Shown: positions 1 through 64,000 of the stretch, piece by piece | How positions within the stretch are numbered: position 1 is the stretch's first letter | How the letters are laid out: every line of letters begins with the position of its first letter | IMG/VR virus record: IMGVR_UViG_3300015245_000002 | Coordinates: 1-64,000 of that record | DNA length: 64,000 bases | Strand: one strand, 5' to 3' | DNA from: a virus | The notes under the pieces: model-generated | Told to the model about the DNA's origin: nothing | The model's database searches: none | What the model saw: the letters and a program-made list of their open reading frames with translations, nothing else | Program-made: the position numbers and the translations under genes

Positions 1-43
1 CGATCTGCTCGATCGGGAAGTATCCGATGAGGAGCACGAGATC

Positions 44-445
44 GTGCGTCGCAGCAGACGCCCGAGCGATGCGCCGCTGACCGTCGAAGACTTCGCCAAG
101 CTGATGCGCTATGCCCGGCGACAGGCGGAGAAATCCGAGGAGTCAGGTCGGCGGCGCCAAATGGCTTCACTCCAGGAGCTCCTGCGCCGGCCTCCAAAGG
201 AGCATGCCGACGCGCTCCTCGAGGAGCTCAGGCGGCTGGACGCACGCGTCACGAGCATGGAGCCTGACGTCGGGACGGTTCGCGCGATCAAGACGAAGAT
301 TTGGGCCTGGCTCGGCGTCGGCTCGTTGGCCACGCTCACCGCGATCGGCCTCTGGCTCTATCGCCGTGGTGGTGACGAGACCGCGGTGCAATTCAGACTC
401 CAGGCGCTCGAAACCGCCTGCCATATCCATCAGGTGACTCCATGA
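44..445 (+). CDS. Coiled-coil protein with one C-terminal TM helix (lysis-cassette associated; true start uncertain)
   Basis: Hydrophobic WAWLGVGSLATLTAIGLWLY segment; ATGA-coupled to next ORF. Confidence 0.55.
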   Translation: MRRSRRPSDAPLTVEDFAKLMRYARRQAEKSEESGRRRQMASLQELLRRPPKEHADALLEELRRLDARVTSMEPDVGTVRAIKTKIWAWLGVGSLATLTAIGLWLYRRGGDETAVQFRLQALETACHIHQVTP

Positions 446-558
446 AGCGACTACTCAAGACTGCCCTGATCTTGGCTGCGGCAATTTACGGATTGCAGCT
501 GTTTTTCGATACGTGCCACTACCTCGGCACGCGTAGTGTGCATGCGATGAGTAACTAG
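442..558 (+). CDS. Small 38-aa membrane peptide MKRLLKTALILAAAIYGLQLFFDTCHYLGTRSVHAMSN (not in ORF track)
   Basis: Manual translation; ATGA overlap with upstream stop; fills the gap to the holin-like gene. Confidence 0.5.
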   Translation: MKRLLKTALILAAAIYGLQLFFDTCHYLGTRSVHAMSN

Positions 559-564
559 TGTGCT

Positions 565-810
565 ATGCCGGTTGAAAGGAACATCATGAAACAAGCCCTC
601 CTCGAGCTCCTCGAAAGCAAGAAATTCCTAGTCGCGGTCGGTTCGATCATCATCTATGGAGTCGGCAAGCTCGGGCTGCACCTCGATCCCGATCTCGTCG
701 ACAAGATCGTCACCGCGCTACTCGTCTACGTCGGCGCCCAGGGCGTCGCGGACATCGGCAAGCCGGCCGCGCTCGTCACGGCGAAGGCCACCACCGGAGA
801 GACCAAGTGA
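565..810 (+). CDS. Holin-like two-TM protein (likely start ATG 586)
   Basis: SKKFL motif then two hydrophobic helices and YVGAQGVAD; AAGGA RBS; near endolysin. Confidence 0.65.
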   Translation: MPVERNIMKQALLELLESKKFLVAVGSIIIYGVGKLGLHLDPDLVDKIVTALLVYVGAQGVADIGKPAALVTAKATTGETK

Positions 811-1208
811 AGAACATCATCCTGCTCGCAACTGCCATCGCCGCGCTCGGCGCCTGCGGCCCAAAAACTACCGCGATCATCGATGCCGCACTGGACTGCA
901 CAACGCAGTCGCGCGCCGATCTGGTGACCGCGCTCGTGCCAACCGCGGAGAGCGCGATCCAGAAGATCGCCGATCCGAGCGGCAAGGTGACCCTCGACGC
1001 TCTCGCATCGCTGTTCTCCGGTGCGAACCTCAAGAGCGAGGCTGGTGTCATCGTGGCCTGTGTGGAGGCGAAGGCGATCGCGCTGTTCGGCACCCTGCTT
1101 GCCTCGCCGCGCGTGGCCGGCGGACCCGCGCCGCTGGACGTCAACAGTTTGCGGCTTGCCCTGGCGATGCAATTCCCCGGCGTGAGCTTCAGGACCGAGG
1201 CGCGGTGA
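807..1208 (+). CDS. Lipoprotein (possible spanin-like lysis accessory)
   Basis: Signal peptide with lipobox LGAC; coupled to holin-like gene. Confidence 0.6.
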   Translation: MKNIILLATAIAALGACGPKTTAIIDAALDCTTQSRADLVTALVPTAESAIQKIADPSGKVTLDALASLFSGANLKSEAGVIVACVEAKAIALFGTLLASPRVAGGPAPLDVNSLRLALAMQFPGVSFRTEAR

Positions 1209-1649
1209 GCAATCCGATCTGGCTCACGCAGAACGGACTCGGTCTCCGCCTACCGGAGCCGAGCCCGACGTGTGTCCCCATGCCGTTCGTGGGATCTGCA
1301 GAAGTGGTCGAATGGCGCTGGCGTCCTGCGCCACAACTATCTGACGGCGATGTCGACCGCATCGCGCGACGCGTGGCCGAACTGCTGCGCGAGGACAAGC
1401 CGTGAGAACGACACGCTCGTTCGCGATGCTGCAGGTCTCGTCCTCGGCCTACGCCGAGATTTGCGGGCTACTTGAGGCAGCTGACTATGACCACGCGTTC
1501 GGGTCCGATGACGGACGCGAGACCATCGATCTGCACGGCATCGCGCTGATTGGGCCGGAAGCCGCCCCCGCCGCACCCCTGGCGGACGAGATGCGCCGCG
1601 GCACTGCCAAGTTCGTCAACGCCGATGGGTCGGTGACCGGGCGGTCGCT

Positions 1650-2423
1650 GTGACCGCCTCGCGCCGCACTGGACGCATCCCGTCGCGGCGCGACCCGCGC
1701 ACGCTGCGGATGGCCAGCTACCTCGGCGCGCGCACAGCGCTTCCGACGCCGCCGGATGCCCGCGACTGGACGCACCCCACACATGCTCCAACGTGGGGTA
1801 TGTGGTCGAATGACGTCGCCGGTGATTGTACGTGCGCCTCACGTGCACACATTCTGCAGGCCGAGGCGTCGAACGCTGGACATCCCGCGCCAGCGATCAC
1901 GGACGCCGAGGTCCTGGCGCTCTACACCGCGGTGACCGGCTACGACCCGGCGCGGCCAGAGACGGATCGCGGTGCGCAGATGATCGACGTGCTTCGCATG
2001 CTGAAGAAGCGTGGGATCGCCGGGCGGCAGATTGGCGCGTACGTCGCGGTCGATCCGGCGAATCGTCTCGAGGTCGAGCACGCCATCAACATCTGTGGCT
2101 CGCTGTACCTCGGGCTGTCGCTCCCCGAGGCATGGCAAGTGAACACGATGTGGGACATCGCGCCTCCAAACGCTGCGCTTGCGCCGTGGAAGGCTGGCAG
2201 TTGGGGCGGCCACGCCGTCGCTGTGCTTGCCTACGATTGGGCCGGATTGTGGCTGGTCACGTGGGGCGCGCTCAAGCGGATCACGTGGGAAGGCCTGTTT
2301 GCCTACGGCGACGAGGCGTGGACCACGATCGACTCGCTGTGGCTGCAGGACTGCGGCGAAACGCCGAGCGGGTTCAATGCGGTGCAGCTCGTGCAGGATC
2401 TGGCGAGGATCGGATCGGCATGA
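1650..2423 (+). CDS. Papain-like (C1-type) cysteine peptidase
   Basis: ND-x-x-GDCTCA catalytic Cys region, WGGHAV His motif, VTWG motif. Confidence 0.75.
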   Translation: MTASRRTGRIPSRRDPRTLRMASYLGARTALPTPPDARDWTHPTHAPTWGMWSNDVAGDCTCASRAHILQAEASNAGHPAPAITDAEVLALYTAVTGYDPARPETDRGAQMIDVLRMLKKRGIAGRQIGAYVAVDPANRLEVEHAINICGSLYLGLSLPEAWQVNTMWDIAPPNAALAPWKAGSWGGHAVAVLAYDWAGLWLVTWGALKRITWEGLFAYGDEAWTTIDSLWLQDCGETPSGFNAVQLVQDLARIGSA

Positions 2424-3104
2424 CCTCGCCTCCCTGGTCCGCTCTTGATACCGGCATCCGCGCGACCGTGCGCCTGCTCTGGGATGCCGGATTCGTCACG
2501 ACCGACAGCGGGGACGGCACCAAGGAGAACATGGCATGCGCGATCGCTGTGCCGCACGTCCTCATGCGGTGCGATCCAGCCGTGCTCGTAGTCGAGGCGC
2601 GACGGCTGGCGTACTTCGCTGCGTCGCACAGGCTCGTTGCTGCCGAGGGCTACGGCTCCGCGGTACAGGCAACGTACTCGCCGGCGGATGGGGTGGCCAT
2701 GCTGATGTTGTTCGGGACGCTGAGGGGTGAGCAGTGACGTCCGGCGACCGCTTCCGCATACTCTGCGACCAGTCGCGGCTCCCGCAGGCGGAGCGCGATC
2801 GATGGCCCGAGTCGCTGCCGTGGTCGATCGTCGAGCCGTGGCGAGCGCAGGCTGAGCGCAACCACGGCCAGACGCTCGAGCGTCTCAACGAGCGTGGCGG
2901 ACTATCACCGTTGGAACTGTGGCTCGCCGCACACCAGCAACGTCCGTTCGCCGATGCGCACCTACCGGAGTGGGAGTGCGCTGAGTGGCTGATCCGGATC
3001 GTCGCAGACCACGAAGAAGAATCAGCCGAACGTCAGCGCAAGGAACGGCTTGAGCGCGAGTTTGAGGATGAACGCGAAAATCGGCTCTACGTCAGGGGTG
3101 AGCC

Positions 3105-3596
3105 GTGACCGAGTCGCCGATCATGCCGGCGACCAACTCCCCAGTTGCCGAATTAACACCCATCGAACAGGCTGAGACGTTCGCGCTTCGATTCCGCGGC
3201 AATGCGAACCACCTGGCCATCGCCTACGGTGGGCCGCTGTACCTCGTGGGGTCGGCGCTGATCTCACTCACACCAGGCGATATAGACCTACGTCTATTGC
3301 TCGACCGCGCGGACTGCGAGGCGATGTGGGGCAGGCGTTTCGACCACAGCGACATCGAATGGTCGCACGGAAAGATTGCGCGCCATCGTGAAGAGCTGAA
3401 ACAGTCGCGTCGCCTGACACGGCGATGGCTAGGAGGTGCCGGGCTCGGGGGCGCGCGGCGTTTTGATTTTCAGTTCCAGACTGGACTATTCACTGACGAT
3501 GGCGATCGGCACCCGGTAATGCCCGAAAAGCCATTCCTGCGGCTCGACACGATTCCGTTAGCGATCTTGCTCGACGCTGGTCGAGGTGACCCATGA
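3105..3596 (+). CDS. Pol-beta-fold nucleotidyltransferase-like protein
   Basis: YLVGS...DIDL motif and later DFQFQ. Confidence 0.6.
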   Translation: MTESPIMPATNSPVAELTPIEQAETFALRFRGNANHLAIAYGGPLYLVGSALISLTPGDIDLRLLLDRADCEAMWGRRFDHSDIEWSHGKIARHREELKQSRRLTRRWLGGAGLGGARRFDFQFQTGLFTDDGDRHPVMPEKPFLRLDTIPLAILLDAGRGDP

Positions 3597-4450
3597 CCGC
3601 CGTGACCACAGGTAGCATCCTCATCTCCGGCCGGATCGTCCCTGTTCCGGGCCTCGCGATCACCCCACCGGCATCAGCCGGCGGACCCGCATGGGCACGA
3701 CTCGACCGCGGCGATTGTACCTCGCGGCACGGCTGGGTTCGTCAGGTCATCGTCCACACAACTGGCGGCGACTGGCCGATGCCGATCGGGGCCGGAGCCG
3801 GCGCAGGCGGCGAGTGCCCGCGCTACGCTGACATTTGGCAGACCGATCCGGCCCACAGCGCCGCCCATCTCGTCGTAGATAGCGCTGGCGCCGTGGCATG
3901 CCTCGCCGACTTGGCAACCACGACCGCGTACCATGCCGAGGGCTCGAACCCATGGAGCGTGGGGATCGAGATGGTCCAGGCTCACGACGGCACTGTGTTC
4001 CAGGCCACGATCGACGCATGCACACTGCTCGTGGCTGCGATCTGCGACGCCATCGGCATCCCGGAGCAAATGCCGCGCGGACCATACCGCGGGGGCCCGC
4101 TTCGACGCATGGAGGTCATCCAAGACGGACGGCGCATCAACACCGGCGGGCCTGACTGCATTGGCGTATTCGGTCACAGGGACAACACCAGTCAGCGAGG
4201 CCGAGGAGATCCGGGTGATGCGATCTGGACAGCACTGGCCGGGCTTGGATTCGAGGGGTGGGACTACGCCGCAGGCGAGGACATGGCAGTTGCCCGGGCC
4301 CGTCAGCGCACACTTGGCGTCGCGGATGACGGGTTGGTTGGCCCAGGCAGCCTCGCGGCGATGCGTGGCGCCGGGTACGCGCGCTGGCGCGACGTACCGC
4401 AGGCTAACGGACCGGCGGCGTCTGCTGTGGCGCGTTCTCCGCGCCCCTGA
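3593..4450 (+). CDS. Endolysin, N-acetylmuramoyl-L-alanine amidase (Amidase_2) with peptidoglycan-binding-like tail
   Basis: IVHTT, SAAH, AYHA, SVGIE, FGHRD, DPG motifs; DGLVGPGS at C-terminus. Confidence 0.9.
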   Translation: MTAVTTGSILISGRIVPVPGLAITPPASAGGPAWARLDRGDCTSRHGWVRQVIVHTTGGDWPMPIGAGAGAGGECPRYADIWQTDPAHSAAHLVVDSAGAVACLADLATTTAYHAEGSNPWSVGIEMVQAHDGTVFQATIDACTLLVAAICDAIGIPEQMPRGPYRGGPLRRMEVIQDGRRINTGGPDCIGVFGHRDNTSQRGRGDPGDAIWTALAGLGFEGWDYAAGEDMAVARARQRTLGVADDGLVGPGSLAAMRGAGYARWRDVPQANGPAASAVARSPRP

Positions 4451-4951
4451 TCTTGGCCGCGTGCGCCGCGGCGAGACGCGCGCGGTCCATATCCGATACG
4501 TGCGGCATAGCGCCGGGCTGAATCCCTCCACCGCCACCGACGACATAGACGAAGCCAGCGTACGAGACGTAGATCCGACCCATGCGGTCCCGGGCGAAGT
4601 ACGAACTCAAGCCGTCCATCGAGCGGACCGTGCCGTCTGCATTGGTTAGCGCGACCGTCTCTACGGGGTGCTTCTGCCCCGCGGCGAACTTGTATAGGTG
4701 GCCATCCGCATTCACTGCGTACCGCGTACCCGAGGCATCGAAGACGATGCTCGCGTCGAGGAAGTCGATCGCATTGGCGTCGGGATCGGCAGGCACCGTG
4801 TTCTGGAATTCGATGCGGTCCAGCGAATCGCGCTGATCGATTCCGAGCTCTGCGCCGGTCGAGGCAGCGAATCCGCCAATTCGATGGTCACATCGGACTC
4901 ATGCGCGCACGCGGAGAGAAGTACAGCCGTCCACATCCATTTCCCAAGCAT
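4404..4951 (-). pseudogene. Lipoprotein gene apparently split by a frameshift near 4850-4900
   Basis: AGGAG RBS and lipobox LSAC in ORF 4712..4951; the frame of 4404..4796 stays open upstream (AELGIDQRDSLDRIEFQN) and overlaps it. Confidence 0.5.
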
Positions 4952-5146
4952 TCGTATCTCCTATGATCGGTTTCTCGGTCGAACAGCACCATGCCGTCCA
5001 GCCGTTAGGCGCCACGACTTCGACGCCGGACTACAGATTTCTTTGTGGATCGGTCATCCGTGCGCGCAGACTCCGCTCGAACACTCGCAACCAACGTGGG
5101 CGGTGCGAGCCGCGGCGTCTGCGCATGGGCGGGAGCGGTCGGGCGC

Positions 5147-5761
5147 TCATCGCCAGTTATCTGACCTGCGAGTACCGGGAGCCAATTGAACTCCAGTGAC
5201 GTGCAGATCCACCCAGATCCAGCGTGGGTCGACGACGACCTCGTAGCCGAGCGCCCGAATATCGGCCGCCGCAGCGGCCAGGGCAGACTCGCTGCCCTCC
5301 CCCATGACCTGACGCAACCCCGGGCTCGGGACGCAGCCATGGCGAGTCAGCACCGCGATCACCGGGGCCGAGCCCTTGACCGTGGGTGCAGCGACCAGCG
5401 CCGCCCCCACAGCGGAGGGTCCGCGCGCCATCAACTCGCCGGAGGTCGGATCTGCTTGCTCGTCGCGCAGGCCGGCGATCTTGTCGAGCTCGACATCTGG
5501 GACCTCCTCGCGATGGTGCGCGAGGTAGTGGATCGCGAGGCTGTGGGTGTTGATTCCGCCGACCTGGTACGTGCAGTTGGTGCTCGTTGCCGTACACCCT
5601 GCCCCGGTGCACGCGTGCCAGCCTCGCGTCGCGTCATTGTTTTCGATGCGCTCCCGCCACGCCGCGGTCAGGCGGCGAGTGAGGTCGTCGATCACGGGCT
5701 CGGCGGACGGCGCGCCGGTCGGCTCGATGTACAGCAGAGAGGTGTTCTTGGTATCGATCAT
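5147..5761 (-). CDS. Hypothetical protein with Cys/His cluster
   Basis: RGWHACTGAGC...HSLAIHYLAHHR; AAGGA RBS. Confidence 0.6.
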   Translation of the reverse strand: MIDTKNTSLLYIEPTGAPSAEPVIDDLTRRLTAAWRERIENNDATRGWHACTGAGCTATSTNCTYQVGGINTHSLAIHYLAHHREEVPDVELDKIAGLRDEQADPTSGELMARGPSAVGAALVAAPTVKGSAPVIAVLTRHGCVPSPGLRQVMGEGSESALAAAAADIRALGYEVVVDPRWIWVDLHVTGVQLAPGTRRSDNWR

Positions 5762-5763
5762 GG

Positions 5764-5946
5764 CTATAATCCTTCCGATAAAGCGGTTACGAAGACACCG
5801 AGTCCCCAGTCCGACACGGTCATGCCAGCTGCATCGGCTGCAGCCTTGACGCGAGCGGCGAACTCAGCCGTGGCTCGGACCCGGATCGTCGCGCTGCGCT
5901 TGGATGCGCCGAGCGCTGGCCGTCCGCCTCGGTTCGTCTTCACCAT
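5764..5946 (-). CDS. Ribbon-helix-helix DNA-binding protein
   Basis: GGRP arm, TIRVR strand, AADAAGMTVSDW helix pattern. Confidence 0.7.
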   Translation of the reverse strand: MVKTNRGGRPALGASKRSATIRVRATAEFAARVKAAADAAGMTVSDWGLGVFVTALSEGL

Positions 5947-5952
5947 GAAGTA

Positions 5953-5981
5953 GTTGTAGCCACGAAACTATCCGGTGTCAA
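5953..5981 (-). promoter_or_regulatory. Sigma70-type promoter, leaderless
   Basis: TTGACA-17 nt-TACAAC-6 nt-ATG(5946). Confidence 0.75.
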
Positions 5982-5988
5982 GTACTCG

Positions 5989-6132
5989 CTACGCGGTCTC
6001 GACGGTGCAACCGTCGATGGACGAGATGCCTCCGCCTCCTCCGCCGCCGCCGTGCGCACGTCCGAGGTCCTGCGTTCCGAGACGACGGATGATGTCTCTC
6101 CTGACAGAGAGCCTGCTGACTGACTTGATCAT
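5989..6132 (-). CDS. RiPP-precursor-like peptide, 47 aa: MIKSVSRLSVRRDIIRRLGTQDLGRAHGGGGGGGGISSIDGCTVETA (not in ORF track)
   Basis: Manual translation; ATGA overlap and AGGAG RBS; leader aligns with peptides at 20721 and 21225. Confidence 0.75.
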   Translation of the reverse strand: MIKSVSRLSVRRDIIRRLGTQDLGRAHGGGGGGGGISSIDGCTVETA

Positions 6133-8426
6133 TTCATTTCTCCTGCTGTTGGTGCAACGACGCGAAGCGCATGGATCTCATAGCGATCCCAGTAGAATTC
6201 ACAGACCTTGGTGCGGGGTCTGCCGCGGCGATTGGTCCGAGTCGTGCGCACGAAGACTCGCCCCTCGGCGATGCGCGAGATCACGCCACGATCGATTGCT
6301 GGGGCCGAGCCGCCCAGCGTCAGTTCCCACTCGACCATGTCACCGATCTTCATCGGAACCGATACCAGACGGCTCGCAGCCCATTCTCGAGATCCGACAC
6401 CCTCGCGCCGTTGGCATCCCGCTCCTTGCATGCCGACATCCAGCTCTCGCACGCGGCGCGCGCAGATTCGGTGAGGCGAAGAACGCTGGTCTGCAAGCGA
6501 CGGACCTCAGCAAGGAGTTCGGGCACGTCGTCCACCAGTCGCTGCGCGCACAAGTTGCACAATGGGGTTGGCTCTAGTTCGCCCGGCGTGTGCACGCCCT
6601 CCCGACACGAAACGCACTGCTGTTCGAAATCCCCATCCCGCCAACGCCCCATCTCGGTGGTCAGTGCCTCGATCTCGGCCAGGCGATCAGCGGTGAATGG
6701 TGTCGTGGTCATAACTTGGCTCCATATCCGCGGTCGATGGCTCTGCGTCTCCATTCGTCGCGCTCTGCCTCAAGCGTCGCCAGACGATCCGAGCGCGGCG
6801 TCCGTGGCGGTTCGCGGTAGTCCAGCAGCGCGTCTGCCGCCGGCGACCGCGAGTCGATTACGCGTCGCTTGATGAGCACGTCGATCTCGTCGGCCATGCG
6901 GTTGGCGCCGAGCTGGTCGAATAAACGCACGCCGGCCGCCTCCAGTTCCGCCAGGCGAATGCCCCGACGCTCGGCAGCTCGCTGTGCGAGCTCCATCGCG
7001 GTGCGTAAGTCGCTGCTATCCTGGCGCAGTCGCTCAGCCTCATCCAACGCCGCCGCGTAGCCGGTGAGCAGCGCGTGAGCGTTGTTTCGGAGCCAGGCGA
7101 TGCCGGAGGCGTCTGACCGCTTGCCCATGCTCGATATCCCGGCGTCTTGGCCGTTGGCATGGATACTTCCGTAGTCGTTTGTCGACCACTCACCGACCGT
7201 CATCCGCTTCTCGTGCTCGAGTCCGTCGGCGATCAGCCTGCGCGGATCGGTCACGTCGTCTCCTTCGGCTTGGTCTCAAACCAATCGGCCAGAACTCGCA
7301 GCTCATCTGCGGCCCGGCGCATTACGTCAGGCGTGCCAGCTATCACGGTTACGCCGATCGCTTCGCTACCGCAGCCCCATCGACTCTCGTATTCAACATG
7401 CGCGATCTCGGTTTTGGGCTGCGCCTCGCGCCATGCACGCATCGCCGCGTCGCGCTCGCGCTGGCCAACGTCAGCTGGCGTCTCGAGGGTGAGCTTCTCG
7501 AGGTAACAGCGCTCGGGCCTCACGATGATTTGTCCATCCCACTGGACCATGGCGGTTTTCTTCGAAACAGACACGACCGCGCCGAACTGCCGGGACCTGT
7601 TCTTGCTGCGCACGCGGGTGCCGACGGCGATAGGTAAGATCAACATCCGAAGCAATCCTCGCAGTCGTCGACGCTGCAGTGATAGGCCGTCAGCACGGGC
7701 GCCGCGCCACGCAAACTGGGCCGACCTCCGGCTGCGCGCACTTTGGCATCCGCCGCCGCGCAGTCGTCGTGCAAGTTGCAACGGTTGCGATCTCGCTCAG
7801 ATGCGATGCGGTCTATCTCATCCTTCGATGGTTCGAACGGCCTCCAGTTGTTCGTCATGGTGTTCTCATGTCTGGCATCGCGAAGTACGTCCGCCGCTTC
7901 CCGGTGTATCCGCACTCGTGGCATCCAGCGCCTAGGCGACACCCGTCGTACGGGTAGTTGTGCTCGCTCCCGCCGTACTCGCCGGCTGAGTAGCAACCCG
8001 AGCATGGCAGGGTGACGTACCGGCTCACCTGTCGCCTCGCTTGGCGAGGCCGGTAGCCAGTCGTGCAATCACGGCGCACGCTCGGCGCACACGGTGCGCT
8101 GGAACGTGTTGGCGCGGCGCTGCATGGCGGCGATCTGCTCACCGTCTGACCACACGACACAGCCGAGCATAGTCACGCACGCGACCAGCAGAATGGTCGT
8201 GGCAATCAGCCAGCCAGACGTTCCGCGGCGTGCTACCTCTTCGAGGTAGCACAGACGTCTGGCCACTTGGCTGTTGAACGCATCAAGATCGTAGAGTGGT
8301 CCGTTGAATGTGCGATACGGGCTCATGAAGTCTCCTGGGTAGATGGTGCGCGGCAGATGATCACCACACTAGCCGGCCTGTCTTCGCGCCCCAGCCATTC
8401 GTCGGCGCCGGTAGGCAAAGTGATAC

Positions 8427-9299
8427 TCACGGCTGCGCTCCGTTGAGTTTTGACTGCAGCCATTGCTTGAGCAGCACCGACGTTCGTTTCCCGATCGCCG
8501 ATGTCGCCTCTTTGCTCTCTACGATCTCGCCGGCTGCTTCCCGATATACGTCAGCGACCATGGCGGAGATCGCCCGCGGCGTTGCGGTCATGTCGACCGG
8601 AGCTGTCAACTTGTCGATCACGTGTTTCAGCCGCATCGGAGTCACCCACTCCTGCGCGATCGCATCGGCAGCAGCCAGAATTTGAAACTTCGCCGGGTCA
8701 ACGATCCTCTGCGGCGTGGCTCGCTCCGAGAACGCTTCACCTTTGTGCTTGGCGATGACGCGTGATCCGTTATTGAGCGTGACCTCGATCGGCGGATGAA
8801 GGACGATGCCCTCGCGATGCTTGTCCTGTCCACAGCCGCGAAGATCGGCCACCACGCTCGGCTGATCGCGCAGCCGATCAAGCGTCTCCAGGTCGGTCGG
8901 CACCTCCGAGAGCGGCACGAACTCCAAGCCAAGTCCTACGGTGATATTGTTGGCGTCCGGCACCGACAACCAGTGCTCGCCGATCTTCACGTCAAACGCA
9001 ATGAACCTCAAATCGGTGCCGTAGGTCAGCCGCATGCCTTGCTGGCTACCGCCGTACGCCTCGCCGTAGACCGTTACGTCCTGGTGTCCAAGTGTAGCAA
9101 AACGAGACGTGAGTTCACTGTGATCGAACAGCGCAGAGAACCGCGCGTGACTCTCGCCACCAGAGAACAGGATCAACGGTTGACCCTCGCGACATGTTAC
9201 GTGTGCGCTGGTTCCGTGCACTTTCTCGAGCGCGAAGCACGTTTTGAACATCAGAATCGTCTGATTCTTGTACAAGTTGTCGATATGCATGTAACCCAT
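8427..9299 (-). CDS. RNA ligase (Rnl2-like nucleotidyltransferase)
   Basis: Motif I EKVHGTS, VYGEAYG, FIAFDV, EGIVL, IAKHK; start at MGYMHI by TAATG coupling. Confidence 0.85.
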   Translation of the reverse strand: MGYMHIDNLYKNQTILMFKTCFALEKVHGTSAHVTCREGQPLILFSGGESHARFSALFDHSELTSRFATLGHQDVTVYGEAYGGSQQGMRLTYGTDLRFIAFDVKIGEHWLSVPDANNITVGLGLEFVPLSEVPTDLETLDRLRDQPSVVADLRGCGQDKHREGIVLHPPIEVTLNNGSRVIAKHKGEAFSERATPQRIVDPAKFQILAAADAIAQEWVTPMRLKHVIDKLTAPVDMTATPRAISAMVADVYREAAGEIVESKEATSAIGKRTSVLLKQWLQSKLNGAQP

Positions 9300-9433
9300 T
9301 ACCAGTCTTCTCCCATGAAATGCGCCATCGAGAGATACACGATGCCATGGAAGCCGCACGCCTTCGGACACTCGCCGTTGAGCCGCGGGTACTCTTCGTA
9401 TGCAGATAAGAAGCTGCCTAGACGGTCGATCAT
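9299..9433 (-). CDS. 44-aa Cys/His protein paralogous to the C-terminus of ORF 10144..10533 (not in ORF track)
   Basis: YPRLNGECPKACGFHGIVYLSMAHFMGEDW versus YPRLDGECPKACGFNGITYVSVAHFLGGEW. Confidence 0.65.
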   Translation of the reverse strand: MIDRLGSFLSAYEEYPRLNGECPKACGFHGIVYLSMAHFMGEDW

Positions 9434-11844
9434 ATCTCACTCCTCCGAAACACCCGCCTCAACGCTGCGAGCCTAAGCGTCTGTCCCTGCGTGCTACCGA
9501 GCGCGATCAGCGCCGCGTACGCCTCCATTACGTCGGCGACCGACAGCAAGTCGCTGTGCGTCGGCGTGCCATAGCGCAAGGCGTGAGCGATGCGATCGAA
9601 CTCCTCGTCGGGCAATGGCCACGACGTCTCCGCGAGCGCTGGATCATCCAAACCGCCGGCACGCTTCATGGCTCCTCCCCGTACTCCTCGAACGTACCCC
9701 AGTCGGTGGCATTCGACGCACGAATCAGTAGCCACATGCACACCGATCGCGATAGGCGAAGCGACCACGCGATGTCATGCGCGCCGAGCCAGAAGCGGAG
9801 CTTCACGGCCGAGCCTTGGCCAGCGCGACCCTGAGCGCCCTACGTGCATCGCAGCACCTGATCTGCCAGGCGTCGTCGTTCAGGCTGTCGCTGTCATGGG
9901 CCTCGAGCACGCCGATGGCGGCGGTGATGATGTCGAGGAGGAGTGGCGCGGAATTGTGGAGGCTGGCGATGTGTTTGGCCAGATCAACGCAGTAATCCTC
10001 GACATCGGTTTCGACTTCGGTGTCTTCACCGTCCGGTGATGTCGCGGTCCATCTTGCCGTGGTGCTGTCTTCGTCCGGAACCCAGTCGCTCGGCCACCGG
10101 CTGAGCTCGGCGCGCAGCTCTGCGATGCTCGGTTTATCGTCGATCACCACTCACCGCCCAGGAAATGCGCCACCGAGACGTACGTGATGCCATTGAACCC
10201 GCATGCCTTCGGGCACTCGCCATCAAGCCTTGGATAACACTTTCGGATCGTATCGCGATCCATGTGCTGAGCCGTAGACTCGTCGAAGGTCAAGCCGTGG
10301 TCACATGCTGGCACATACGCGAATCGGTACGGGATCTTGTTTTTCGTGTCGATGACATGCGTCCCCGCGCGCTTAGACAAGAGCAGCAGATGCGTGTGGT
10401 CGTCCTCGACAGCATGCGACACCAGACCGTAGTGCAGATTCGCGATAAGCTGGCCGAGCCGCTGGTCAGGCGAGGTGTGCCAGTGCTGACGTAGGAGCTC
10501 GATGATGCGGTCGATGCGGCTGGGGTCTCTCATGGCAACGCCCTAGCGGTAGGTGTGTAGAACTCGAGGATTTTCCATATCCGTGGCGAGCAGCGATCGC
10601 ACGCTCCAAACGGGGCCGGGTCACCGCGCCAAAGAGCGCACTGCCACTGGACGCATTCGCCATGAAGTCCGCGTCGCCACCACCACAGACGGATCCGGTC
10701 GTACAGGCTCAACTCGATCGGGGTGATGGTCGAGCCGGCTGGCGTCCTGGCAGTAACCGTGCGACGGCCTATAGTGTGGCGAGTCGGTTCGTCGTGCTGA
10801 TCATTTGCCGAACTAGACTCTCGCCGATCGATAGCTGCCTTACGGATGGCTCGCGCCTGGGTTAGCAGTTGCTCATTTAGGTCCTTGCTCACAGTCTCCT
10901 CAGCTTCCTTGCGATTTCACACCACGTCAAATTCGGATAGCGCTTGGCGACCTGGATTGCGCGCTCGGCGAGTGTCCCAACGAAGACGTCACGGGGGATG
11001 CGGATCGTCATCGCTTGTTCTCTTCCCTCTCGTGCGCTACCGCGTAGCGGTTCGCCAGTGGCAGAGGCAGCAGGTGCCGTGACTCGTTGCCGCAAGAGCA
11101 CCTCCACCCGTAGATTGTCCCGGATGAGACGAGTTCGGTTTGGTGAGTCATCGTCTGTGGTCCCCTCTCGGATCGTTCTGCCCCTCGGTGCCGAATGCAT
11201 CCATGGACAGCAACTCGTCGAGCTTCGCGTTGAGCCAGGCGGCAAGCTCGGCGAGGCCATCGTCTTCATCGGGCCCATCGGCGATTAGGTACTTAGCGAA
11301 CGCTTTCAGGTCTTTGGCGACGGTGAAGGCGGTGGTTTTGCGGAACTTCACTTCACGGCCTCCCATCGCTTCACGGGCCGCTCGACCTGATGCACTTTTG
11401 TACATTTTACCGAGTCGTAGATCTGCATGCCCTCGTCGTGGTGAACCTCAGCGGTGAACATCCAGTGTGCTCCGTCGTGCTCAAAAACGAAGGCCTCCCG
11501 AGTTCCATGGCGCCATGGTTGAGTCTCGATGGAGTCGAGATCCACATCTTCCAGAGCAGCGCGCAGCCAACGTTCATCAACGAGACGGTGATGCTCTCGT
11601 CTCGGTGCAGCTTGCGTACGATGACCTCGGCGAGGATCTCGCCATCGGCATCCGTGATGCGAAGATCCGAGTCTCCGTCATCGCGCTGCTCCGCATACGC
11701 CTTCGCGCCGGCCAGCTCGGCGCGAGCGGTAGCACCGGCGAAGGTCCACGCGATCTCCGGCCCTCCGGATAGGTTGACGTTGGGGATGGTGAATGGTTCG
11801 GTCATGGTCATGTTCATGTCCTCTCTGCTTTCGTTCTCGCGAGG

Positions 11845-12012
11845 CTACGTCGTCTTCTTAACGGCAGCCTCGAACAGCCTCCGCCCCCAATCACTCACCG
11901 ATCGACCATCGCGTTTCGCCGCCACGGCGATCAAACGGTCGAGTTCCGGCGTAACGAGGATCTTCACGAGCTCAGTGCGACGAGGCAGCCTCGAGCGGGG
12001 TCGTCCGGTCAT
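11845..12012 (-). CDS. Ribbon-helix-helix protein, 55 aa (not in ORF track)
   Basis: [55 protein letters not shown]; ATGA-coupled to the pentapeptide gene. Confidence 0.7.
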   Translation of the reverse strand: MTGRPRSRLPRRTELVKILVTPELDRLIAVAAKRDGRSVSDWGRRLFEAAVKKTT

Positions 12013-12752
12013 CCCCCAGTCCCCTGATTCTCAGCCTGCCACTCCACGATCCAGCCCTCGACGATCTTAGCCACGGGGTTAATCGCCGGAACGTGGCCGG
12101 GTGAGATCGCCATGAACAAACGCTCGGCCGGACGAGCCGAGTCTGGCCTGATTCCATCCAGATGATCGAACGCTACCCCGCGCAGGTTACCGATCGTGCC
12201 GACAAGGCAGGCGCATTCACCCTCGTAGCAGGAGCCATCCACGCGACCCTCGCGGATCGCGAGGAGGAGTCCAGTGACTTCCGGGCGAGCGAGATCGAGG
12301 ATCTTGCGGAAGTCATCGCGGGCGCCGGTGAGGTTGGCGCCGGTGAGGTCGGCGTCGATGAGGTCGGCGCCGGTGAGGTTGGCGCCGGTGAGACGGGCGC
12401 CGGTGAGGTTGGCGCCGGTGAGGTCGGCGTCGATGAGGTCGGCGCCGGTGAGGTCGGCGTCGATGAGGTCGGCGCCGGTGAGGTCGGCGTCGATGAGACG
12501 GGCGCCGGTGAGGTTGGCGCCGGTGAGGTCGGCGTCGATGAGGTCGGCGCCGATGAGGTTGGCGCCGATGAGGTCGGCGCCGGTGAGGTTGGCGCCGGTG
12601 AGACGGGCGCCGGTGAGACGGGCATCGGTGAGGTGGGCGCCGGTGAGCAGAGCGGACACAACCGCATCCCGCATCGGGGTTTCGCTGTCGTCAGCAACGT
12701 CGACGACAGCACAGGGCGTAGTTCTCCAGCGATGAGGAATGGTGACCTTCAT
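12009..12752 (-). CDS. Pentapeptide-repeat protein with conserved phage C-terminal domain
   Basis: About 20 A(D/N/R)L(T/I)(G/D) repeats; C-terminal [19 protein letters not shown]. Confidence 0.92.
12320..12650. repeat. 15-bp degenerate tandem repeat encoding the pentapeptides
   Basis: GGCGCCGGTGAGGTT/GGCGTCGATGAGGTC units. Confidence 0.95.
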
Positions 12753-12794
12753 GGTTTGTCCATACTATGGACGTCCTTGAGCCGAACGCAAGCT

Positions 12795-12990
12795 AATTCG
12801 TGTACCATCACCATGCACCATGACCGACGACGATCCGACCGCATGTACATAGATATCTCAATCCTCGTCAGCCGTCGCACTACATGGCGGAGTGTGACTG
12901 ATGGTCGACGATCGAAATCTCCGACGAGGAATCGATCATTCGCGATGCGCGGATCGTATCTGTTCCGGTTGTCGTGTACGGCGTCACGAC
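12795..12990. other. Candidate attP region
   Basis: Non-coding gap directly downstream of integrase; TCGTGTAC direct repeat near both ends; CACTCCGCCA (tRNA-3'-end-like) on the minus strand near 12884-12893. Confidence 0.35.
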
Positions 12991-12991
12991 G

Positions 12992-14068
12992 TCACGGCAC
13001 CAGTTTCAGCCGGCGCGCGGCACGTTCCGACCGAGTCGCATCCGACGCTCCGCGCTCGGCGTAGCTCCGCGTCGTGACCGGGGATGCGGCCGCGGTCGCG
13101 TGGCCAAGATGCTGCGAGACCGCGAGCGGGGCCACCGAGGCCTCGAGCGCGAGATCGGCGTTGGTGCGCCGCAACGCCTGCGGAGAAACTACCGAGACGC
13201 CTGCCAGCGCGCAGCACTCCATGACCCGCTTGCGCGCCAGAAAGCGGCTCAGACGCGCGCCGAGTTCGTTCAGGAAGATCGGTGCGTTGGTCGCCCGGCC
13301 AGCAACAAGCGTCAGAATCGCAGCGCGCAAATCTCCGGGCAGGTGCAGCGCTCGGCGACCCGCTTCGCTCTTGGTCTTGCCGATCTTGAGCACCATGGCG
13401 CCATCGTCGAGGTCCCGCACGTCGCGTCGACAAAGTTCCGATGCGCGAGCCCCGAGCAGCAGGTAAGCCAGCGTCAGGACCGCGTGCTGATTACCCAGAT
13501 GGTCGTAGCACCAAGCAGCGAGCTGCCGTGACTCATCCGTGCTGAGTCGCGCCTTGTCGGCGCCCATGGCGCGCTTACCCACGGGCTCAACGTCCGCCCA
13601 TGGGTTGGTGCGAATCCAGCGCTCCTTGACCAACCAGCGCCCCATCTCGCGTGCGCGCCCCAGCGCGAACTGGTGCGTGCCAGCCGCGTACGGCGTGCCC
13701 TCCTGATCCCGCTGCGCCCTCCGGTACAGCTCCTCACCACGACCGCTCAGGTAGCGCAGCGGCCGGGCCGCGCAATCTCCGAGCATCGACAGCAGTGCGA
13801 TCCGGTAGGTCCGCACCGTCGTCGGCAGGATGCCATCGACCTCGCGATGCGCCAGCCATGCCTTCATCGCCTGGTCTACTGTCCTGCCTTGCGCCTCATC
13901 GCGGGCAGCATCGATCCACGTCTCTGCTTCTGCCTGCGAAGCAAAGTACCGATACTCCGTCTTGCGTCGTCCTCGATCGTCTGCCTCGTCGACGATATGA
14001 ACACGCCAACGCCCTCCACGTCGGTACGGTCCGTAGATCCTGACTCCGGTTGCTCTGGGTCGTCCCAT
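12992..14068 (-). CDS. int: Tyrosine recombinase/integrase
   Basis: GARASE, KTK, QALRR, LGH and TTRSY catalytic signature; likely start MGRPR. Confidence 0.92.
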   Translation of the reverse strand: MGRPRATGVRIYGPYRRGGRWRVHIVDEADDRGRRKTEYRYFASQAEAETWIDAARDEAQGRTVDQAMKAWLAHREVDGILPTTVRTYRIALLSMLGDCAARPLRYLSGRGEELYRRAQRDQEGTPYAAGTHQFALGRAREMGRWLVKERWIRTNPWADVEPVGKRAMGADKARLSTDESRQLAAWCYDHLGNQHAVLTLAYLLLGARASELCRRDVRDLDDGAMVLKIGKTKSEAGRRALHLPGDLRAAILTLVAGRATNAPIFLNELGARLSRFLARKRVMECCALAGVSVVSPQALRRTNADLALEASVAPLAVSQHLGHATAAASPVTTRSYAERGASDATRSERAARRLKLVP

Positions 14069-14632
14069 GGCTGCGAGGGTCGCGCAGATCGGAGCTCGGC
14101 CGCAACCGCAGCGGCGATCGCCGGAATGTCGTCGGTGGTGAGCGGACGGCTCACGATCCACCCCGCAGCACGATCTTGACGAGACCTCGACACGGCTTGT
14201 TCCTGTCGTCTCGTCGCCGAATGGTTCCGCAACTGGCGCAGCTATCGAAGTCGTCGTCGCGGAAACGGAACCAGCAGTGCACGCCGGGGTAGCGCTCGAT
14301 CCACTCGGCCTGGGTCGAGCAACCGCCAGCGGCGAGGGCTGCGGCCATGCCGGCGCGCCAGTCCGTCACGACTTCATCCTCCCGATCTCCATCGTGAGCT
14401 CCTCGAGGTAGCACCGCGCGCTGACGCCGCTGGCGTAGGACAGCGCGGCCATGAACGCGAGCACGAGGTGGCGCGGACGCGGGGTGCCACTCATAGCGCC
14501 AGCCCCAACTCGTCCACGTACCGCCATAGCCGCTCGTTCACCGAGACCCACGGATACGGCGCTGCGTCGCCGGCGCGGATCGCAGCGCTGATCGTTTTGC
14601 TGCGCTCGCGCATGCCGAGGCGGGCCGGCATC

Positions 14633-15055
14633 TTATCTCGTGGCGCCGCGCATGCAGTAGACTACTTCATTGCTAGTCAGCACGGAAGTGCACTCTAACA
14701 ACTGAAGAAATTCAGCGCCGAGTTCATCCGTTGGCAAACGCATCGCGGGGACCGGGAGCGGCACTCCTAGCGAGTCGCTGCAAGCGCGCAGATCACTATT
14801 TACGCGACTCGCGAGCAAGATCTGGTCTAGTGGAGTAGACGTCGTTGCCTGTGCTCCACAGTCCTGCGTACAGGACGCATCTGCCTCTTCCTGTGAGGCG
14901 CCAAAACCGCAGTGCATCTGCCACACTCCAGGTATCTCAGCAGTTACGGTACAATACATCGGTTGCACGTACTCTGGAGGTGAGCACGCTGATCCGGCCG
15001 TCGCCGGGGACGCAGCAGTGACCGTTACGATAAGCGATAGTACCAAAGCCTTCAT
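14633..15055 (-). CDS. Secreted cysteine-rich protein
   Basis: Signal peptide, 8 Cys, AAAGGA RBS, lower GC than flanks. Confidence 0.65.
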   Translation of the reverse strand: MKALVLSLIVTVTAASPATAGSACSPPEYVQPMYCTVTAEIPGVWQMHCGFGASQEEADASCTQDCGAQATTSTPLDQILLASRVNSDLRACSDSLGVPLPVPAMRLPTDELGAEFLQLLECTSVLTSNEVVYCMRGATR

Positions 15056-15177
15056 GATGGATTCCTTTCGTTAAAGATTCGTAAAGGTGGTGAGCGGTGA
15101 ATCCGTGGAGCCGCAGTTCGCGGCCCACGTGTCGTTGACACGATCGACGTCGAATGCGGTGAAGCGTGGCGGACCGA

Positions 15178-15780
15178 TCATGCGGCGCCCTCCGGGATGT
15201 ACAGGTTTGTCGGGTTGTCCCTGTGGAGTTGGACCGCGCCGAAGATCGGGAGCTGCCCGTCGGTGTCCACAAAGCCGTACGCGCGCGTATCGAACGGGAC
15301 CGAGATCAGGTGCTCACCACGCCTCGACGGGATGCGAGCGCGCAACCTTCCACGATCAGCCAGTAGCGTGGCGAGCCGCTCAGATCGGTCGTTGATCGCG
15401 TCGACGTCGAACAGCCACAACTTCTCGTTCGGCGACGTCGTGCCACATGCTCGATTGTATAACGACTTCATTCCGGCCCAATTCGCGGTCAATGATGCCT
15501 CGACAACCATGCGTGTGAACGTCGCGCCAACCTTGGCGTAGCTGCGAGGCGCAAGCCGGGTGCACGCGCGGACCTTGGATAGGTCGCAGAGCTGCTTGAT
15601 CGTCGGCCATTGCTCTCGGAATTCTTCGGCGCTGCGGTGATAGAAAGTCCGCAGTAAGCGTACGCCGTTGTTTCCCTTGCGCTTCATCCGATCTAGCATC
15701 TCAGTGTAGATGAACGTATCACCGTCGGCGGCGGCCGGGCAGAAGCCAATTATCAGGTCTGAGTTGTCGATGGTGGTCAT
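15178..15780 (-). CDS. AEP (primase-polymerase)-fold-like phage protein
   Basis: WLFDVD and PSRRGEHLI resemble AEP motifs I and II. Confidence 0.5.
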   Translation of the reverse strand: MTTIDNSDLIIGFCPAAADGDTFIYTEMLDRMKRKGNNGVRLLRTFYHRSAEEFREQWPTIKQLCDLSKVRACTRLAPRSYAKVGATFTRMVVEASLTANWAGMKSLYNRACGTTSPNEKLWLFDVDAINDRSERLATLLADRGRLRARIPSRRGEHLISVPFDTRAYGFVDTDGQLPIFGAVQLHRDNPTNLYIPEGAA

Positions 15781-15955
15781 GACTGAATCTCCCCTTCGCA
15801 CGCCACCGGCTCATCACGCACCAGAGCGGTCCACCACCACGCGAGTGGTCCCGACATGCCGTAGTCTAGTATTCCGCGCCGCATCTGGTGTGCGATGCGG
15901 GAGAGCCGGGCATCTTCTGGTTCGCCGTTTAGGCGATCGAAGATACGCGGCGCGG

Positions 15956-16426
15956 TCATCTCAGCCTCCATCCGCTGTGATCCAGCAGTTTGCCGTTAGG
16001 AGCGATCACGTGCAGCGCAGAGAGCCGATTCGCACGCCACTTCCTGAGCGCCATGAACGTGGTAGCCCACGTTCCGCCATGCGGCTGCGGCTCCGGTTCT
16101 AATGGCATCGAGATCATGACGCCACAGGCGGACGCAACCTCGCTGACGATCGTCGCGTTGCGCTTCATGTGCGGCAGCGGATCGCGCGTCTCGTCGCAGG
16201 TGACGTCGGCGCGATGATCGGTAGGCAGTCCGGGGTGCCCAACAATACGAACCGGACCACCTCGCGGCTCCCGACAGATCGCATGGAACTGCGCATCGCC
16301 ACCGATGCACATGCCGTGGTGCGCGGTGAATCCGTCGAGCCGAAATGTCTCACCCAGAAGCCAACGAAGCGTATCAAGCTGCGCGTCAGTCGCGCCGTAG
16401 CGGGTCGCGGTGCAGCCAACGCGCAT
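15956..16426 (-). CDS. SLOG-superfamily (YspA/DprA-like) nucleotide-binding protein
   Basis: VGCTATR, HHGMCIGGD, RNATIV, GGTWAT motifs. Confidence 0.7.
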   Translation of the reverse strand: MRVGCTATRYGATDAQLDTLRWLLGETFRLDGFTAHHGMCIGGDAQFHAICREPRGGPVRIVGHPGLPTDHRADVTCDETRDPLPHMKRNATIVSEVASACGVMISMPLEPEPQPHGGTWATTFMALRKWRANRLSALHVIAPNGKLLDHSGWRLR

Positions 16427-16834
16427 CACGCTCTCCACGGCGAGCGATACCGCTCGAACAATTGATCGATCTCCGACGCTCGAGCCGCGATGTACCCGAG
16501 CTCGTGGTGATCCGCCAGCGGCGATTGCGCGATCTCCAGCGACCGGATCCACAGTAACGCGCAATGGAAATCCACACGCACGGGGTGACTCATTGGTTAG
16601 CTCCGTTCACCGCGCGCAACTGTGCTAGCTGCCGAGCACTCCACTGCGCGGCGAGGCGCGCCTCGTAGGCTTCAATTCGGTGCAGATTGCGCTCGCGGCG
16701 AAGCGCAGCGATGCTGTGTTGGGCGCTCGCCAACGACTCGCGAAGTGCACTGACGTTGCGGAGCGTACGCAGATACATGATCAGTACACCTAGCACTAGG
16801 CCGGCCAATACGAAACAGAACGCGCTCAGAGCGA

Positions 16835-17269
16835 TCATGGCTGGCTCTCCACTGCTACTCTCAGACGCCGCATATCATCGAGCAGCGTCGGACGTGACTG
16901 CGCGCGCCGCTGGCGGATCTCGAGCTGGATCTCGGTGCGCGCCTGACGCGCCTCGGTGAGGCGATCTCCGATCGAGTCCCTGGCCGTCTCCAGTCGCGCG
17001 ATGTCCTCGGCGATTGCATCATCGGCTTGACGGAGCTCGGCGATTCGACTGATGTTGGGCTCCTGACAGTCCGTTCCCTGCTCGATACCGAGGGCATCGT
17101 TGATCTGGTCGACCAGCGCGCTCCGATCGACCTTTCCGGCGAGCAGCATGCAGACCTGCGCATGGCTTACGTTCGACCTCCGCGCCAAGTCTCGCCGCGA
17201 CATCCTCCGCTCCTCGATAGCCTCGGAGACCGTGCGGCGCCATTCTTCGGTGACCTCGGTGATGGTCAC
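16835..17269 (-). CDS. XRE-type HTH protein with C-terminal coiled coil
   Basis: MSRRDLARRSNVSHAQVCMLLAGK. Confidence 0.7.
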   Translation of the reverse strand: MTITEVTEEWRRTVSEAIEERRMSRRDLARRSNVSHAQVCMLLAGKVDRSALVDQINDALGIEQGTDCQEPNISRIAELRQADDAIAEDIARLETARDSIGDRLTEARQARTEIQLEIRQRRAQSRPTLLDDMRRLRVAVESQP

Positions 17270-18267
17270 GGGGCCCTCATGATCGTACTGGAGTCGGAGG
17301 TCGTGGTCGGCAGTCGCGGTGCGTGTGGACGCGCCTCGATCATCGCGATCGCGCCGTGCAACGAGACGAAGGTCCGGTTCACCGAGCGCTGCATGGCGCC
17401 GATCTCGTCGTCTCGATCCGTAACCGAGATCTTGACTGCGAGCTCGCTGGTGTCCGGGCTCTGGCTCACTCGATCCATCTCGGTCGAGAGCGCGACGAGC
17501 GGACGGATCATGCGCCGACTCAGCAGAAACATCCCTGCGATAGCCAGCAGTACGAGCGCGCCGAACGTTACCGACAGTCGCATGATCAGGTCATTGCGCT
17601 GCGCCGTGATCCGGTCCTGCGATACGCCGACACGGAACGCGCCCCAGTGCTGCCCATGGACGAAGATCGGCGCGGCAACGTCCCAGGCCAGTTCTCCGGT
17701 GTCGCGGGGGTATTGCTGGACGAGCACACCAGATCCGGCGTAGCCAGCAGCCGCGACAGGCTCCGCGCCCGGGTAGATCATCTTGCCTCGAGACAGCTGA
17801 GGGTCGGTAGCGTCCCCTTTCGGTGGTCCGTCCTGACGAGAATTCGTCGTCGGAACATAGCCGCCGCTGGCACCCGACTCCAGGCGGATCCGCATCATTC
17901 CCGAAGCGAACAGGCAGTCACTACACGAGCCGACTACCGCGTCCTCGATCTGCTGGATCCCGTGCGAGTCCGTGTAATCGGACAGCAGCGATCGATACCT
18001 GGCGTGCTCGACCTTGACCGAGAATTTGATCTCATCGAGCCGTGGGTGCACGACGTCATCGATCGTCAGCTTACCCGCCTCGACTGCATCGTCGAGGAGT
18101 CGACCATACGCCGCGGCGCTGGCGAGGGCCGTGGTTTGCGCATCCTTGACACGAGCCCCTGTGACCACGTCCATTTCCCGGGCCGTCACGGCGGCACCGG
18201 CCATGGCGAGGAGTAGGAGCATGATCGCAGCGGAGAATACGGAGAGGCGTACGGAGATTCGCTTCAT
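17266..18267 (-). CDS. Membrane sensor: TM, Cache-like domain, TM, HAMP; no output domain
   Basis: YPRDTGELAWDVAAPIFVHGQHWGAFRVG (MCP-type sensor); HAMP IRPLVAL...DEIGAMQRSVN; stop about 30 aa later. Confidence 0.8.
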   Translation of the reverse strand: MKRISVRLSVFSAAIMLLLLAMAGAAVTAREMDVVTGARVKDAQTTALASAAAYGRLLDDAVEAGKLTIDDVVHPRLDEIKFSVKVEHARYRSLLSDYTDSHGIQQIEDAVVGSCSDCLFASGMMRIRLESGASGGYVPTTNSRQDGPPKGDATDPQLSRGKMIYPGAEPVAAAGYAGSGVLVQQYPRDTGELAWDVAAPIFVHGQHWGAFRVGVSQDRITAQRNDLIMRLSVTFGALVLLAIAGMFLLSRRMIRPLVALSTEMDRVSQSPDTSELAVKISVTDRDDEIGAMQRSVNRTFVSLHGAIAMIEARPHAPRLPTTTSDSSTIMRAP

Positions 18268-18881
18268 GGGATCTTTCTGGCGCGATAGGAGTCGAAGCAG
18301 GTGCATCGCGCCGACACGCAACCATGGTCACACAGTCGCATCGTCTCCACCATCGGAACGACGTCATCAATGTGGTCGACACCGGTCTGATTCACGACGT
18401 GACGGATCGTTGCGCTGGCGGCGCGGAACTCTTCGCGTAGCCCGCGGATATCATCGGACGTGACCGTCGCCGGATCGCGATCGCCATGCGTCTCGTCGAG
18501 GTAGGCCAACTGTAGCGCGCGGAGAGCGTACTCCGCAGCAAGCGCGCGACCGCGCCAGTCCTGAGTCGGCTCCTCGCACCTGTCGTGGCGGTTCCAGAGG
18601 CGCCAGCACAAGTGCTGGCCGTCACCTTCCGGAATCGTGTCGTAGTCTGCCTGCGTTGCCGTTGACTTATCGCAGTTTTCGCAGCGGTCAGCCATGGGGC
18701 ACCTCAAACGGACGACGCCAGGCCAGTTCGAGCCCGCCGGCGATCGACAGGTTGGCCAGCAACACGGTCAGGTCGTAGTCGGTCTCATAGCGGATCGCCT
18801 TCATGCCTGGCCCGGTGAGCACCCACTCGGCGCGGTGCCAGATAGCCGGATCGTCGCCGTAGGTCGTGCTGGTGATGATGT

Positions 18882-19286
18882 TCACGGCTCCTCCTTGACG
18901 TGCTGGCCGTGGCCGTCTCCTGCGGTGCTCCAGCGGCGTGCCCGGTTGATCGCCATCTTGGCGTCGACTAGGTCAACCTGCTCTTGCCCGTGTGCGCCTG
19001 GGATGCCTGCGAGCACGATCTGCACGTCGGCTACCTCGGTGCCAGCGCGCGGATCGTTGTCGTCGATGATCAGCGCTTCGATCAGCTCGGCGAGTTCCTC
19101 GGCGGCGCGGATCGCACGGGATAGATTGGGGCGAAGGACGGCTGGCTCGTCGACGATCGCAGTCTTGGCGTGCCACATTGCGCCGCGCATCGCCTCATCG
19201 CTGCGATCGACACGCTCCCATGTCGTGGTGGCCGGACCGAACGTCTCGTTCTGCCACTGCGCGATAGATGCGGTGGTTTCCTTCAC
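18882..19286 (-). CDS. MazG-like dNTP pyrophosphohydrolase (DUF550-like)
   Basis: WQNETFG, EELAEL, EVADV, KMAINRARRW; GTG start with GAGG RBS. Confidence 0.8.
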   Translation of the reverse strand: MKETTASIAQWQNETFGPATTTWERVDRSDEAMRGAMWHAKTAIVDEPAVLRPNLSRAIRAAEELAELIEALIIDDNDPRAGTEVADVQIVLAGIPGAHGQEQVDLVDAKMAINRARRWSTAGDGHGQHVKEEP

Positions 19287-20720
19287 GTCCTCACCTCTTC
19301 CTGTGCCGCGAACGCAATCACGGCCTGCCCCGCTTCGGTCAGCGGATGATGCCGCTTCGGGGCCTTGGAGGCGGCCCAACTCTGACCCGTTGGTCCCGGC
19401 TCCGGCGACGGCTCGATCCATCCGAGGCGTAGGAATGCGCGGCGCATCGCCGATGGGATCCTGCGAGTCGGATCGGCATGAAGTCTCCGAAGCATCTCGA
19501 GCCGCCCCGGGTTGAGCTCTGGCGCGAATCTCGACGCAGCCATACGCTCGGTGTGACACGACACCATCGGCTCTCCACCTGTCGATACGCAATGGTCGAA
19601 CATCGCCGAGCCGCAGTGGGCGCAGGCGACGCGGCGTCCAGTGCTGGCGATTGAGGTTCCGCTCATGGGCGGACCGCGGAGAGCGCCATGGCGAGTCGCT
19701 CCCCTTCTGGGGTGCCGGCCACGGAGTCGCGCCATGCCAGCGCCGCGGCCACGATCTCGAGCAGCGCCGGTGCAGCGTTGCGAAGGTCGGCGATCGCGAT
19801 GGCATCGGAGGCGACGCCGAATGGAGAATTGCAGCAACCGCAGCCACCGATCACGAGCGTAGCAGCGGTTCCCTGCTTGCTGTCATCGACAGTAATACTG
19901 ACGTCTTCGGCGCTCGATGGCGCGATTTCGGTGTAGACAAGCTTCTCATTCATCTCGTACTGCCATGAGCCAGCCTTCCAGGGACCGGCGGTCATGCTGG
20001 CTACGGACCGCTGCAATTCGTCGATGCTCGGCATCATGTCGTCTCTCCTTTGTCGGCCGTCGCTGGCGTCTGCTGCGCCCTCACGCCAGCCTCGAACCCT
20101 CGTCTGTGTGCCATCGCGAACAGGTACGTGTCCGCGATCCACACGGCGCCGACAGACACCGGAATCCACCACCAATGAATCACGCCTCACCGCCATGTGG
20201 TCGCCCAGGCGTCAGCCAGCTCTGCGCCGCGATGGAAGCGGACAAGCGGGCGTTCTCAGCCTCCAACTCGCAAACACGCCTCGCGGACCATTCCGCGCTG
20301 GCGAACCTCACCGCTGCCGCGAAGCGTTCCTCGCGGAGGTCGATGCGCAGCGCGGTGATGATGCGAGCCGATGACCGGATGGCTTGCAGCGCGACGAGGA
20401 GCGACAGGATGGCGAGGAGCGCGATCATCAGGTGCCGCCCAGGATCCGAGAGATCACGGCGCGGGCTGCGTTGACCATAGACGTGTGTTTCCTGGACACG
20501 CTGTCGACGCAGCCGGCGACCGGGTTGTTACAGATCAGGCGATCGGCGTATCTGAGCGCGTCGATGTCTGTGTCGGACAGTACAGATCGATCGTCGAGGC
20601 GTAACAGCAGTGCATCCCGCTCCGCCACCAACGCCGCGGCGACCTGATGCGCATGATCGAGCTGAGCCGACATCTCCGCGACCGCCTGTACGTGTTCGCA
20701 TCTCTCGTCGACGATGATAG

Positions 20721-20975
20721 TCACTGCGGCTCCTCCGTGCCGCACACGTCGCTGCCTCCGCCGCCGAGTGTGCCGCCGCCGCCGCCGGGCGGCCACGGAC
20801 ACACCGCTGGGCAACTCGCTCCGCCAGATCGACCGCCGCATCCGTCACTGCATGTGGCGTAGAAGGTGACCGGGACGGTCTGCGGTCCAGCGCCCCGCAC
20901 GCCGCCAAGACTGGCAGACGCCAGGAGACGGATGGTGTCGGAATTCAGGTGCAACTTCTTGTCGTGTCGCTTCAT
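20721..20975 (-). CDS. RiPP/lanthipeptide-precursor-like peptide, 84 aa
   Basis: Leader KKLHLNSDTIRLLASASLGGVRGA; core with 5 Cys, several Ser/Thr and Gly runs. Confidence 0.75.
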   Translation of the reverse strand: MKRHDKKLHLNSDTIRLLASASLGGVRGAGPQTVPVTFYATCSDGCGGRSGGASCPAVCPWPPGGGGGTLGGGGSDVCGTEEPQ

Positions 20976-21220
20976 TTGATCCCCATCGAGATTGTTTCAA
21001 TCAGTTGCATGATCGGCACCCCTGTATTCCTGGAGCAAGCGGACAACCTTGCGTACGTATCGCCCGACACCGATATGCTGCCGCGTGTGGATCGGTTGTG
21101 TGGCGATCGCTGCATCACGGCTCCGCACCGAGGACATGGCGCCGATGGTGCAGCGAGCCCCAGGGTGCTGACGCTGATGCGCCCGTGACTGGGGCAAGTA
21201 TATTTGGCCGGTCCGCTCAT
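20972..21220 (-). CDS. Zn-finger plus ribbon-helix-helix-like regulator
   Basis: CPSH...CPRC then SISVSGDTYARL...TGVPIMQLIE. Confidence 0.6.
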   Translation of the reverse strand: MSGPAKYTCPSHGRISVSTLGLAAPSAPCPRCGAVMQRSPHNRSTRGSISVSGDTYARLSACSRNTGVPIMQLIETISMGIK

Positions 21221-21224
21221 GACG

Positions 21225-21479
21225 CTACGGAGATCCGCCGTTGCCGCAGTCGAGCGACGCAGCGTTGCACGTCGGCATGTTCACCGACATGAACTGGCAC
21301 TGATTCGCTGTGCATGCAGCATCGAAGCTGTTGCAAGTCATGACCCGCGAGCAGTCGCAGGTTGCACCGAACGTTGGGTTCGGCACGGATGCGCCGCCCC
21401 ATGCCCTGCCGAGCTGCGGAGAGGTCAGTGAGCGGACCGCTTCTTTTCGAAGGTGTAGCCTTTGGGAGATCTTGTGCAT
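21225..21479 (-). CDS. RiPP/lanthipeptide-precursor-like peptide, 84 aa
   Basis: Leader RLHLRKEAVRSLTSPQLGRAWGG; core with 7 Cys and 11 Ser/Thr; AGAGGA RBS. Confidence 0.8.
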   Translation of the reverse strand: MHKISQRLHLRKEAVRSLTSPQLGRAWGGASVPNPTFGATCDCSRVMTCNSFDAACTANQCQFMSVNMPTCNAASLDCGNGGSP

Positions 21480-21487
21480 GTTGTCCT

Positions 21488-22609
21488 CTAAAACGGTGAA
21501 TCTGCCACTGGTTCGTCGTCAGTCGTGACGAGCTGCGGCTTGGTGTCGTATTCCTCGATCACTGTCGTAGACTTGCGCTCGGATCCGCCGGCGGCCCGAA
21601 CCGCCTCGATCACGGCCTTCGCCGCGCCGCGCTTGCCCTTGAGCGCCGCGTCGAGCCGAGTCTTCGTGGCGACACGCGCGACCGCAGCGTCGGCCGTTGC
21701 TTGGTCGTGCAGCCGCTTGACGGTCTCGTAGACCACGTCACCGTCGAGCTTTTCGTTGCCGAGCTTGTGGTGCGGGCCGAATGTCTTGCCTAAGCGCAGT
21801 TGGATCGGTCGCTCAGCGGCCCGCGCATGCAACGCGGCGTTGAGCCTTGATACAACAATCTTGATCCGCTGCAGTAATTCATACGCCTCCGCCGCTTCGG
21901 TGTCGTCCTGGAACGGGATCATCGCTTCGATGCGTACCGCGATCTCTCCGGTTCCAGCCTGAATCGCGAGTGCTTTTTGTTCGGGGCACGACAAAAACGC
22001 GTGGCAGTATTTGCAGTGTGGTCCGGTACGCAACGTTTTGTCGGTTGAAATCAACATGTCCCGCAACCGAACGAAATGAGCGTCGAGTTCGAGCACGCCA
22101 AGTGTAGCGATGTCAGCAGGAAGCCACGACGCACCGAGATAGACGATTGCTACGGTGACCTCGTCACGACCAGAAGCTCGAGCAACCGCGAGCGCTGCGC
22201 ATGCGAGCTGCCGGTTGTCGGCTGCGGACGTGACTCGCTCAAAGCCCTTGTAGTCCACGACGAGGATTCGCCGCTCGCCGTAGACGATCAGGTCAATCGT
22301 CCCAGGGATCTCGAACGGTCGAAGTCCGGTGTAGTCGCGCCATGCGATGTGACCAAGAGCGCGCGCCGTGTCGTCGCTGGTGTCGATCGCCATGGCACAT
22401 TCAGCCGACAGAACATCGCCGGGCTCGAGGAGCTTGCGTACCTGCCACGGAAGATCTTCGTTCGCGCCAAGCACCACCGCCGCTTCCGCATCCCCGTGCC
22501 GATCGTTGCCCTGATCAGCATACGTCGTGTGGTAGTCGTGCTGCGGCAGGTGAGCGGAGCCTGGGCATGCCAGGACGCGCTCCACGGACGAAAACGAATG
22601 ACGGATCAT
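21488..22609 (-). CDS. PD-(D/E)XK Cas4-like exonuclease (DUF2800-like)
   Basis: N-terminal CPGS, GTIDL, VDYKG, QL, C-terminal HCKYC...CP cluster. Confidence 0.85.
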   Translation of the reverse strand: MIRHSFSSVERVLACPGSAHLPQHDYHTTYADQGNDRHGDAEAAVVLGANEDLPWQVRKLLEPGDVLSAECAMAIDTSDDTARALGHIAWRDYTGLRPFEIPGTIDLIVYGERRILVVDYKGFERVTSAADNRQLACAALAVARASGRDEVTVAIVYLGASWLPADIATLGVLELDAHFVRLRDMLISTDKTLRTGPHCKYCHAFLSCPEQKALAIQAGTGEIAVRIEAMIPFQDDTEAAEAYELLQRIKIVVSRLNAALHARAAERPIQLRLGKTFGPHHKLGNEKLDGDVVYETVKRLHDQATADAAVARVATKTRLDAALKGKRGAAKAVIEAVRAAGGSERKSTTVIEEYDTKPQLVTTDDEPVADSPF

Positions 22610-22919
22610 GGCTACGGCGCCTCGGTCCAGGAGCTCGGCGCCTCTTGGTCCACGACGAGTCTGTCGTGATGTTCCAGCGCGTCGCACAGCACGCCAATCA
22701 CCTCTCCTTCGTTGCGCATGGCGATCGCCTTTCTGACCGCCTGCAGTACGACGCGCGCTGCATCGAGCTCGTTCATGATCGAGCGCAGCGCGTTCGATGC
22801 CTCGCCTTGCGGAGGATGCCAATGTTCGTCGTATCGCAGGATGCTGACCCTATAGTCACCAGATGGGACGACGAAGGTGAACTTGCCTCCATCAACACGG
22901 ACACGGCGATCCTGATTGT

Positions 22920-23798
22920 TCACGACACCTCACCCGTGCTTGCGTCGGATTGCGTCACGGGGACCACAGGCGGCATCGCTTCGACCGATGACGAACCGCC
23001 TGATGTAGGGCGCCGCTTGAGGTCTGCCACCTTGGCCTTGTACTTCGCGTTGATCGCCTCGTACGCGGGATGTCCGGGCTTGAGCCCGCGCTTGGAAAAG
23101 CGATTGGCAATCACTTGGCATTCGGACATCGAGTCTGCGACGTCCAGTTCGGCGAACTCCTGGTAGTCGCTGGTGTTGAACGGCGGTGGAGTCGTTTGTG
23201 CGTCGGTGAACTCGGCGTCGATGACATCGGATTGCGTAGCGGCGGATGAAGCCTGCGCCACAGTGCTCGGCTCGCGATCGGCGATCTCGTCACTGGTGAA
23301 GCAGCCAGCGAGCACGTCCGGGTAAACGTCGCGTGCGAGCTCTGACTTCGCACGCGACGCCAGCATTGCGCGCGGAAAGGTCCGCCAGTTGTCCTTCTGG
23401 TGCAGCGCCGCTGACTTGGCCATCTCGATCGTCCACGTGCACTTCTGCTCGGGCTCTCCTCGGCGCTTCGTCACGTACGTGACGCTCCTGTCGGTCCCCT
23501 CGCCGGAACGGCGGAAGTACTCCGCCTTGCCACTGCCGAGCACGACCGCGACCATGGCGTCTGCGGTCATCACCGGCTTGCCAGAGATGATGTTGAAGCT
23601 ACGTAGCGACGCCATCGAGTACAGGCCGAGTTCCTGACCGGCCATGATCTGCATCAGGACGTCTGGAACCTTGCCCTTGAGGGCGTCGGGCAGTAGGGAG
23701 GACTTCGCAAGACGTTCCGCGAGGTCAATCACTTCGGCGAGGGTGCGCGGAACGATAACCGTCGTAGTCTGGCGGACCAGTGCGTTTTCTTCGCTCAC
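22920..23798 (-). CDS. recT: RecT-like single-strand annealing protein
   Basis: LAKSSLLP...GQELGL...IISGKP, WRTFPRAML, ARDVYPDVLAG; adjacent to exonuclease. Confidence 0.8.
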   Translation of the reverse strand: MSEENALVRQTTTVIVPRTLAEVIDLAERLAKSSLLPDALKGKVPDVLMQIMAGQELGLYSMASLRSFNIISGKPVMTADAMVAVVLGSGKAEYFRRSGEGTDRSVTYVTKRRGEPEQKCTWTIEMAKSAALHQKDNWRTFPRAMLASRAKSELARDVYPDVLAGCFTSDEIADREPSTVAQASSAATQSDVIDAEFTDAQTTPPPFNTSDYQEFAELDVADSMSECQVIANRFSKRGLKPGHPAYEAINAKYKAKVADLKRRPTSGGSSSVEAMPPVVPVTQSDASTGEVS

Positions 23799-24406
23799 CG
23801 CAGCACCTTGGCGATCTGCGCGACGGTGCGGTCATACGCTGACGAGCAGGAGATGAACGGGATCGCATCCTCGTCACCCGGCGGCGGAATGTCATCCGAT
23901 GGCGGCGCCCCACTGTACATCTGACCGCTCTGACCGCCGGCGTCTTCCGCCAGTGCGGCACGCAGGGCAGCGTCGGAATCGGTCAGGTTCTCCTGGCTCG
24001 ACGCCTTGAGTGGCGCCGGACCGCGACCGATGCTGTTCGGCTTCACCCAGATCGGCGCAGGCCCAACCCTGCCGCCGCGGTCCCACTCGTCAAACCTCTT
24101 CCCCCTCCTCATCTCAATGTGCTTGATCTCGATGGTCGACTCGCCGCCGGTTGCCTTGACCCATTCTGCGACATCGCTCTCGATCGTGGCCAGCGTCTGG
24201 CATTTCCAGCCAACCGCCTTGCAGGTCCGCGCGATGTACGGCGCCTGCTTGTTGTTAACCGCCTCTTCGTACGTGTACATCTTCCCTTTGTGCTCACCCT
24301 TGGTGATCTCGACATTGATCCGAACCACCGGGATATTGCGACTGTCGTCTCCGTAAAAACCGTCGAGAACTTTGCATGGCCAAAAACCAGCTGCGATATC
24401 TGACAT
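23795..24406 (-). CDS. Putative single-stranded DNA-binding protein
   Basis: Beta-rich N-terminus and acidic tail DDIPPPGDEDAIPF; next to recT; AAGGA RBS before MSDIAAG. Confidence 0.6.
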   Translation of the reverse strand: MSDIAAGFWPCKVLDGFYGDDSRNIPVVRINVEITKGEHKGKMYTYEEAVNNKQAPYIARTCKAVGWKCQTLATIESDVAEWVKATGGESTIEIKHIEMRRGKRFDEWDRGGRVGPAPIWVKPNSIGRGPAPLKASSQENLTDSDAALRAALAEDAGGQSGQMYSGAPPSDDIPPPGDEDAIPFISCSSAYDRTVAQIAKVLR

Positions 24407-25464
24407 TTTTGTGTGTCCTTGTATTTTCCGTCGGTGGACCGCTGACGAGTCGAACGTCAAAACCCGGTCGATCCAGATCTCGGCAGGCTGTCCTGGCTCA
24501 GCCTTGGGTGTCTCGTCCGTCCAGCTGGGATTAGCAGCATGCAGCCGGATCGGCACAACCGAGAAAGCGATTATAGCCCTAGAGCGGACTCGTTGGGCAA
24601 GAGTATAAGGCCGTCCGTGAGTGAGAACGCAACGCGGCAATGGGAGTGCGACTGAGTGTGGCATCCGCAAAGCTCGGCAACGGCGCTGCCGGATCTGGCG
24701 ATCCAGACATCGATGTTGTGGCGAGACAGGGATACCTTCACGTCCGCACCACACGGCGCATGCGAACAGTTTCCTCGCGCCCGATCACTGGAATGCGAGA
24801 TCCCAGCGATTGTCGACGGGGCCATGCCGACCAAACGATCAGGGCAGCGCACCCGATCGCGGTTCCGGTCATCGAGTACCATCCGGTCGACCAGAAGCTA
24901 ACCTGGCCGACGAACAGGGCGAAGAGGACGAGCAGAGCGGTCACTTGACGGCTCCGAGGAGGCGGTCGATGAGCGCGCATGCGACATGGACATCCCGGAC
25001 TGCAGTTCCGACTCTCCAGTCGTGGCCACCCTCATCCAGGTGGAGGCGGATCAACTGAAACCCACGTAGTTCTGCGTCGGTAATCGTGTACGCACCGATC
25101 GGCGACGACGGCGCCAGCCGCAACCTCGCCAGTTCACGTAGCCACGCCAGACCTCGCTCGACGCGAGCGGTCCGCATCGCCTGGTCCTCCAGGATCTTGA
25201 TCTCAGTAGCGAGACCGTCATCGGTCGCAGTGGACTGCCTGCCGATCCACCCCATGCCAGCGCGTTCTGCCTCGAGATCGGACTCCAACTTTCGGATGCG
25301 CTCTGCGTATAGCTTCGCTTCTTCGATGCGAGCCCACAGAGCCTCGCGAAGTGCCACAAACTCGGCGGTCCGCTCGTCCCTGCTCCGCTTGAGCTCATCC
25401 AGCGCATCGCGTAGTTGTGGATCGATTTCGGTCTGCAGCCAGCTGTCGAGATCGTCGTCGGTGA

Positions 25465-25644
25465 TCACGGTCCACCGTCCGGTAGCGACATGACGCCGTC
25501 AGCGCCGACGTACCCGCCGCGCAGGTTCGCGCCGCGCAGGACGAGCGATTCAACCGCTTCACGAATCGGCTGAGTCGACCCGTCTGGAACATCGACGGTG
25601 CGGATGCCTGCGTCGGTATAGCGGTTTTTGATTGTAACGATCAT
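25465..25644 (-). CDS. 59-aa paralog of the pentapeptide protein N-terminus with collapsed repeat array (not in ORF track)
   Basis: MIVTIKNRYTDAGIRTVDVPDGSTQPIREAVESLVLRGANLRGG aligns with [41 protein letters not shown]. Confidence 0.65.
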   Translation of the reverse strand: MIVTIKNRYTDAGIRTVDVPDGSTQPIREAVESLVLRGANLRGGYVGADGVMSLPDGGP

Positions 25645-27506
25645 GGATTTCTCTCGATCTCTGTCGTGTCAGGCGGGACATTCGGCCACTGATCCGCGAG
25701 TGGCCGGTCGATGGACCATGGGTAATAAGTCTCACCGTGGGTCAACATCGAAAGCCATCCCTCGGTATCGATCCACGCGTCGAGGGCATACCCGACCCGC
25801 GCGAGAGTTCTGGCTATGTGATCGATAGTCTCCGCGGCATCCGAGTCATTGCTCGGGACAATACCCTTGGTGGCTCCGCATCTACAACTGTAGCCGATCC
25901 AGAGATCGGACAGATCACCGGTATACTGGTACAGCGAACTCTCGAAATCGGTGCTAGTTCCATCGGCATAGGCGTACGACCACCGATGACTACACTTATC
26001 AGTCACCTCAACACCTCCTCCGGTATCCCTGCCGTGTTGACGTCATCCGACATCATGGGCACGGCCTCCCGGCTCGCAATCACCGCTGCAATGTAGCCTC
26101 GCCGTTTCGACTGCATCAGGCCGCACGAAGCGGCCATGCTGCTATCCGGATCCGGGCAGCTCATGGCGATCTCGCCGATGGCATCACACAGCGCGGCGAT
26201 GGCAGGCATCGGACGGCTACCGGCCGCTGCGAGGGCATGCGCGGCCAGCGCCTTGATCAGTCCGTTGTCGGTCACGATTTCACCTCCGTGCACGCCGCGT
26301 CCGTGCACGCCGCATCCACGATCGAAAGCCGCCGACCGATTCGCGAGGCCAGCCGAAGCGCGGCGTACAGCGCCGTGGTGATCTTCACGACCTCGACGGG
26401 TCGTCGATCCTCGAAGGCGACGTCGTCGGCAGGCGGCACCGCGAGATCCGCCGCGAGCTCGGCGACGGTCCGCCCGGTGATTGCCAGCGCGGCGCGACCA
26501 AACATGGCATCAAGCCTGTCCCGCGCTGCCAGCTCCGCGGCCACGTCGGCGATGTGAAGCTGCAGCGCTCTTCGCGCCCGCTCGGAGCGCTGGAATGAAT
26601 CACGCAGATCCAACAGCGTGCCGCAGAGCTGCAGGACATGGCGCGGCGACCCGAGCAGCATGCCGAGCTCCGGGCGAGACGGGTCGGCGGCGACGTCGGC
26701 CATGGCGAGCATGGAATCAGTGAGTCGACCGAAGTCCGGATCGTCGAGATCGGGCAGCGGGGTGACCGGCTCGCGGAGCGCCGGGAGATCCATGCGGGTC
26801 CCGGTGCGTGACATGATCTCGACAGCCTCGTAGGGCGCCGTAAGATGGCCATCTTCGTCGTAAAACGGGTGAAGCATTTGCTGAATCCTTGTTGTGGAGC
26901 CGCGGGATGCGGCGCAGTCAGTTCAGTCGACGACCGGAAACTCGCACTCGGTGGCCGCGCTCCACGCGGCCCGAAACTCCTGCCGATCACTGCACAGATC
27001 GATCAGATCGCTTCCGGCGTCGCGATCGCTCGCTCGAAGGTCGCCGAGCCTGCCATAGAAGATCGCCCAGATCCTCGCCGTGGGCGACCGCGGATCATCT
27101 ACGCCAACGAACGACTGCTCTGCGGTATCGCGCAGATACCTGATCACGCAGGCGACCTCCGCGGCGCTCTGCTCCCGAGCGGTCACTGACTGGAACGCGA
27201 CCCGGCTGTCGAGGCCGATTGCGGCATAGGAGGTATGGCGCAGCGCGTGGTCGGAAGTGGCGATGGCCACGCGCTGGCAGTGGGAGACGGCTGGGGTCAC
27301 GACCGCACCTCGTCCCCGCCGAAAGTCGGAAGATCGCGGGTTCGCGTGCGGCCAATCGTCGGCAGCACCATAGTGACGGTGTGGCTCTCCGTGCGCATCG
27401 CAGCGCTCGGCGACGGCGGAGCCAATGTGCCCTGTGCGACGAGCTGATCACGCGGAGACCAGCCGGTGGGGAGGACTTCGGTGGTACGTCCGGGTCGGTT
27501 CGTCAT

Positions 27507-27563
27507 ATGCACACCGTGCACTCTCCAAGCCCCGCCGTCAACCCCTAAAATGCACTCTGTGCA
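27507..27563 (-). promoter_or_regulatory. PL-like leftward promoter with two palindromic operators
   Basis: TTGACG-17-CACGGT-6-ATG(27506); TGCACaccGTGCA 27508-27520 and TGCACtctGTGCA 27551-27563. Confidence 0.7.
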
Positions 27564-27717
27564 ACAGCCGCGAATCTATTGAATGTTTCCCGTCGGGATC
27601 AACGCGGCTCGAGCGAGCAGATCGGCGGGGGACGTCACCGGGGTCTCGTAGATCGAGACGTAGACCAGCATCAGGTGCAGCACAATCTGAAATCTCGCCG
27701 GATCTATGGCGATCAGC

Positions 27718-28206
27718 TTACGAGCGGCCTCGGCGAGTGCCTCTAGCCCTGACTCCACTGCCACCGTGCGGATCGCCATTGGTCGACGACACTACCGCAG
27801 TGAGCGATTTTGTCACAATGCCTCGTGCGATTTCTTTTTGCGCCACCCCGTCGATCACATCCAGGGCTTCTGCTCTGGCAGCGTGTGCCGCAAGTTCCTC
27901 CTGTGCGCGACGTACAACAGCGAGCATTTCGGATGCCGCGCGTTCCGTCGGCGCGATGAAAAACGGAGGTGGTACGCCGAGCGCCGCGCTGATTCCGTTG
28001 GCGAGGGCCACGCTTCGACCGACACCGTCCTTGAATTTCGAGATCGAATCAGACTTCCACTCATGACCGTTCGGTCGTCCAGCATGCGCGCTTGCAGCGC
28101 GTGCAATATCTGCGTTCTTGATCGAAGGGCTGTCGAGCAGTGGGATCGCCTTGCGGAGCCACCACTCAGGTAGATCCGGGTTACCGGCTCGCTCTTTCCT
28201 AGACAT
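27718..28206 (-). CDS. CI-like repressor (XRE-like HTH)
   Basis: KNADIARAA...SDSISKFKDG...ISAALGV; at the strand-divergence point; TAATAT 6 nt before ATG. Confidence 0.65.
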   Translation of the reverse strand: MSRKERAGNPDLPEWWLRKAIPLLDSPSIKNADIARAASAHAGRPNGHEWKSDSISKFKDGVGRSVALANGISAALGVPPPFFIAPTERAASEMLAVVRRAQEELAAHAARAEALDVIDGVAQKEIARGIVTKSLTAVVSSTNGDPHGGSGVRARGTRRGRS

Positions 28207-28251
28207 TACAAAATATTACGCGATGACGCGTGGCTACAGGATACATGACCA

Positions 28252-28280
28252 TTGACGTTGCACGGTGCACACTGTACAAC
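28252..28280 (+). promoter_or_regulatory. PR-like promoter overlapped by an operator
   Basis: TTGACG-17-TACAAC-8-ATG(28289); TGCACactGTACA 28266-28278. Confidence 0.75.
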
Positions 28281-28288
28281 GAACAGAG

Positions 28289-28558
28289 ATGTCGGATCCG
28301 AGAGATGCCCTTCGCGCTGCGATGCGCGATCGGGGCTACACGCACGAGCGACTGCTGCTTGAATCGGGCCTGAAATGCGATCTAAGCTCCCTGAACCGCA
28401 AGCTAAACGGCGGTCAGGGACTCGAAGCACATGAGGCACGTGATCTTGCACGCGTACTCGGCGTGCGCGTCGCCGGCATCGACCGCATGCTGGCGCTGGC
28501 CGACACCATCGGCGCCATTGCGACGTGGCCCGCGGATCGAAGGAGAGGTGAGTCATGA
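28289..28558 (+). CDS. Cro-like HTH regulator
   Basis: RGYTHERL...LSSLNRKLNG...LARVLGV; divergent from the CI-like gene. Confidence 0.75.
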   Translation: MSDPRDALRAAMRDRGYTHERLLLESGLKCDLSSLNRKLNGGQGLEAHEARDLARVLGVRVAGIDRMLALADTIGAIATWPADRRRGES

Positions 28559-28769
28559 TCGTAGGCGAAACAAGTAGCCACCCGGGCGATGGTCCACAAC
28601 AGGACCATGCGTACAGTGCAACCGGAAAGCAATCCGGAGTGTTGTGGTCGGTCGTCGCGGCGTACGTCGCGATCGTCGCCCTCGGACCGCACGACATTGC
28701 CTGGCTCGCTCTGGTCGGCGTGTCGTTGTCTGCCACGGCTCTACTGATCGTCATCCTGGACCGGGACGC

Positions 28770-29570
28770 ATGACGCCGGAAGACGTAATCGTGAGGATGA
28801 GCAGACTCAGAGTTCCGCTCGCGCATGTCGCGGCGCATCTGGCCATGCACGATCGGATCTCGATCGCCGCAGCGGCTCGCATCGTCGCGGATCTGACAGG
28901 CGAGCGCGTCATGGCAGCTGCTGCTGTCGCGGCGTGGCGGAAGCTGTACCCAGGTCGCCGGCCATTCGACCGCGAGCTACGTCCGCGATCGTCCAATTCG
29001 CAGTCGGCTAAGGCCGTCGAGTGGATCGAGGCCAACGGCGGGTCGCTGACCGACGGTGCACTTAGGTTCGGCGTCACCGCACAGTCAGTGTCTCGGCGCT
29101 GGCATCGGGTCCACGGGGACACTCCGACGCCGCTGGGACAGCGCAGCGCCCGGGTACGAGTCGAGGTGGTCGAGCTGCTACGGCGAGGCATGAGCCTGCG
29201 AACTGCGGCCCGCGTCGTTGGGACCTCGCACAGCACTGCGGAGCGGTTCGCGAAAGCCGCTGGAGTCTCCACGGTAGAGATTGCTGCGCAGCGGAGAGCG
29301 GAGGTCCGCCAGCGGATCGTCGCGGAACTGGCTGCTGGAGCGACCCTGCAGGATGCCGGGATCAACGCTGGCGTCTCTCGTCGCCTCGCGACGTGCCTCG
29401 CCGCCGAGGCCGGCGTCCGTCCTGCAGCACGGAGCAGCCGCCGCGACGGGTGCATGGCTCGCGCAGTAGCGCTGGTCCACGGCGGGATGAGCGTGGTGGC
29501 GGCTTGTAGGTCCGAGCGCTGCTCGGAGACGGGCGTGTACATCAGGACCAGGGAATTGAGGCAGAGGTGA
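28770..29570 (+). CDS. Tandem multi-HTH protein
   Basis: About five HTH-like units, e.g. GMSLRTAARVVGTSHSTA. Confidence 0.7.
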   Translation: MTPEDVIVRMSRLRVPLAHVAAHLAMHDRISIAAAARIVADLTGERVMAAAAVAAWRKLYPGRRPFDRELRPRSSNSQSAKAVEWIEANGGSLTDGALRFGVTAQSVSRRWHRVHGDTPTPLGQRSARVRVEVVELLRRGMSLRTAARVVGTSHSTAERFAKAAGVSTVEIAAQRRAEVRQRIVAELAAGATLQDAGINAGVSRRLATCLAAEAGVRPAARSSRRDGCMARAVALVHGGMSVVAACRSERCSETGVYIRTRELRQR

Positions 29571-30352
29571 CCCGCCGAGAGCGTCGAGCCGCGGTGATCG
29601 CGAAGCGGCTGGCAAGCAAGACGCGCGGCGCGGTACCACCGCTGCTCGAAGGATCGGCACGAGCCGATGATCCGAAGTGGCATGTGGTGTGGGTGGACAC
29701 GGATAAGGAGCAGATCTGATGATGCGATGGGTTCGAGGCTGGAGTTTATTCGACTGGGTTCTCTTGGTTATCGTGATCACGTTCGCCGCGAGCCAGTTCA
29801 GCTACGCGGTCGACTGGGTAGATCGACGATCGTGTCGCACCAACGGCGGCCGAGTCATTGAAAGTGAGCATCATGACTGGCGCTGCGCAACGACACCGCC
29901 AGAGCGTGCGCCGTGAGCGCCCCACCATGCATCTGGTGCCACGACGCCAACTGCTCACCGAGGAATTCACCCGAGCATTACTGCCTGGACTGCGAGGCGC
30001 CACTCGAACCGTGTCAGTGTCGTTCGGGCTGCCCAGGCGGACAGTGCTCGGGTGGATGTCGCTCAACTCCAGAGGTCGGGTACATCCCATGACAATCTCG
30101 ATCACCGTCCACTCGGCCCGCGAAGTCTCCGTCCACGATGAGCCAGGCCCGATCGCTCGACTCATCGGACGGCGCCGCAGGGACTATGCCGCCTTCCTCG
30201 CCGTCGATGACTGGTTCGGGCCGGACAACCGATCACTGCCGGATCGGCTGCAAGATCGGATCGATCGCGCAGTGACGCGGTGGTTCGCGCAGAACCGAAT
30301 CGACGGACTCAAGAGACAGTAGTTCCCGACACCGTCGGGTAGGAGCTCACAG

Positions 30353-30940
30353 GTGACATACACGAGTCGTAGGCCGCGCGTCCTGGTAGACGTCGACGGT
30401 GTGCTGGCCGATTTCATGGGCGCAGCGCTGAAAATCATCAATCGAGAGCTCGGGACTCTTCACGTTATCGAGGACGTGACCGAGTTCGATTTCGCCAAAG
30501 CACTCGGCCTGAGCGCCATGGATGCCACGACGGTCAAACGCGCCATCGGCAACGAACCAAGGCTTGCGGCCGGACTCGGCGTTCTGGCCGGCTCGGTTGA
30601 TGGCATGCGCGCGCTACGCAGCGTCTCCGACGTCTACATCGTCACTTCATCCTGGGACAGCAACGAGACATGGGAGTTCGATCGCAAGGCGTGGTTGCGC
30701 AGGAACTTCGACATCCATCACCACGAAATCGTGTTCACCGCGGCCAAGCATGTCTGCGGAGGCGACTTCCTCGTCGATGACAGGACCGAGACGCTCGTGC
30801 GATGGCAAGCCGAGCATCCGAGTGGCCGCGCTGTGCAGTGGCGGACGTTGCACAACCGGCGCGACGAGTGGAATGGAATCAGCACAGCGTCCTGGGGCAA
30901 GATCATCGATCTCGTTCGTCGTCGAGTCGGGTGTCCATGA
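30353..30940 (+). CDS. 5'(3')-deoxyribonucleotidase (NT5C, HAD fold)
   Basis: DVDGVLADF, IVTS, K, DFLVDD motifs. Confidence 0.9.
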   Translation: MTYTSRRPRVLVDVDGVLADFMGAALKIINRELGTLHVIEDVTEFDFAKALGLSAMDATTVKRAIGNEPRLAAGLGVLAGSVDGMRALRSVSDVYIVTSSWDSNETWEFDRKAWLRRNFDIHHHEIVFTAAKHVCGGDFLVDDRTETLVRWQAEHPSGRAVQWRTLHNRRDEWNGISTASWGKIIDLVRRRVGCP

Positions 30941-31910
30941 TCCGCGTCAACCACAGTATGATCGGCCCATTCGACGTGCGCTGCCCTACGTGCAGCGCAG
31001 GCATTGGCTCGGCATGCCACAGCGATCGTCGGCGATCGCTGATCGATCCGACTCCGCCGCCGCACCCGTTGCGAGTCACACGAGCAGCAAGAGGTAACAG
31101 ATGATCCGCGTCACCATCGCCCTATCAGGCGACAGATTTCACTCGATCCTCGCCTATGTCTATGGGGACTGGGCAGTGCACAGCGACGGCACCCCCGAGG
31201 GGTGGAGAGTCACGCTGCTGAATTCCGGCCGCAGCGCGAACCCGATCAGCATGTCAAAAGCCGGCGCCCGGCGTGCCGCGGCCTGGCTCCAGAGACACAT
31301 CACCCACGACGAGATCCTCGACTGGGCAGAGCTCAACGAAAGCGTCAAGGCACGGATCCAGCAGGGCATCGAGATCGGAGCGGATAAATGACCCAACGAC
31401 GGTCCTACTCCAGGTGGAACCCTAAGACCGGAGATGTCGACTGGATCGATCCATCCACGCCGGTCACGCCGCCGCGGGTCCGCTCACGTATCGAGACTGA
31501 CGATGAGGTCCGGGCACGGCTCACGCCAGCGCATCACGCGCAGAACCCGCACTATCCGCCGGAGCACTTCCGCGGGACGCATGGTCGATCGCTCGACGAC
31601 TTGCTCAAGATCTACGGACTACCGCCCAGGCGGTATGTCGACGAGGTGATCTCATGAAGGCCCCCGGCAGACGCACTCGCGAAGATGCAGCCCTGATATG
31701 TGCGGTCGCAGAGAGCACGTTCGCCGGCATGGGATACCGCGCGATCGGAAGGTGGCTCAATGTCAGCAGAGCTGCGTGCGATCTTGCCATCAGCGCCGAG
31801 TCGGCAGTGTTTGACGTATCCGTCGATGGCACACAAGGCGATGCAGAGGCCGAATCTCTACTGCGCTGCGGCTGGTGCCCTGGTGATCTGATCGAGCGCA
31901 GGGGTGCGAA

Positions 31911-32267
31911 ATGACCCCGCTCGCGCTCCACCGCGCCGAGGTCCGCCGTCTACGGGCCAGCGGCTACCACACCACGAGTCGGGTCCGAGTCGCGGTCCGC
32001 TACGCCGTGATCATGGACTGCTCCATCACCGAGGCGGCTCGTGTCCTCGGGGTCTCCGCCGGCGGCGTCTGGCATGCCTGGGATCGGATGTTCCCGGATC
32101 TACCGCATCCGCTGGAACCAGCGGGCCGGGCCGGACGCGGTGAGTACGCGCTCGAGCTCGTCGACAGTGGCATGTCCACGCGGGCCGCAGCCGCTACAGC
32201 CCGCGTGTGCGTTCAGACCATTTACGGCGCGCGATCGAGACGACGCGCGGAAGCGCGGGGGACGTGA
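31911..32267 (+). CDS. Double-HTH protein, paralog of 28770 and 48967
   Basis: SITEAARVLGVSAGGVWHAW; GMSTRAAA. Confidence 0.65.
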   Translation: MTPLALHRAEVRRLRASGYHTTSRVRVAVRYAVIMDCSITEAARVLGVSAGGVWHAWDRMFPDLPHPLEPAGRAGRGEYALELVDSGMSTRAAAATARVCVQTIYGARSRRRAEARGT

Positions 32268-32442
32268 AGCCGCTGCGCAAGATCGCCAGCGACGCGGTTC
32301 GTTTCTTCTCTAAGACCATGCGATCCGGCAATGGCCGTCTCGAGTGGATCGGCGGGATCGTTCGCGCTACCGCAATTCACATGGGGATATCGCCACCCAC
32401 AGCATATGGTGCCGTGGGTGGTGCAAACTGGAAGTATGTAAA

Positions 32443-33012
32443 ATGAGTAGCGCCTACAGCGTAATCGTCGCAGATCCACCTTGGGCACCGCGCGACAAGT
32501 TGCCTGGCAAGACCCGCGGCGCGGCCAAGCAGTACCGTGTGCTATCGACGCCGCAGATCTGCTCGTTCCTCGTCGACAACAGCGTCCGGGTCGCCGATAA
32601 CGCGCTGCTGTTCCTCTGGAGGATCGCCAGCATGCAGCGCGACGCGCTGGACGTCGCGCTGGCCTGGGGGTTCGACGTCAAGGCCGAGTTCGTGTGGCGC
32701 AAGCTGACGCGGACCGGAAAACCGCACTTCGGCATGGGCCGATACGTCCGCAACGGTCACGAGGTGTGCCTGATCGGTGCACGCGGTCAGGCGGCCAAGT
32801 TGATCGCCAGCCACAGCGTGCGATCGGTGTTCGAGGCGTCGGTGCCAGCCGACGCAGACGGCAAGATCATCCACAGCAAAAAGCCCGAGGCGTTCTGGAC
32901 CGAGGTCGTCGAGCCGCTGACCACCGGCTACGGCATCGAGCTGTTTGCGCGCACACGGCGACTCGGCTGGGACGCGATCGGCGATCAACTACCCGCGCAG
33001 GAGGCCACATGA
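32443..33012 (+). CDS. MT-A70 family adenine methyltransferase
   Basis: IVADPPW, LFLW, WGF, GMGRYVR, HSKKP, IELFAR, GW...GDQ. Confidence 0.93.
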   Translation: MSSAYSVIVADPPWAPRDKLPGKTRGAAKQYRVLSTPQICSFLVDNSVRVADNALLFLWRIASMQRDALDVALAWGFDVKAEFVWRKLTRTGKPHFGMGRYVRNGHEVCLIGARGQAAKLIASHSVRSVFEASVPADADGKIIHSKKPEAFWTEVVEPLTTGYGIELFARTRRLGWDAIGDQLPAQEAT

Positions 33013-33664
33013 GGCGCCCGGTCGCCGCCCGCCCCTCCTCCTGCGCGATCTGCGTCGATCGCCCGCCGACGGTGTACCGCCAGCTCGAGGGCGACGATTT
33101 CTCCTGCTGGATCTGCTCGGAGTGCGACGGGGAGTCGATCGCACCGGCGCGCCCGCGCCGTGACCGTGGCTACGAAGTCCCTGAGCGCTCGGTTCGGTCC
33201 GGAAGCACTCTCGAGCAGTTCAGAACCGGATCCGCTCTCGTGGCTCCCGCCACCTCGCCGCGCGTCCCGTACATCGGACGCGACCCGACGCCTGGGTTCT
33301 TGCTCGTCAAGGTCCCGCGCAGCCGTGCGCGAGTCCCCATCGATCGTCGCCAAGCGCTGGACACCCTCAGCGGGAAGCCTTGGTTCGCAGAGGTCCGCTA
33401 CGTCGGCTGTGATGTTCGCTGGTACGTGTTCGAGCGTCCCGATGACAAGCTTTCCGCAGCCGCGCGGCGGGCACCGACGTACGACGTAACGGAAGCGCTG
33501 AAACAGATGAGTTCTACGTCGCGCGAGCGCGAGTATCAGGCCGACCGCCGCGATGCGGCGCGCGCCGCTGGCAGTTGCATCAACGAAACGAACGCGGGCA
33601 CACACGGAATGGCGACGGATGGTGTCAGGTGTGCGACGTGCGCGGCAACGCATCGGAGGTCGGC

Positions 33665-34087
33665 ATGAAGCTCATCGATCTCAAGGAACTCTGCAAGTTG
33701 TACATCCCCAAGGCGTCGAGGCACCCCGCGTCGATCCGCGGTCCCGGAGACTGGTGGCCGGCGCACGAACTCGGCCACCTGCTCACGGTGCCGCGGCGGA
33801 CGATAGGTAAGCCGCTCTTCGGCATGGATACCACCACGGGCACATGGGCGCCGGACTTCGATCGGGTCTCCGCCTATGAGATCGCCGCGATGTTCATCAG
33901 CGAACGGCTGCTCGTGGCGTGCGGCAGGACCGACCTGTTCGACGAGGAGGTTGCCAACACGGACCCCGAAATCAAGGAGTACGGTTCCCGATCTCGCGCA
34001 TCGCAGATCTTGCGCCGAAGGTGCCCGCGGGTATCGACCACACGCGCGGGGCTCGAGCGGATGTGCCGTCGGGCGGTGGGCAGATGA
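33665..34087 (+). CDS. HExxH metallopeptidase-like (ImmA/IrrE-like) protein
   Basis: AHELGHLL with downstream YEIAA. Confidence 0.5.
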   Translation: MKLIDLKELCKLYIPKASRHPASIRGPGDWWPAHELGHLLTVPRRTIGKPLFGMDTTTGTWAPDFDRVSAYEIAAMFISERLLVACGRTDLFDEEVANTDPEIKEYGSRSRASQILRRRCPRVSTTRAGLERMCRRAVGR

Positions 34088-34349
34088 CCCCTGTCTGGAT
34101 CCGTACTCACCGCCAGTGGTGCGTGCTCCGCTACGCCGATCCGTCCGGCTGCATCTCCACGCTCTGCCTCGATAGCTATGAGCGGCCCACGGGCCTCATG
34201 CTGCGCACCACGGATCCAGGCGCGGATGCCTGCACCGCGTGCCGAAACGAGATCCGTGCGGGTACGCAGGGCGCGGCCGTGGCCGTCGGAAGAGTGAAGA
34301 CAAGGGACCTCAGACCACCGGTTGAAGTGGAGATCGAGGAGTGGGGACC

Positions 34350-34790
34350 ATGAAGCTAAAAATAGTCCCGATGACAGTGACAGCAGCAAGGGCCTTTGTG
34401 AAGGAACACCACAGACATCTTCCGGACATCCAGGGCGGACTATTCGCCGCCGGAGTATCGATTGATAACGAAACCAAGGGAGTGGCCATCGCCGGAAACC
34501 CAGCGCGCGTTTGGCAGGGAACGGGGCGAATCGTAATCGCACGTGTTGCGACCGACGAGACGCGCAATGCGTGCTCAATGCTTTACGGATCACTGTGTAG
34601 GGCAGCCGCTGCCCTGGGGTACATCGAAGCGTGGACGTATACGCTTCCCGACGAACCAGGAACGTCATTACGCGCGGCAGGATTCACGCTGATCGGCGTA
34701 TCTGCCGGTGGAGAACACAATCGTCCATCGCGCCCACGCGGCCCGGCCGTTTGCCCACAGCCCAAACAGCGATGGATGAGGAAATTGTGA
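34350..34790 (+). CDS. XF1762-family (Mom-like GNAT-fold) putative DNA-modification protein
   Basis: HHRH, GVAIAGNP, NACSMLYG, TYTL..EPGTSLRAAGF; sits among methyltransferase genes. Confidence 0.75.
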   Translation: MKLKIVPMTVTAARAFVKEHHRHLPDIQGGLFAAGVSIDNETKGVAIAGNPARVWQGTGRIVIARVATDETRNACSMLYGSLCRAAAALGYIEAWTYTLPDEPGTSLRAAGFTLIGVSAGGEHNRPSRPRGPAVCPQPKQRWMRKL

Positions 34791-35517
34791 CCGATCCATT
34801 TCACGAACTCTGCCAAATCCTGCGCGAGATCGGGGCAACGCTGACCTATTACGGCGGGCGGGGACCATTGAGCCGTTCGCCGGCGCCGCTGGGTACTCGC
34901 TCCGATACCCAGAGCGGCAGGTGATCCTCGTCGAGAAGTATCACGTCATCGCCGAGATCTGGCGGTGGCTGATCGGCGCCGACCCGGCGGAGATCCGCGC
35001 CATCCCGGAGGTCGATGCGGTCGCGGATCTACCCGAGTGGGTGCCACAGGGGGCGCGGTGGCTGGTGGGGTTCTCGATGAACTCGGTGGCGTCGACTCCG
35101 AGGCGAACACTATCTGCCGGACGACGGATGCTGCGAGCCGCAAACCGTCAGTTCGAGGGATGGACGCCGAGCCTGCGAGACCGCGTCTCCCAACAGGTCA
35201 CAGCGATTCGGCATTGGCGCATCGTCGAAGGCGACTACACCGCAGCGCCAGATATCGAGGCCACGCAGTACATTGACCCTCCGTACCAAGGACGGCCAGG
35301 TTCTCACTACACGCATGGCAGCAGAAAAATCGACTACCCTGCTCTCGCGCGCTGGTGCCGCGCGCGCCGCGGCCAGACCATCGTCTGCGAGTCAGCCACA
35401 GCCGACTGGCTCCCGTTCGTGCCGTTCGGCTCCGTGCGTGGCATGTCCGGCGCCGCGTCCCGCGAAGCGATCTGGTGGTCGGACTCGGCGAAGCAACAAG
35501 AGCTGATGCCGTGGTGA
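34787..35517 (+). pseudogene. Dam-like adenine methyltransferase with an N-terminal frameshift
   Basis: TYYGG in one frame, IEPFAGAAGYS in another (shift near 34860), then YIDPPY. Confidence 0.7.
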
Positions 35518-36006
35518 CCTCCGACCTCTGCTCCAATTGCCACCGCCCCGCGATCGCACTCGCCATCCTCACCCACCACACCGGTCCGTATCAGCTCTGC
35601 GCGAGCTGCTACGGGCATGACGGCGAGCGGCGCGCGCCCGCGCCGGCCTGGTCCACTGCACCGGCGCCAGCACCGAAGACATCCACCCCGCGCCATATCA
35701 CTCGAGAAATGGACCTCAAATGACCGCCATCATCCTTCCGCGCCAGTACGGCGTAAAGCTCGTGTGCAATGGCTGCGGCGCGACCCAGCGAACCGCCATG
35801 TGCGGGATCCGCGCGAGCCGCAAATGGTTCGCTACCCATGGTTGGGGCCGCGGATCGTACCGCGGATCGCGCTACCGGACACCTACGACGTCGTATGACC
35901 TATGTCCGGTCTGCCTCGCCGTGGACCACACAGCCAAGGCAGCGCGCGGTGCCAGGCGCGCCGCGCAGATCACGGCCCGCGACGCGAAGAGGAAGCAACG
36001 CGCGGC

Positions 36007-37344
36007 GTGACCGCGCTTCGTCCATATCAGGAGCGCGCGATCGAAGCGCTCCGCCGCAGTTACACCAGCGGACGCCGCGCACCTTGCCTCGTTCTTCCCA
36101 CCGGATCAGGGAAAACGGTCATCGCGGCCACGATCATATCCGGCGCTCAGGCGCGCGGAAACAGGGCACTATTCGTCGCGCCGCGTCGCGAGCTCATTCA
36201 ACAGACCGTCCGCAAACTAGCCGACGCAGGGATCTGGGATGTGCGGGTAATCCAGGCGTCGAACGACACCGGTCGGCCCGACGCCCCGGTGATCGTTGGC
36301 TCGATTCAGACCCTGACCATGGCGCGCTGGCTCGGCCAACTCCCACCGGCCGAGCTCGTGATCCCGGACGAATGCCATCATCTAGTCTCCGATCACTGGA
36401 GTAAACTGGCCGCCGCTTATCCACAGGCGCGCTGGCTCGGGCTCACCGCGACACCAGAGCGCAGCGATGGCCGGCCGCTGGGCGATGTCTTCGACGATCT
36501 GATCGTCGGCGCTTCGGTTCGCGAGCTCATGGAACTCGGCTACCTCGTCCCATGCCGCGTCTTCGCGCCGCCAGAGGCGCTCGAAACCGCACAGCTCGCA
36601 ACCGATCCGGTCGCGGCATATATGACTTATGGCGAAGGCGGCAGAGCCATCGTGTTCTGCGTCACCGTGGATCACGCGACCCAGGTCACCGCCGCGTTCA
36701 TCGCCGCAGACATTCCGGCCGGCCTGGTCACCGGATCCTGCGCAGTTGCAGATCGCTCCAGTGTTCTGCAGCGCTTCTCCGCTGGCGAACTCCGGGTCTG
36801 CGTCAACGTCAACGTGTTGACCGAAGGCTTCGACGATCCGCCGGTGTCGTGCTGCATCCTGGCCCGCAAACCACAACACGCTGGCACGTTTTTGCAGATG
36901 GTCGGCCGCGTACTGCGCCCCGCGCCGGGCAAATCCAGAGCAACCGTCGTAGATCTCTGCGGCTCGGTACACGAACATGGTCCTCCTGACCTGGAACGCG
37001 AATACAGCCTTGACGGCAAGGCGATCAGCGGCGTCGGGCGCATTCCGATACGGCAGTGTCCGAGCTGTGGATGTGTGTTTCGCGCCGGACCGCAGGCATG
37101 TCCGGAATGCGGAACACAACTGCCCGCGCATGTCGTAGAGTCGCCACGATCGGTCGGTGTCGGGCTCGTCGATATCGCCACGTTGCCCCGCGCGCTAAAA
37201 CGCGTCTATACCTTGTCAATCACGGCGAAATTCCCCGGTAGGTGCCATAAGTGCACCGGATCTATCGATCCTGGTCAGCAAATCTATTGGGCCAAAGGCG
37301 AGAAACCACGACACGTCGAGTGCCGTAACGCGGAGGCTGTATGA
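36007..37344 (+). CDS. SF2 DExH helicase with C-terminal Zn ribbons
   Basis: PTGSGKT, DECHH, TATP, TEGFD, QMVGRVLR; CPSC/CPEC. Confidence 0.95.
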   Translation: MTALRPYQERAIEALRRSYTSGRRAPCLVLPTGSGKTVIAATIISGAQARGNRALFVAPRRELIQQTVRKLADAGIWDVRVIQASNDTGRPDAPVIVGSIQTLTMARWLGQLPPAELVIPDECHHLVSDHWSKLAAAYPQARWLGLTATPERSDGRPLGDVFDDLIVGASVRELMELGYLVPCRVFAPPEALETAQLATDPVAAYMTYGEGGRAIVFCVTVDHATQVTAAFIAADIPAGLVTGSCAVADRSSVLQRFSAGELRVCVNVNVLTEGFDDPPVSCCILARKPQHAGTFLQMVGRVLRPAPGKSRATVVDLCGSVHEHGPPDLEREYSLDGKAISGVGRIPIRQCPSCGCVFRAGPQACPECGTQLPAHVVESPRSVGVGLVDIATLPRALKRVYTLSITAKFPGRCHKCTGSIDPGQQIYWAKGEKPRHVECRNAEAV

Positions 37345-37694
37345 GCCGCTCTCAGCAAGAAACGTTGATCATGGATCAGATCCGGCTCGCCCTGGGCCGA
37401 GATCCCGGTGTGCTGTTGTTCCGGAACAACATCGGTTCAGCGCAGATGCACGGTGGGTTCCGCGTCACTTTTGGTGTCGGCGGCCCTGGCGGAGCGGATT
37501 TACTGGGCATTCTCGACGCGCGCCCGCTGGCCATCGAGGTAAAATCCGCCACCGGGCGGCAGTCACCGGAGCAGCGGCGTTTTCAGGTCCTGTGGGAAGC
37601 GCGCGGTGGGATCTATCTGATGCCGCGCAACGTCGACGAAGCGGTTGCTCAGGTATCCGATGCACGGTCCGCGTCTCGCGCCGGCGGCCAGTAA
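37341..37694 (+). CDS. VRR-NUC domain nuclease
   Basis: FRNNIG, GGADL, IEVK, QSPEQ. Confidence 0.88.
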   Translation: MSRSQQETLIMDQIRLALGRDPGVLLFRNNIGSAQMHGGFRVTFGVGGPGGADLLGILDARPLAIEVKSATGRQSPEQRRFQVLWEARGGIYLMPRNVDEAVAQVSDARSASRAGGQ

Positions 37695-39760
37695 TGGTCA
37701 CGATCAGTCGCTTCGTCGGGCTGCTGAAGACGGACGCCGAGGCCATTCAGATCGATCTGGATCAATGGCTGGACTCGCTCGCGCTCGAGCCCAGCGAGGA
37801 CTACTCGGGGCAGTTCTACCATCCCGGTTGGAGCCCGGTGCTCTACGACCCGCCGAAACGGGCCGCATCGAACGTGCGCCATGTCTATGCGCTCGTACTT
37901 GATCACGATGACGGCGCGACATGGAATTCCCTCGCGACGCTCTGGCAGCAAAGTGCCGGCGTTATCTACACGACGAAGTCTCACACCGCCGATAAGCCTA
38001 GATACCGAGTTATCCTTGCGCTGTCGAGACCTGTGTCCCCACTTGAGTACGCCAAGATTTGGCGCTGGGGGGCGGATCGCAGCGCCGCCGCGAGTTGCCC
38101 CGTGGACGAGCAGTGCAAGGACGTGTCCCGGTTCTGGTATGACCCCACCACGCCGCCAGGTGGCTGGCGCGCGCAGCGCCTGAGCGGATCCGCGACCGAT
38201 CCGGACGTTATCCTCGCCGCCGCACCTGCGCCGCCGCAACTTCGCGTCGTCAGGACTCAGGCCACACCGACACCCGATGACAAGATCCGTCGAGCTCGTG
38301 CCTATCTCGCCAAGATCCCCGGCGGAGTCAGTGGTTCATCTGGTCACACCGCCACGTTCAACGCCGTGGCGGCGGTCCTTCTCGGGTTTGACCTCTCAGA
38401 ACCAGACGCGCTGCGCTTGATTACCGAGGACTATAATCCGCGCTGCGATCCACCATGGTCAGAGAAAGATTTACAACACAAGATTTCATCTGCAGCTCAG
38501 CGCTGCAAGCGCGAGCGTGGTTATCTGCTCACCGACAGGAGCCGGGTATCAGACACCAGATCTGCCGCGGCTCAGGCCCCGCAGCCCGCCGAAGATCTGG
38601 ACGTTGACTGGGCATCAAAACTTCTGGTCTCGGACAAAAATAAGACACGCAAGGCATATTACAACACCGCATTATTCGTCAGGCATCACCCAGAGTTCCG
38701 CGGCAGATGGTCCATGGATCTAATGACGAGACTGCCCTGGTTCGATGACACTGTCATGGATCCGTCGATGGTGCACCATATCCGCGGTCAGGCCGACTGC
38801 AGGCTCGGCTACACGCCACCGGCAACCGACGTCGAGGCTGCGATCGTATCTGCGGCAATGGATCGCCAGTTTCACCCGATCCGGCAATACCTGCGCTCAT
38901 TGGACTGGGATGGTGAGCCGCGACTGTCAGCCATGGCACGCGATTACTTCGATAGCGATGATGCACTCCACTCCACCATGCTCCGTATGTTCATGATCGG
39001 GGCTGCGGCCCGGGCCCTGTGGCCCGGCTGTAAGCATGACACCGCATTGATGCTGGTCGGCGCTCAGGGCACCCGGAAATCTACGTTTTTCAAGATTCTG
39101 GGTGGGTCATGGCACAGTGATACCTATCTAGATCTGGGGAATCATCGAGACGCGACCATGCAGCTTCATGGCGCATGGATCTATGAACTGTCTGAGCTCG
39201 AAAACGTACTGGCCGGCAAGGCCGAGTCCCGGATGAAGGCCTGGACCTCCTCGACTCACGACAATGTCAGACTGCCGTATATGAAGACTACCTCGCAGCT
39301 CGCACGCGGCACCGTACTCGCCGGTACCACGAACCGAACCCGGTTCCTGACCGACGAGACCGGATCGCGACGAAGTTGGATCATCCCGGTTACGGGGATG
39401 ATCCCGTTTCAACTGCTCGAGTCCTGTCGCGATCAGTTGTGGGCCGAGGCGTGCGCGGCGGCAGAAGCAGGCGAGCCATGGTGGCTGGACGGATCCGACG
39501 ACCGCGCGCGCGAGGACCGGAATCAGGCCTATATTGACGAAGATTCATGGGAAGAGATTATCGCCCTCTGGACCGTTGGGCGTGAGATCACTTCAATGTC
39601 TGAAACACTTTCAGAGGCACTAAAGCTTGATGTAGGTAAACATGATAGATCATCGCAGATGAGAGTGGCGAAAGCGCTCAGGAGGTTGGACTGGGTCAGG
39701 CGTCGGCGCGGGGGCATTTGGGTGTACGAAAGGACCATTGCCAGTAACGTGCCATCATGA
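37694..39760 (+). CDS. Primase-helicase (AEP-like primase, PriCT, VapE-type SF3 helicase)
   Basis: LDHD, TTKSH, PRYRV; FHPIRQYL, GAQGTRKST, ELSEL, GTTN, DETGSRR. Confidence 0.92.
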   Translation: MVTISRFVGLLKTDAEAIQIDLDQWLDSLALEPSEDYSGQFYHPGWSPVLYDPPKRAASNVRHVYALVLDHDDGATWNSLATLWQQSAGVIYTTKSHTADKPRYRVILALSRPVSPLEYAKIWRWGADRSAAASCPVDEQCKDVSRFWYDPTTPPGGWRAQRLSGSATDPDVILAAAPAPPQLRVVRTQATPTPDDKIRRARAYLAKIPGGVSGSSGHTATFNAVAAVLLGFDLSEPDALRLITEDYNPRCDPPWSEKDLQHKISSAAQRCKRERGYLLTDRSRVSDTRSAAAQAPQPAEDLDVDWASKLLVSDKNKTRKAYYNTALFVRHHPEFRGRWSMDLMTRLPWFDDTVMDPSMVHHIRGQADCRLGYTPPATDVEAAIVSAAMDRQFHPIRQYLRSLDWDGEPRLSAMARDYFDSDDALHSTMLRMFMIGAAARALWPGCKHDTALMLVGAQGTRKSTFFKILGGSWHSDTYLDLGNHRDATMQLHGAWIYELSELENVLAGKAESRMKAWTSSTHDNVRLPYMKTTSQLARGTVLAGTTNRTRFLTDETGSRRSWIIPVTGMIPFQLLESCRDQLWAEACAAAEAGEPWWLDGSDDRAREDRNQAYIDEDSWEEIIALWTVGREITSMSETLSEALKLDVGKHDRSSQMRVAKALRRLDWVRRRRGGIWVYERTIASNVPS

Positions 39761-39784
39761 TTGGTAAGACCAATTCACTATATC

Positions 39785-39990
39785 GATCCAACCTAACGCC
39801 TAAAAGGTTGGATCAATTGGCTGTTGGGCATGAGGTTGGGCAGGTCTTCAAGTGCTAATTATGACTAGTCTTTCCGACCCTGATCCAACCTTACCAACCT
39901 ATATATATATATATATAATAAATATATATAATAGGGGTAGGGGGTAGAACTCGCGGCCGGGTTGTCAGTAGGTTGGTAAGGTTGGATCAG
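39785..39990. other. Candidate replication origin
   Basis: Perfect 22-bp inverted repeat (39880-39901 / 39969-39990) around a pure-AT tract, extra CCAACCT copies, directly after the primase-helicase. Confidence 0.75.
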
Positions 39991-41358
39991 CAACCAAAAC
40001 ATGAACTAAATCATTAACTTAACATGTGGCCAACGTTGGGCGAAGGTTAGATCGGTTGGTCATGCGTACTAAAACCTACTAGTAGCATTTCACAGTACCG
40101 CAAATGAAGGTGACTCACCAATGAACGACAGCGAATCCAACGACCAGGACTCGGACCCCGCCGAAAAGGCTTCTGGCTTGCCCGTGGCGCAATTGGAGTT
40201 GGACGACCGGCCGCAGGGTTATCCGGCTCCGCGCGAGCTCCTGGAGCATTTGGTGAAGGAGCCACCGCATCCTGTCACGCACCCCAATAGTGCGCTGATG
40301 TGGTCAAATAGGCTACGAGAGCTAGTAGCAGATATGCGTACAAATTACGACATGTCACCATCGGAACCAGCCGCACCTTGCACGCTGGACGATCTGCTCG
40401 ATGCGCAGCAGGCGTTAGGCGTACTCCGAACGGAAGCGCTTGGCGCTCGCAACGCGCTGGCGCGCGAGCTCGAGCGAATCGACGGAGAGCACTCGTCGAG
40501 CCTGACGGATTGCGCGGAGCGAGCCGCGAAGCTGCTGGCCGACGGCCCGGTGGGCATCGTAAGGCGCTGCGAGACCCTTGGCACCATCCTAGGCGAGATG
40601 GTTCGACAGGCCGAGCGCCACGACCTAGGCAACCTGGACGACGAATTTGAGCGCGTTGTTTCGACGGCCAGGGAAGCCCTGGCGGCGTCGACGTCTCCGA
40701 CGCCACGACCGGCCGCATCCGCGAGCTCGAGCACGCACTCGCCGCGGTGGAGTTCATCGTGGAGTTGCTTACCGAGATGAGCCCGGGTGACACGCCACGG
40801 AAGGGACGGAACTCGTCGACAGTCTCGACGGCCCCGACCCGGGAAGCCGTCGATGCCGTCGGTGACGCCCAGTGTGTCTACGCCACCAAACCGGACGGAT
40901 ACACTATCGCGCACGCGCACCGCGTCTGCGGTGCGCGATAGAAAGCCGCGCACCACCCGCGAGATCGCGCTCGCCGCCAAGGCCATACATCTCTGGGTGA
41001 ACGAGGGCAGCGTCCCGGCGGCAGTCGCCCGAATGGGCACCATGGATCCGCCGCTGCAACTCGTTCAACAGGGCGAGAACGATCGGGGGCACCCGCTGTA
41101 TATCCTAGCTCCGACGGAGACGTCACTATGAACACACGAATCCCGGGCCGCCTCGGCGCGGATCGACGAGAGCAACAGAGGAGGTAAGCCGAGGCCGATG
41201 TCCGGAATGGCGAAGCCGCCCTGGCAGGGGCGGCTTCTTGATCGACACCGAGGGGTTAGCCTCAGAGGGACCGTCAGTACCCTTGAGGCTAGCGCGTTGC
41301 CGCTCCTCGGTCAACTACAGTGGCACGAAGAGGTAACTGGACAAATGCGCGTCAAATA

Positions 41359-41408
41359 GCTGAAAGCAGAGCGGGCTCCGATTCGTCGGGGCCCTCTCTG
41401 CTTTCGGT
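41359..41408. terminator. Long hairpin between convergent genes (terminator or part of an ncRNA)
   Basis: GCTGAAAGCAGAG-GGGCTCCGA/TTCG/TCGGGGCCC-CTCTGCTTTCGGT. Confidence 0.55.
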
Positions 41409-42128
41409 CGGCGCGATCCCGGGGTGGTCGGCGATCACGCCATGGCTTCGGCTCAGCGCGAGCGCTTGCCGCCGCGAGCCGCCGCGAGCTGCGCCGTCAA
41501 CTCCTCGTCCCGCTCCAGCACGCCCTGTGCGCGCTCGGAGGTCTTGGAGACGAGCGTGTACAGCCGCTTCAGGGTCCGCTTGTGCTTCCCCGTCGGGGTC
41601 ACGGGCAGGTTCGTTACCGCTTCGTCGGCGGTGACCGCAAGGGCCTCGATCTCGACGAGGCCATCGTAGACCAGCGAGATCGTCGTCAGGATCTCGGGGT
41701 CCAGGTTGTGGGGTGGCACGTGGTACACCGTACGAATATATTCGCGCAACGGGGAGGGGGTCGGCGCGGTTCAGATCCGCAGCACGGCCTTCGGCCGGAC
41801 ACGCCATTCGCCATCCGGCAGTTGATCGAAATCTCCGCTGAGGTATCCGAGATCCACATCGACTGCATCGACGCGAGTCACATGCCACGTACTATCGCGC
41901 TCGTCGAGCACGCGACACATGTCGCCGACCCGCCACCCGCCAACGGGATGCGCCCTGATGTCGCCGAGCCCAACGGTCATGCTCGTCATCGCGAGATCGA
42001 ATAGCTCGGCGGTAAGATCGCCGGTGATCCTGGCATCGAACCAGTGAGCGCCCTCGCGGAGCCGTACCTGTACTACCTGTCCAATTTCGTAGCTCATAAT
42101 TTTACCTTCCCGCCGCTCCCGCGGCGAT

Positions 42129-42175
42129 TCAAAAACAGATGACGACAGGAATCTGTGAAACGGGGTCCTGTCGTC
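42129..42175 (-). terminator. Possible intrinsic terminator
   Basis: 10-bp stem GACGACAGGA/TCCTGTCGTC followed by ATCTGTTTTT on the minus strand, just after a stop codon. Confidence 0.45.
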
Positions 42176-42693
42176 GGATACGGATCAGATCCGCGCGACC
42201 TTGGCGCCGAGAACCATCAGTTGGTGGGCCTCTTCCGAGGTCAGCCAGCGCTCCTCGGTGTAGGGCGAGATCCGCGCTGCGTTCCAACGCTCGGCTGCAT
42301 CGAGCTTTGCCTCGATGGCCTCTGACTCGACGTAGTACGGCCCCCATCCGACTAGACCGCCCATCCAATGCTGCTCCGGCGAGGTCCGTATGGCGAGATG
42401 CCAGACCGTGACGAGATACTTATTCACGTGATCCCTCCGATCACGGCCGAGCACTTAGGCTCGGTCCGGTCAGTGACATCGGCCCAGTCGGCCATCTCCA
42501 CCGTGCCATAGATGTAATTGTTGGCTCCCGGCGTGGAGGTGTGAATCCGGCTGTCCAGGGCGACGACGCGATAGACCTCGCCGTCGTTCCCCGCAACGAA
42601 GTCCCCTACGTCGGGGAACCCGTTTCCCCGCTCGTGGATGGTTGAACTGACTGCGCTGAGTGCTTCATATCCGTCCGTGATCGTCATGTTGTT

Positions 42694-42722
42694 ACTGTAC
42701 GTACAGAAGTGCCCGGTGTCAA
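42694..42722 (-). promoter_or_regulatory. Sigma70-type leaderless promoter
   Basis: TTGACA-17-TACAGT-6-ATG(42687); near-copy at 48574-48602. Confidence 0.8.
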
Positions 42723-44014
42723 GCCCGATCTCTCCCCACGAGTGACGCCGTGTGCACCGCCGGCGGAGGAGAGGATCCGCGGGGCACGGCGTCACGCCTA
42801 GGGAGGGATCGGTCATAGCCAATGCATGCAAGCGGCCAGACCGCTAACGGCCGCGAGCAGCAGCGCTGCGTTACGCGCGGCGTCGCGGAGCGCAGAGCGG
42901 TGATGGGGTAGGGGCGTAACTGCCAGCACGACCTGCTCCGGCGCCGTGTACGCGGGTGCCTCGGTCCGCAGGTGCAGCTCGCGGCGGCGCGCGTAGATCG
43001 CCAGGTCGGGGAGCGTCGCGGCCCACACCTCGGCCGCGTTGCGGGTGTCGATCTCGACCGACCGGACGCGTGGCGCAGGATAGACGCGCACCTGGATCTC
43101 GTCGCCCGGGAGTTCGAGCGCGTCTAGCCAACGCGGGCTGTTGCGGGTGGTGGCCTTACTCACGGGTCACGTCCGATCAGCGCAATGGCCTCGCACGTGA
43201 AGAACATAGCGCCGATGTCGGCCTCCGGCTGCGTCGGCTCGGGCGCCTCGGCATACCTGAGTTGCGCAGCGTCGACATCGATGCGCCGCTGTTCCAAGAT
43301 GCGATCCTCACACCAGTTGCGGGCCTCCTCCGCGGTCATTGCGAGGATCTCCGTGAGGCGTTCGGGCGCAATCGTGGCGCCCGAGCTCGTCCAATAGTCG
43401 AGGACACTCCTTGACGCCAGCACCATGAGTCGGTGCTCCTCGCAGTCAAGAGCAAACGCATGGATGTCATCGTCGGTGATGGTGTCGTGCCACACGCACG
43501 GGTCCCGAGTCGGTAGCCAAGTCATGATTTCCTAGACTTTGGCCGCGATGAGCAGATCACCGCGCCGGGTGACCAGTTGCGTGCGCTCCATCAGGTTGAT
43601 CATGCTCTCATACCCGGCGAGAGAGTCGAACGCGGGCATCATCTCGGCATAGAGATGGCCGCTCGGTTTGCCGCTCGCTCCAGCGGACGCAACGATGGTG
43701 TATGCAATGCGGATAAGGTCGATGACTGCGGATGCTTGCGCGTTCGTCATGATGTCCTGTAGTTATGGTTACGATGCGCAGTCGTAGCAGCGGCAGTCGC
43801 TGCGGTCGGTGCAGTAGCCCGCGTACCCCTTCACTGCGGCTGCGGATCCGTGACCGCGTCCGAGGGTGCTCGATTGCGGGCGCGGAGTCTGTCCGGCATG
43901 GATCCGGCATCGCACCTGCCAGCCCGTCGTCGTCTTGGTTGCTGTACCCGCTGCTGCTGCCACCGAGCACGAGCAGACCGAGCATCGACCGGGGTACTTG
44001 TTTGCGATCGTCAT

Positions 44015-44101
44015 GTTGAAAGTTGTAATGCACGTTCGCCCCGCGCGCAAGCGAAATCTTTGGCCTTGCGTAACGGTCGCGGATGCATTACGGTTTTCAA
44101 C
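44015..44101. promoter_or_regulatory. Back-to-back promoters sharing an inverted repeat
   Basis: Minus: TTGCGC-17-TACAAC-7-ATG(44014); plus: TTGCGT-17-TACGGT-8-ATG(44103); TGCATTACnnnTTTCAAC in both. Confidence 0.7.
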
Positions 44102-44212
44102 GATGAGACTACAGAAGCAGGTCCAACGCGCGCAGCTGACTGACTGGTCGCTGGCTGTCACCGCTTGGGCGATTACCTCGGCGATTGGTGCTGCGATCGG
44201 CTGGGCGGCGCT

Positions 44213-44410
44213 GTGAGCCACGGCGGTTCTCGCCGTGGAAGCGGGCGCGGCAAGCTCGGAGACGACAAGCTGACCGCGGTCATCGCGGCGACACGGCTCA
44301 CTAGCGGTGAGCGGCAACTCATCGAGGAAGCTGCGGCTCAGGAAGGGTTGAGCCTCGCTGGGGCGGTGCGGCGGGCATTGGCAGAATGGGTGCAGAGGGT
44401 GCTGAAATGA
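44213..44410 (+). CDS. Ribbon-helix-helix regulator
   Basis: HGGSRRGSGR arm; IEEAAAQEGLSLAGAVRRAL. Confidence 0.7.
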   Translation: MSHGGSRRGSGRGKLGDDKLTAVIAATRLTSGERQLIEEAAAQEGLSLAGAVRRALAEWVQRVLK

Positions 44411-45058
44411 GGACATGGATGATGTACGCGCATTGCAACGCGCGCGGCCAACTGATGCATATCGGCACTCGTCGGTTCGTAGAGCTTCACGATCTGCCAG
44501 ATCCGATTGTCCCGGTCCTAGTTGAGGAAATCGAAGGCGATCCGAAGACGCCAGAGGTCACTCACTATGGCTGGCAGGAATTCGACCGGCCGCACGGAGC
44601 AGACAAAGGCTTACCTTGCATGATCCAGGTCCGGTGCGGATCGACCGAACAACAATTGCAGATGCCGTGGATGATTCTCAACATATGCTTCCCATATGGC
44701 ATGAAGTTGGAGGTTGATCATGGTAGCGGTCGCATGCTCGCGCTGAGAATTACAGAGAGGACTGAGGATGAAGACTTCGCTCGCGCGTTCGAGCATTGGA
44801 AGCGCCGCATCGCGGCAGGAGGTGACGAGTGACTGAGGACGAAATCCAGGAGCGCTTGAAGATTTGTCAGGCGCTGCTCGCGAGCATCACGGCGACCAAC
44901 CCGAATGAGGTTCTGGTTACGATACTCGATCAACTCGTCGAGCTGTCGTGCGGCGCCAACCCGGCGCTCAGGAGTCTGATGAGAATGAAATTCTACGAGG
45001 CCGTTTGCGAGAAACTGAGCCGCAACTTGTTCCCGCGACTGGGCGAAAGGAGTGAGTC

Positions 45059-45096
45059 GTGATCTACGCGGTGATCTACGAGGTGATCTACGAGGT
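45059..45096 (+). repeat. 12-bp tandem repeat x3 at a gene start
   Basis: GTGATCTACG(C/A)G units. Confidence 0.9.
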
Positions 45097-46351
45097 AGGC
45101 GAGCTGGTGCAGGCGAATACCGGCGAGTGGAAGATCGGAGATGAGTGCTGGGCGACGAGTCCATTCTCTCGTTACCCGGCGGGGGAACCACGATTCGGTG
45201 TTATCGCTGAGGTCGCCGCCGAGCGCATCTCCGTTCGTTTCAGCGACGACTGTGTTTCGCATTACTACGATGACACCTTCCACAGATTGAGCCGCGTGGC
45301 GCCGCCTCCGGTATGCGAGGTTCTTCTCATCGAGAAGGTGCCACCATCTGATCCGCTCGACGCAGTCATCTCGCCCGGCGACACGCTGCGCGCACTTCTC
45401 GCGGTCGATCGTTTCAACCAACGAGAAGCCGACGATTGCCCGATCCGTCTCACCGCCATTCAGCGCGTAGCGGTGTCGTCTCACCGCTCCGCCGAGTTCC
45501 GCGCTCTCGTCGCCGCGGGCCCATCGGTCGACGCCGCTCGCTGGCGCAAGGATCAGCAGCCCAGCGTGTGGCTGGACTGCGCGGAGGACATGTGACCGCG
45601 CTCTGCACCCACGGCGAGCCGCTGTGCCCTCACGGCGACTGCGCAGCGCGCTGCACACCATGCCTGATCGCGCCGTGGAACTGGCGGGCTGCCGAGAAGC
45701 TGGCCGCGCGCTGGAGTCCGCTACTGGATGCAGCAGCGCTGCTGCTTGTGAACATGGGCTACACTGCCCGCGTGACGCAGGTGGTGCAGTCTGATGGCAT
45801 TGGCGGTCGCCGCGTACTCGTGCTTGATGCGGTCGAGAAAGACGGACGCATCGTCGGCGGACGCGAGGTCTTCGAGGTCGTCACCGCCGTAGAGCAGGTG
45901 GACTGGACGTTCACGTTCACGCACACGTTGAAGTGGCTGTGGCGGGAGGTGACCCCGTGAACTGTCCTGCCTGTGGCACGCCGATCCCAAGGGTCGTCAA
46001 GCCGACCCCATGCCGCAACATCGATTGCAAGAACCAGTACGCGGCAGTGTGGGCGGTCGCATCGGCGTCGGCATATAAGCTTACTGTGCAGTTGGACACC
46101 GACGTGCATGCTGTACGTCAGCGGTTGCCACGCCGTGTGAACATGGTTCTTGAGTGGTTCCGTGATGCGTGGGAATGCTGGACGTTGAACCTAGTGCGAC
46201 CAGACGTAGGATGGAAGCTGGACATGGAGAAAACCATGGTGGTTCAGATCGCAGATTTCAGCCCGGCTCGTGATTCGGTGGCGGGCACCACCTCCGACAC
46301 GCCGGTGTTCCGGCCGACGACGCGGGTGCAAGGTCTCACGAGCAACTTTCC

Positions 46352-46768
46352 GTGATCGACGTCGACGTCGACGTCGACGTCGACGTCGTGTCGCCGTCGG
46401 GCCCATGGTGGACGCCGGAGCGCGAGCAGGCGTTCGTCCTGACGCTCCAGGGTGTCCCGCAGCACCAGGTCGCGGCCGAGCTCCAGCGTGACCGCCACAC
46501 GGTTGCGCGGTGGGCGGAGGACGATCGCTTCACGCAGCGGCTGTTCGACGAGAACGCGTCGCGGTTCAAGGCGTCGCGGCAACGCCGGGCGATGCAGACC
46601 CTGCGGCTCACGGACAAGGCGGAGCACCTCGCGACATCGCCGCTCTGCAAGCAGTTCGCTCCGTGGTCGCCGACGTCTTCCAGTACCCGCGGATCGCACT
46701 GCAGCGGCACAACGGCAACGTGCTGGCGATCTACCCGATCGGCGAGAGCAATGAGAAGTACGAGTTGA
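46352..46768 (+). CDS. HTH protein resembling small-terminase-type HTH, probably rearranged at the 3' end
   Basis: QHQVAAELQRDRHTVARW..DDRF; protein-like sequence continues in another frame after about 46630. Confidence 0.5.
   Translation: MIDVDVDVDVDVVSPSGPWWTPEREQAFVLTLQGVPQHQVAAELQRDRHTVARWAEDDRFTQRLFDENASRFKASRQRRAMQTLRLTDKAEHLATSPLCKQFAPWSPTSSSTRGSHCSGTTATCWRSTRSARAMRSTS
46356..46388. repeat. Self-complementary (GTCGAC)n microsatellite, about 5 units
   Basis: tcgacgtcgacgtcgacgtcgacgtcgacgtcg. Confidence 0.9.
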
Positions 46769-46879
46769 ACAGCCTGCAGATCGTGATGTCACGCCGGCGG
46801 ATCTGACTTTTATGGAGCGTCACCACGGGCTCGGTGGTCGACATCGATGCAGTCGGACGCCTAGCCGGCCGTGCTCTTC

Positions 46880-47620
46880 CTATTGCACTGTCTCGTTACA
46901 GTGCGTGATCGCGAACGTCCCCGTGCCTGACGTCACCGCCTCGTAGTAGTGCCCCGCTGGCACGTCGTACTCGAGAGACCACGGCGTGGTCACGCCGACT
47001 CCGATCCCGAGCGTCACGGCGCAGGACTGGTTATCGCGTACCGTGGTCGGCGTCGTCGCGCTGTCCGATCGAAGCTCCACCGTACCGCTCGCAGTCACCG
47101 TCGAAGTCCACGTACCGCTCACGCGCACCCGCGTCCCGCGGCTATCGCTGCGCACCGCCGATGGGTTGCGGGCCGTGTTCAGCGCCAGAGACACCGAGGT
47201 CCCGGCCGTGGCCTGTGCGCACCTCGAGCTCGCATCAGGCACTGCGGTTATGGCCGACGCCACGTCGGCGAACGTCGGTAGCGCTTGTACCGCGGTCAAT
47301 AATGCCTGGTTCCCGAAGTCGGGATCCCCGATCTCGTTGAGTGCCGCGTTGGCCTGGTTGTTGGTCGAGATCAGATCTGACGCGTTTGCCAACCAGCCGG
47401 TAAGGCTCAGATTTGAGCTGTCGTACTGTCCCGTGCCTGAGCCCGCGGAGACGCCAGCGACGTGCTTGATCAGCACGCCCGGCGGCTCGCCGGTGGGCCA
47501 TGCCGCACCGTCGCCGTAGGCGTCCAGATCGACGGTACTGGCGCCGATCGCCGTGACCCTGGCTCCGTGCCAACGGCCGGAGGCGGACTGATATCTGATT
47601 GCGTCACCAATGGTAGGCAT
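46880..47620 (-). CDS. Thr/Ser/Gly-rich beta protein, possibly virion-associated
   Basis: Composition; C-terminal YDVPAGHYY; late-promoter-like TGGCCCC 36 nt upstream. Confidence 0.5.
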   Translation of the reverse strand: MPTIGDAIRYQSASGRWHGARVTAIGASTVDLDAYGDGAAWPTGEPPGVLIKHVAGVSAGSGTGQYDSSNLSLTGWLANASDLISTNNQANAALNEIGDPDFGNQALLTAVQALPTFADVASAITAVPDASSRCAQATAGTSVSLALNTARNPSAVRSDSRGTRVRVSGTWTSTVTASGTVELRSDSATTPTTVRDNQSCAVTLGIGVGVTTPWSLEYDVPAGHYYEAVTSGTGTFAITHCNETVQ

Positions 47621-47657
47621 GCCACTGGGGTAACGCTGGGGTAGTCAGCGGGGCCAT

Positions 47658-47828
47658 TCACCGGGCGCGGCGCGCCGCGGCGAGTAGTTCGTCTCTGATC
47701 CAGTCCGAGGCCGTTGCGCCGGCGGGAACCGCTGCGGCGAGCTCTTGCTGCTCCTCGGGAGAGACTCGCACAGTGGGCAGACGCCGGCTGCGTGCGGATC
47801 CGGTAACCGGGGGTCGCCCGGACCTCAT
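47658..47828 (-). CDS. Ribbon-helix-helix regulator
   Basis: MRSGRPP...TVRVSPEE...TASDWIRD; ATGA coupling. Confidence 0.7.
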   Translation of the reverse strand: MRSGRPPVTGSARSRRLPTVRVSPEEQQELAAAVPAGATASDWIRDELLAAARRAR

Positions 47829-48573
47829 GGAATCACCGCGCAGCAGAAGATGGGCCACCATCCTCGCTCCTCGAGCCGGACCCAATCGAATGGCTCACCG
47901 CCGCGGCGCGCCGGCACCGGGCGGTGCTCGGCGATCACGTCCACGTAGATCCGGCGCGGCTCGGGGTTCGTCACCACGACGCGTGTACCCACGGGATCGG
48001 ACGGAAGCGCCGTCCGCAGTCCGGGCGCCGGTGTTGCGTCGGGCAACTGTCGCGTCAACCCGCATGTCGTGCACGGATACGCCGTCGAGCCGTGACCGCG
48101 TTGTGTGGTGGGTCCGCGTACGCAAGGCGCGCCACATGGAGCGCTGTGCCGGGCGATACAGCGATACTGCGGGTGCGGAGTCATCAGGCCATCGTAGTAC
48201 TGCACATGCTCCTGGGTGAGGCCACAGCCATCGCAGGGGCGGGTAACGATCTCGGTGGTGCGCACGCAGCGCTGACACACGAGATCGAGATCTCGGAGCG
48301 GCGTGCAGGTACCGGGCTCGCCGCAGAGCTGGCATCCGCGGGGCTTCATGAACCGATCGCCTTGACGCAGAGCGCCCGGGCGACCTCGTCGGAATCGACG
48401 AGCGCGGGGTAGATACCGAGCGCCTCGAGAGCGGCCCGATGCTCTCCGACCTCAGCGATTTCCGGCCACTCGGTTAGTGCCACGTTGCAGATCGCGACCT
48501 GGAGATGGTCACCAGCGATGTTGGCTTCTTTGCGGAGTGTGCGGATCTGGTCGTCGGTGATGTTCATGCTTCT

Positions 48574-48602
48574 ACTGTACGCACAGAAGTGGGCCTCGTC
48601 AA
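48574..48602 (-). promoter_or_regulatory. Sigma70-type leaderless promoter
   Basis: TTGACG-17-TACAGT-6-ATG(48567). Confidence 0.8.
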
Positions 48603-48966
48603 GCCCAGTCAGCCGGAGGCCCGCCTTACCGCTTCGCGGCAGCATTTGCCACGGCAGTTAGCCATGCGCTCACTGCCGAGTGGCCGGCGCGCTTCGTCGC
48701 CCCGGCCCATGCCTTGAACTGCAGCGGATCGGGGCGCAGTTGCACTGCCTTGCGCGCAGCGGTGGCCAGGCGCGGCTGTCGCCGCACCAGCAGACCGACA
48801 TCAGCCTCTGCCATGGTCCACGTGCCATCGGGCTCGCGTCGCGCTGGCACCCTGCCGCGGGTTACGAGCGTGTGTGCATGGGACCGGGATATACCTTGGG
48901 CTCGAGCCGCGGCGACGAGGGTAACGCGGCCGAGCGGAGCGGTTGCAGGTGGTCGGCCTCGTGGGA

Positions 48967-49506
48967 TCACTTGTTGCCTCGCAGACATGCCAATGCATTG
49001 TACAAGCCGCTCACAGAGCACCCCTCGAACTTGGAGGCAGACGAGATCGACACGCGGCCCTCAACGACTTGTTTTACGGCTCGTGCGATCGCTGCATGGC
49101 GGTCTGCAGCTCGCAGCTGGCCAAGCGTGGGAGACTCACTATACGTTCGTCTCCATTCGAATCGAACGGCCTGGCGTGTGACGCCGAAGCGCTGGGCTGC
49201 TGCGAGCGGTGTGCAGCCCTGATCGAGCATCCATTCGACAGCGCGCTGTGATGGAGATCTGGAATGGCAAATGCCCATTCGCCGGCCCGATGTTTTGACT
49301 CCTGGGTAGATCAGCGACCATGCCGCATATACCGAATGGTCCGATACCGGAACGCCGGTAATTTCGGACAGGTCACGCGCTGCCTGCACGAGCTTCACCC
49401 CAGCGATCATCGCGTAGTGCGCTGCGACCCGAGACAGAGCGGTAGCTGGTGGCGTCAGCGGTGCGCGCGGTCGACCCGCTCCGGCACGGCGTCCGCCGCG
49501 GGTCAT
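48967..49506 (-). CDS. Multi-HTH protein, paralog of 28770..29570
   Basis: SQRAVEW...RFGVTRQAV..EWRR...PTLGQ versus SAKAVEW...RFGVTAQSV..RWHR...PTPLGQ. Confidence 0.7.
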   Translation of the reverse strand: MTRGGRRAGAGRPRAPLTPPATALSRVAAHYAMIAGVKLVQAARDLSEITGVPVSDHSVYAAWSLIYPGVKTSGRRMGICHSRSPSQRAVEWMLDQGCTPLAAAQRFGVTRQAVRFEWRRTYSESPTLGQLRAADRHAAIARAVKQVVEGRVSISSASKFEGCSVSGLYNALACLRGNK

Positions 49507-51788
49507 GGGCGCAACGCCTGCAATATGAGCTTGCGCAGGTCACCCAGCGACAGCCGCGGGAAGATCTGCCGCAGGAGTTTGACGGCGTGCGTTTCGCCGA
49601 TGTCAATGTCACGTGGACTGTATCCGACGTCAGCGAGGACCATGCGGGCCAGCTCGACCATCTGGGAGTGCGTGTAGGACACGGTCTCGCCGCGCTCGTT
49701 GATGTGGTAGTAGGGCTTGAGGCCGACGGAGATCATGGCGTCACCGTCCTAGCCCGCCGCAGATCGTCGCGCATCGCATTTCGCTCACTCTGGACTCGAA
49801 GCAACAGCACGAACACCGCGTGGATGTGCTCGACGGCGTGTTTGGCCCAAGCGTCGGTCTGCGACAGGTAGCCCTTGGTGCCGGGGATTGGATCGGGTTC
49901 CATGTTCAGGGCTGACTCTGCGGAGATCAGCTCGCTGATTGCTCCGTTGACGGCGTCTTCGTGGTCGAAGTGTGGGGCGCTCATGGCTTGCTCCAGTCAT
50001 GGCCCGGATCTCGAGCTTTTGAAGCCAGCGAGAGCGTCACACCGAGGTCGCGCCGGGTCGGTCGAGACAGCATCACCTGCGTGGTCTCGTGATCGGCGAA
50101 GCGCCAGGTTTCGAGCGGGTCGCCGAGGATCAGCATGCCGTCGGGGTTGTCGTCGGTCACTTGGCCTCCTTGTCGTAGTACTCCACGTCCCACTCCTCGG
50201 CTGTCATCACCTTGGCGCAGATCGCGCACACGCGGGTCTGGCATTCCGGTACGTAGCCAACGGCGGGCTCGAGGCACTGCGTCTCGAGGTGCAGCGTGCC
50301 GTAGTCGGGCTCGGGGGAGCTGACCTCGACCATCTCGCACTGCGTCGCGGTCGGCGCCACGTGCGGCTTGCCGATGTTGCTCTTGAAGCTCATTGGTCAG
50401 ATCTCGATCTTGTTGGTTTTGTCGCGCCGACATGCGCGGCATTCGTGCGACAGCCTCTTTGCCGTATGGCATCCGGCGTGATGCGCGCACAGGTCGCACT
50501 TCTGGCCCTCATAGTCGAGCCCATGCTTGCCCGTCGGGCACATTCCGCTCCATGGCTTGCTGGACGACTTTGCGTACGGCTTGCTCATGGCGTGAGGCTC
50601 CGCCCGAGCATGTCGTCGAGCATGATGCGGGATTCGCGGTCAAGTGAGTCTCCGATCGACCGCATCACGATGATGGTGCGGCCCGCTCGCCTCGCAGCCT
50701 CATGACTGCTCTTGTCGTCCGCCAGGGTCCGGACAAACTCCGCCGCCCAGACCATGCGCTCGCCGGGGGACAGCGTCCGGTCGTCCTCGATCCGGCGATC
50801 GGTCATGGGGTCTCCTTGCGCTTGATTGGGCGATAATCCAGGTACCCTAGATCTGGCTCTAGGGCCAGCCCGAGGCGCTCTGCCACGATACGGCAGAGTT
50901 CCGCATGACTCGCCATCCGGATCATGGCGCAAGCATCTCTCTCGATAATGCCAGCGCCAACGTATTCGTGCCGCTCACGGAGTCGATGTGCAGCGGCTAG
51001 CCGCTGGACAGCTTCGGCTGAGGAGTGTGAATAAGCGCGTTCCCGCTCGTCGTACGTGGCGAGCTTCAGTAGGTCTCGTTCGGTCACTTGTTATCTCCAT
51101 TGCGGGCCTCGGCGCGGGTCGCGAGGCCGCCATCGCGCTTGAGGATGGAGACCAGGCGTCGTCCACCATCGTGGCTGTCAACCCAATGCGCTCGTCCGGC
51201 ATGAATCACCCGGATCGCGGTCGCGAAGTAACACGGCTCCTCCACTTGGGCACCGGACGGCAGAGCGCCACGCAACCACGCCGCGAGGGGCGGAGCCCAC
51301 CCACCCGATCCTCCGTCGAGCATACGGATCAGGCTGATGCTGATGACCTCGGCGCAGATACGCCGGGCCTCGGAGCGCGTTGCCGGTGCGCCATTCCATG
51401 GCCACACGAGATCCGTGACGTCACCGTTGCCATCGACGTCCTGTGTCTCCCATCGGGAGAGTGCGAGATCGCAGCACTCAACCTGACGATCGTCGCCATC
51501 CTCCACGGCTGCCTCGCGTAGTCTGACGATCTCCGCGACGGTGATCTCGATCTCCATCTTGCGCGCGATGGCGCCGTCGGGACGGGCGGTGTCGATGTTG
51601 CCGATGAGGTCGACAACGGCGCTCTCGTCGCAGGGAGCGAAGCACCACTCGTCCACGACCGACGCGATACGCCCAACCGCCCACCCCTCACCTGCGAGCG
51701 CCGCGGTACAGAGGTGCGCGAAGTCTATCTCGTTGTTGGTAACTGCGAAGCTGCGGAGGGACTCGATGGCCGTCTTATTCATGCCATC

Positions 51789-51817
51789 ACCATGCCCCTC
51801 CCCGAGCCTCTTGTCAA
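51789..51817 (-). promoter_or_regulatory. Sigma70-type leaderless promoter
   Basis: TTGACA-17-CATGGT-6-ATG(51782). Confidence 0.65.
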
Positions 51818-51893
51818 CAACGGACCGAATGAAACTATGCTTACGGTGCTATTCGCCTCCCCCGCCGGGCCCACCGCATGCTCGCGATCGAAC

Positions 51894-52286
51894 ATGCCAA
51901 CCGATCCTCCTACCATCAACTTCGACGCTGTGACCCGCAACCCGGTATACGCTGAGGTCGTCGTGACCGCGAACGCGGTCGATCCGGCCACTGGAAGCAA
52001 CCCCGGCTCGATCGACACTTCGACCACGCTCACGTTCGATTTCCTCCAAGGGGGGCCGGGCCCGGCCCCCGCCGCGGTGAATATCACCGAGATCGGGCAG
52101 GCGGCCGGGGCCCGAGTCCTGCGCTTCGCGCCTGGCATCACCACGAGCGGCCAGCCCTGGAGCGTGCGAGTTTCCGCTGCGGGTCGCACCGGGACCGTGA
52201 CGTTCAGCGGGACCACGCCTGCGCCGGCTGACGTCAGCGGTGTGAGCTGGAACGGTGTCGGGCCGCAGGTCACGCCGCCCGCGTGA
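51894..52286 (+). CDS. Pro/Thr/Gly-rich beta protein, possibly virion-associated
   Basis: Likely start MPTDPPTINF; preceded by late-promoter-like TCGCCTC-17-CATGCT. Confidence 0.5.
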   Translation: MPTDPPTINFDAVTRNPVYAEVVVTANAVDPATGSNPGSIDTSTTLTFDFLQGGPGPAPAAVNITEIGQAAGARVLRFAPGITTSGQPWSVRVSAAGRTGTVTFSGTTPAPADVSGVSWNGVGPQVTPPA

Positions 52287-53564
52287 TCGCCCTTATGCTC
52301 GCGCTGGCCACTGGGCGTATCCCGTGCTCGTCGGCGCAGCGGACCGCGGCTGTGTGGTGGATACGCGTGCGCGGTCCTGTGCTATCCTGATCTCAGGGTG
52401 CAGTCCGCCATAGGAGCGATGGGAGATCCATCGACCGCCGACCCCGATGTTGGGATGTGCGTCGGGGAGTTCATTGAACAGCGGACACCCGACTTATCTA
52501 GTTCCGTACCGCGTGTGTCGAGAGCGCTCGAATGGTGTACAGTGATCGTCATGGGTGAGTTCAACCCCGTGCACGATGCCTGCTGAGAAGCTTTCGTACC
52601 TGGACCGCAAGTCCATCGGGCGCTGTGTGCAGGATGGCTGCGACAGGGAGGCGGCACCCGACATCAACAGGTGCATCATGCACCATCGGCGTGCGCTGAA
52701 GTCAGCCGCGGAGTCTGCGGCTCGCAGGCGCGAGGTGAGGCTAGCCGACGGCCTGTGCGTGAGGTGTCCGGTCGGCAATGTCAGGAAGGTCTGGCCGGCT
52801 ACTAGTGACACCTGTTTGGCCTGTCGAGTCCTGCGCCGCAGGATCAGAAAGGCCGACGGTACGCGCGATAAGGAGCTAGATAGGGACGCCGCCATCGCCG
52901 CGGCTACCCGCACCCACGAGGACGGACGAACTCGCTACCATGGTCAGGGCAAGCGCGGGCAGCAACCCCAGGCGCAATTGAACCGACAGGATATCGGCAT
53001 GGCGCGCCGAGCAATCGACGCCGGCGAACAGGGGCTCGAGCTCCTCGAGACCGAGGAGGTCAGGGCGCTGCCGCGGATTCAACGGAGTGACGTCAAGCAA
53101 GCCGCGGCGCATCAATTGGATCGAGCGACACGGCACATCGACGATGTGCTCGAGCGGCTGGGACATTTTGGAAAGAAACACGGACGTAGAACAGGTGACG
53201 AATGAGCGCCGCACGTCCGGGTCGCCCCGTCTCCGTGTACACACGAAAGCGCGTCCTGGAGCGCCTGCGTCGTGCTCGATTGCGCATCGCACGTCAGTGT
53301 GTGGGGTGTGCTGCGCCGGTCGAGGCTGGGTGCTTATGTGACACCTGCGCTGGCTTGAGTCGTGCCTCGCAGGCCAAAACAGCGCACCGGAGACGGCAGC
53401 TCAGGGTCTGCCGCGAATGCGGCAAGCGGCGCACGGAATTCGGCTTTACAAGGTGCTCCAACTGCCGTGAGAAGCGAGCGCTGGTCCCGAGCAGACAGCC
53501 AGCCGCGCGGCGGCTTGAAGGCGAACGCAGGAAGCGGCAAGGCCGCAAGACAGGAGACGAGTAG

Positions 53565-54023
53565 ATGAGCGAAGACACCGATCCCCACCGTCGCCTCGCC
53601 ACGGAACTGGCCGGCCCACTCGAGACGAGCACGGTCGGGATTCCGATCATGCGGGCGCCGTCGCCCGAGATGACGCCTGATATAAAGCGCAAACTTGCGG
53701 CGATTCGTGCCTCGGCCGGCCCGCTGCTCGGCGTGCTGAACGACGGGGCATGGACCGAGCTCGCCGCCGCAGTGGCCGACGTCCCGCCTGGCGCTGTCAG
53801 CAGCGACGCCCCGGCGTGGTTGATCCGGCTGCACAGCGCTGCGTGCGATGTGGTCGGGAAGGAGAGCATCGCCCAAGGCGATGTCGTCTACCTGTGTTCG
53901 GGTGGACCGGCGATGACGGTGGAGTTCATCGCCGGTGGCCAAGCGCTGTGCGCATGGGGGGATGACACGACGACGGAGTACGCCAAATTCTCCGTCGTCG
54001 CGCTGACCAAGGTCAGGCCGTGA
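53565..54023 (+). CDS. Protein with C-terminal YodC/DUF2158-like domain
   Basis: GDVVYLCSGGPAMTV...CAW. Confidence 0.75.
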   Translation: MSEDTDPHRRLATELAGPLETSTVGIPIMRAPSPEMTPDIKRKLAAIRASAGPLLGVLNDGAWTELAAAVADVPPGAVSSDAPAWLIRLHSAACDVVGKESIAQGDVVYLCSGGPAMTVEFIAGGQALCAWGDDTTTEYAKFSVVALTKVRP

Positions 54024-55184
54024 GCGCGGAGCGCTGGTGGCAGTGGCCAGCGTTTACGCTTTTGGCGCTCTTCACACTTCACGATGCGAGGATTCTCATC
54101 CGCAAGGCGTGGATCGCGCCGAAGACCACTGTGCCGATGCGCAACATGGGGCAGCCGTTGATCTGGTCAACTGTGTGGGTCACGTTGACACTGGCCGTGG
54201 CGCTGACGATGGTGCCGAAGTGAGCACCAAGGTCCTCCGCGAAACTCACCGCATCCCAGCGCTTCACGGTGGAGATGCGCTCGGTTCCTTCACGCTGCGA
54301 CTGTACTGGGACACGCGGTCCGATGGTCGCGTAGGTTGGGTGGAGTTCGAACTGTTCGAGGTCGTTGGTACCGGCGGATCGCCGTCGCTCGACGGCGCCA
54401 GGGCAGTAGCCTCCGGCATGGTGGAGTGGGACGGATGTACGCAGTTCGAGGTGGCCAACGTTCATATCGAAGAGCTGTGCGATCTCGAGAACCTGTTCCA
54501 CGGGATCCGCGAGACCCGGAAGCTATGCGCCAAGGCGATGGCGTGGAGCACGCGCAATTGGAGCGGAGTATGATCTATGTTGAGCACTCTCGGTCTCATC
54601 GTGAGGCGTCCATGAAGCTTCCGCGGCACATCTCGATGCGCATCAGCCACAACCCGCACGCCGGCGACTACCAACCACTCGAGGAATGGCTACACCTGCA
54701 GATCTACTTGGAGGCCTGTGCCGGTTTCTCGCAGGATGAGTTCGTTTCTCCAGCCGATTTGGCCGAGATCCTGTCACGCGGCGAGGTGTGGGAGATCAAC
54801 TGGAACCCGGACACGCCGGTCGGCTCGTGCACCGTGATCGCTGCAACGCTGGAGCGCGCGCTGGAACTGGCGTGCGCGGGAGACGATCTGTGACCGTTCG
54901 CCGCTGCCCCCAGTGCTCCGCACCGCTTCGGCGTGATCTCCGCCACCTGAACGGTGACGATTCTCAGTTCTGCGACCTCAACGAGACCGCGTTGGCCATG
55001 GACGTGCCGTGCTGATCTCCCTCCCCTGCGGCGCGACCTGGCTCATGGACTCTATCCACCGCGGACTCCATGGCCTACCAACTCGGTTCACGCAGATCGG
55101 GGTGACAAGAGCTTCGCTGGAGCGAGTGATGACGATCGCGCCTCCAAATCGTCACCTCACCACCCCTACCAGTAAGCTGATCAA

Positions 55185-55664
55185 GTGACCGCAGACGGAC
55201 GACGACGTAATGCCCGCAATTTTGTGGCCGGTAAGGGCAACCCGCATTGGGAGAAAGGCAAGAGCCAGAACCCCGGCGGCAGGCCCAAGGCCGACAAGGT
55301 GATGCGGCAGATGATCGCCAGCGAGACGTGCAACGGCCGCGAACTCGCGGCCTATGCTCTTGGCGTGATGCGCTCCACCAATACGGTCAAACTCAAGGAC
55401 GACACCGTGTACAAGTTCACGGATTTGCCAACCGACGGCAAGAGCCGGAACTACGCCCATGACTGGCTCACCGTGCGCGTGGCCGGCAAGGCGCCGTTAG
55501 TCGTGACGGTCGAGGCGCACGAAAGCGATGCCGAGTCGCCCGTGAACTTCGATGCGCTCACCGATGCGCAGCTCGAAGCGCTCGAGGCGCTCGATCGCGC
55601 CTCGGAGCCCAAGCCGGATGTGCCCGATGAGGACGCTGTACCCGCCGCAGACGGCCAGAACTGA
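55185..55664 (+). CDS. terS: Terminase small subunit (DUF5681-like)
   Basis: WEKGKSQNPGGRPK; LTDAQLEAL; directly upstream of terL. Confidence 0.8.
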   Translation: MTADGRRRNARNFVAGKGNPHWEKGKSQNPGGRPKADKVMRQMIASETCNGRELAAYALGVMRSTNTVKLKDDTVYKFTDLPTDGKSRNYAHDWLTVRVAGKAPLVVTVEAHESDAESPVNFDALTDAQLEALEALDRASEPKPDVPDEDAVPAADGQN

Positions 55665-57513
55665 GATCGCCGCTGGGGCCAGGGAGGCGCTGGCGCGGAG
55701 ACGTAGACTCGTCAGCGCCGATGCCGCCAGGGAATCGTTCGCCGAGTTTTGTCGGCAAGCTATTGTGGCTGGCGAGGTCGAAGGAATCACGCGCGTTGAA
55801 TGGGGTAGGCATCTTGAACTTCATTGCTGGGAAGTTCAGATGCAGCTCGAGTCCTGGTTGGTGGCCAACGGCCACGGCACCGAGGAGATGGTGCAGCGCC
55901 AGCGCGGAGCATGGGAGCGAACCGGCGCGACCTGGGAGGATGGCGATTCGGATCCGTGGCTCCGTTACGTATTGGTGCAGAACGCGATCGACAATCTGCC
56001 GCCGGGCACTCTCAAGAGCACGATCGTCATGGTGCTGGCCTTGCCGTGGATCTGGCTGTGGTGCGCCACGTTCTCGATGGGCGCGCTATCCGGGATTGAT
56101 GCCAACGTCGGCCGCGACTCGCGCGCCTGTCGCGAACTCGTGCGCAGTGCGTGGTATCGTGAGACGTTCGGGATCTCATGGACCGACTGCACCATCGACG
56201 ATCCGCTCGATCCGGGCGATGCCCTCGATCTGACGATCAAACGAGACGCCGACGCCGTGGAGGCCTGGGCCACATCGGCTGGAGGTAAGCGTATCTCGCG
56301 AACCATCACCAGGGGGCTTACGGGCGCGCACGTTGACGGAATTTTCCTCGACGATCCAGACGATGCGGATCGCGTCTACAGCGAGCCCGACAGACTTCGT
56401 CCGCAGAACCGATGGGCCCGAGTTGTTGAAACGCGCGTCAACAGTGATCACAGTTCGATCCGCCGAGTCTTGCAGCAGGTTACCCATCCCGAAGGCTTCA
56501 CGACCTACGTGCTATCGATCGCGCGATGGTCTCCGGCGCGCCCCAAGGGTTGGTCGTTGTTCTGTTTACCGGCCGAGTTCGGCTTCGGTCCCGATGATGC
56601 GCCGGCTGAGACGCCATACGGGACCCGGGACTGGCGCAGTCTCAAGGGGGAAACACTACATTCGCGACTATCGCCTGGCGTGCTCGCGGATCGCAAGCTC
56701 AAGATCCCAGGCTACGAGTACCAGTTCAATCAGCGGCGAGACACACTGACCGGCGGAGATTTCGAGCGTCGCTTCGCCAAGTTCTTTATTTTTGAAGGCG
56801 AGCGCATGCCGACCCGTGCGCGTCCGTTGATGTGCGTGACGCGGCTCGATTGTCCGCCGCTAATCGTCAAGCAATCATCACTCGATCGATGGACGCTGAG
56901 CGTTGACGCTGCGAACAGCATCGATCCGGATCCAAAAGGAAAAACCAGCGCAGTCGGCCTGATCGTCGGCGCGACTCGAGCTGACGACAGGTTCATCGTT
57001 GATGATCGCACTCGAGTCCTCGGTGCGTCGGCGACCTATCTGGCGATCTACGAGGCCATCGTCGCCTGGCCGATCGCCTGCGTTTTGGTCGAGCTCAAGG
57101 CGATGGGCCCCAGCGTGATCGCCGAGATTAGGCTGACGATTCAGCGCGGCTGGTATATCCATCCAACATCGAGCGAGCGGATCGATCTGCTCGGCCCGGA
57201 CGGGCGCCGTCCTCGCTGCGAGGTTGAGGCGTTCAAGCCTGGCAAGGACAGTAAGGAACAGCGTTGGCAGGGCATGCTTCCGGACTGGCAAGGCGGACGC
57301 ATATACATGCACGACGGTGCGGACTGGCTGGATCCGACGGTAGATGAGAACCGCCGGACGCTGGACGAGGGATTCGTCGGGGAAATTTCAGCCTTGCCGA
57401 AATCACGGCGTACAGATCGAGCTGATGCGACCGCGCAGTTTATCGCCAAGTACCGCGGACCGCCTGTGTCTCGCCCCTCCTACTCCGGCTGGGTCGTCCC
57501 GATAGCGCGCTGA
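55627..57513 (+). CDS. terL: Terminase large subunit
   Basis: Walker A NLPPGTLKST, LTG, Walker B IFLDDP, YQFNQ, RNaseH-like LSVD and DRADA. Confidence 0.9.
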   Translation: MRTLYPPQTARTEIAAGAREALARRRRLVSADAARESFAEFCRQAIVAGEVEGITRVEWGRHLELHCWEVQMQLESWLVANGHGTEEMVQRQRGAWERTGATWEDGDSDPWLRYVLVQNAIDNLPPGTLKSTIVMVLALPWIWLWCATFSMGALSGIDANVGRDSRACRELVRSAWYRETFGISWTDCTIDDPLDPGDALDLTIKRDADAVEAWATSAGGKRISRTITRGLTGAHVDGIFLDDPDDADRVYSEPDRLRPQNRWARVVETRVNSDHSSIRRVLQQVTHPEGFTTYVLSIARWSPARPKGWSLFCLPAEFGFGPDDAPAETPYGTRDWRSLKGETLHSRLSPGVLADRKLKIPGYEYQFNQRRDTLTGGDFERRFAKFFIFEGERMPTRARPLMCVTRLDCPPLIVKQSSLDRWTLSVDAANSIDPDPKGKTSAVGLIVGATRADDRFIVDDRTRVLGASATYLAIYEAIVAWPIACVLVELKAMGPSVIAEIRLTIQRGWYIHPTSSERIDLLGPDGRRPRCEVEAFKPGKDSKEQRWQGMLPDWQGGRIYMHDGADWLDPTVDENRRTLDEGFVGEISALPKSRRTDRADATAQFIAKYRGPPVSRPSYSGWVVPIAR

Positions 57514-57551
57514 TTTCGCCCCATTGCACCTCGCGCGCCGACACTTCAGCG

Positions 57552-59996
57552 GTGAAGTGGCGATTTCCGTGGAGCCGCGAAGCGGCCGTTATCGATAAGG
57601 CCGCGGCTGCCGGCCCGGGGGGCTTCACGCCAACAGTGACTGTCCCGCCGCCCACGAAGCCAGCCGGCGCCGACGGCACGGCGATCATCGGCGGTTTCGT
57701 CGTCTCGGGCGAGCGCGATCCGAAGCTGACCTCGCTCAACAAGTGGGTGACCTACGACAACGCGACGCTCAACGTCGCGATCATCGGCTCAGCGATCAAC
57801 GTTTGGACGCAGCTCGCGGGCTCGGCGACTTGGAGTGTCGAGCCGAACAAGCGCGGCGGCGCGGATGCGCAGCGGGCCGCGGATCTCGTGCAAGAGGGCT
57901 TGCTCGATGCGCAGCTCTCGGTGCCCTGGCGGCAGATCGTACGCCGCCAGATCATGAAAAAGTTCCGTGGTTTCGCGATGCACGAAATCGTGTTGCGGCG
58001 ACGGAGCGACGACATGATCGTCGTCGGGGATATCCAGGACAGGCCGCAGTGGACAATATACCGCTGGAACAGGCCAGATCCGCAGGCTGAATGGGAGGGC
58101 GTCGAGCAGCTCACTCAGCAGGGTTACTCGAGTACGTACTACATCCCGCGCGAGCGGCTGTTCTACAGCGTCGAGAATACGCTGTCGCCGAACCCGGAAG
58201 GCGTCGGACTCCTGCGGCAGATGGCCGAGAGCGTGCGCGTGCTGGAGATCTACCAGCGGCTCGAGGGTGTCGGTTTTCAGACCGAGCTCGGTGGGGTGCC
58301 GATCGCCAGGGCGCCGTTATCGAAGATCGCTCAGGATCTCGGCACACAGGGCAAGTCAGATCTGGAGATTCAGGTCGCTGTCAGGGAGAAGGTCTCGATG
58401 CTCGAGGCATTCCTGCGTAGCCACAACCGGAACCCCGAGTCTGGCCTGATGCTCGACAGCGCGACCTACACGAACCGGGACGCGTCGCTCACCCCGAGCT
58501 CGATCTACGAGTGGGCCTTCGATCTGATCAAGTCCTCGGGTGGAGACATGGGCTCGATCGGTACGGCGATCGGACGTGTCACCCGCGACATCGCCCGGGT
58601 CATGTGCGCGGAGTGGCTACTCCTCGGCGGCGAGGATAGCGGCGGCGCGTACTCGATGCACGCGGACAAGACGGCCATGTTTGGCCTCGTCGTGAACTCC
58701 GCGCTAAACGACGTGGCCGACGACGCTCGCCGGGACATCGCGACGCGGCTCGTGGCGCTCAACGGCCTGGATCCGGAGCTCTGCACGCCGCGTCTGGTCG
58801 CTGCGCCCGTCGCCACGGGTGCGGTCAAGGACGCATGCGCAGCTCTCGCTGCGCTGTTCCAGGCCGGGCTCAATCCGACCGATCCAGCCATCAACGTGCT
58901 GCGCAGTCGGATGGATCTGCCGCCGGCGCCCTCGATCGACGAGACGGATCTACTCCTGCCCCGCGGCACGGAGATCGAGCGTCTTGGAGCCGATGGGCGG
59001 ATCGAGGCGGTCGAGGCCGCGACGGGGCAGCCTGTCGGCCCTGGGGCCGCACCGACCGACGCCGCACCAGGCAAGCCTGGGAACGCGAACGCGCGATCCG
59101 TGGGGAAATACGCGCCCGATCAGTCAAGGGATGAGCATGGGCAATGGTCCAGCGGAGGTGGCGGTGGCGGTGGCGGGGCGTGGACGCGCGCCTTTGACTC
59201 TCGCGATCACATGCGAGAGATCGAGATTCACCGATCTACCGAATCCGAGCACCGGGCCGCGGCCAGTGATCTAAAATCAAAGATCGGCGAGCTCCGAAGT
59301 CAATCGAAAGACGCAACGCCGGGCCGGGCCGCGCAAATCGATCGTCGTATCGGTCGACTGCAGGCGCAGCACGACGAGCATGTCGGGATCGCGCATGACG
59401 CCGCATCCGCGCGGCGTGCCACGCAGGCAGATCTCGCGGGTCGCCGCGCCTCGCATGCTCAGGGCTTACGCGATCAGGCCGATGCCCGTCGCGAGGCAGA
59501 TGCGCATCAGGTACAAGACGAGCGAGACGCGATCGGCAGAGTCGGCGGTATGCGGATCGGCGGTGAAGGCGATCACGGCGCCGAGGGCGAGAGCAGCAGC
59601 CCCGTTCCGCACTACTCGGATACGCCCGATCACCACATGGGGATCGGTACAGGTGAACGGATCGCTGGCGAGCCTGTCGTGGCGCCAGTGGTGCCCCAAC
59701 GGGGACTGACCTCGGAGGACTGGGCGGAGCGTGGCCGTGCGAGCCACGCCGAGTGGGCCGCGGCGCAGGATCATCAACGACTGCAAGCCGAGACCGCGGC
59801 GCGCCAAACGGCCCGCGCCAACGATGAATACAAGCAACGGGAGCAAGGCGCCCGTGATCTGCCAGTAGCCAGCGCCAGGCCCAGTCTCGGGCAACGGCTA
59901 CGCGGGATGCTGGGCAGCAAGAAGGCATCGGCCACTGCGGTCGACTTGCTCGAGCTTGAGGCGATGCTCGATGAGCACGAGGAGCCGACGAAGTGA
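57552..59996 (+). CDS. Portal protein (DUF935/Mu gp29-like) with a ~300-aa C-terminal extension
   Basis: FRGFAMHEIV, PEGVGLLR, ELGGVP, GGAYSM, RLVALNG, LRSRMDLP; follows terL. Confidence 0.88.
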   Translation: MKWRFPWSREAAVIDKAAAAGPGGFTPTVTVPPPTKPAGADGTAIIGGFVVSGERDPKLTSLNKWVTYDNATLNVAIIGSAINVWTQLAGSATWSVEPNKRGGADAQRAADLVQEGLLDAQLSVPWRQIVRRQIMKKFRGFAMHEIVLRRRSDDMIVVGDIQDRPQWTIYRWNRPDPQAEWEGVEQLTQQGYSSTYYIPRERLFYSVENTLSPNPEGVGLLRQMAESVRVLEIYQRLEGVGFQTELGGVPIARAPLSKIAQDLGTQGKSDLEIQVAVREKVSMLEAFLRSHNRNPESGLMLDSATYTNRDASLTPSSIYEWAFDLIKSSGGDMGSIGTAIGRVTRDIARVMCAEWLLLGGEDSGGAYSMHADKTAMFGLVVNSALNDVADDARRDIATRLVALNGLDPELCTPRLVAAPVATGAVKDACAALAALFQAGLNPTDPAINVLRSRMDLPPAPSIDETDLLLPRGTEIERLGADGRIEAVEAATGQPVGPGAAPTDAAPGKPGNANARSVGKYAPDQSRDEHGQWSSGGGGGGGGAWTRAFDSRDHMREIEIHRSTESEHRAAASDLKSKIGELRSQSKDATPGRAAQIDRRIGRLQAQHDEHVGIAHDAASARRATQADLAGRRASHAQGLRDQADARREADAHQVQDERDAIGRVGGMRIGGEGDHGAEGESSSPVPHYSDTPDHHMGIGTGERIAGEPVVAPVVPQRGLTSEDWAERGRASHAEWAAAQDHQRLQAETAARQTARANDEYKQREQGARDLPVASARPSLGQRLRGMLGSKKASATAVDLLELEAMLDEHEEPTK

Positions 59997-60634
59997 CCAT
60001 CTTCACCCAAACCATCGGCTCGAACTCCTACGAGGTCTACGGGGGACTCACCGCTGCACTGGCGTACCTGACCGCAGCGGCGGATGATGGTGCGGTAGCG
60101 TTCATCGGGCTCGATGCAGACAACCAGGTCAGGCGTCTGGTCGGCGCGACCCGCTACATCGACTCGATGTCGTGGGTGGGCGCCCCGACGGGGCTCGCAG
60201 GTGCCACGCCGACCACGCTGCAGTTTCCGCGCACCGGACTCACCAACGGACTCATGCAGCCGGTGGATAGCACCACGGTGCCGCTGGTCGTGGTCGAGGC
60301 AGCGTTCGAAATGGCTGCGATCCTCTCAGGGGACTCGAGCGCAGCGGCGAACGTCGACACCGGAAGCAACGTGCAGAGCCTTGGTGCCGGCCCGGCGAAC
60401 CTGTCGTTTTTTAGGCCGCAGTCCGTGGCCGACGGCAACGCGACCCGGCTACCGACTGTGGTGGACCGGCTCATCGGCAGGTGGCTGGCCTCGAGCGGCA
60501 GCACGGTGGTTGCGGGGATCGCTACGGGCGTGGATGGACGCAGCGACTTCAGAGAGGCGGCGTGCGGCAGGTGTGGGGCCACGAGCGGGTGCCGCTGCGT
60601 GAGGGGTGTGCGGGATGTTAAGTGGCCGGTGTAG
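59993..60634 (+). CDS. Head-tail adaptor (DnaT-like annotated family)
   Basis: A.AYL, LVGATRYID, LQFPR, VP..V..AAFEMA. Confidence 0.75.
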   Translation: MTIFTQTIGSNSYEVYGGLTAALAYLTAAADDGAVAFIGLDADNQVRRLVGATRYIDSMSWVGAPTGLAGATPTTLQFPRTGLTNGLMQPVDSTTVPLVVVEAAFEMAAILSGDSSAAANVDTGSNVQSLGAGPANLSFFRPQSVADGNATRLPTVVDRLIGRWLASSGSTVVAGIATGVDGRSDFREAACGRCGATSGCRCVRGVRDVKWPV

Positions 60635-60688
60635 ATTGTCGCTGACGTGATCTCGCCCCATCCCGTCACCCGCCGCGATGCTGTCCTC

Positions 60689-61066
60689 GTGGCTCTCAAC
60701 ATCGCCAAAACGATCGCCTCGGCCCTTTCCAAGGCTGGCAAGCCGTTGGGCGTGAAGTCCTGCACGCTGCTCAAGTCGAGCCCCGGCACCCGCGCTCCAG
60801 GCGCCACTGCCAGCGGCACAAATCCGACCGTGACGAGTTACGCGGCCGTCGGCATGGTCACGGCTTATGCGACCGAGATTTTGCCCGACTCCACGATCGC
60901 GGTGAAGAAGCGCTCCGTGCTGTTGCTTGGCGCGACCATCGTGGGCGGTGCTATGCCGGCTCCAGGCGACCGCATCGTCATCGGTGGCGAGACGCTGACC
61001 ATCGATCCGGGTGGCGCCAAGGCGGATCCGGTCCAAGCCACTTGGCAATGCGAGACCACGCTGTGA
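60689..61066 (+). CDS. Putative head-closure protein
   Basis: PAPGDRI, DPVQATWQC; follows adaptor; GTG start predicted from promoter spacing. Confidence 0.65.
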   Translation: MALNIAKTIASALSKAGKPLGVKSCTLLKSSPGTRAPGATASGTNPTVTSYAAVGMVTAYATEILPDSTIAVKKRSVLLLGATIVGGAMPAPGDRIVIGGETLTIDPGGAKADPVQATWQCETTL

Positions 61067-61067
61067 C

Positions 61068-62048
61068 ATGCGGACCGCCGCCGACGCTCAATCCCTGATC
61101 GGCAACACCGCCGCTGCGGTCAAGCATGCCTGGATCGCGCTCGTGGTTCGGCTGCGGGCCGCGAACCCGCCGGACGCGCTCCAGCACCGGCTGCATGCCA
61201 TGGAGCCGGTGCTCGGCACTGATCCAGCGGCTCGCGCCCTGGCCGCTGCGTATACTTCGCAGTTCGTGGCCACGGGCGCCGCGGTCGCGGCAGATGCGAC
61301 GCAGCAGTCGGCCGCTTCGGTCCGCAAGGACGTCGGCTCACCCGCCGACGTGATCGGGTTCGATCCAATCGCCCAAGGCGTGTTGACTTGGGCCGAGCGT
61401 AACCGGCTCGATCTGATCCGGGGCATCACATCCGAGCAGCGGATCATGATCCGTTTCGCGCTCAGCGAGGCGCAGTCCAGCGGCGAGAGTCCGCTGACCA
61501 CGGCACGGGTGATCCAGGAGTCGATCGGACTGAGCGAGCAGCAACTCGAGTGGGTGCAGAGCTTCGAGCGATCCCTGCGCGCCGGTCAGCTCTCCGCAGC
61601 CGCGGATCGCGCTCTGGTCGATGGCCGCACCGCGCGCATGCTGCGGACCGCGGACGAGCTCGCGCCCGCGCAGATCGATCGCGCTGTCTCCAGGTACCGC
61701 GACAAGATGATCACGTTCCGTGCTCAGACCATCGCTAGAACCGAGGCCTCGCGCATCGTGGGTCAGGGTACAACCGAGATGTACGATCAGGCGATCGAGC
61801 GCGGAGACTTAGTCGCGACGCAGCTCGAATGCACGTGGAATCACAGCCCGACGGCCAAGGATCACAGCCACGATCGCGACTTCCATGTTTCGATGCACAA
61901 GCAGACTCGCGCATGGGGTGAGCCGTTCGTCTCGGGCCTCGGCAACGAACTCATGTATCCGTGCGATCCAGACGCGGAGCCGAAGGAGACCGTGAACTGT
62001 CGTTGTGCGCGTACGGTACGACTGAGACCGAGGCGCAGTTTGGTGTAA
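61068..62048 (+). CDS. MuF/SPP1 gp7-like minor head protein
   Basis: RAQTIARTE, R..H..MH, LMYPCDP...ETVNCRC. Confidence 0.9.
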   Translation: MRTAADAQSLIGNTAAAVKHAWIALVVRLRAANPPDALQHRLHAMEPVLGTDPAARALAAAYTSQFVATGAAVAADATQQSAASVRKDVGSPADVIGFDPIAQGVLTWAERNRLDLIRGITSEQRIMIRFALSEAQSSGESPLTTARVIQESIGLSEQQLEWVQSFERSLRAGQLSAAADRALVDGRTARMLRTADELAPAQIDRAVSRYRDKMITFRAQTIARTEASRIVGQGTTEMYDQAIERGDLVATQLECTWNHSPTAKDHSHDRDFHVSMHKQTRAWGEPFVSGLGNELMYPCDPDAEPKETVNCRCARTVRLRPRRSLV

Positions 62049-62084
62049 TCGCCCCCAGGTGCCAGCGGGCACGAAGCTTGCTGT

Positions 62085-64000
62085 ATGCCCGCAGCGCCAT
62101 ACTACAGGCTTCGAATCAAGAGCCTGAAATTCATTTCTGCCGTCGATGCAGGCGCGCAGGGACCCATCGCAAATGTGGCGCTGATCAAGCGCGCGCCGAC
62201 CGGGGATGACGTCGATGCGACTTGTCGGGTCGTCAAGGTCGACGAGAAAATGGGCCTTGTCTTCGGGTGGGCCCTGGCCACATCGCTTGACGGCGGCGAG
62301 ACGCCACATGTCGATCTCCAGCAGGACGCAATCGTCGGTGACGACGAGCTGATCAAGATCGCCGCGGAGTTCATGGAGGCTTCTGCGGCGTCGGACGTGA
62401 TGCACGATGACAGCCCCGACGGGAAGATCGTGTTCTGTATCCCGCTCACCAAGGCGGTGACCGACGCTCTTGGCATCGCGTCCAAGGTCCACGGCCTGGC
62501 GATCGGCATGCGACCGTCGCCGGAGACGTTTGCGCGGTTCGTGAGCAAGGAGCTCAACGCGTTTTCCATTGCCGGCATCGGCGAGCGAGAGCTCGTTGCG
62601 AAGACTGACGTGCCGGCGTGCTCGAGCTGCGGCAAGTACGGCAAGGCAGACGACGAGACTTGCAAGGATTGCGGCAAGGCGATGAAGGCTGCGACCACCA
62701 AGTCTGTCCTCTCCACCGCGGACAAGGACTCGCTGCCAGACAGCGCGTTTCTGTTCGTCGAGAGCGGTGGCACCAAGGAAGGCGGCAAGACGACCCCGCT
62801 CTCGTTGCGGCACTTCCCGTATCGCGACAGCGCCGGGAAACTGGATATCGTGCACTTGCGCGCGGCGTGCAGCGATATCCCGAAGTCTTCGTTGCCCAAG
62901 GATGTTCGCGACAAGCTCCAGGTCAGGGCCGAGAAGTTGCTCGGACAGCAACACATGGCGGCGAAGCGCGCCGCCGTTTCGGTCCCTGGCCAGGTCGCCA
63001 AGGGTACCGTCCTGACCAGCGCCGTCGACGGCCATGCGCACTCGATCGTGCTCACGGATCCGGCTGACAAATGGCGCTGCGGCGCATGGTCCACGAGCTA
63101 TCAGGCCAGCGAGGGCTCGGACATGACCCACAACCATGCGCTGACCTACGACGAAGCGACCGGAGTCATCACCGTTGGTGAGGACAGCGGCCACACGCAT
63201 ACGGTCGACGCGATCGTGCCGATTGGACTTCGGGCCGCGGCGGTCTCCGACGAGTCGAGTGATGGCGTCTGCGCGGCGCCACCTGTCGACGATGATGATG
63301 GGTCCGGGCCGACGATCGTTATCGTCTCAGCGCGAGCCCCTGAAGGTATTTCGCCCCCCTCAACCCAAGCACGTAGCGTGAAGAGTAAGGACAAGGAGCC
63401 CACTGTAATGGCCGACCACAACGATGTGATTCGCGCTCTCCAAACGGAGAACGCACTGCTCAAGAGCATGGCCACGCTGACCGACGCGCAGCGGGCCCAC
63501 CACGACAAGCTGATTTCCAAGGGCGTCAAGAGCGATGCCGATGCATTCCTGTCGCTCACCTCGACGCAGCGGAATGTGGTTCTCGGCGAGATCGCCAAGG
63601 CCAACACCGAGGTCTACACCTCCAAGAGCACCGGGCGCGTCTACCGCAACGATGACGCCATCGAGATTATCGAGGCGGCCCGTCAGACCGATGCGATGGC
63701 CGAGACCATGAAGCGTCTCGACACCGAGCGTACCGAGTTGGACTTCTCCAAGCGCGGAGCGGTCGCCTTCGCAAATTTCGCGAAGGGCGTGAAGGGCAAC
63801 CTACACGGCCGATTCATGAAGGCGCTGGCTGGTGAGTTCACTGATCCGGCCGAATTCGCCGAGGCCGAGCGTGCATTCAAGCAGGCCAATGTGGCACTCG
63901 CCGAACTCACCAAGGTCCGTGGCTACACGCCGAGCGAAGAGGAGTCTGGCGCGAACGTGGCGCAGAAGAAACTGCACGTCGCCGTCGACGAATTCGCCAA
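62085..64000 (+). CDS. XkdF-like prohead protease fused to accessory domains and scaffold (3'-truncated; not in ORF track)
   Basis: Manual translation MPAAPYYRL...KVDEKMGLVFGWA...DLQQD...MH...FSIAG; internal AAGGAG-ATG at 63408 in frame. Confidence 0.85.
   Translation, partial: MPAAPYYRLRIKSLKFISAVDAGAQGPIANVALIKRAPTGDDVDATCRVVKVDEKMGLVFGWALATSLDGGETPHVDLQQDAIVGDDELIKIAAEFMEASAASDVMHDDSPDGKIVFCIPLTKAVTDALGIASKVHGLAIGMRPSPETFARFVSKELNAFSIAGIGERELVAKTDVPACSSCGKYGKADDETCKDCGKAMKAATTKSVLSTADKDSLPDSAFLFVESGGTKEGGKTTPLSLRHFPYRDSAGKLDIVHLRAACSDIPKSSLPKDVRDKLQVRAEKLLGQQHMAAKRAAVSVPGQVAKGTVLTSAVDGHAHSIVLTDPADKWRCGAWSTSYQASEGSDMTHNHALTYDEATGVITVGEDSGHTHTVDAIVPIGLRAAAVSDESSDGVCAAPPVDDDDGSGPTIVIVSARAPEGISPPSTQARSVKSKDKEPTVMADHNDVIRALQTENALLKSMATLTDAQRAHHDKLISKGVKSDADAFLSLTSTQRNVVLGEIAKANTEVYTSKSTGRVYRNDDAIEIIEAARQTDAMAETMKRLDTERTELDFSKRGAVAFANFAKGVKGNLHGRFMKALAGEFTDPAEFAEAERAFKQANVALAELTKVRGYTPSEEESGANVAQKKLHVAVDEFA

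What the first reader, a model, noticed from the sequence alone, without database searches (positions are those of the whole stretch)
20721..21479. Phage-encoded RiPP/lanthipeptide-like precursor pair with no modifying enzyme
Seen: two 84-aa ORFs with homologous leaders (RLHLRKEAVRSLTSPQLGRAWGG; KLHLNSDTIRLLASASLGGVRGA) ending in a GG/GA site. Their cores are unrelated and rich in Cys/Ser/Thr (7 Cys + 11 Ser/Thr; 5 Cys). They flank a Zn-finger/RHH regulator in the leftward arm, just downstream of the Cas4-like/RecT module. No LanB/C/M/KC, YcaO, radical SAM or C39 transporter is recognisable in the window. Known: a (K/R)LxLx(K/x)(E/D)T(I/V)xxL leader with a double-glycine site is the pattern of class I lanthipeptide-type precursors. 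Inference: the phage supplies substrates or leader decoys to the host's RiPP machinery, giving either phage-specified modified peptides (signals or toxins) or inhibition of host peptide production.
Basis: partly seen in the sequence, partly recalled or inferred. Interest (0 to 1): 0.88.

Follow-up and report, generated by a model that had tools for sequence, protein, structure and literature searches.

The report
Orphan lanthipeptide-type precursor genes in phage
A complete temperate soil phage carries three small genes for cysteine-rich peptides whose front ends match the recognition leaders of bacterial ring-forming (RiPP) peptides, but none of the enzymes that mature or export them, so the peptides probably depend on, or interfere with, host machinery.

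Summary
Two 84-codon ORFs (21225-21479 and 20721-20975, minus strand) flank an 82-codon Zn-ribbon/RHH-like ORF. A third 47-codon paralogue lies at 5989-6132.

A profile of the phage peptides finds 948 small proteins (E<=1e-3) built as 'MKKxxKKLxLNRETxRxL...GG' plus a Cys/Thr-rich core. 21 of 32 aligned members hit NCBIfam NF038153 (class I lanthipeptide leader).

In 80 bacterial loci, 77 of them Acidobacteriota:
- 13 have LanB or LanC within 10 kb.
- 5 have a RiPP radical-SAM methyltransferase.
- 10 have a C39-ABC exporter.
- 56 have none of these.

A leader HMM built only from LanB/LanC-adjacent precursors ranks pepB, pepA and pepC as the top three of 1,588 phage ORFs. The 83.7-kb phage has no LanB, LanC, rSAM, YcaO or C39 gene.

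Three limits apply:
- The phage peptides fall below NF038153's cut-off.
- The leader type is shared with rSAM systems.
- The host is unidentified, and a myxobacterial origin is not supported (2 of 201 genomes).

Host-dependent maturation is inferred, not shown. This scan's earlier notes describe similar orphan precursors in other soil phages. Verdict: real genes, a new variant of a known kind.

The parts
21225..21479 (-). pepA: 84-aa precursor-like peptide. The 29-aa leader has L8-x-L10-x-K12-x5-L18 and ends G28-G29. The 55-aa core has 7 Cys, 6 Ser and 5 Thr.
   Evidence: ORF and sequence. Composition. NF038153 scores 12-13.5 bits, below the 22-bit cut-off, aligned to the model's end at GG. 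LanB/LanC-adjacent leader HMM: 13.3 bits, E = 0.0042, rank 2 of 1,588 phage ORFs. ESM Atlas first hit scores 0.87 to a cluster carrying PF28317 Lant_leader_dom, a lead only.
20972..21220 (-). 82-aa ORF between the two peptides. It has an N-terminal CxxH...CxxC zinc-ribbon-like part and a C-terminal RHH-like part. Its role and its link to the peptides are unproven.
   Evidence: Only sub-threshold Pfam and NCBIfam hits: Zn_ribbon_8 E = 0.009, RHH_3 E = 0.011, HVO_2523 E = 1.5e-4. The AlphaFold2 single-sequence model has mean pLDDT 51.7, with strands at 6-9 and 13-16 and helices at 54-66 and 70-79. This is compatible with the reading but low confidence. Coding score is -0.09. No relative was found in IMG/VR.
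20721..20975 (-). pepB: 84-aa precursor-like peptide. The leader reads KLHLNSDTIRLL and ends G28-A29. The Gly-rich core has 5 Cys.
   Evidence: LanB/LanC-adjacent leader HMM: 26.0 bits, E = 4.3e-7, rank 1 of 1,588. rSAM-adjacent leader HMM: 21.1 bits. A full-length homologue, P0004, is 57% identical over 98% of the length with the Cys positions and CPWPPGGGGG kept.
5989..6132 (-). pepC: 47-aa third paralogue. It has the same leader frame (RLSVRRDIIRRL...LGRAHGG) and a short Gly-rich core with 1 Cys.
   Evidence: AGGAG lies 7 nt upstream, and there is an ATGA overlap with the upstream ORF. LanB/LanC-adjacent leader HMM: 8.8 bits, E = 0.11, rank 3 of 1,588. Recovered by the family profile at 43 bits.
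5764..5946 (-). 60-aa RHH-type protein directly downstream of pepC. A TTGACA-17-TACAAC element ends 6 nt before its ATG. The link to pepC is unproven.
   Evidence: Pfam NikA-like: 26.6 bits against a cut-off of 27, E = 6.8e-6. Sequence read.

Best explanation
pepA, pepB and pepC are real phage genes for RiPP-type precursor peptides. Each has a ~29-residue leader of the LxLx(K/R)x5L...G(G/A) kind followed by a Cys/Ser/Thr/Gly-rich core.

The phage encodes no maturase, protease or exporter. The most likely mechanism is therefore action in trans. The leader is recognised by a host maturase, either LanB/LanC of class I lanthipeptide systems or a leader-dependent radical-SAM enzyme. The core is modified. 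A host C39-peptidase ABC transporter then cuts after GG/GA and exports the product.

The genes sit in the long leftward operon with RecT and the Cas4-like nuclease, so they would be made early in infection or induction.

Shown: the genes, their family membership, the bacterial family's enzyme contexts, and the lack of enzymes in the phage. Inferred: recognition by host enzymes, modification, export, timing of expression, and what the product does.
For: 1. Family membership. A profile of six phage or metagenome peptides finds 948 proteins at E<=1e-3 among 1.84 billion. The 150 listed are 51-168 aa, and most align from their first residues. All 40 that I read show the leader followed by a Cys/Ser/Thr-rich core. 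21 of 32 aligned members hit NF038153 lant_leader_L1a at E<=0.01, best 2.9e-8.

2. Enzyme context in bacteria. Of 80 loci, LanC is within 10 kb in 12, LanB in 6 (LanB or LanC in 13), a C39-ABC exporter in 10, HlyD in 5, and rSAM_ocin_1 in 5. Loci L033, L036, L061 and L074 hold a precursor together with LanB, LanC and C39-ABC.

3. A leader HMM built only from 15 LanB/LanC-adjacent precursors was searched against all 1,588 six-frame ORFs of the phage. It ranks pepB (E = 4.3e-7), pepA (0.0042) and pepC (0.11) first. The next best ORF has E = 1.9.

4. Published motif. pepA carries the LxLxKx5L + GG motif linked to C39 proteases (PMC7268733, passages).

5. Orphan status is normal for this family. 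56 of 80 bacterial loci, and 32 of 44 with full flanks, have none of LanB, LanC, rSAM or C39 within 10 kb. Genomes hold up to 53 or more copies, with 893 matches across 44 genomes.

6. The core is constrained.
- P0004 keeps pepB's Cys pattern at 57% identity.
- The related phage G003 carries a family peptide. Its core is 31 of 31 identical in two other contigs, while the first 18 leader residues differ at 4 positions.

7. No maturase in the phage.
- Six-frame searches for LanC, LanB, Radical_SAM, Peptidase_C39 and YcaO found none. The Radical_SAM, C39 and YcaO searches passed their cut-offs in control genomes. The LanB and LanC searches had no control over the cut-off.
- 150 ORFs scanned against Pfam gave 11, 14 and 15 families in the three batches, none RiPP-related.
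- G003 also lacks LanC, LanB and rSAM.

8. Complex prediction: weak support only. The job paired a stand-in LanB from an Acidobacteriota MAG (residues 58-800 of the L032 ORF) with pepB.
- The ipSAE score is 0.38 (runs 0.38, 0.49, 0.35), and the best of 3 controls is 0.02.
- In the tool's calibration, the mark was reached by 58 of 80 solved complexes and 2 of 110 mismatched pairs. Scores of 0.60 or under were reached by only 7 of those 80 solved complexes and by both mismatches that passed.
- The runs agree in at least 27% of contacts, and partner pLDDT is at least 32.
- My own alignments were used, so the calibration counts hold only roughly.
- A like complex (NisB with the NisA leader, recalled) is solved, so the pass may reflect likeness only.
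Against: - By NCBI's curated threshold neither peptide is a member of NF038153. pepA scores 12-13.5 bits against 22, and pepB has no hit at E<=10.
- The host is unknown, so it is unknown whether it has LanB/LanC, rSAM or a C39 exporter.
- No gene links the phage to the bacteria that hold the family. The portal protein matched 0 of 44 genomes and the sensor-HAMP protein 0 of 44. The large terminase matched 0 of 301 genomes of the Thermoanaerobaculia class. The portal matched 1 of 301 Myxococcota genomes, at 34% identity.
- The portal's best named relatives are Roseobacter and Rhizobium phages at about 35% identity. Several tail families are typical of alphaproteobacterial phages; that association is recalled, the hits are.
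- The bacterial-type leader KLxLNRET was not confirmed in any IMG/VR contig: 14 pattern matches, 0 confirmed. The phage leaders form a divergent subgroup.
- The coding score of pepA (0.076) lies below the 95th percentile of off-frames (0.092).
- pepC has only one Cys.
- No expression data exist, and modification is untested.
Confidence: 0.55

Rival explanations
1. Leader decoys. The peptides are made early to occupy the leader-binding site of host maturases or the C39 exporter. This would block host RiPP production, for example an anti-phage lanthipeptide, and the cores would not be the point.
For: - The genes sit in the early leftward operon, with no promoter-like or terminator-like site of their own on the minus strand between 14.3 and 28.2 kb.
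- Class I lanthipeptide clusters with anti-phage activity are reported in Actinobacteria (bioRxiv 10.1101/2024.06.26.600839, passages; review PMC12360287, passages).
- The phage has three copies of the leader with different cores.
Against: - The cores are at least as conserved as the leaders where homologues exist. The G003 peptide's core is 31 of 31 identical, against 4 changes in the first 18 leader residues. pepB and P0004 keep all aligned Cys.
- All Cys lie in the cores, with a substrate-like S/T/C composition.
- No anti-phage RiPP is known for this leader family.
Confidence: 0.15
2. Unmodified double-glycine-leader peptides. The leader serves only as an export and cleavage signal for a host C39-ABC transporter. 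The Cys-rich cores act as disulfide-bonded secreted peptides (class II bacteriocin-like) or as small intracellular proteins.
For: - The leaders end in GG or GA, with hydrophobic residues at -4, -7, -12 and -15. The positions are read; the consensus for C39 substrates is recalled.
- C39-ABC exporters are the second most frequent family-linked neighbour, in 10 of 80 loci.
- Some family members have no Cys at all, for example the L084 peptide and P0023.
- 56 of 80 bacterial loci have no maturase within 10 kb.
Against: - The LxLxKx5L part of the leader lies upstream of the export motif and is the part tied to class I maturases in print.
- LanB or LanC neighbours occur in 13 of 80 loci, often directly adjacent.
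Confidence: 0.15
3. Passenger DNA. The small genes were captured from a host that is full of them and are carried without benefit to the phage.
For: - Some bacterial genomes hold tens of copies, so capture is plausible.
- The slot downstream of the Cas4-like gene holds different small genes in each of three related phages.
Against: - There are three paralogues at two loci, all translationally coupled to neighbours.
- A related phage whose Cas4-like protein is 66% identical carries another family member at a different site.
- The phage leaders are divergent from the bacterial type, and the bacterial type was not confirmed in IMG/VR. This argues for long residence in phages rather than recent capture.
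Confidence: 0.1
4. Chance ORFs that are not translated.
For: At 63% G+C, long ORFs arise in many frames. pepA's coding score is borderline and the middle ORF's is negative.
Against: - Each ORF scores best of its six frames.
- Shine-Dalgarno-like sites and 4-nt overlaps are present.
- Protein-level homologues exist in other contigs.
- There is a highly significant family profile match.
Confidence: 0.04

Closest known systems
Class I lanthipeptide precursors (LanA) with LxLxKx5L...GG leaders (NCBIfam NF038153 lant_leader_L1a; described for Bacteroidetes, pinensin family, by Walker et al. 2020, PMC7268733)
   Same: Same leader architecture and spacing. pepA has the motif exactly. The cleavage site is GG or GA. 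The core is rich in Cys, Ser and Thr. Bacterial relatives found with the phage profile sit next to LanB, LanC and C39-ABC.
   Different: The phage peptides score below the curated cut-off. They are encoded in a phage with no LanB, LanC or LanT. pepB has S and pepC has R at the K position. No product is known.
Precursors associated with TIGR03975 rSAM_ocin_1 (RiPP maturation radical-SAM C-methyltransferase) and TIGR04149 GG_sam_targ_CFB
   Same: The leader type is the same. An HMM built from rSAM-adjacent leaders gives pepB 21.1 bits. The cores of L056 and L070 begin VVPVSF..PCT, resembling VPVTFYATC in pepB.
   Different: There is no rSAM gene in the phage. The core similarity is short and of low complexity.
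Prochlorosins (ProcA precursors with the ProcM enzyme). The general account is recalled. The idea of distant, substrate-tolerant enzymes and scattered precursor genes is mentioned in passages of PMC11118758 and PMC7268733.
   Same: Many precursor genes with a conserved leader and hypervariable cores are scattered far from the enzyme and processed in trans.
   Different: Prochlorosins are class II, use a Nif11-type leader and lie on cyanobacterial chromosomes, not in a phage.
Phage-encoded complete bacteriocin/RiPP clusters (pBGCs of temperate Bacillus phages). A passage in PMC13500778 was read. The primary paper (Dragos et al. 2021) is known only from reference lists and recall.
   Same: A temperate phage carries genes for a ribosomal peptide natural product.
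   Different: Those phages carry the whole functional cluster. Here only the substrate genes are present.
Arbitrium AimP (phage-encoded pro-peptide processed by host functions; passage of PMC12360287)
   Same: It is a small phage-encoded precursor expressed on infection and needing host export and processing. The gene lies next to a DNA-binding regulator.
   Different: In the account read, AimP is secreted, cut to a short peptide and sensed by AimR; that it is a Sec-signal, unmodified hexapeptide is recalled. Here the leader is RiPP-type and the neighbours are RHH-like, with no AimR-like receptor.

Membership tests
Class I lanthipeptide precursor, L1a leader type (NF038153 / LxLxKx5L-GG) | Score at or above the curated HMM cut-off (22 bits) | tested here: not met
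   pepA scores 12 bits (hmmscan) and 13.5 bits (six-frame search). pepB has no hit at E<=10. pepC was not scanned on its own, and the six-frame search of the genome found only pepA.
Class I lanthipeptide precursor, L1a leader type (NF038153 / LxLxKx5L-GG) | LxLxKx5L leader motif followed by a GG (or GA) end | tested here: met
   pepA reads L8-H-L-R-K12-EAVRS-L18 ... G28G29. pepB reads LxLxSx5L...GA. pepC reads LxVxRx5L...GG. The motif is as printed in PMC7268733.
Class I lanthipeptide precursor, L1a leader type (NF038153 / LxLxKx5L-GG) | Leader homologous to leaders of precursors that sit beside LanB/LanC | tested here: met
   An HMM from 15 LanB/LanC-adjacent leaders gives pepB E = 4.3e-7, pepA 0.0042 and pepC 0.11. 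These are ranks 1-3 of 1,588 ORFs.
Class I lanthipeptide precursor, L1a leader type (NF038153 / LxLxKx5L-GG) | Core with both Cys and Ser/Thr available for (methyl)lanthionine rings | tested here: met
   pepA has 7 Cys and 11 Ser/Thr. pepB has 5 and 9. pepC has 1 and 4.
Class I lanthipeptide precursor, L1a leader type (NF038153 / LxLxKx5L-GG) | Encoded with, or in the same genome as, LanB and LanC | tested here: not met
   No LanB or LanC was found in the 83.7-kb phage. The host genome is unknown, so the same-cell condition is untestable here.
Class I lanthipeptide precursor, L1a leader type (NF038153 / LxLxKx5L-GG) | Dehydration and thioether rings in the product | not testable with these tools
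   This needs co-expression and mass spectrometry.
rSAM-modified RiPP precursors with the same GG leader (TIGR04149; partners of TIGR03975) | Match to TIGR04149, or adjacency to a RiPP radical-SAM enzyme | tested here: not met
   pepA and pepB have no TIGR04149 hit at E<=10; pepC was covered only as a member of alignment A8, which does not name the 4 of 32 members that hit. There is no Radical_SAM match in the phage, while all 14 control genomes are positive. An HMM of rSAM-adjacent leaders still scores pepB at 21.1 bits, so this class is not excluded as the way the peptides work.
Double-glycine (C39 peptidase) export leaders | G-G or G-A at -2/-1, with hydrophobic residues at -4, -7, -12 and -15 | tested here: met
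   Residues at -4/-7/-12/-15 are A/L/L/V in pepA, V/L/L/I in pepB and A/L/L/I in pepC, read. The consensus itself is recalled, not from a call.
Double-glycine (C39 peptidase) export leaders | A C39-ABC transporter available to the peptide | tested here: not met
   There is no Peptidase_C39 match in the phage, while 7 control genomes score over the cut-off. The host is unknown.

The most novel reading that the evidence does not exclude
The phage uses substrate-only hijacking. Early in infection it feeds its own precursors to the host's leader-dependent maturases and C39 exporter, making phage-specified modified peptides. These would act as an infection-stage signal or counter-defence rather than as a lysogen's bacteriocin. 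The RHH-type proteins encoded next to two of the three precursors may be part of the response circuit. Earlier notes of this scan describe similar orphan precursors in other soil phages. If those hold, this would be a general and so far undescribed class of phage auxiliary gene.
Probability: 0.25. Interest if true: 0.85.

Novelty: new variant of a known kind. Interest (0 to 1): 0.62.

Why it matters
Phages are known to carry whole bacteriocin clusters. A phage that carries only the substrate genes implies a different strategy. It would reprogram, or jam, a host's promiscuous peptide-modifying enzymes with a few hundred bases of DNA.

If true, this gives a testable route to phage-specified natural products, to phage signalling by modified peptides, or to counter-defence against RiPP-based immunity. 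It also ties phages to a very large, uncharacterised precursor family in soil Acidobacteriota, with up to 53 or more copies per genome.

Six literature searches found no report of orphan lanthipeptide-type precursors in phages. Those searches cover only the held open-access library and are not proof of absence.

Tried and rejected
Host identification failed.
- The search for related loci with the portal in genome contigs found no relative.
- The portal matched 0 of 44 family-bearing genomes, and the sensor-HAMP protein 0 of 44.
- The portal matched 1 of 301 Myxococcota genomes, at 34% identity.
- The large terminase matched 0 of 301 genomes of the Thermoanaerobaculia class.
- There is no tRNA gene and no Rfam match in the window.
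- The ESM Atlas places the phage's sensor-HAMP protein nearest to Myxococcota and Thermodesulfobacteriota clusters. That is a lead only.

Expression: no run was listed for 19600-23800 and no RNA holder was listed.

Genomic context of the closest homologues P0004 and P0002:
- P0004 was not found in viral contigs.
- The one metagenome hit, L013, is a spurious off-frame match to TCASCASC.
- The listing of cluster members gave no names or taxa.

Other searches:
- The first word-based search with pepA found only itself.
- pepA and the Zn-ribbon/RHH ORF have no relatives in IMG/VR by pattern search.
- Core-only BLAST against 113 family cores gave only short, low-complexity matches and does not assign a maturase.
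- The fold of the 82-aa ORF came out at low confidence (pLDDT 51.7), so no fold search was run.

Rejected ideas:
- The leader is a truncated RHH strand. It resembles one in pattern only, and the family evidence explains it better.
- The cassette is a fixed part of the recombination module. Three related phages have other genes downstream of the Cas4-like gene.

Walker et al.'s Supplementary Figure S2 (leader motifs) and the family tables were not seen.
Full report
WHAT IS THERE

The window is the first 64 kb of an 83,744-bp IMG/VR virus record with direct terminal repeats, rated 100% complete. It is a tailed temperate phage. Pfam hits include the following:
- a Mu-type portal;
- a terminase subunit;
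- a tape-measure protein;
- tail and baseplate families;
- an Amidase_2 protein (N-acetylmuramoyl-L-alanine amidase);
- a tyrosine integrase;
- a VapE-like primase/helicase.

On the minus strand a long run of tightly packed ORFs extends from about 27.8 kb to about 14.4 kb. It contains RecT (22920-23798) and a DUF2800/PD-(D/E)XK Cas4-like nuclease (21488-22822).

The gene order directly after the nuclease is as follows:
- pepA at 21225-21479 starts 8 nt after the nuclease stop codon.
- An 82-codon ORF at 20972-21220 follows.
- pepB at 20721-20975 comes next.
- The following ORF starts with a GTGA overlap on pepB's stop.

No promoter-like or terminator-like site of the minus strand lies within the run between 14.3 and 28.2 kb; the two minus-strand terminator-like sites sit at its ends (14287-14271 and 28231-28218), and the one promoter-like site (15519-15492) lies about 5 kb downstream of the cassette. 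I infer that the peptides are co-transcribed with the early recombination genes.

A third paralogue, pepC (5989-6132), lies 15 kb away. It has AGGAG upstream and an ATGA overlap with the preceding ORF.

IS IT REAL?

The quoted leaders and residue counts are correct. All Cys lie in the cores.

A codon-usage score was trained on 26 long ORFs of the phage.
- It puts each peptide ORF first among its six frames.
- The values are modest: pepA 0.076, pepB 0.165 and pepC 0.163.
- True genes average 0.24 +/- 0.19. The off-frame 95th percentile is 0.092.

The stronger evidence is conservation.
- P0004, an 83-aa metagenomic protein, is 57% identical to pepB over 98% of its length. It keeps the Cys positions and the CPWPPGGGGG and SDVCGTE blocks.
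- A related phage, G003, is 97% complete and its Cas4-like protein is 66% identical. It encodes MKRHKTKLWLNAETIRML...VVVGG plus a Cys/Thr-rich core at a different place in its early region.
- That core is identical (31 of 31 residues) in two other contigs, whose leaders differ at 4 of the first 18 residues.

Two other relatives do not carry such a gene: G002 (a complete genome) and G001 (an 11% fragment). All three relatives have different small genes downstream of the Cas4-like gene. The precursors are therefore accessory cargo in a variable slot.

WHAT FAMILY?

NF038153 (class I lanthipeptide leader) touches pepA only weakly and pepB not at all. The ESM Atlas's nearest cluster for pepA carries PF28317 Lant_leader_dom, at a score of 0.87, which is a lead only.

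A profile of the six phage-type peptides was run against 1.84 billion representative proteins.
- It returned 948 hits at E<=1e-3.
- The 150 listed are 51-168 aa, and most align from their first residues.
- All 40 that I read have the form MKKxxKKLxLNRETxRxL......GG followed by a Cys/Ser/Thr-rich core.
- In an alignment of 32, of which 5 are phage-type, 21 hit NF038153, 4 hit TIGR04149 (rSAM-modified RiPP) and 2 hit NF038158.

The pattern KLxLNRET[LIV]R matched 248 stretches in 185,579 species genomes, of which 116 were confirmed.
- By their record titles, the best 80 loci are 77 Acidobacteriota (mostly Thermoanaerobaculia), 1 Planctomycetota, 1 Haliangiales and 1 unclassified.
- This pattern was taken from the top hits, so the taxonomic picture is biased towards them.

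ENZYME CONTEXT IN BACTERIA

I clustered all ORFs of 150 aa or more in the 80 loci and annotated representatives of the recurrent clusters. The counts, out of 80 loci, are:
- LanC: 12.
- Full-length LanB: 6.
- LanB or LanC: 13.
- C39-peptidase ABC exporter: 10.
- HlyD: 5.
- TIGR03975 RiPP radical-SAM C-methyltransferase (719 bits): 5.
- None of LanB, LanC, rSAM or C39: 56 (32 of the 44 loci with full flanks).

Several loci are textbook class I clusters. One example is L036, with HlyD, C39-ABC, LanC, LanB and a precursor.

The phage-only profile hits 42 of 44 of these genomes, 893 times in all. The maximum is 53 in one genome, and these counts are lower bounds. In even samples it hits:
- 14 of 151 genomes of that class;
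- 10 of 201 genomes of the phylum, one of them unpublished;
- 2 of 201 Myxococcota genomes.

The family is therefore patchy and hugely expanded in some large-genome Acidobacteriota. Its members are usually encoded far from any enzyme.

DO THE PHAGE LEADERS MATCH LEADERS FROM REAL CLUSTERS?

I built an HMM only from the 15 precursors adjacent to LanB or LanC. I searched it with all filters off against all 1,588 six-frame ORFs of 30 aa or more in the phage.
- The top three are pepB (26.0 bits, E = 4.3e-7), pepA (13.3 bits, E = 0.0042) and pepC (8.8 bits, E = 0.11).
- The next best ORF has E = 1.9.
- An HMM from the 7 rSAM-adjacent precursors scores pepB at 21.1 bits and pepA at 9.2 bits.

The leader alone therefore cannot say which enzyme class is used.

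pepA shows the published LxLxKx5L...GG motif exactly. Walker et al. tie that motif to class I LanAs of Bacteroidetes and to C39 proteases (PMC7268733, passages).

A complex prediction paired a stand-in LanB with pepB and gave weak support only.
- The ipSAE score is 0.38 and the best control is 0.02.
- In the tool's calibration the mark was reached by 58 of 80 solved complexes and 2 of 110 mismatched pairs.
- Scores of 0.60 or under were reached by only 7 of those 80 solved complexes and by both mismatches that passed.
- The runs agree in at least 27% of contacts, and partner pLDDT is at least 32.
- My own alignments were used, and a like complex is solved, so the pass may be memory.

NO ENZYMES IN THE PHAGE

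- Six-frame searches of the whole phage for LanC, LanB, Radical_SAM, Peptidase_C39 and YcaO found nothing.
- The controls rang over the cut-off for Radical_SAM (14 of 14 genomes), C39 (7) and YcaO (5).
- The LanB and LanC searches had no control genome over the cut-off. The same Pfam models did recognise the bacterial LanC (150.8 bits) and LanB (574 bits).
- A Pfam scan of 150 called ORFs listed 11, 14 and 15 families in three batches, none RiPP-related. One ORF that spans the window end (62085-64106) was left out.
- G003 also lacks LanC, LanB and rSAM.

HOW IT MOST LIKELY WORKS

The best reading (confidence 0.55) is that these are host-dependent precursors. A host maturase binds the leader and modifies the core. 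A host C39-ABC transporter then cuts at GG/GA and exports the product.

Core conservation argues that the product matters. Early-operon placement argues for a role during infection rather than as a lysogen's bacteriocin.

The rivals are a leader decoy (0.15), an unmodified exported Cys-rich peptide (0.15), neutral passenger DNA (0.10) and non-coding ORFs (0.04).

The weakest link is the host, because no gene ties the phage to the bacteria that hold the family. The portal's best named relatives are Roseobacter and Rhizobium phages at about 35% identity.

NEIGHBOURS

- The 82-aa ORF between pepA and pepB has only sub-threshold zinc-ribbon and RHH hits and a low-confidence model.
- The 60-aa ORF after pepC is a borderline NikA-like RHH, at 26.6 bits against a cut-off of 27.
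- In G003 the downstream gene has no Pfam match.
- A peptide-regulator pairing is therefore suggestive in this phage but not conserved.

COMPARISON AND NOVELTY

The peptides work like LanA-type, or rSAM-type, precursors. They fail two membership features: the curated score and co-encoded enzymes.

Complete bacteriocin clusters on temperate phages are known (passage of PMC13500778). Anti-phage class I lanthipeptide clusters are also known.

Six searches found no report of precursor-only carriage by phages.

This scan's own notes list similar orphan precursors in other soil phages: 19 findings in at least 16 genomes. I did not test those notes. They suggest a recurrent phenomenon but are not independent evidence.

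Noticed in passing
L014-L093 and handles G004-G047 (bacterial MAGs): Some large-genome Acidobacteriota (Thermoanaerobaculia) hold tens of genes for this leader family: up to 53 matches in one genome and 893 in 44 genomes, both lower bounds. Most lie far from any maturase. This is a prochlorosin-like expansion that I did not find described in the searches made.
   Followed up: partly
L070:9995-10720 with the rSAM gene at L070:7895-9931; also L056, L067, L072 and L079: Three tandem precursors with the same leader follow a TIGR03975 RiPP radical-SAM C-methyltransferase. Their cores begin VVPVSF..PCT. The leader family therefore serves at least two enzyme classes.
   Followed up: partly
P0006, P0007 and P0059 (metagenomic proteins): These single ORFs each carry two leader-plus-core units in tandem. 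Each unit is preceded by an NHNE(T/K)L-like stretch. They may be multi-unit precursors or read-through of tandem genes.
   Followed up: no
window 20034-20428 (-): Two small ORFs (82 and 49 aa) with hydrophobic N-terminal helices lie two genes downstream of pepB. They could be membrane proteins, perhaps immunity-like or exclusion proteins. They have no family match.
   Followed up: no
window 17266-18321 (-): The phage encodes a 351-aa membrane sensor with a HAMP domain and no output domain. The nearest ESM Atlas clusters are HAMP proteins of Myxococcota and Thermodesulfobacteriota (scores 0.98). It has no match in 44 Acidobacteriota genomes.
   Followed up: partly
window 5947-5990 (-): TTGACA-17-TACAAC ends 6 nt before the ATG of the RHH gene at 5946, with no Shine-Dalgarno site. 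This looks like a leaderless transcript start directly after pepC.
   Followed up: no
L006:6357-8016, L007:5589-6160, L008:7179-8800, compared with window 20428-21487: The slot just downstream of the Cas4-like nuclease holds unrelated small genes in each of four related phages. In L006 it includes a 476-aa ORF. It appears to be a hot spot for accessory cargo.
   Followed up: partly
L008:1599-1937 (+): In the related phage G003, the gene just upstream of its precursor peptide starts with a lipoprotein-like signal (MKKIVAMIVLMTAC...). It has no Pfam match.
   Followed up: no
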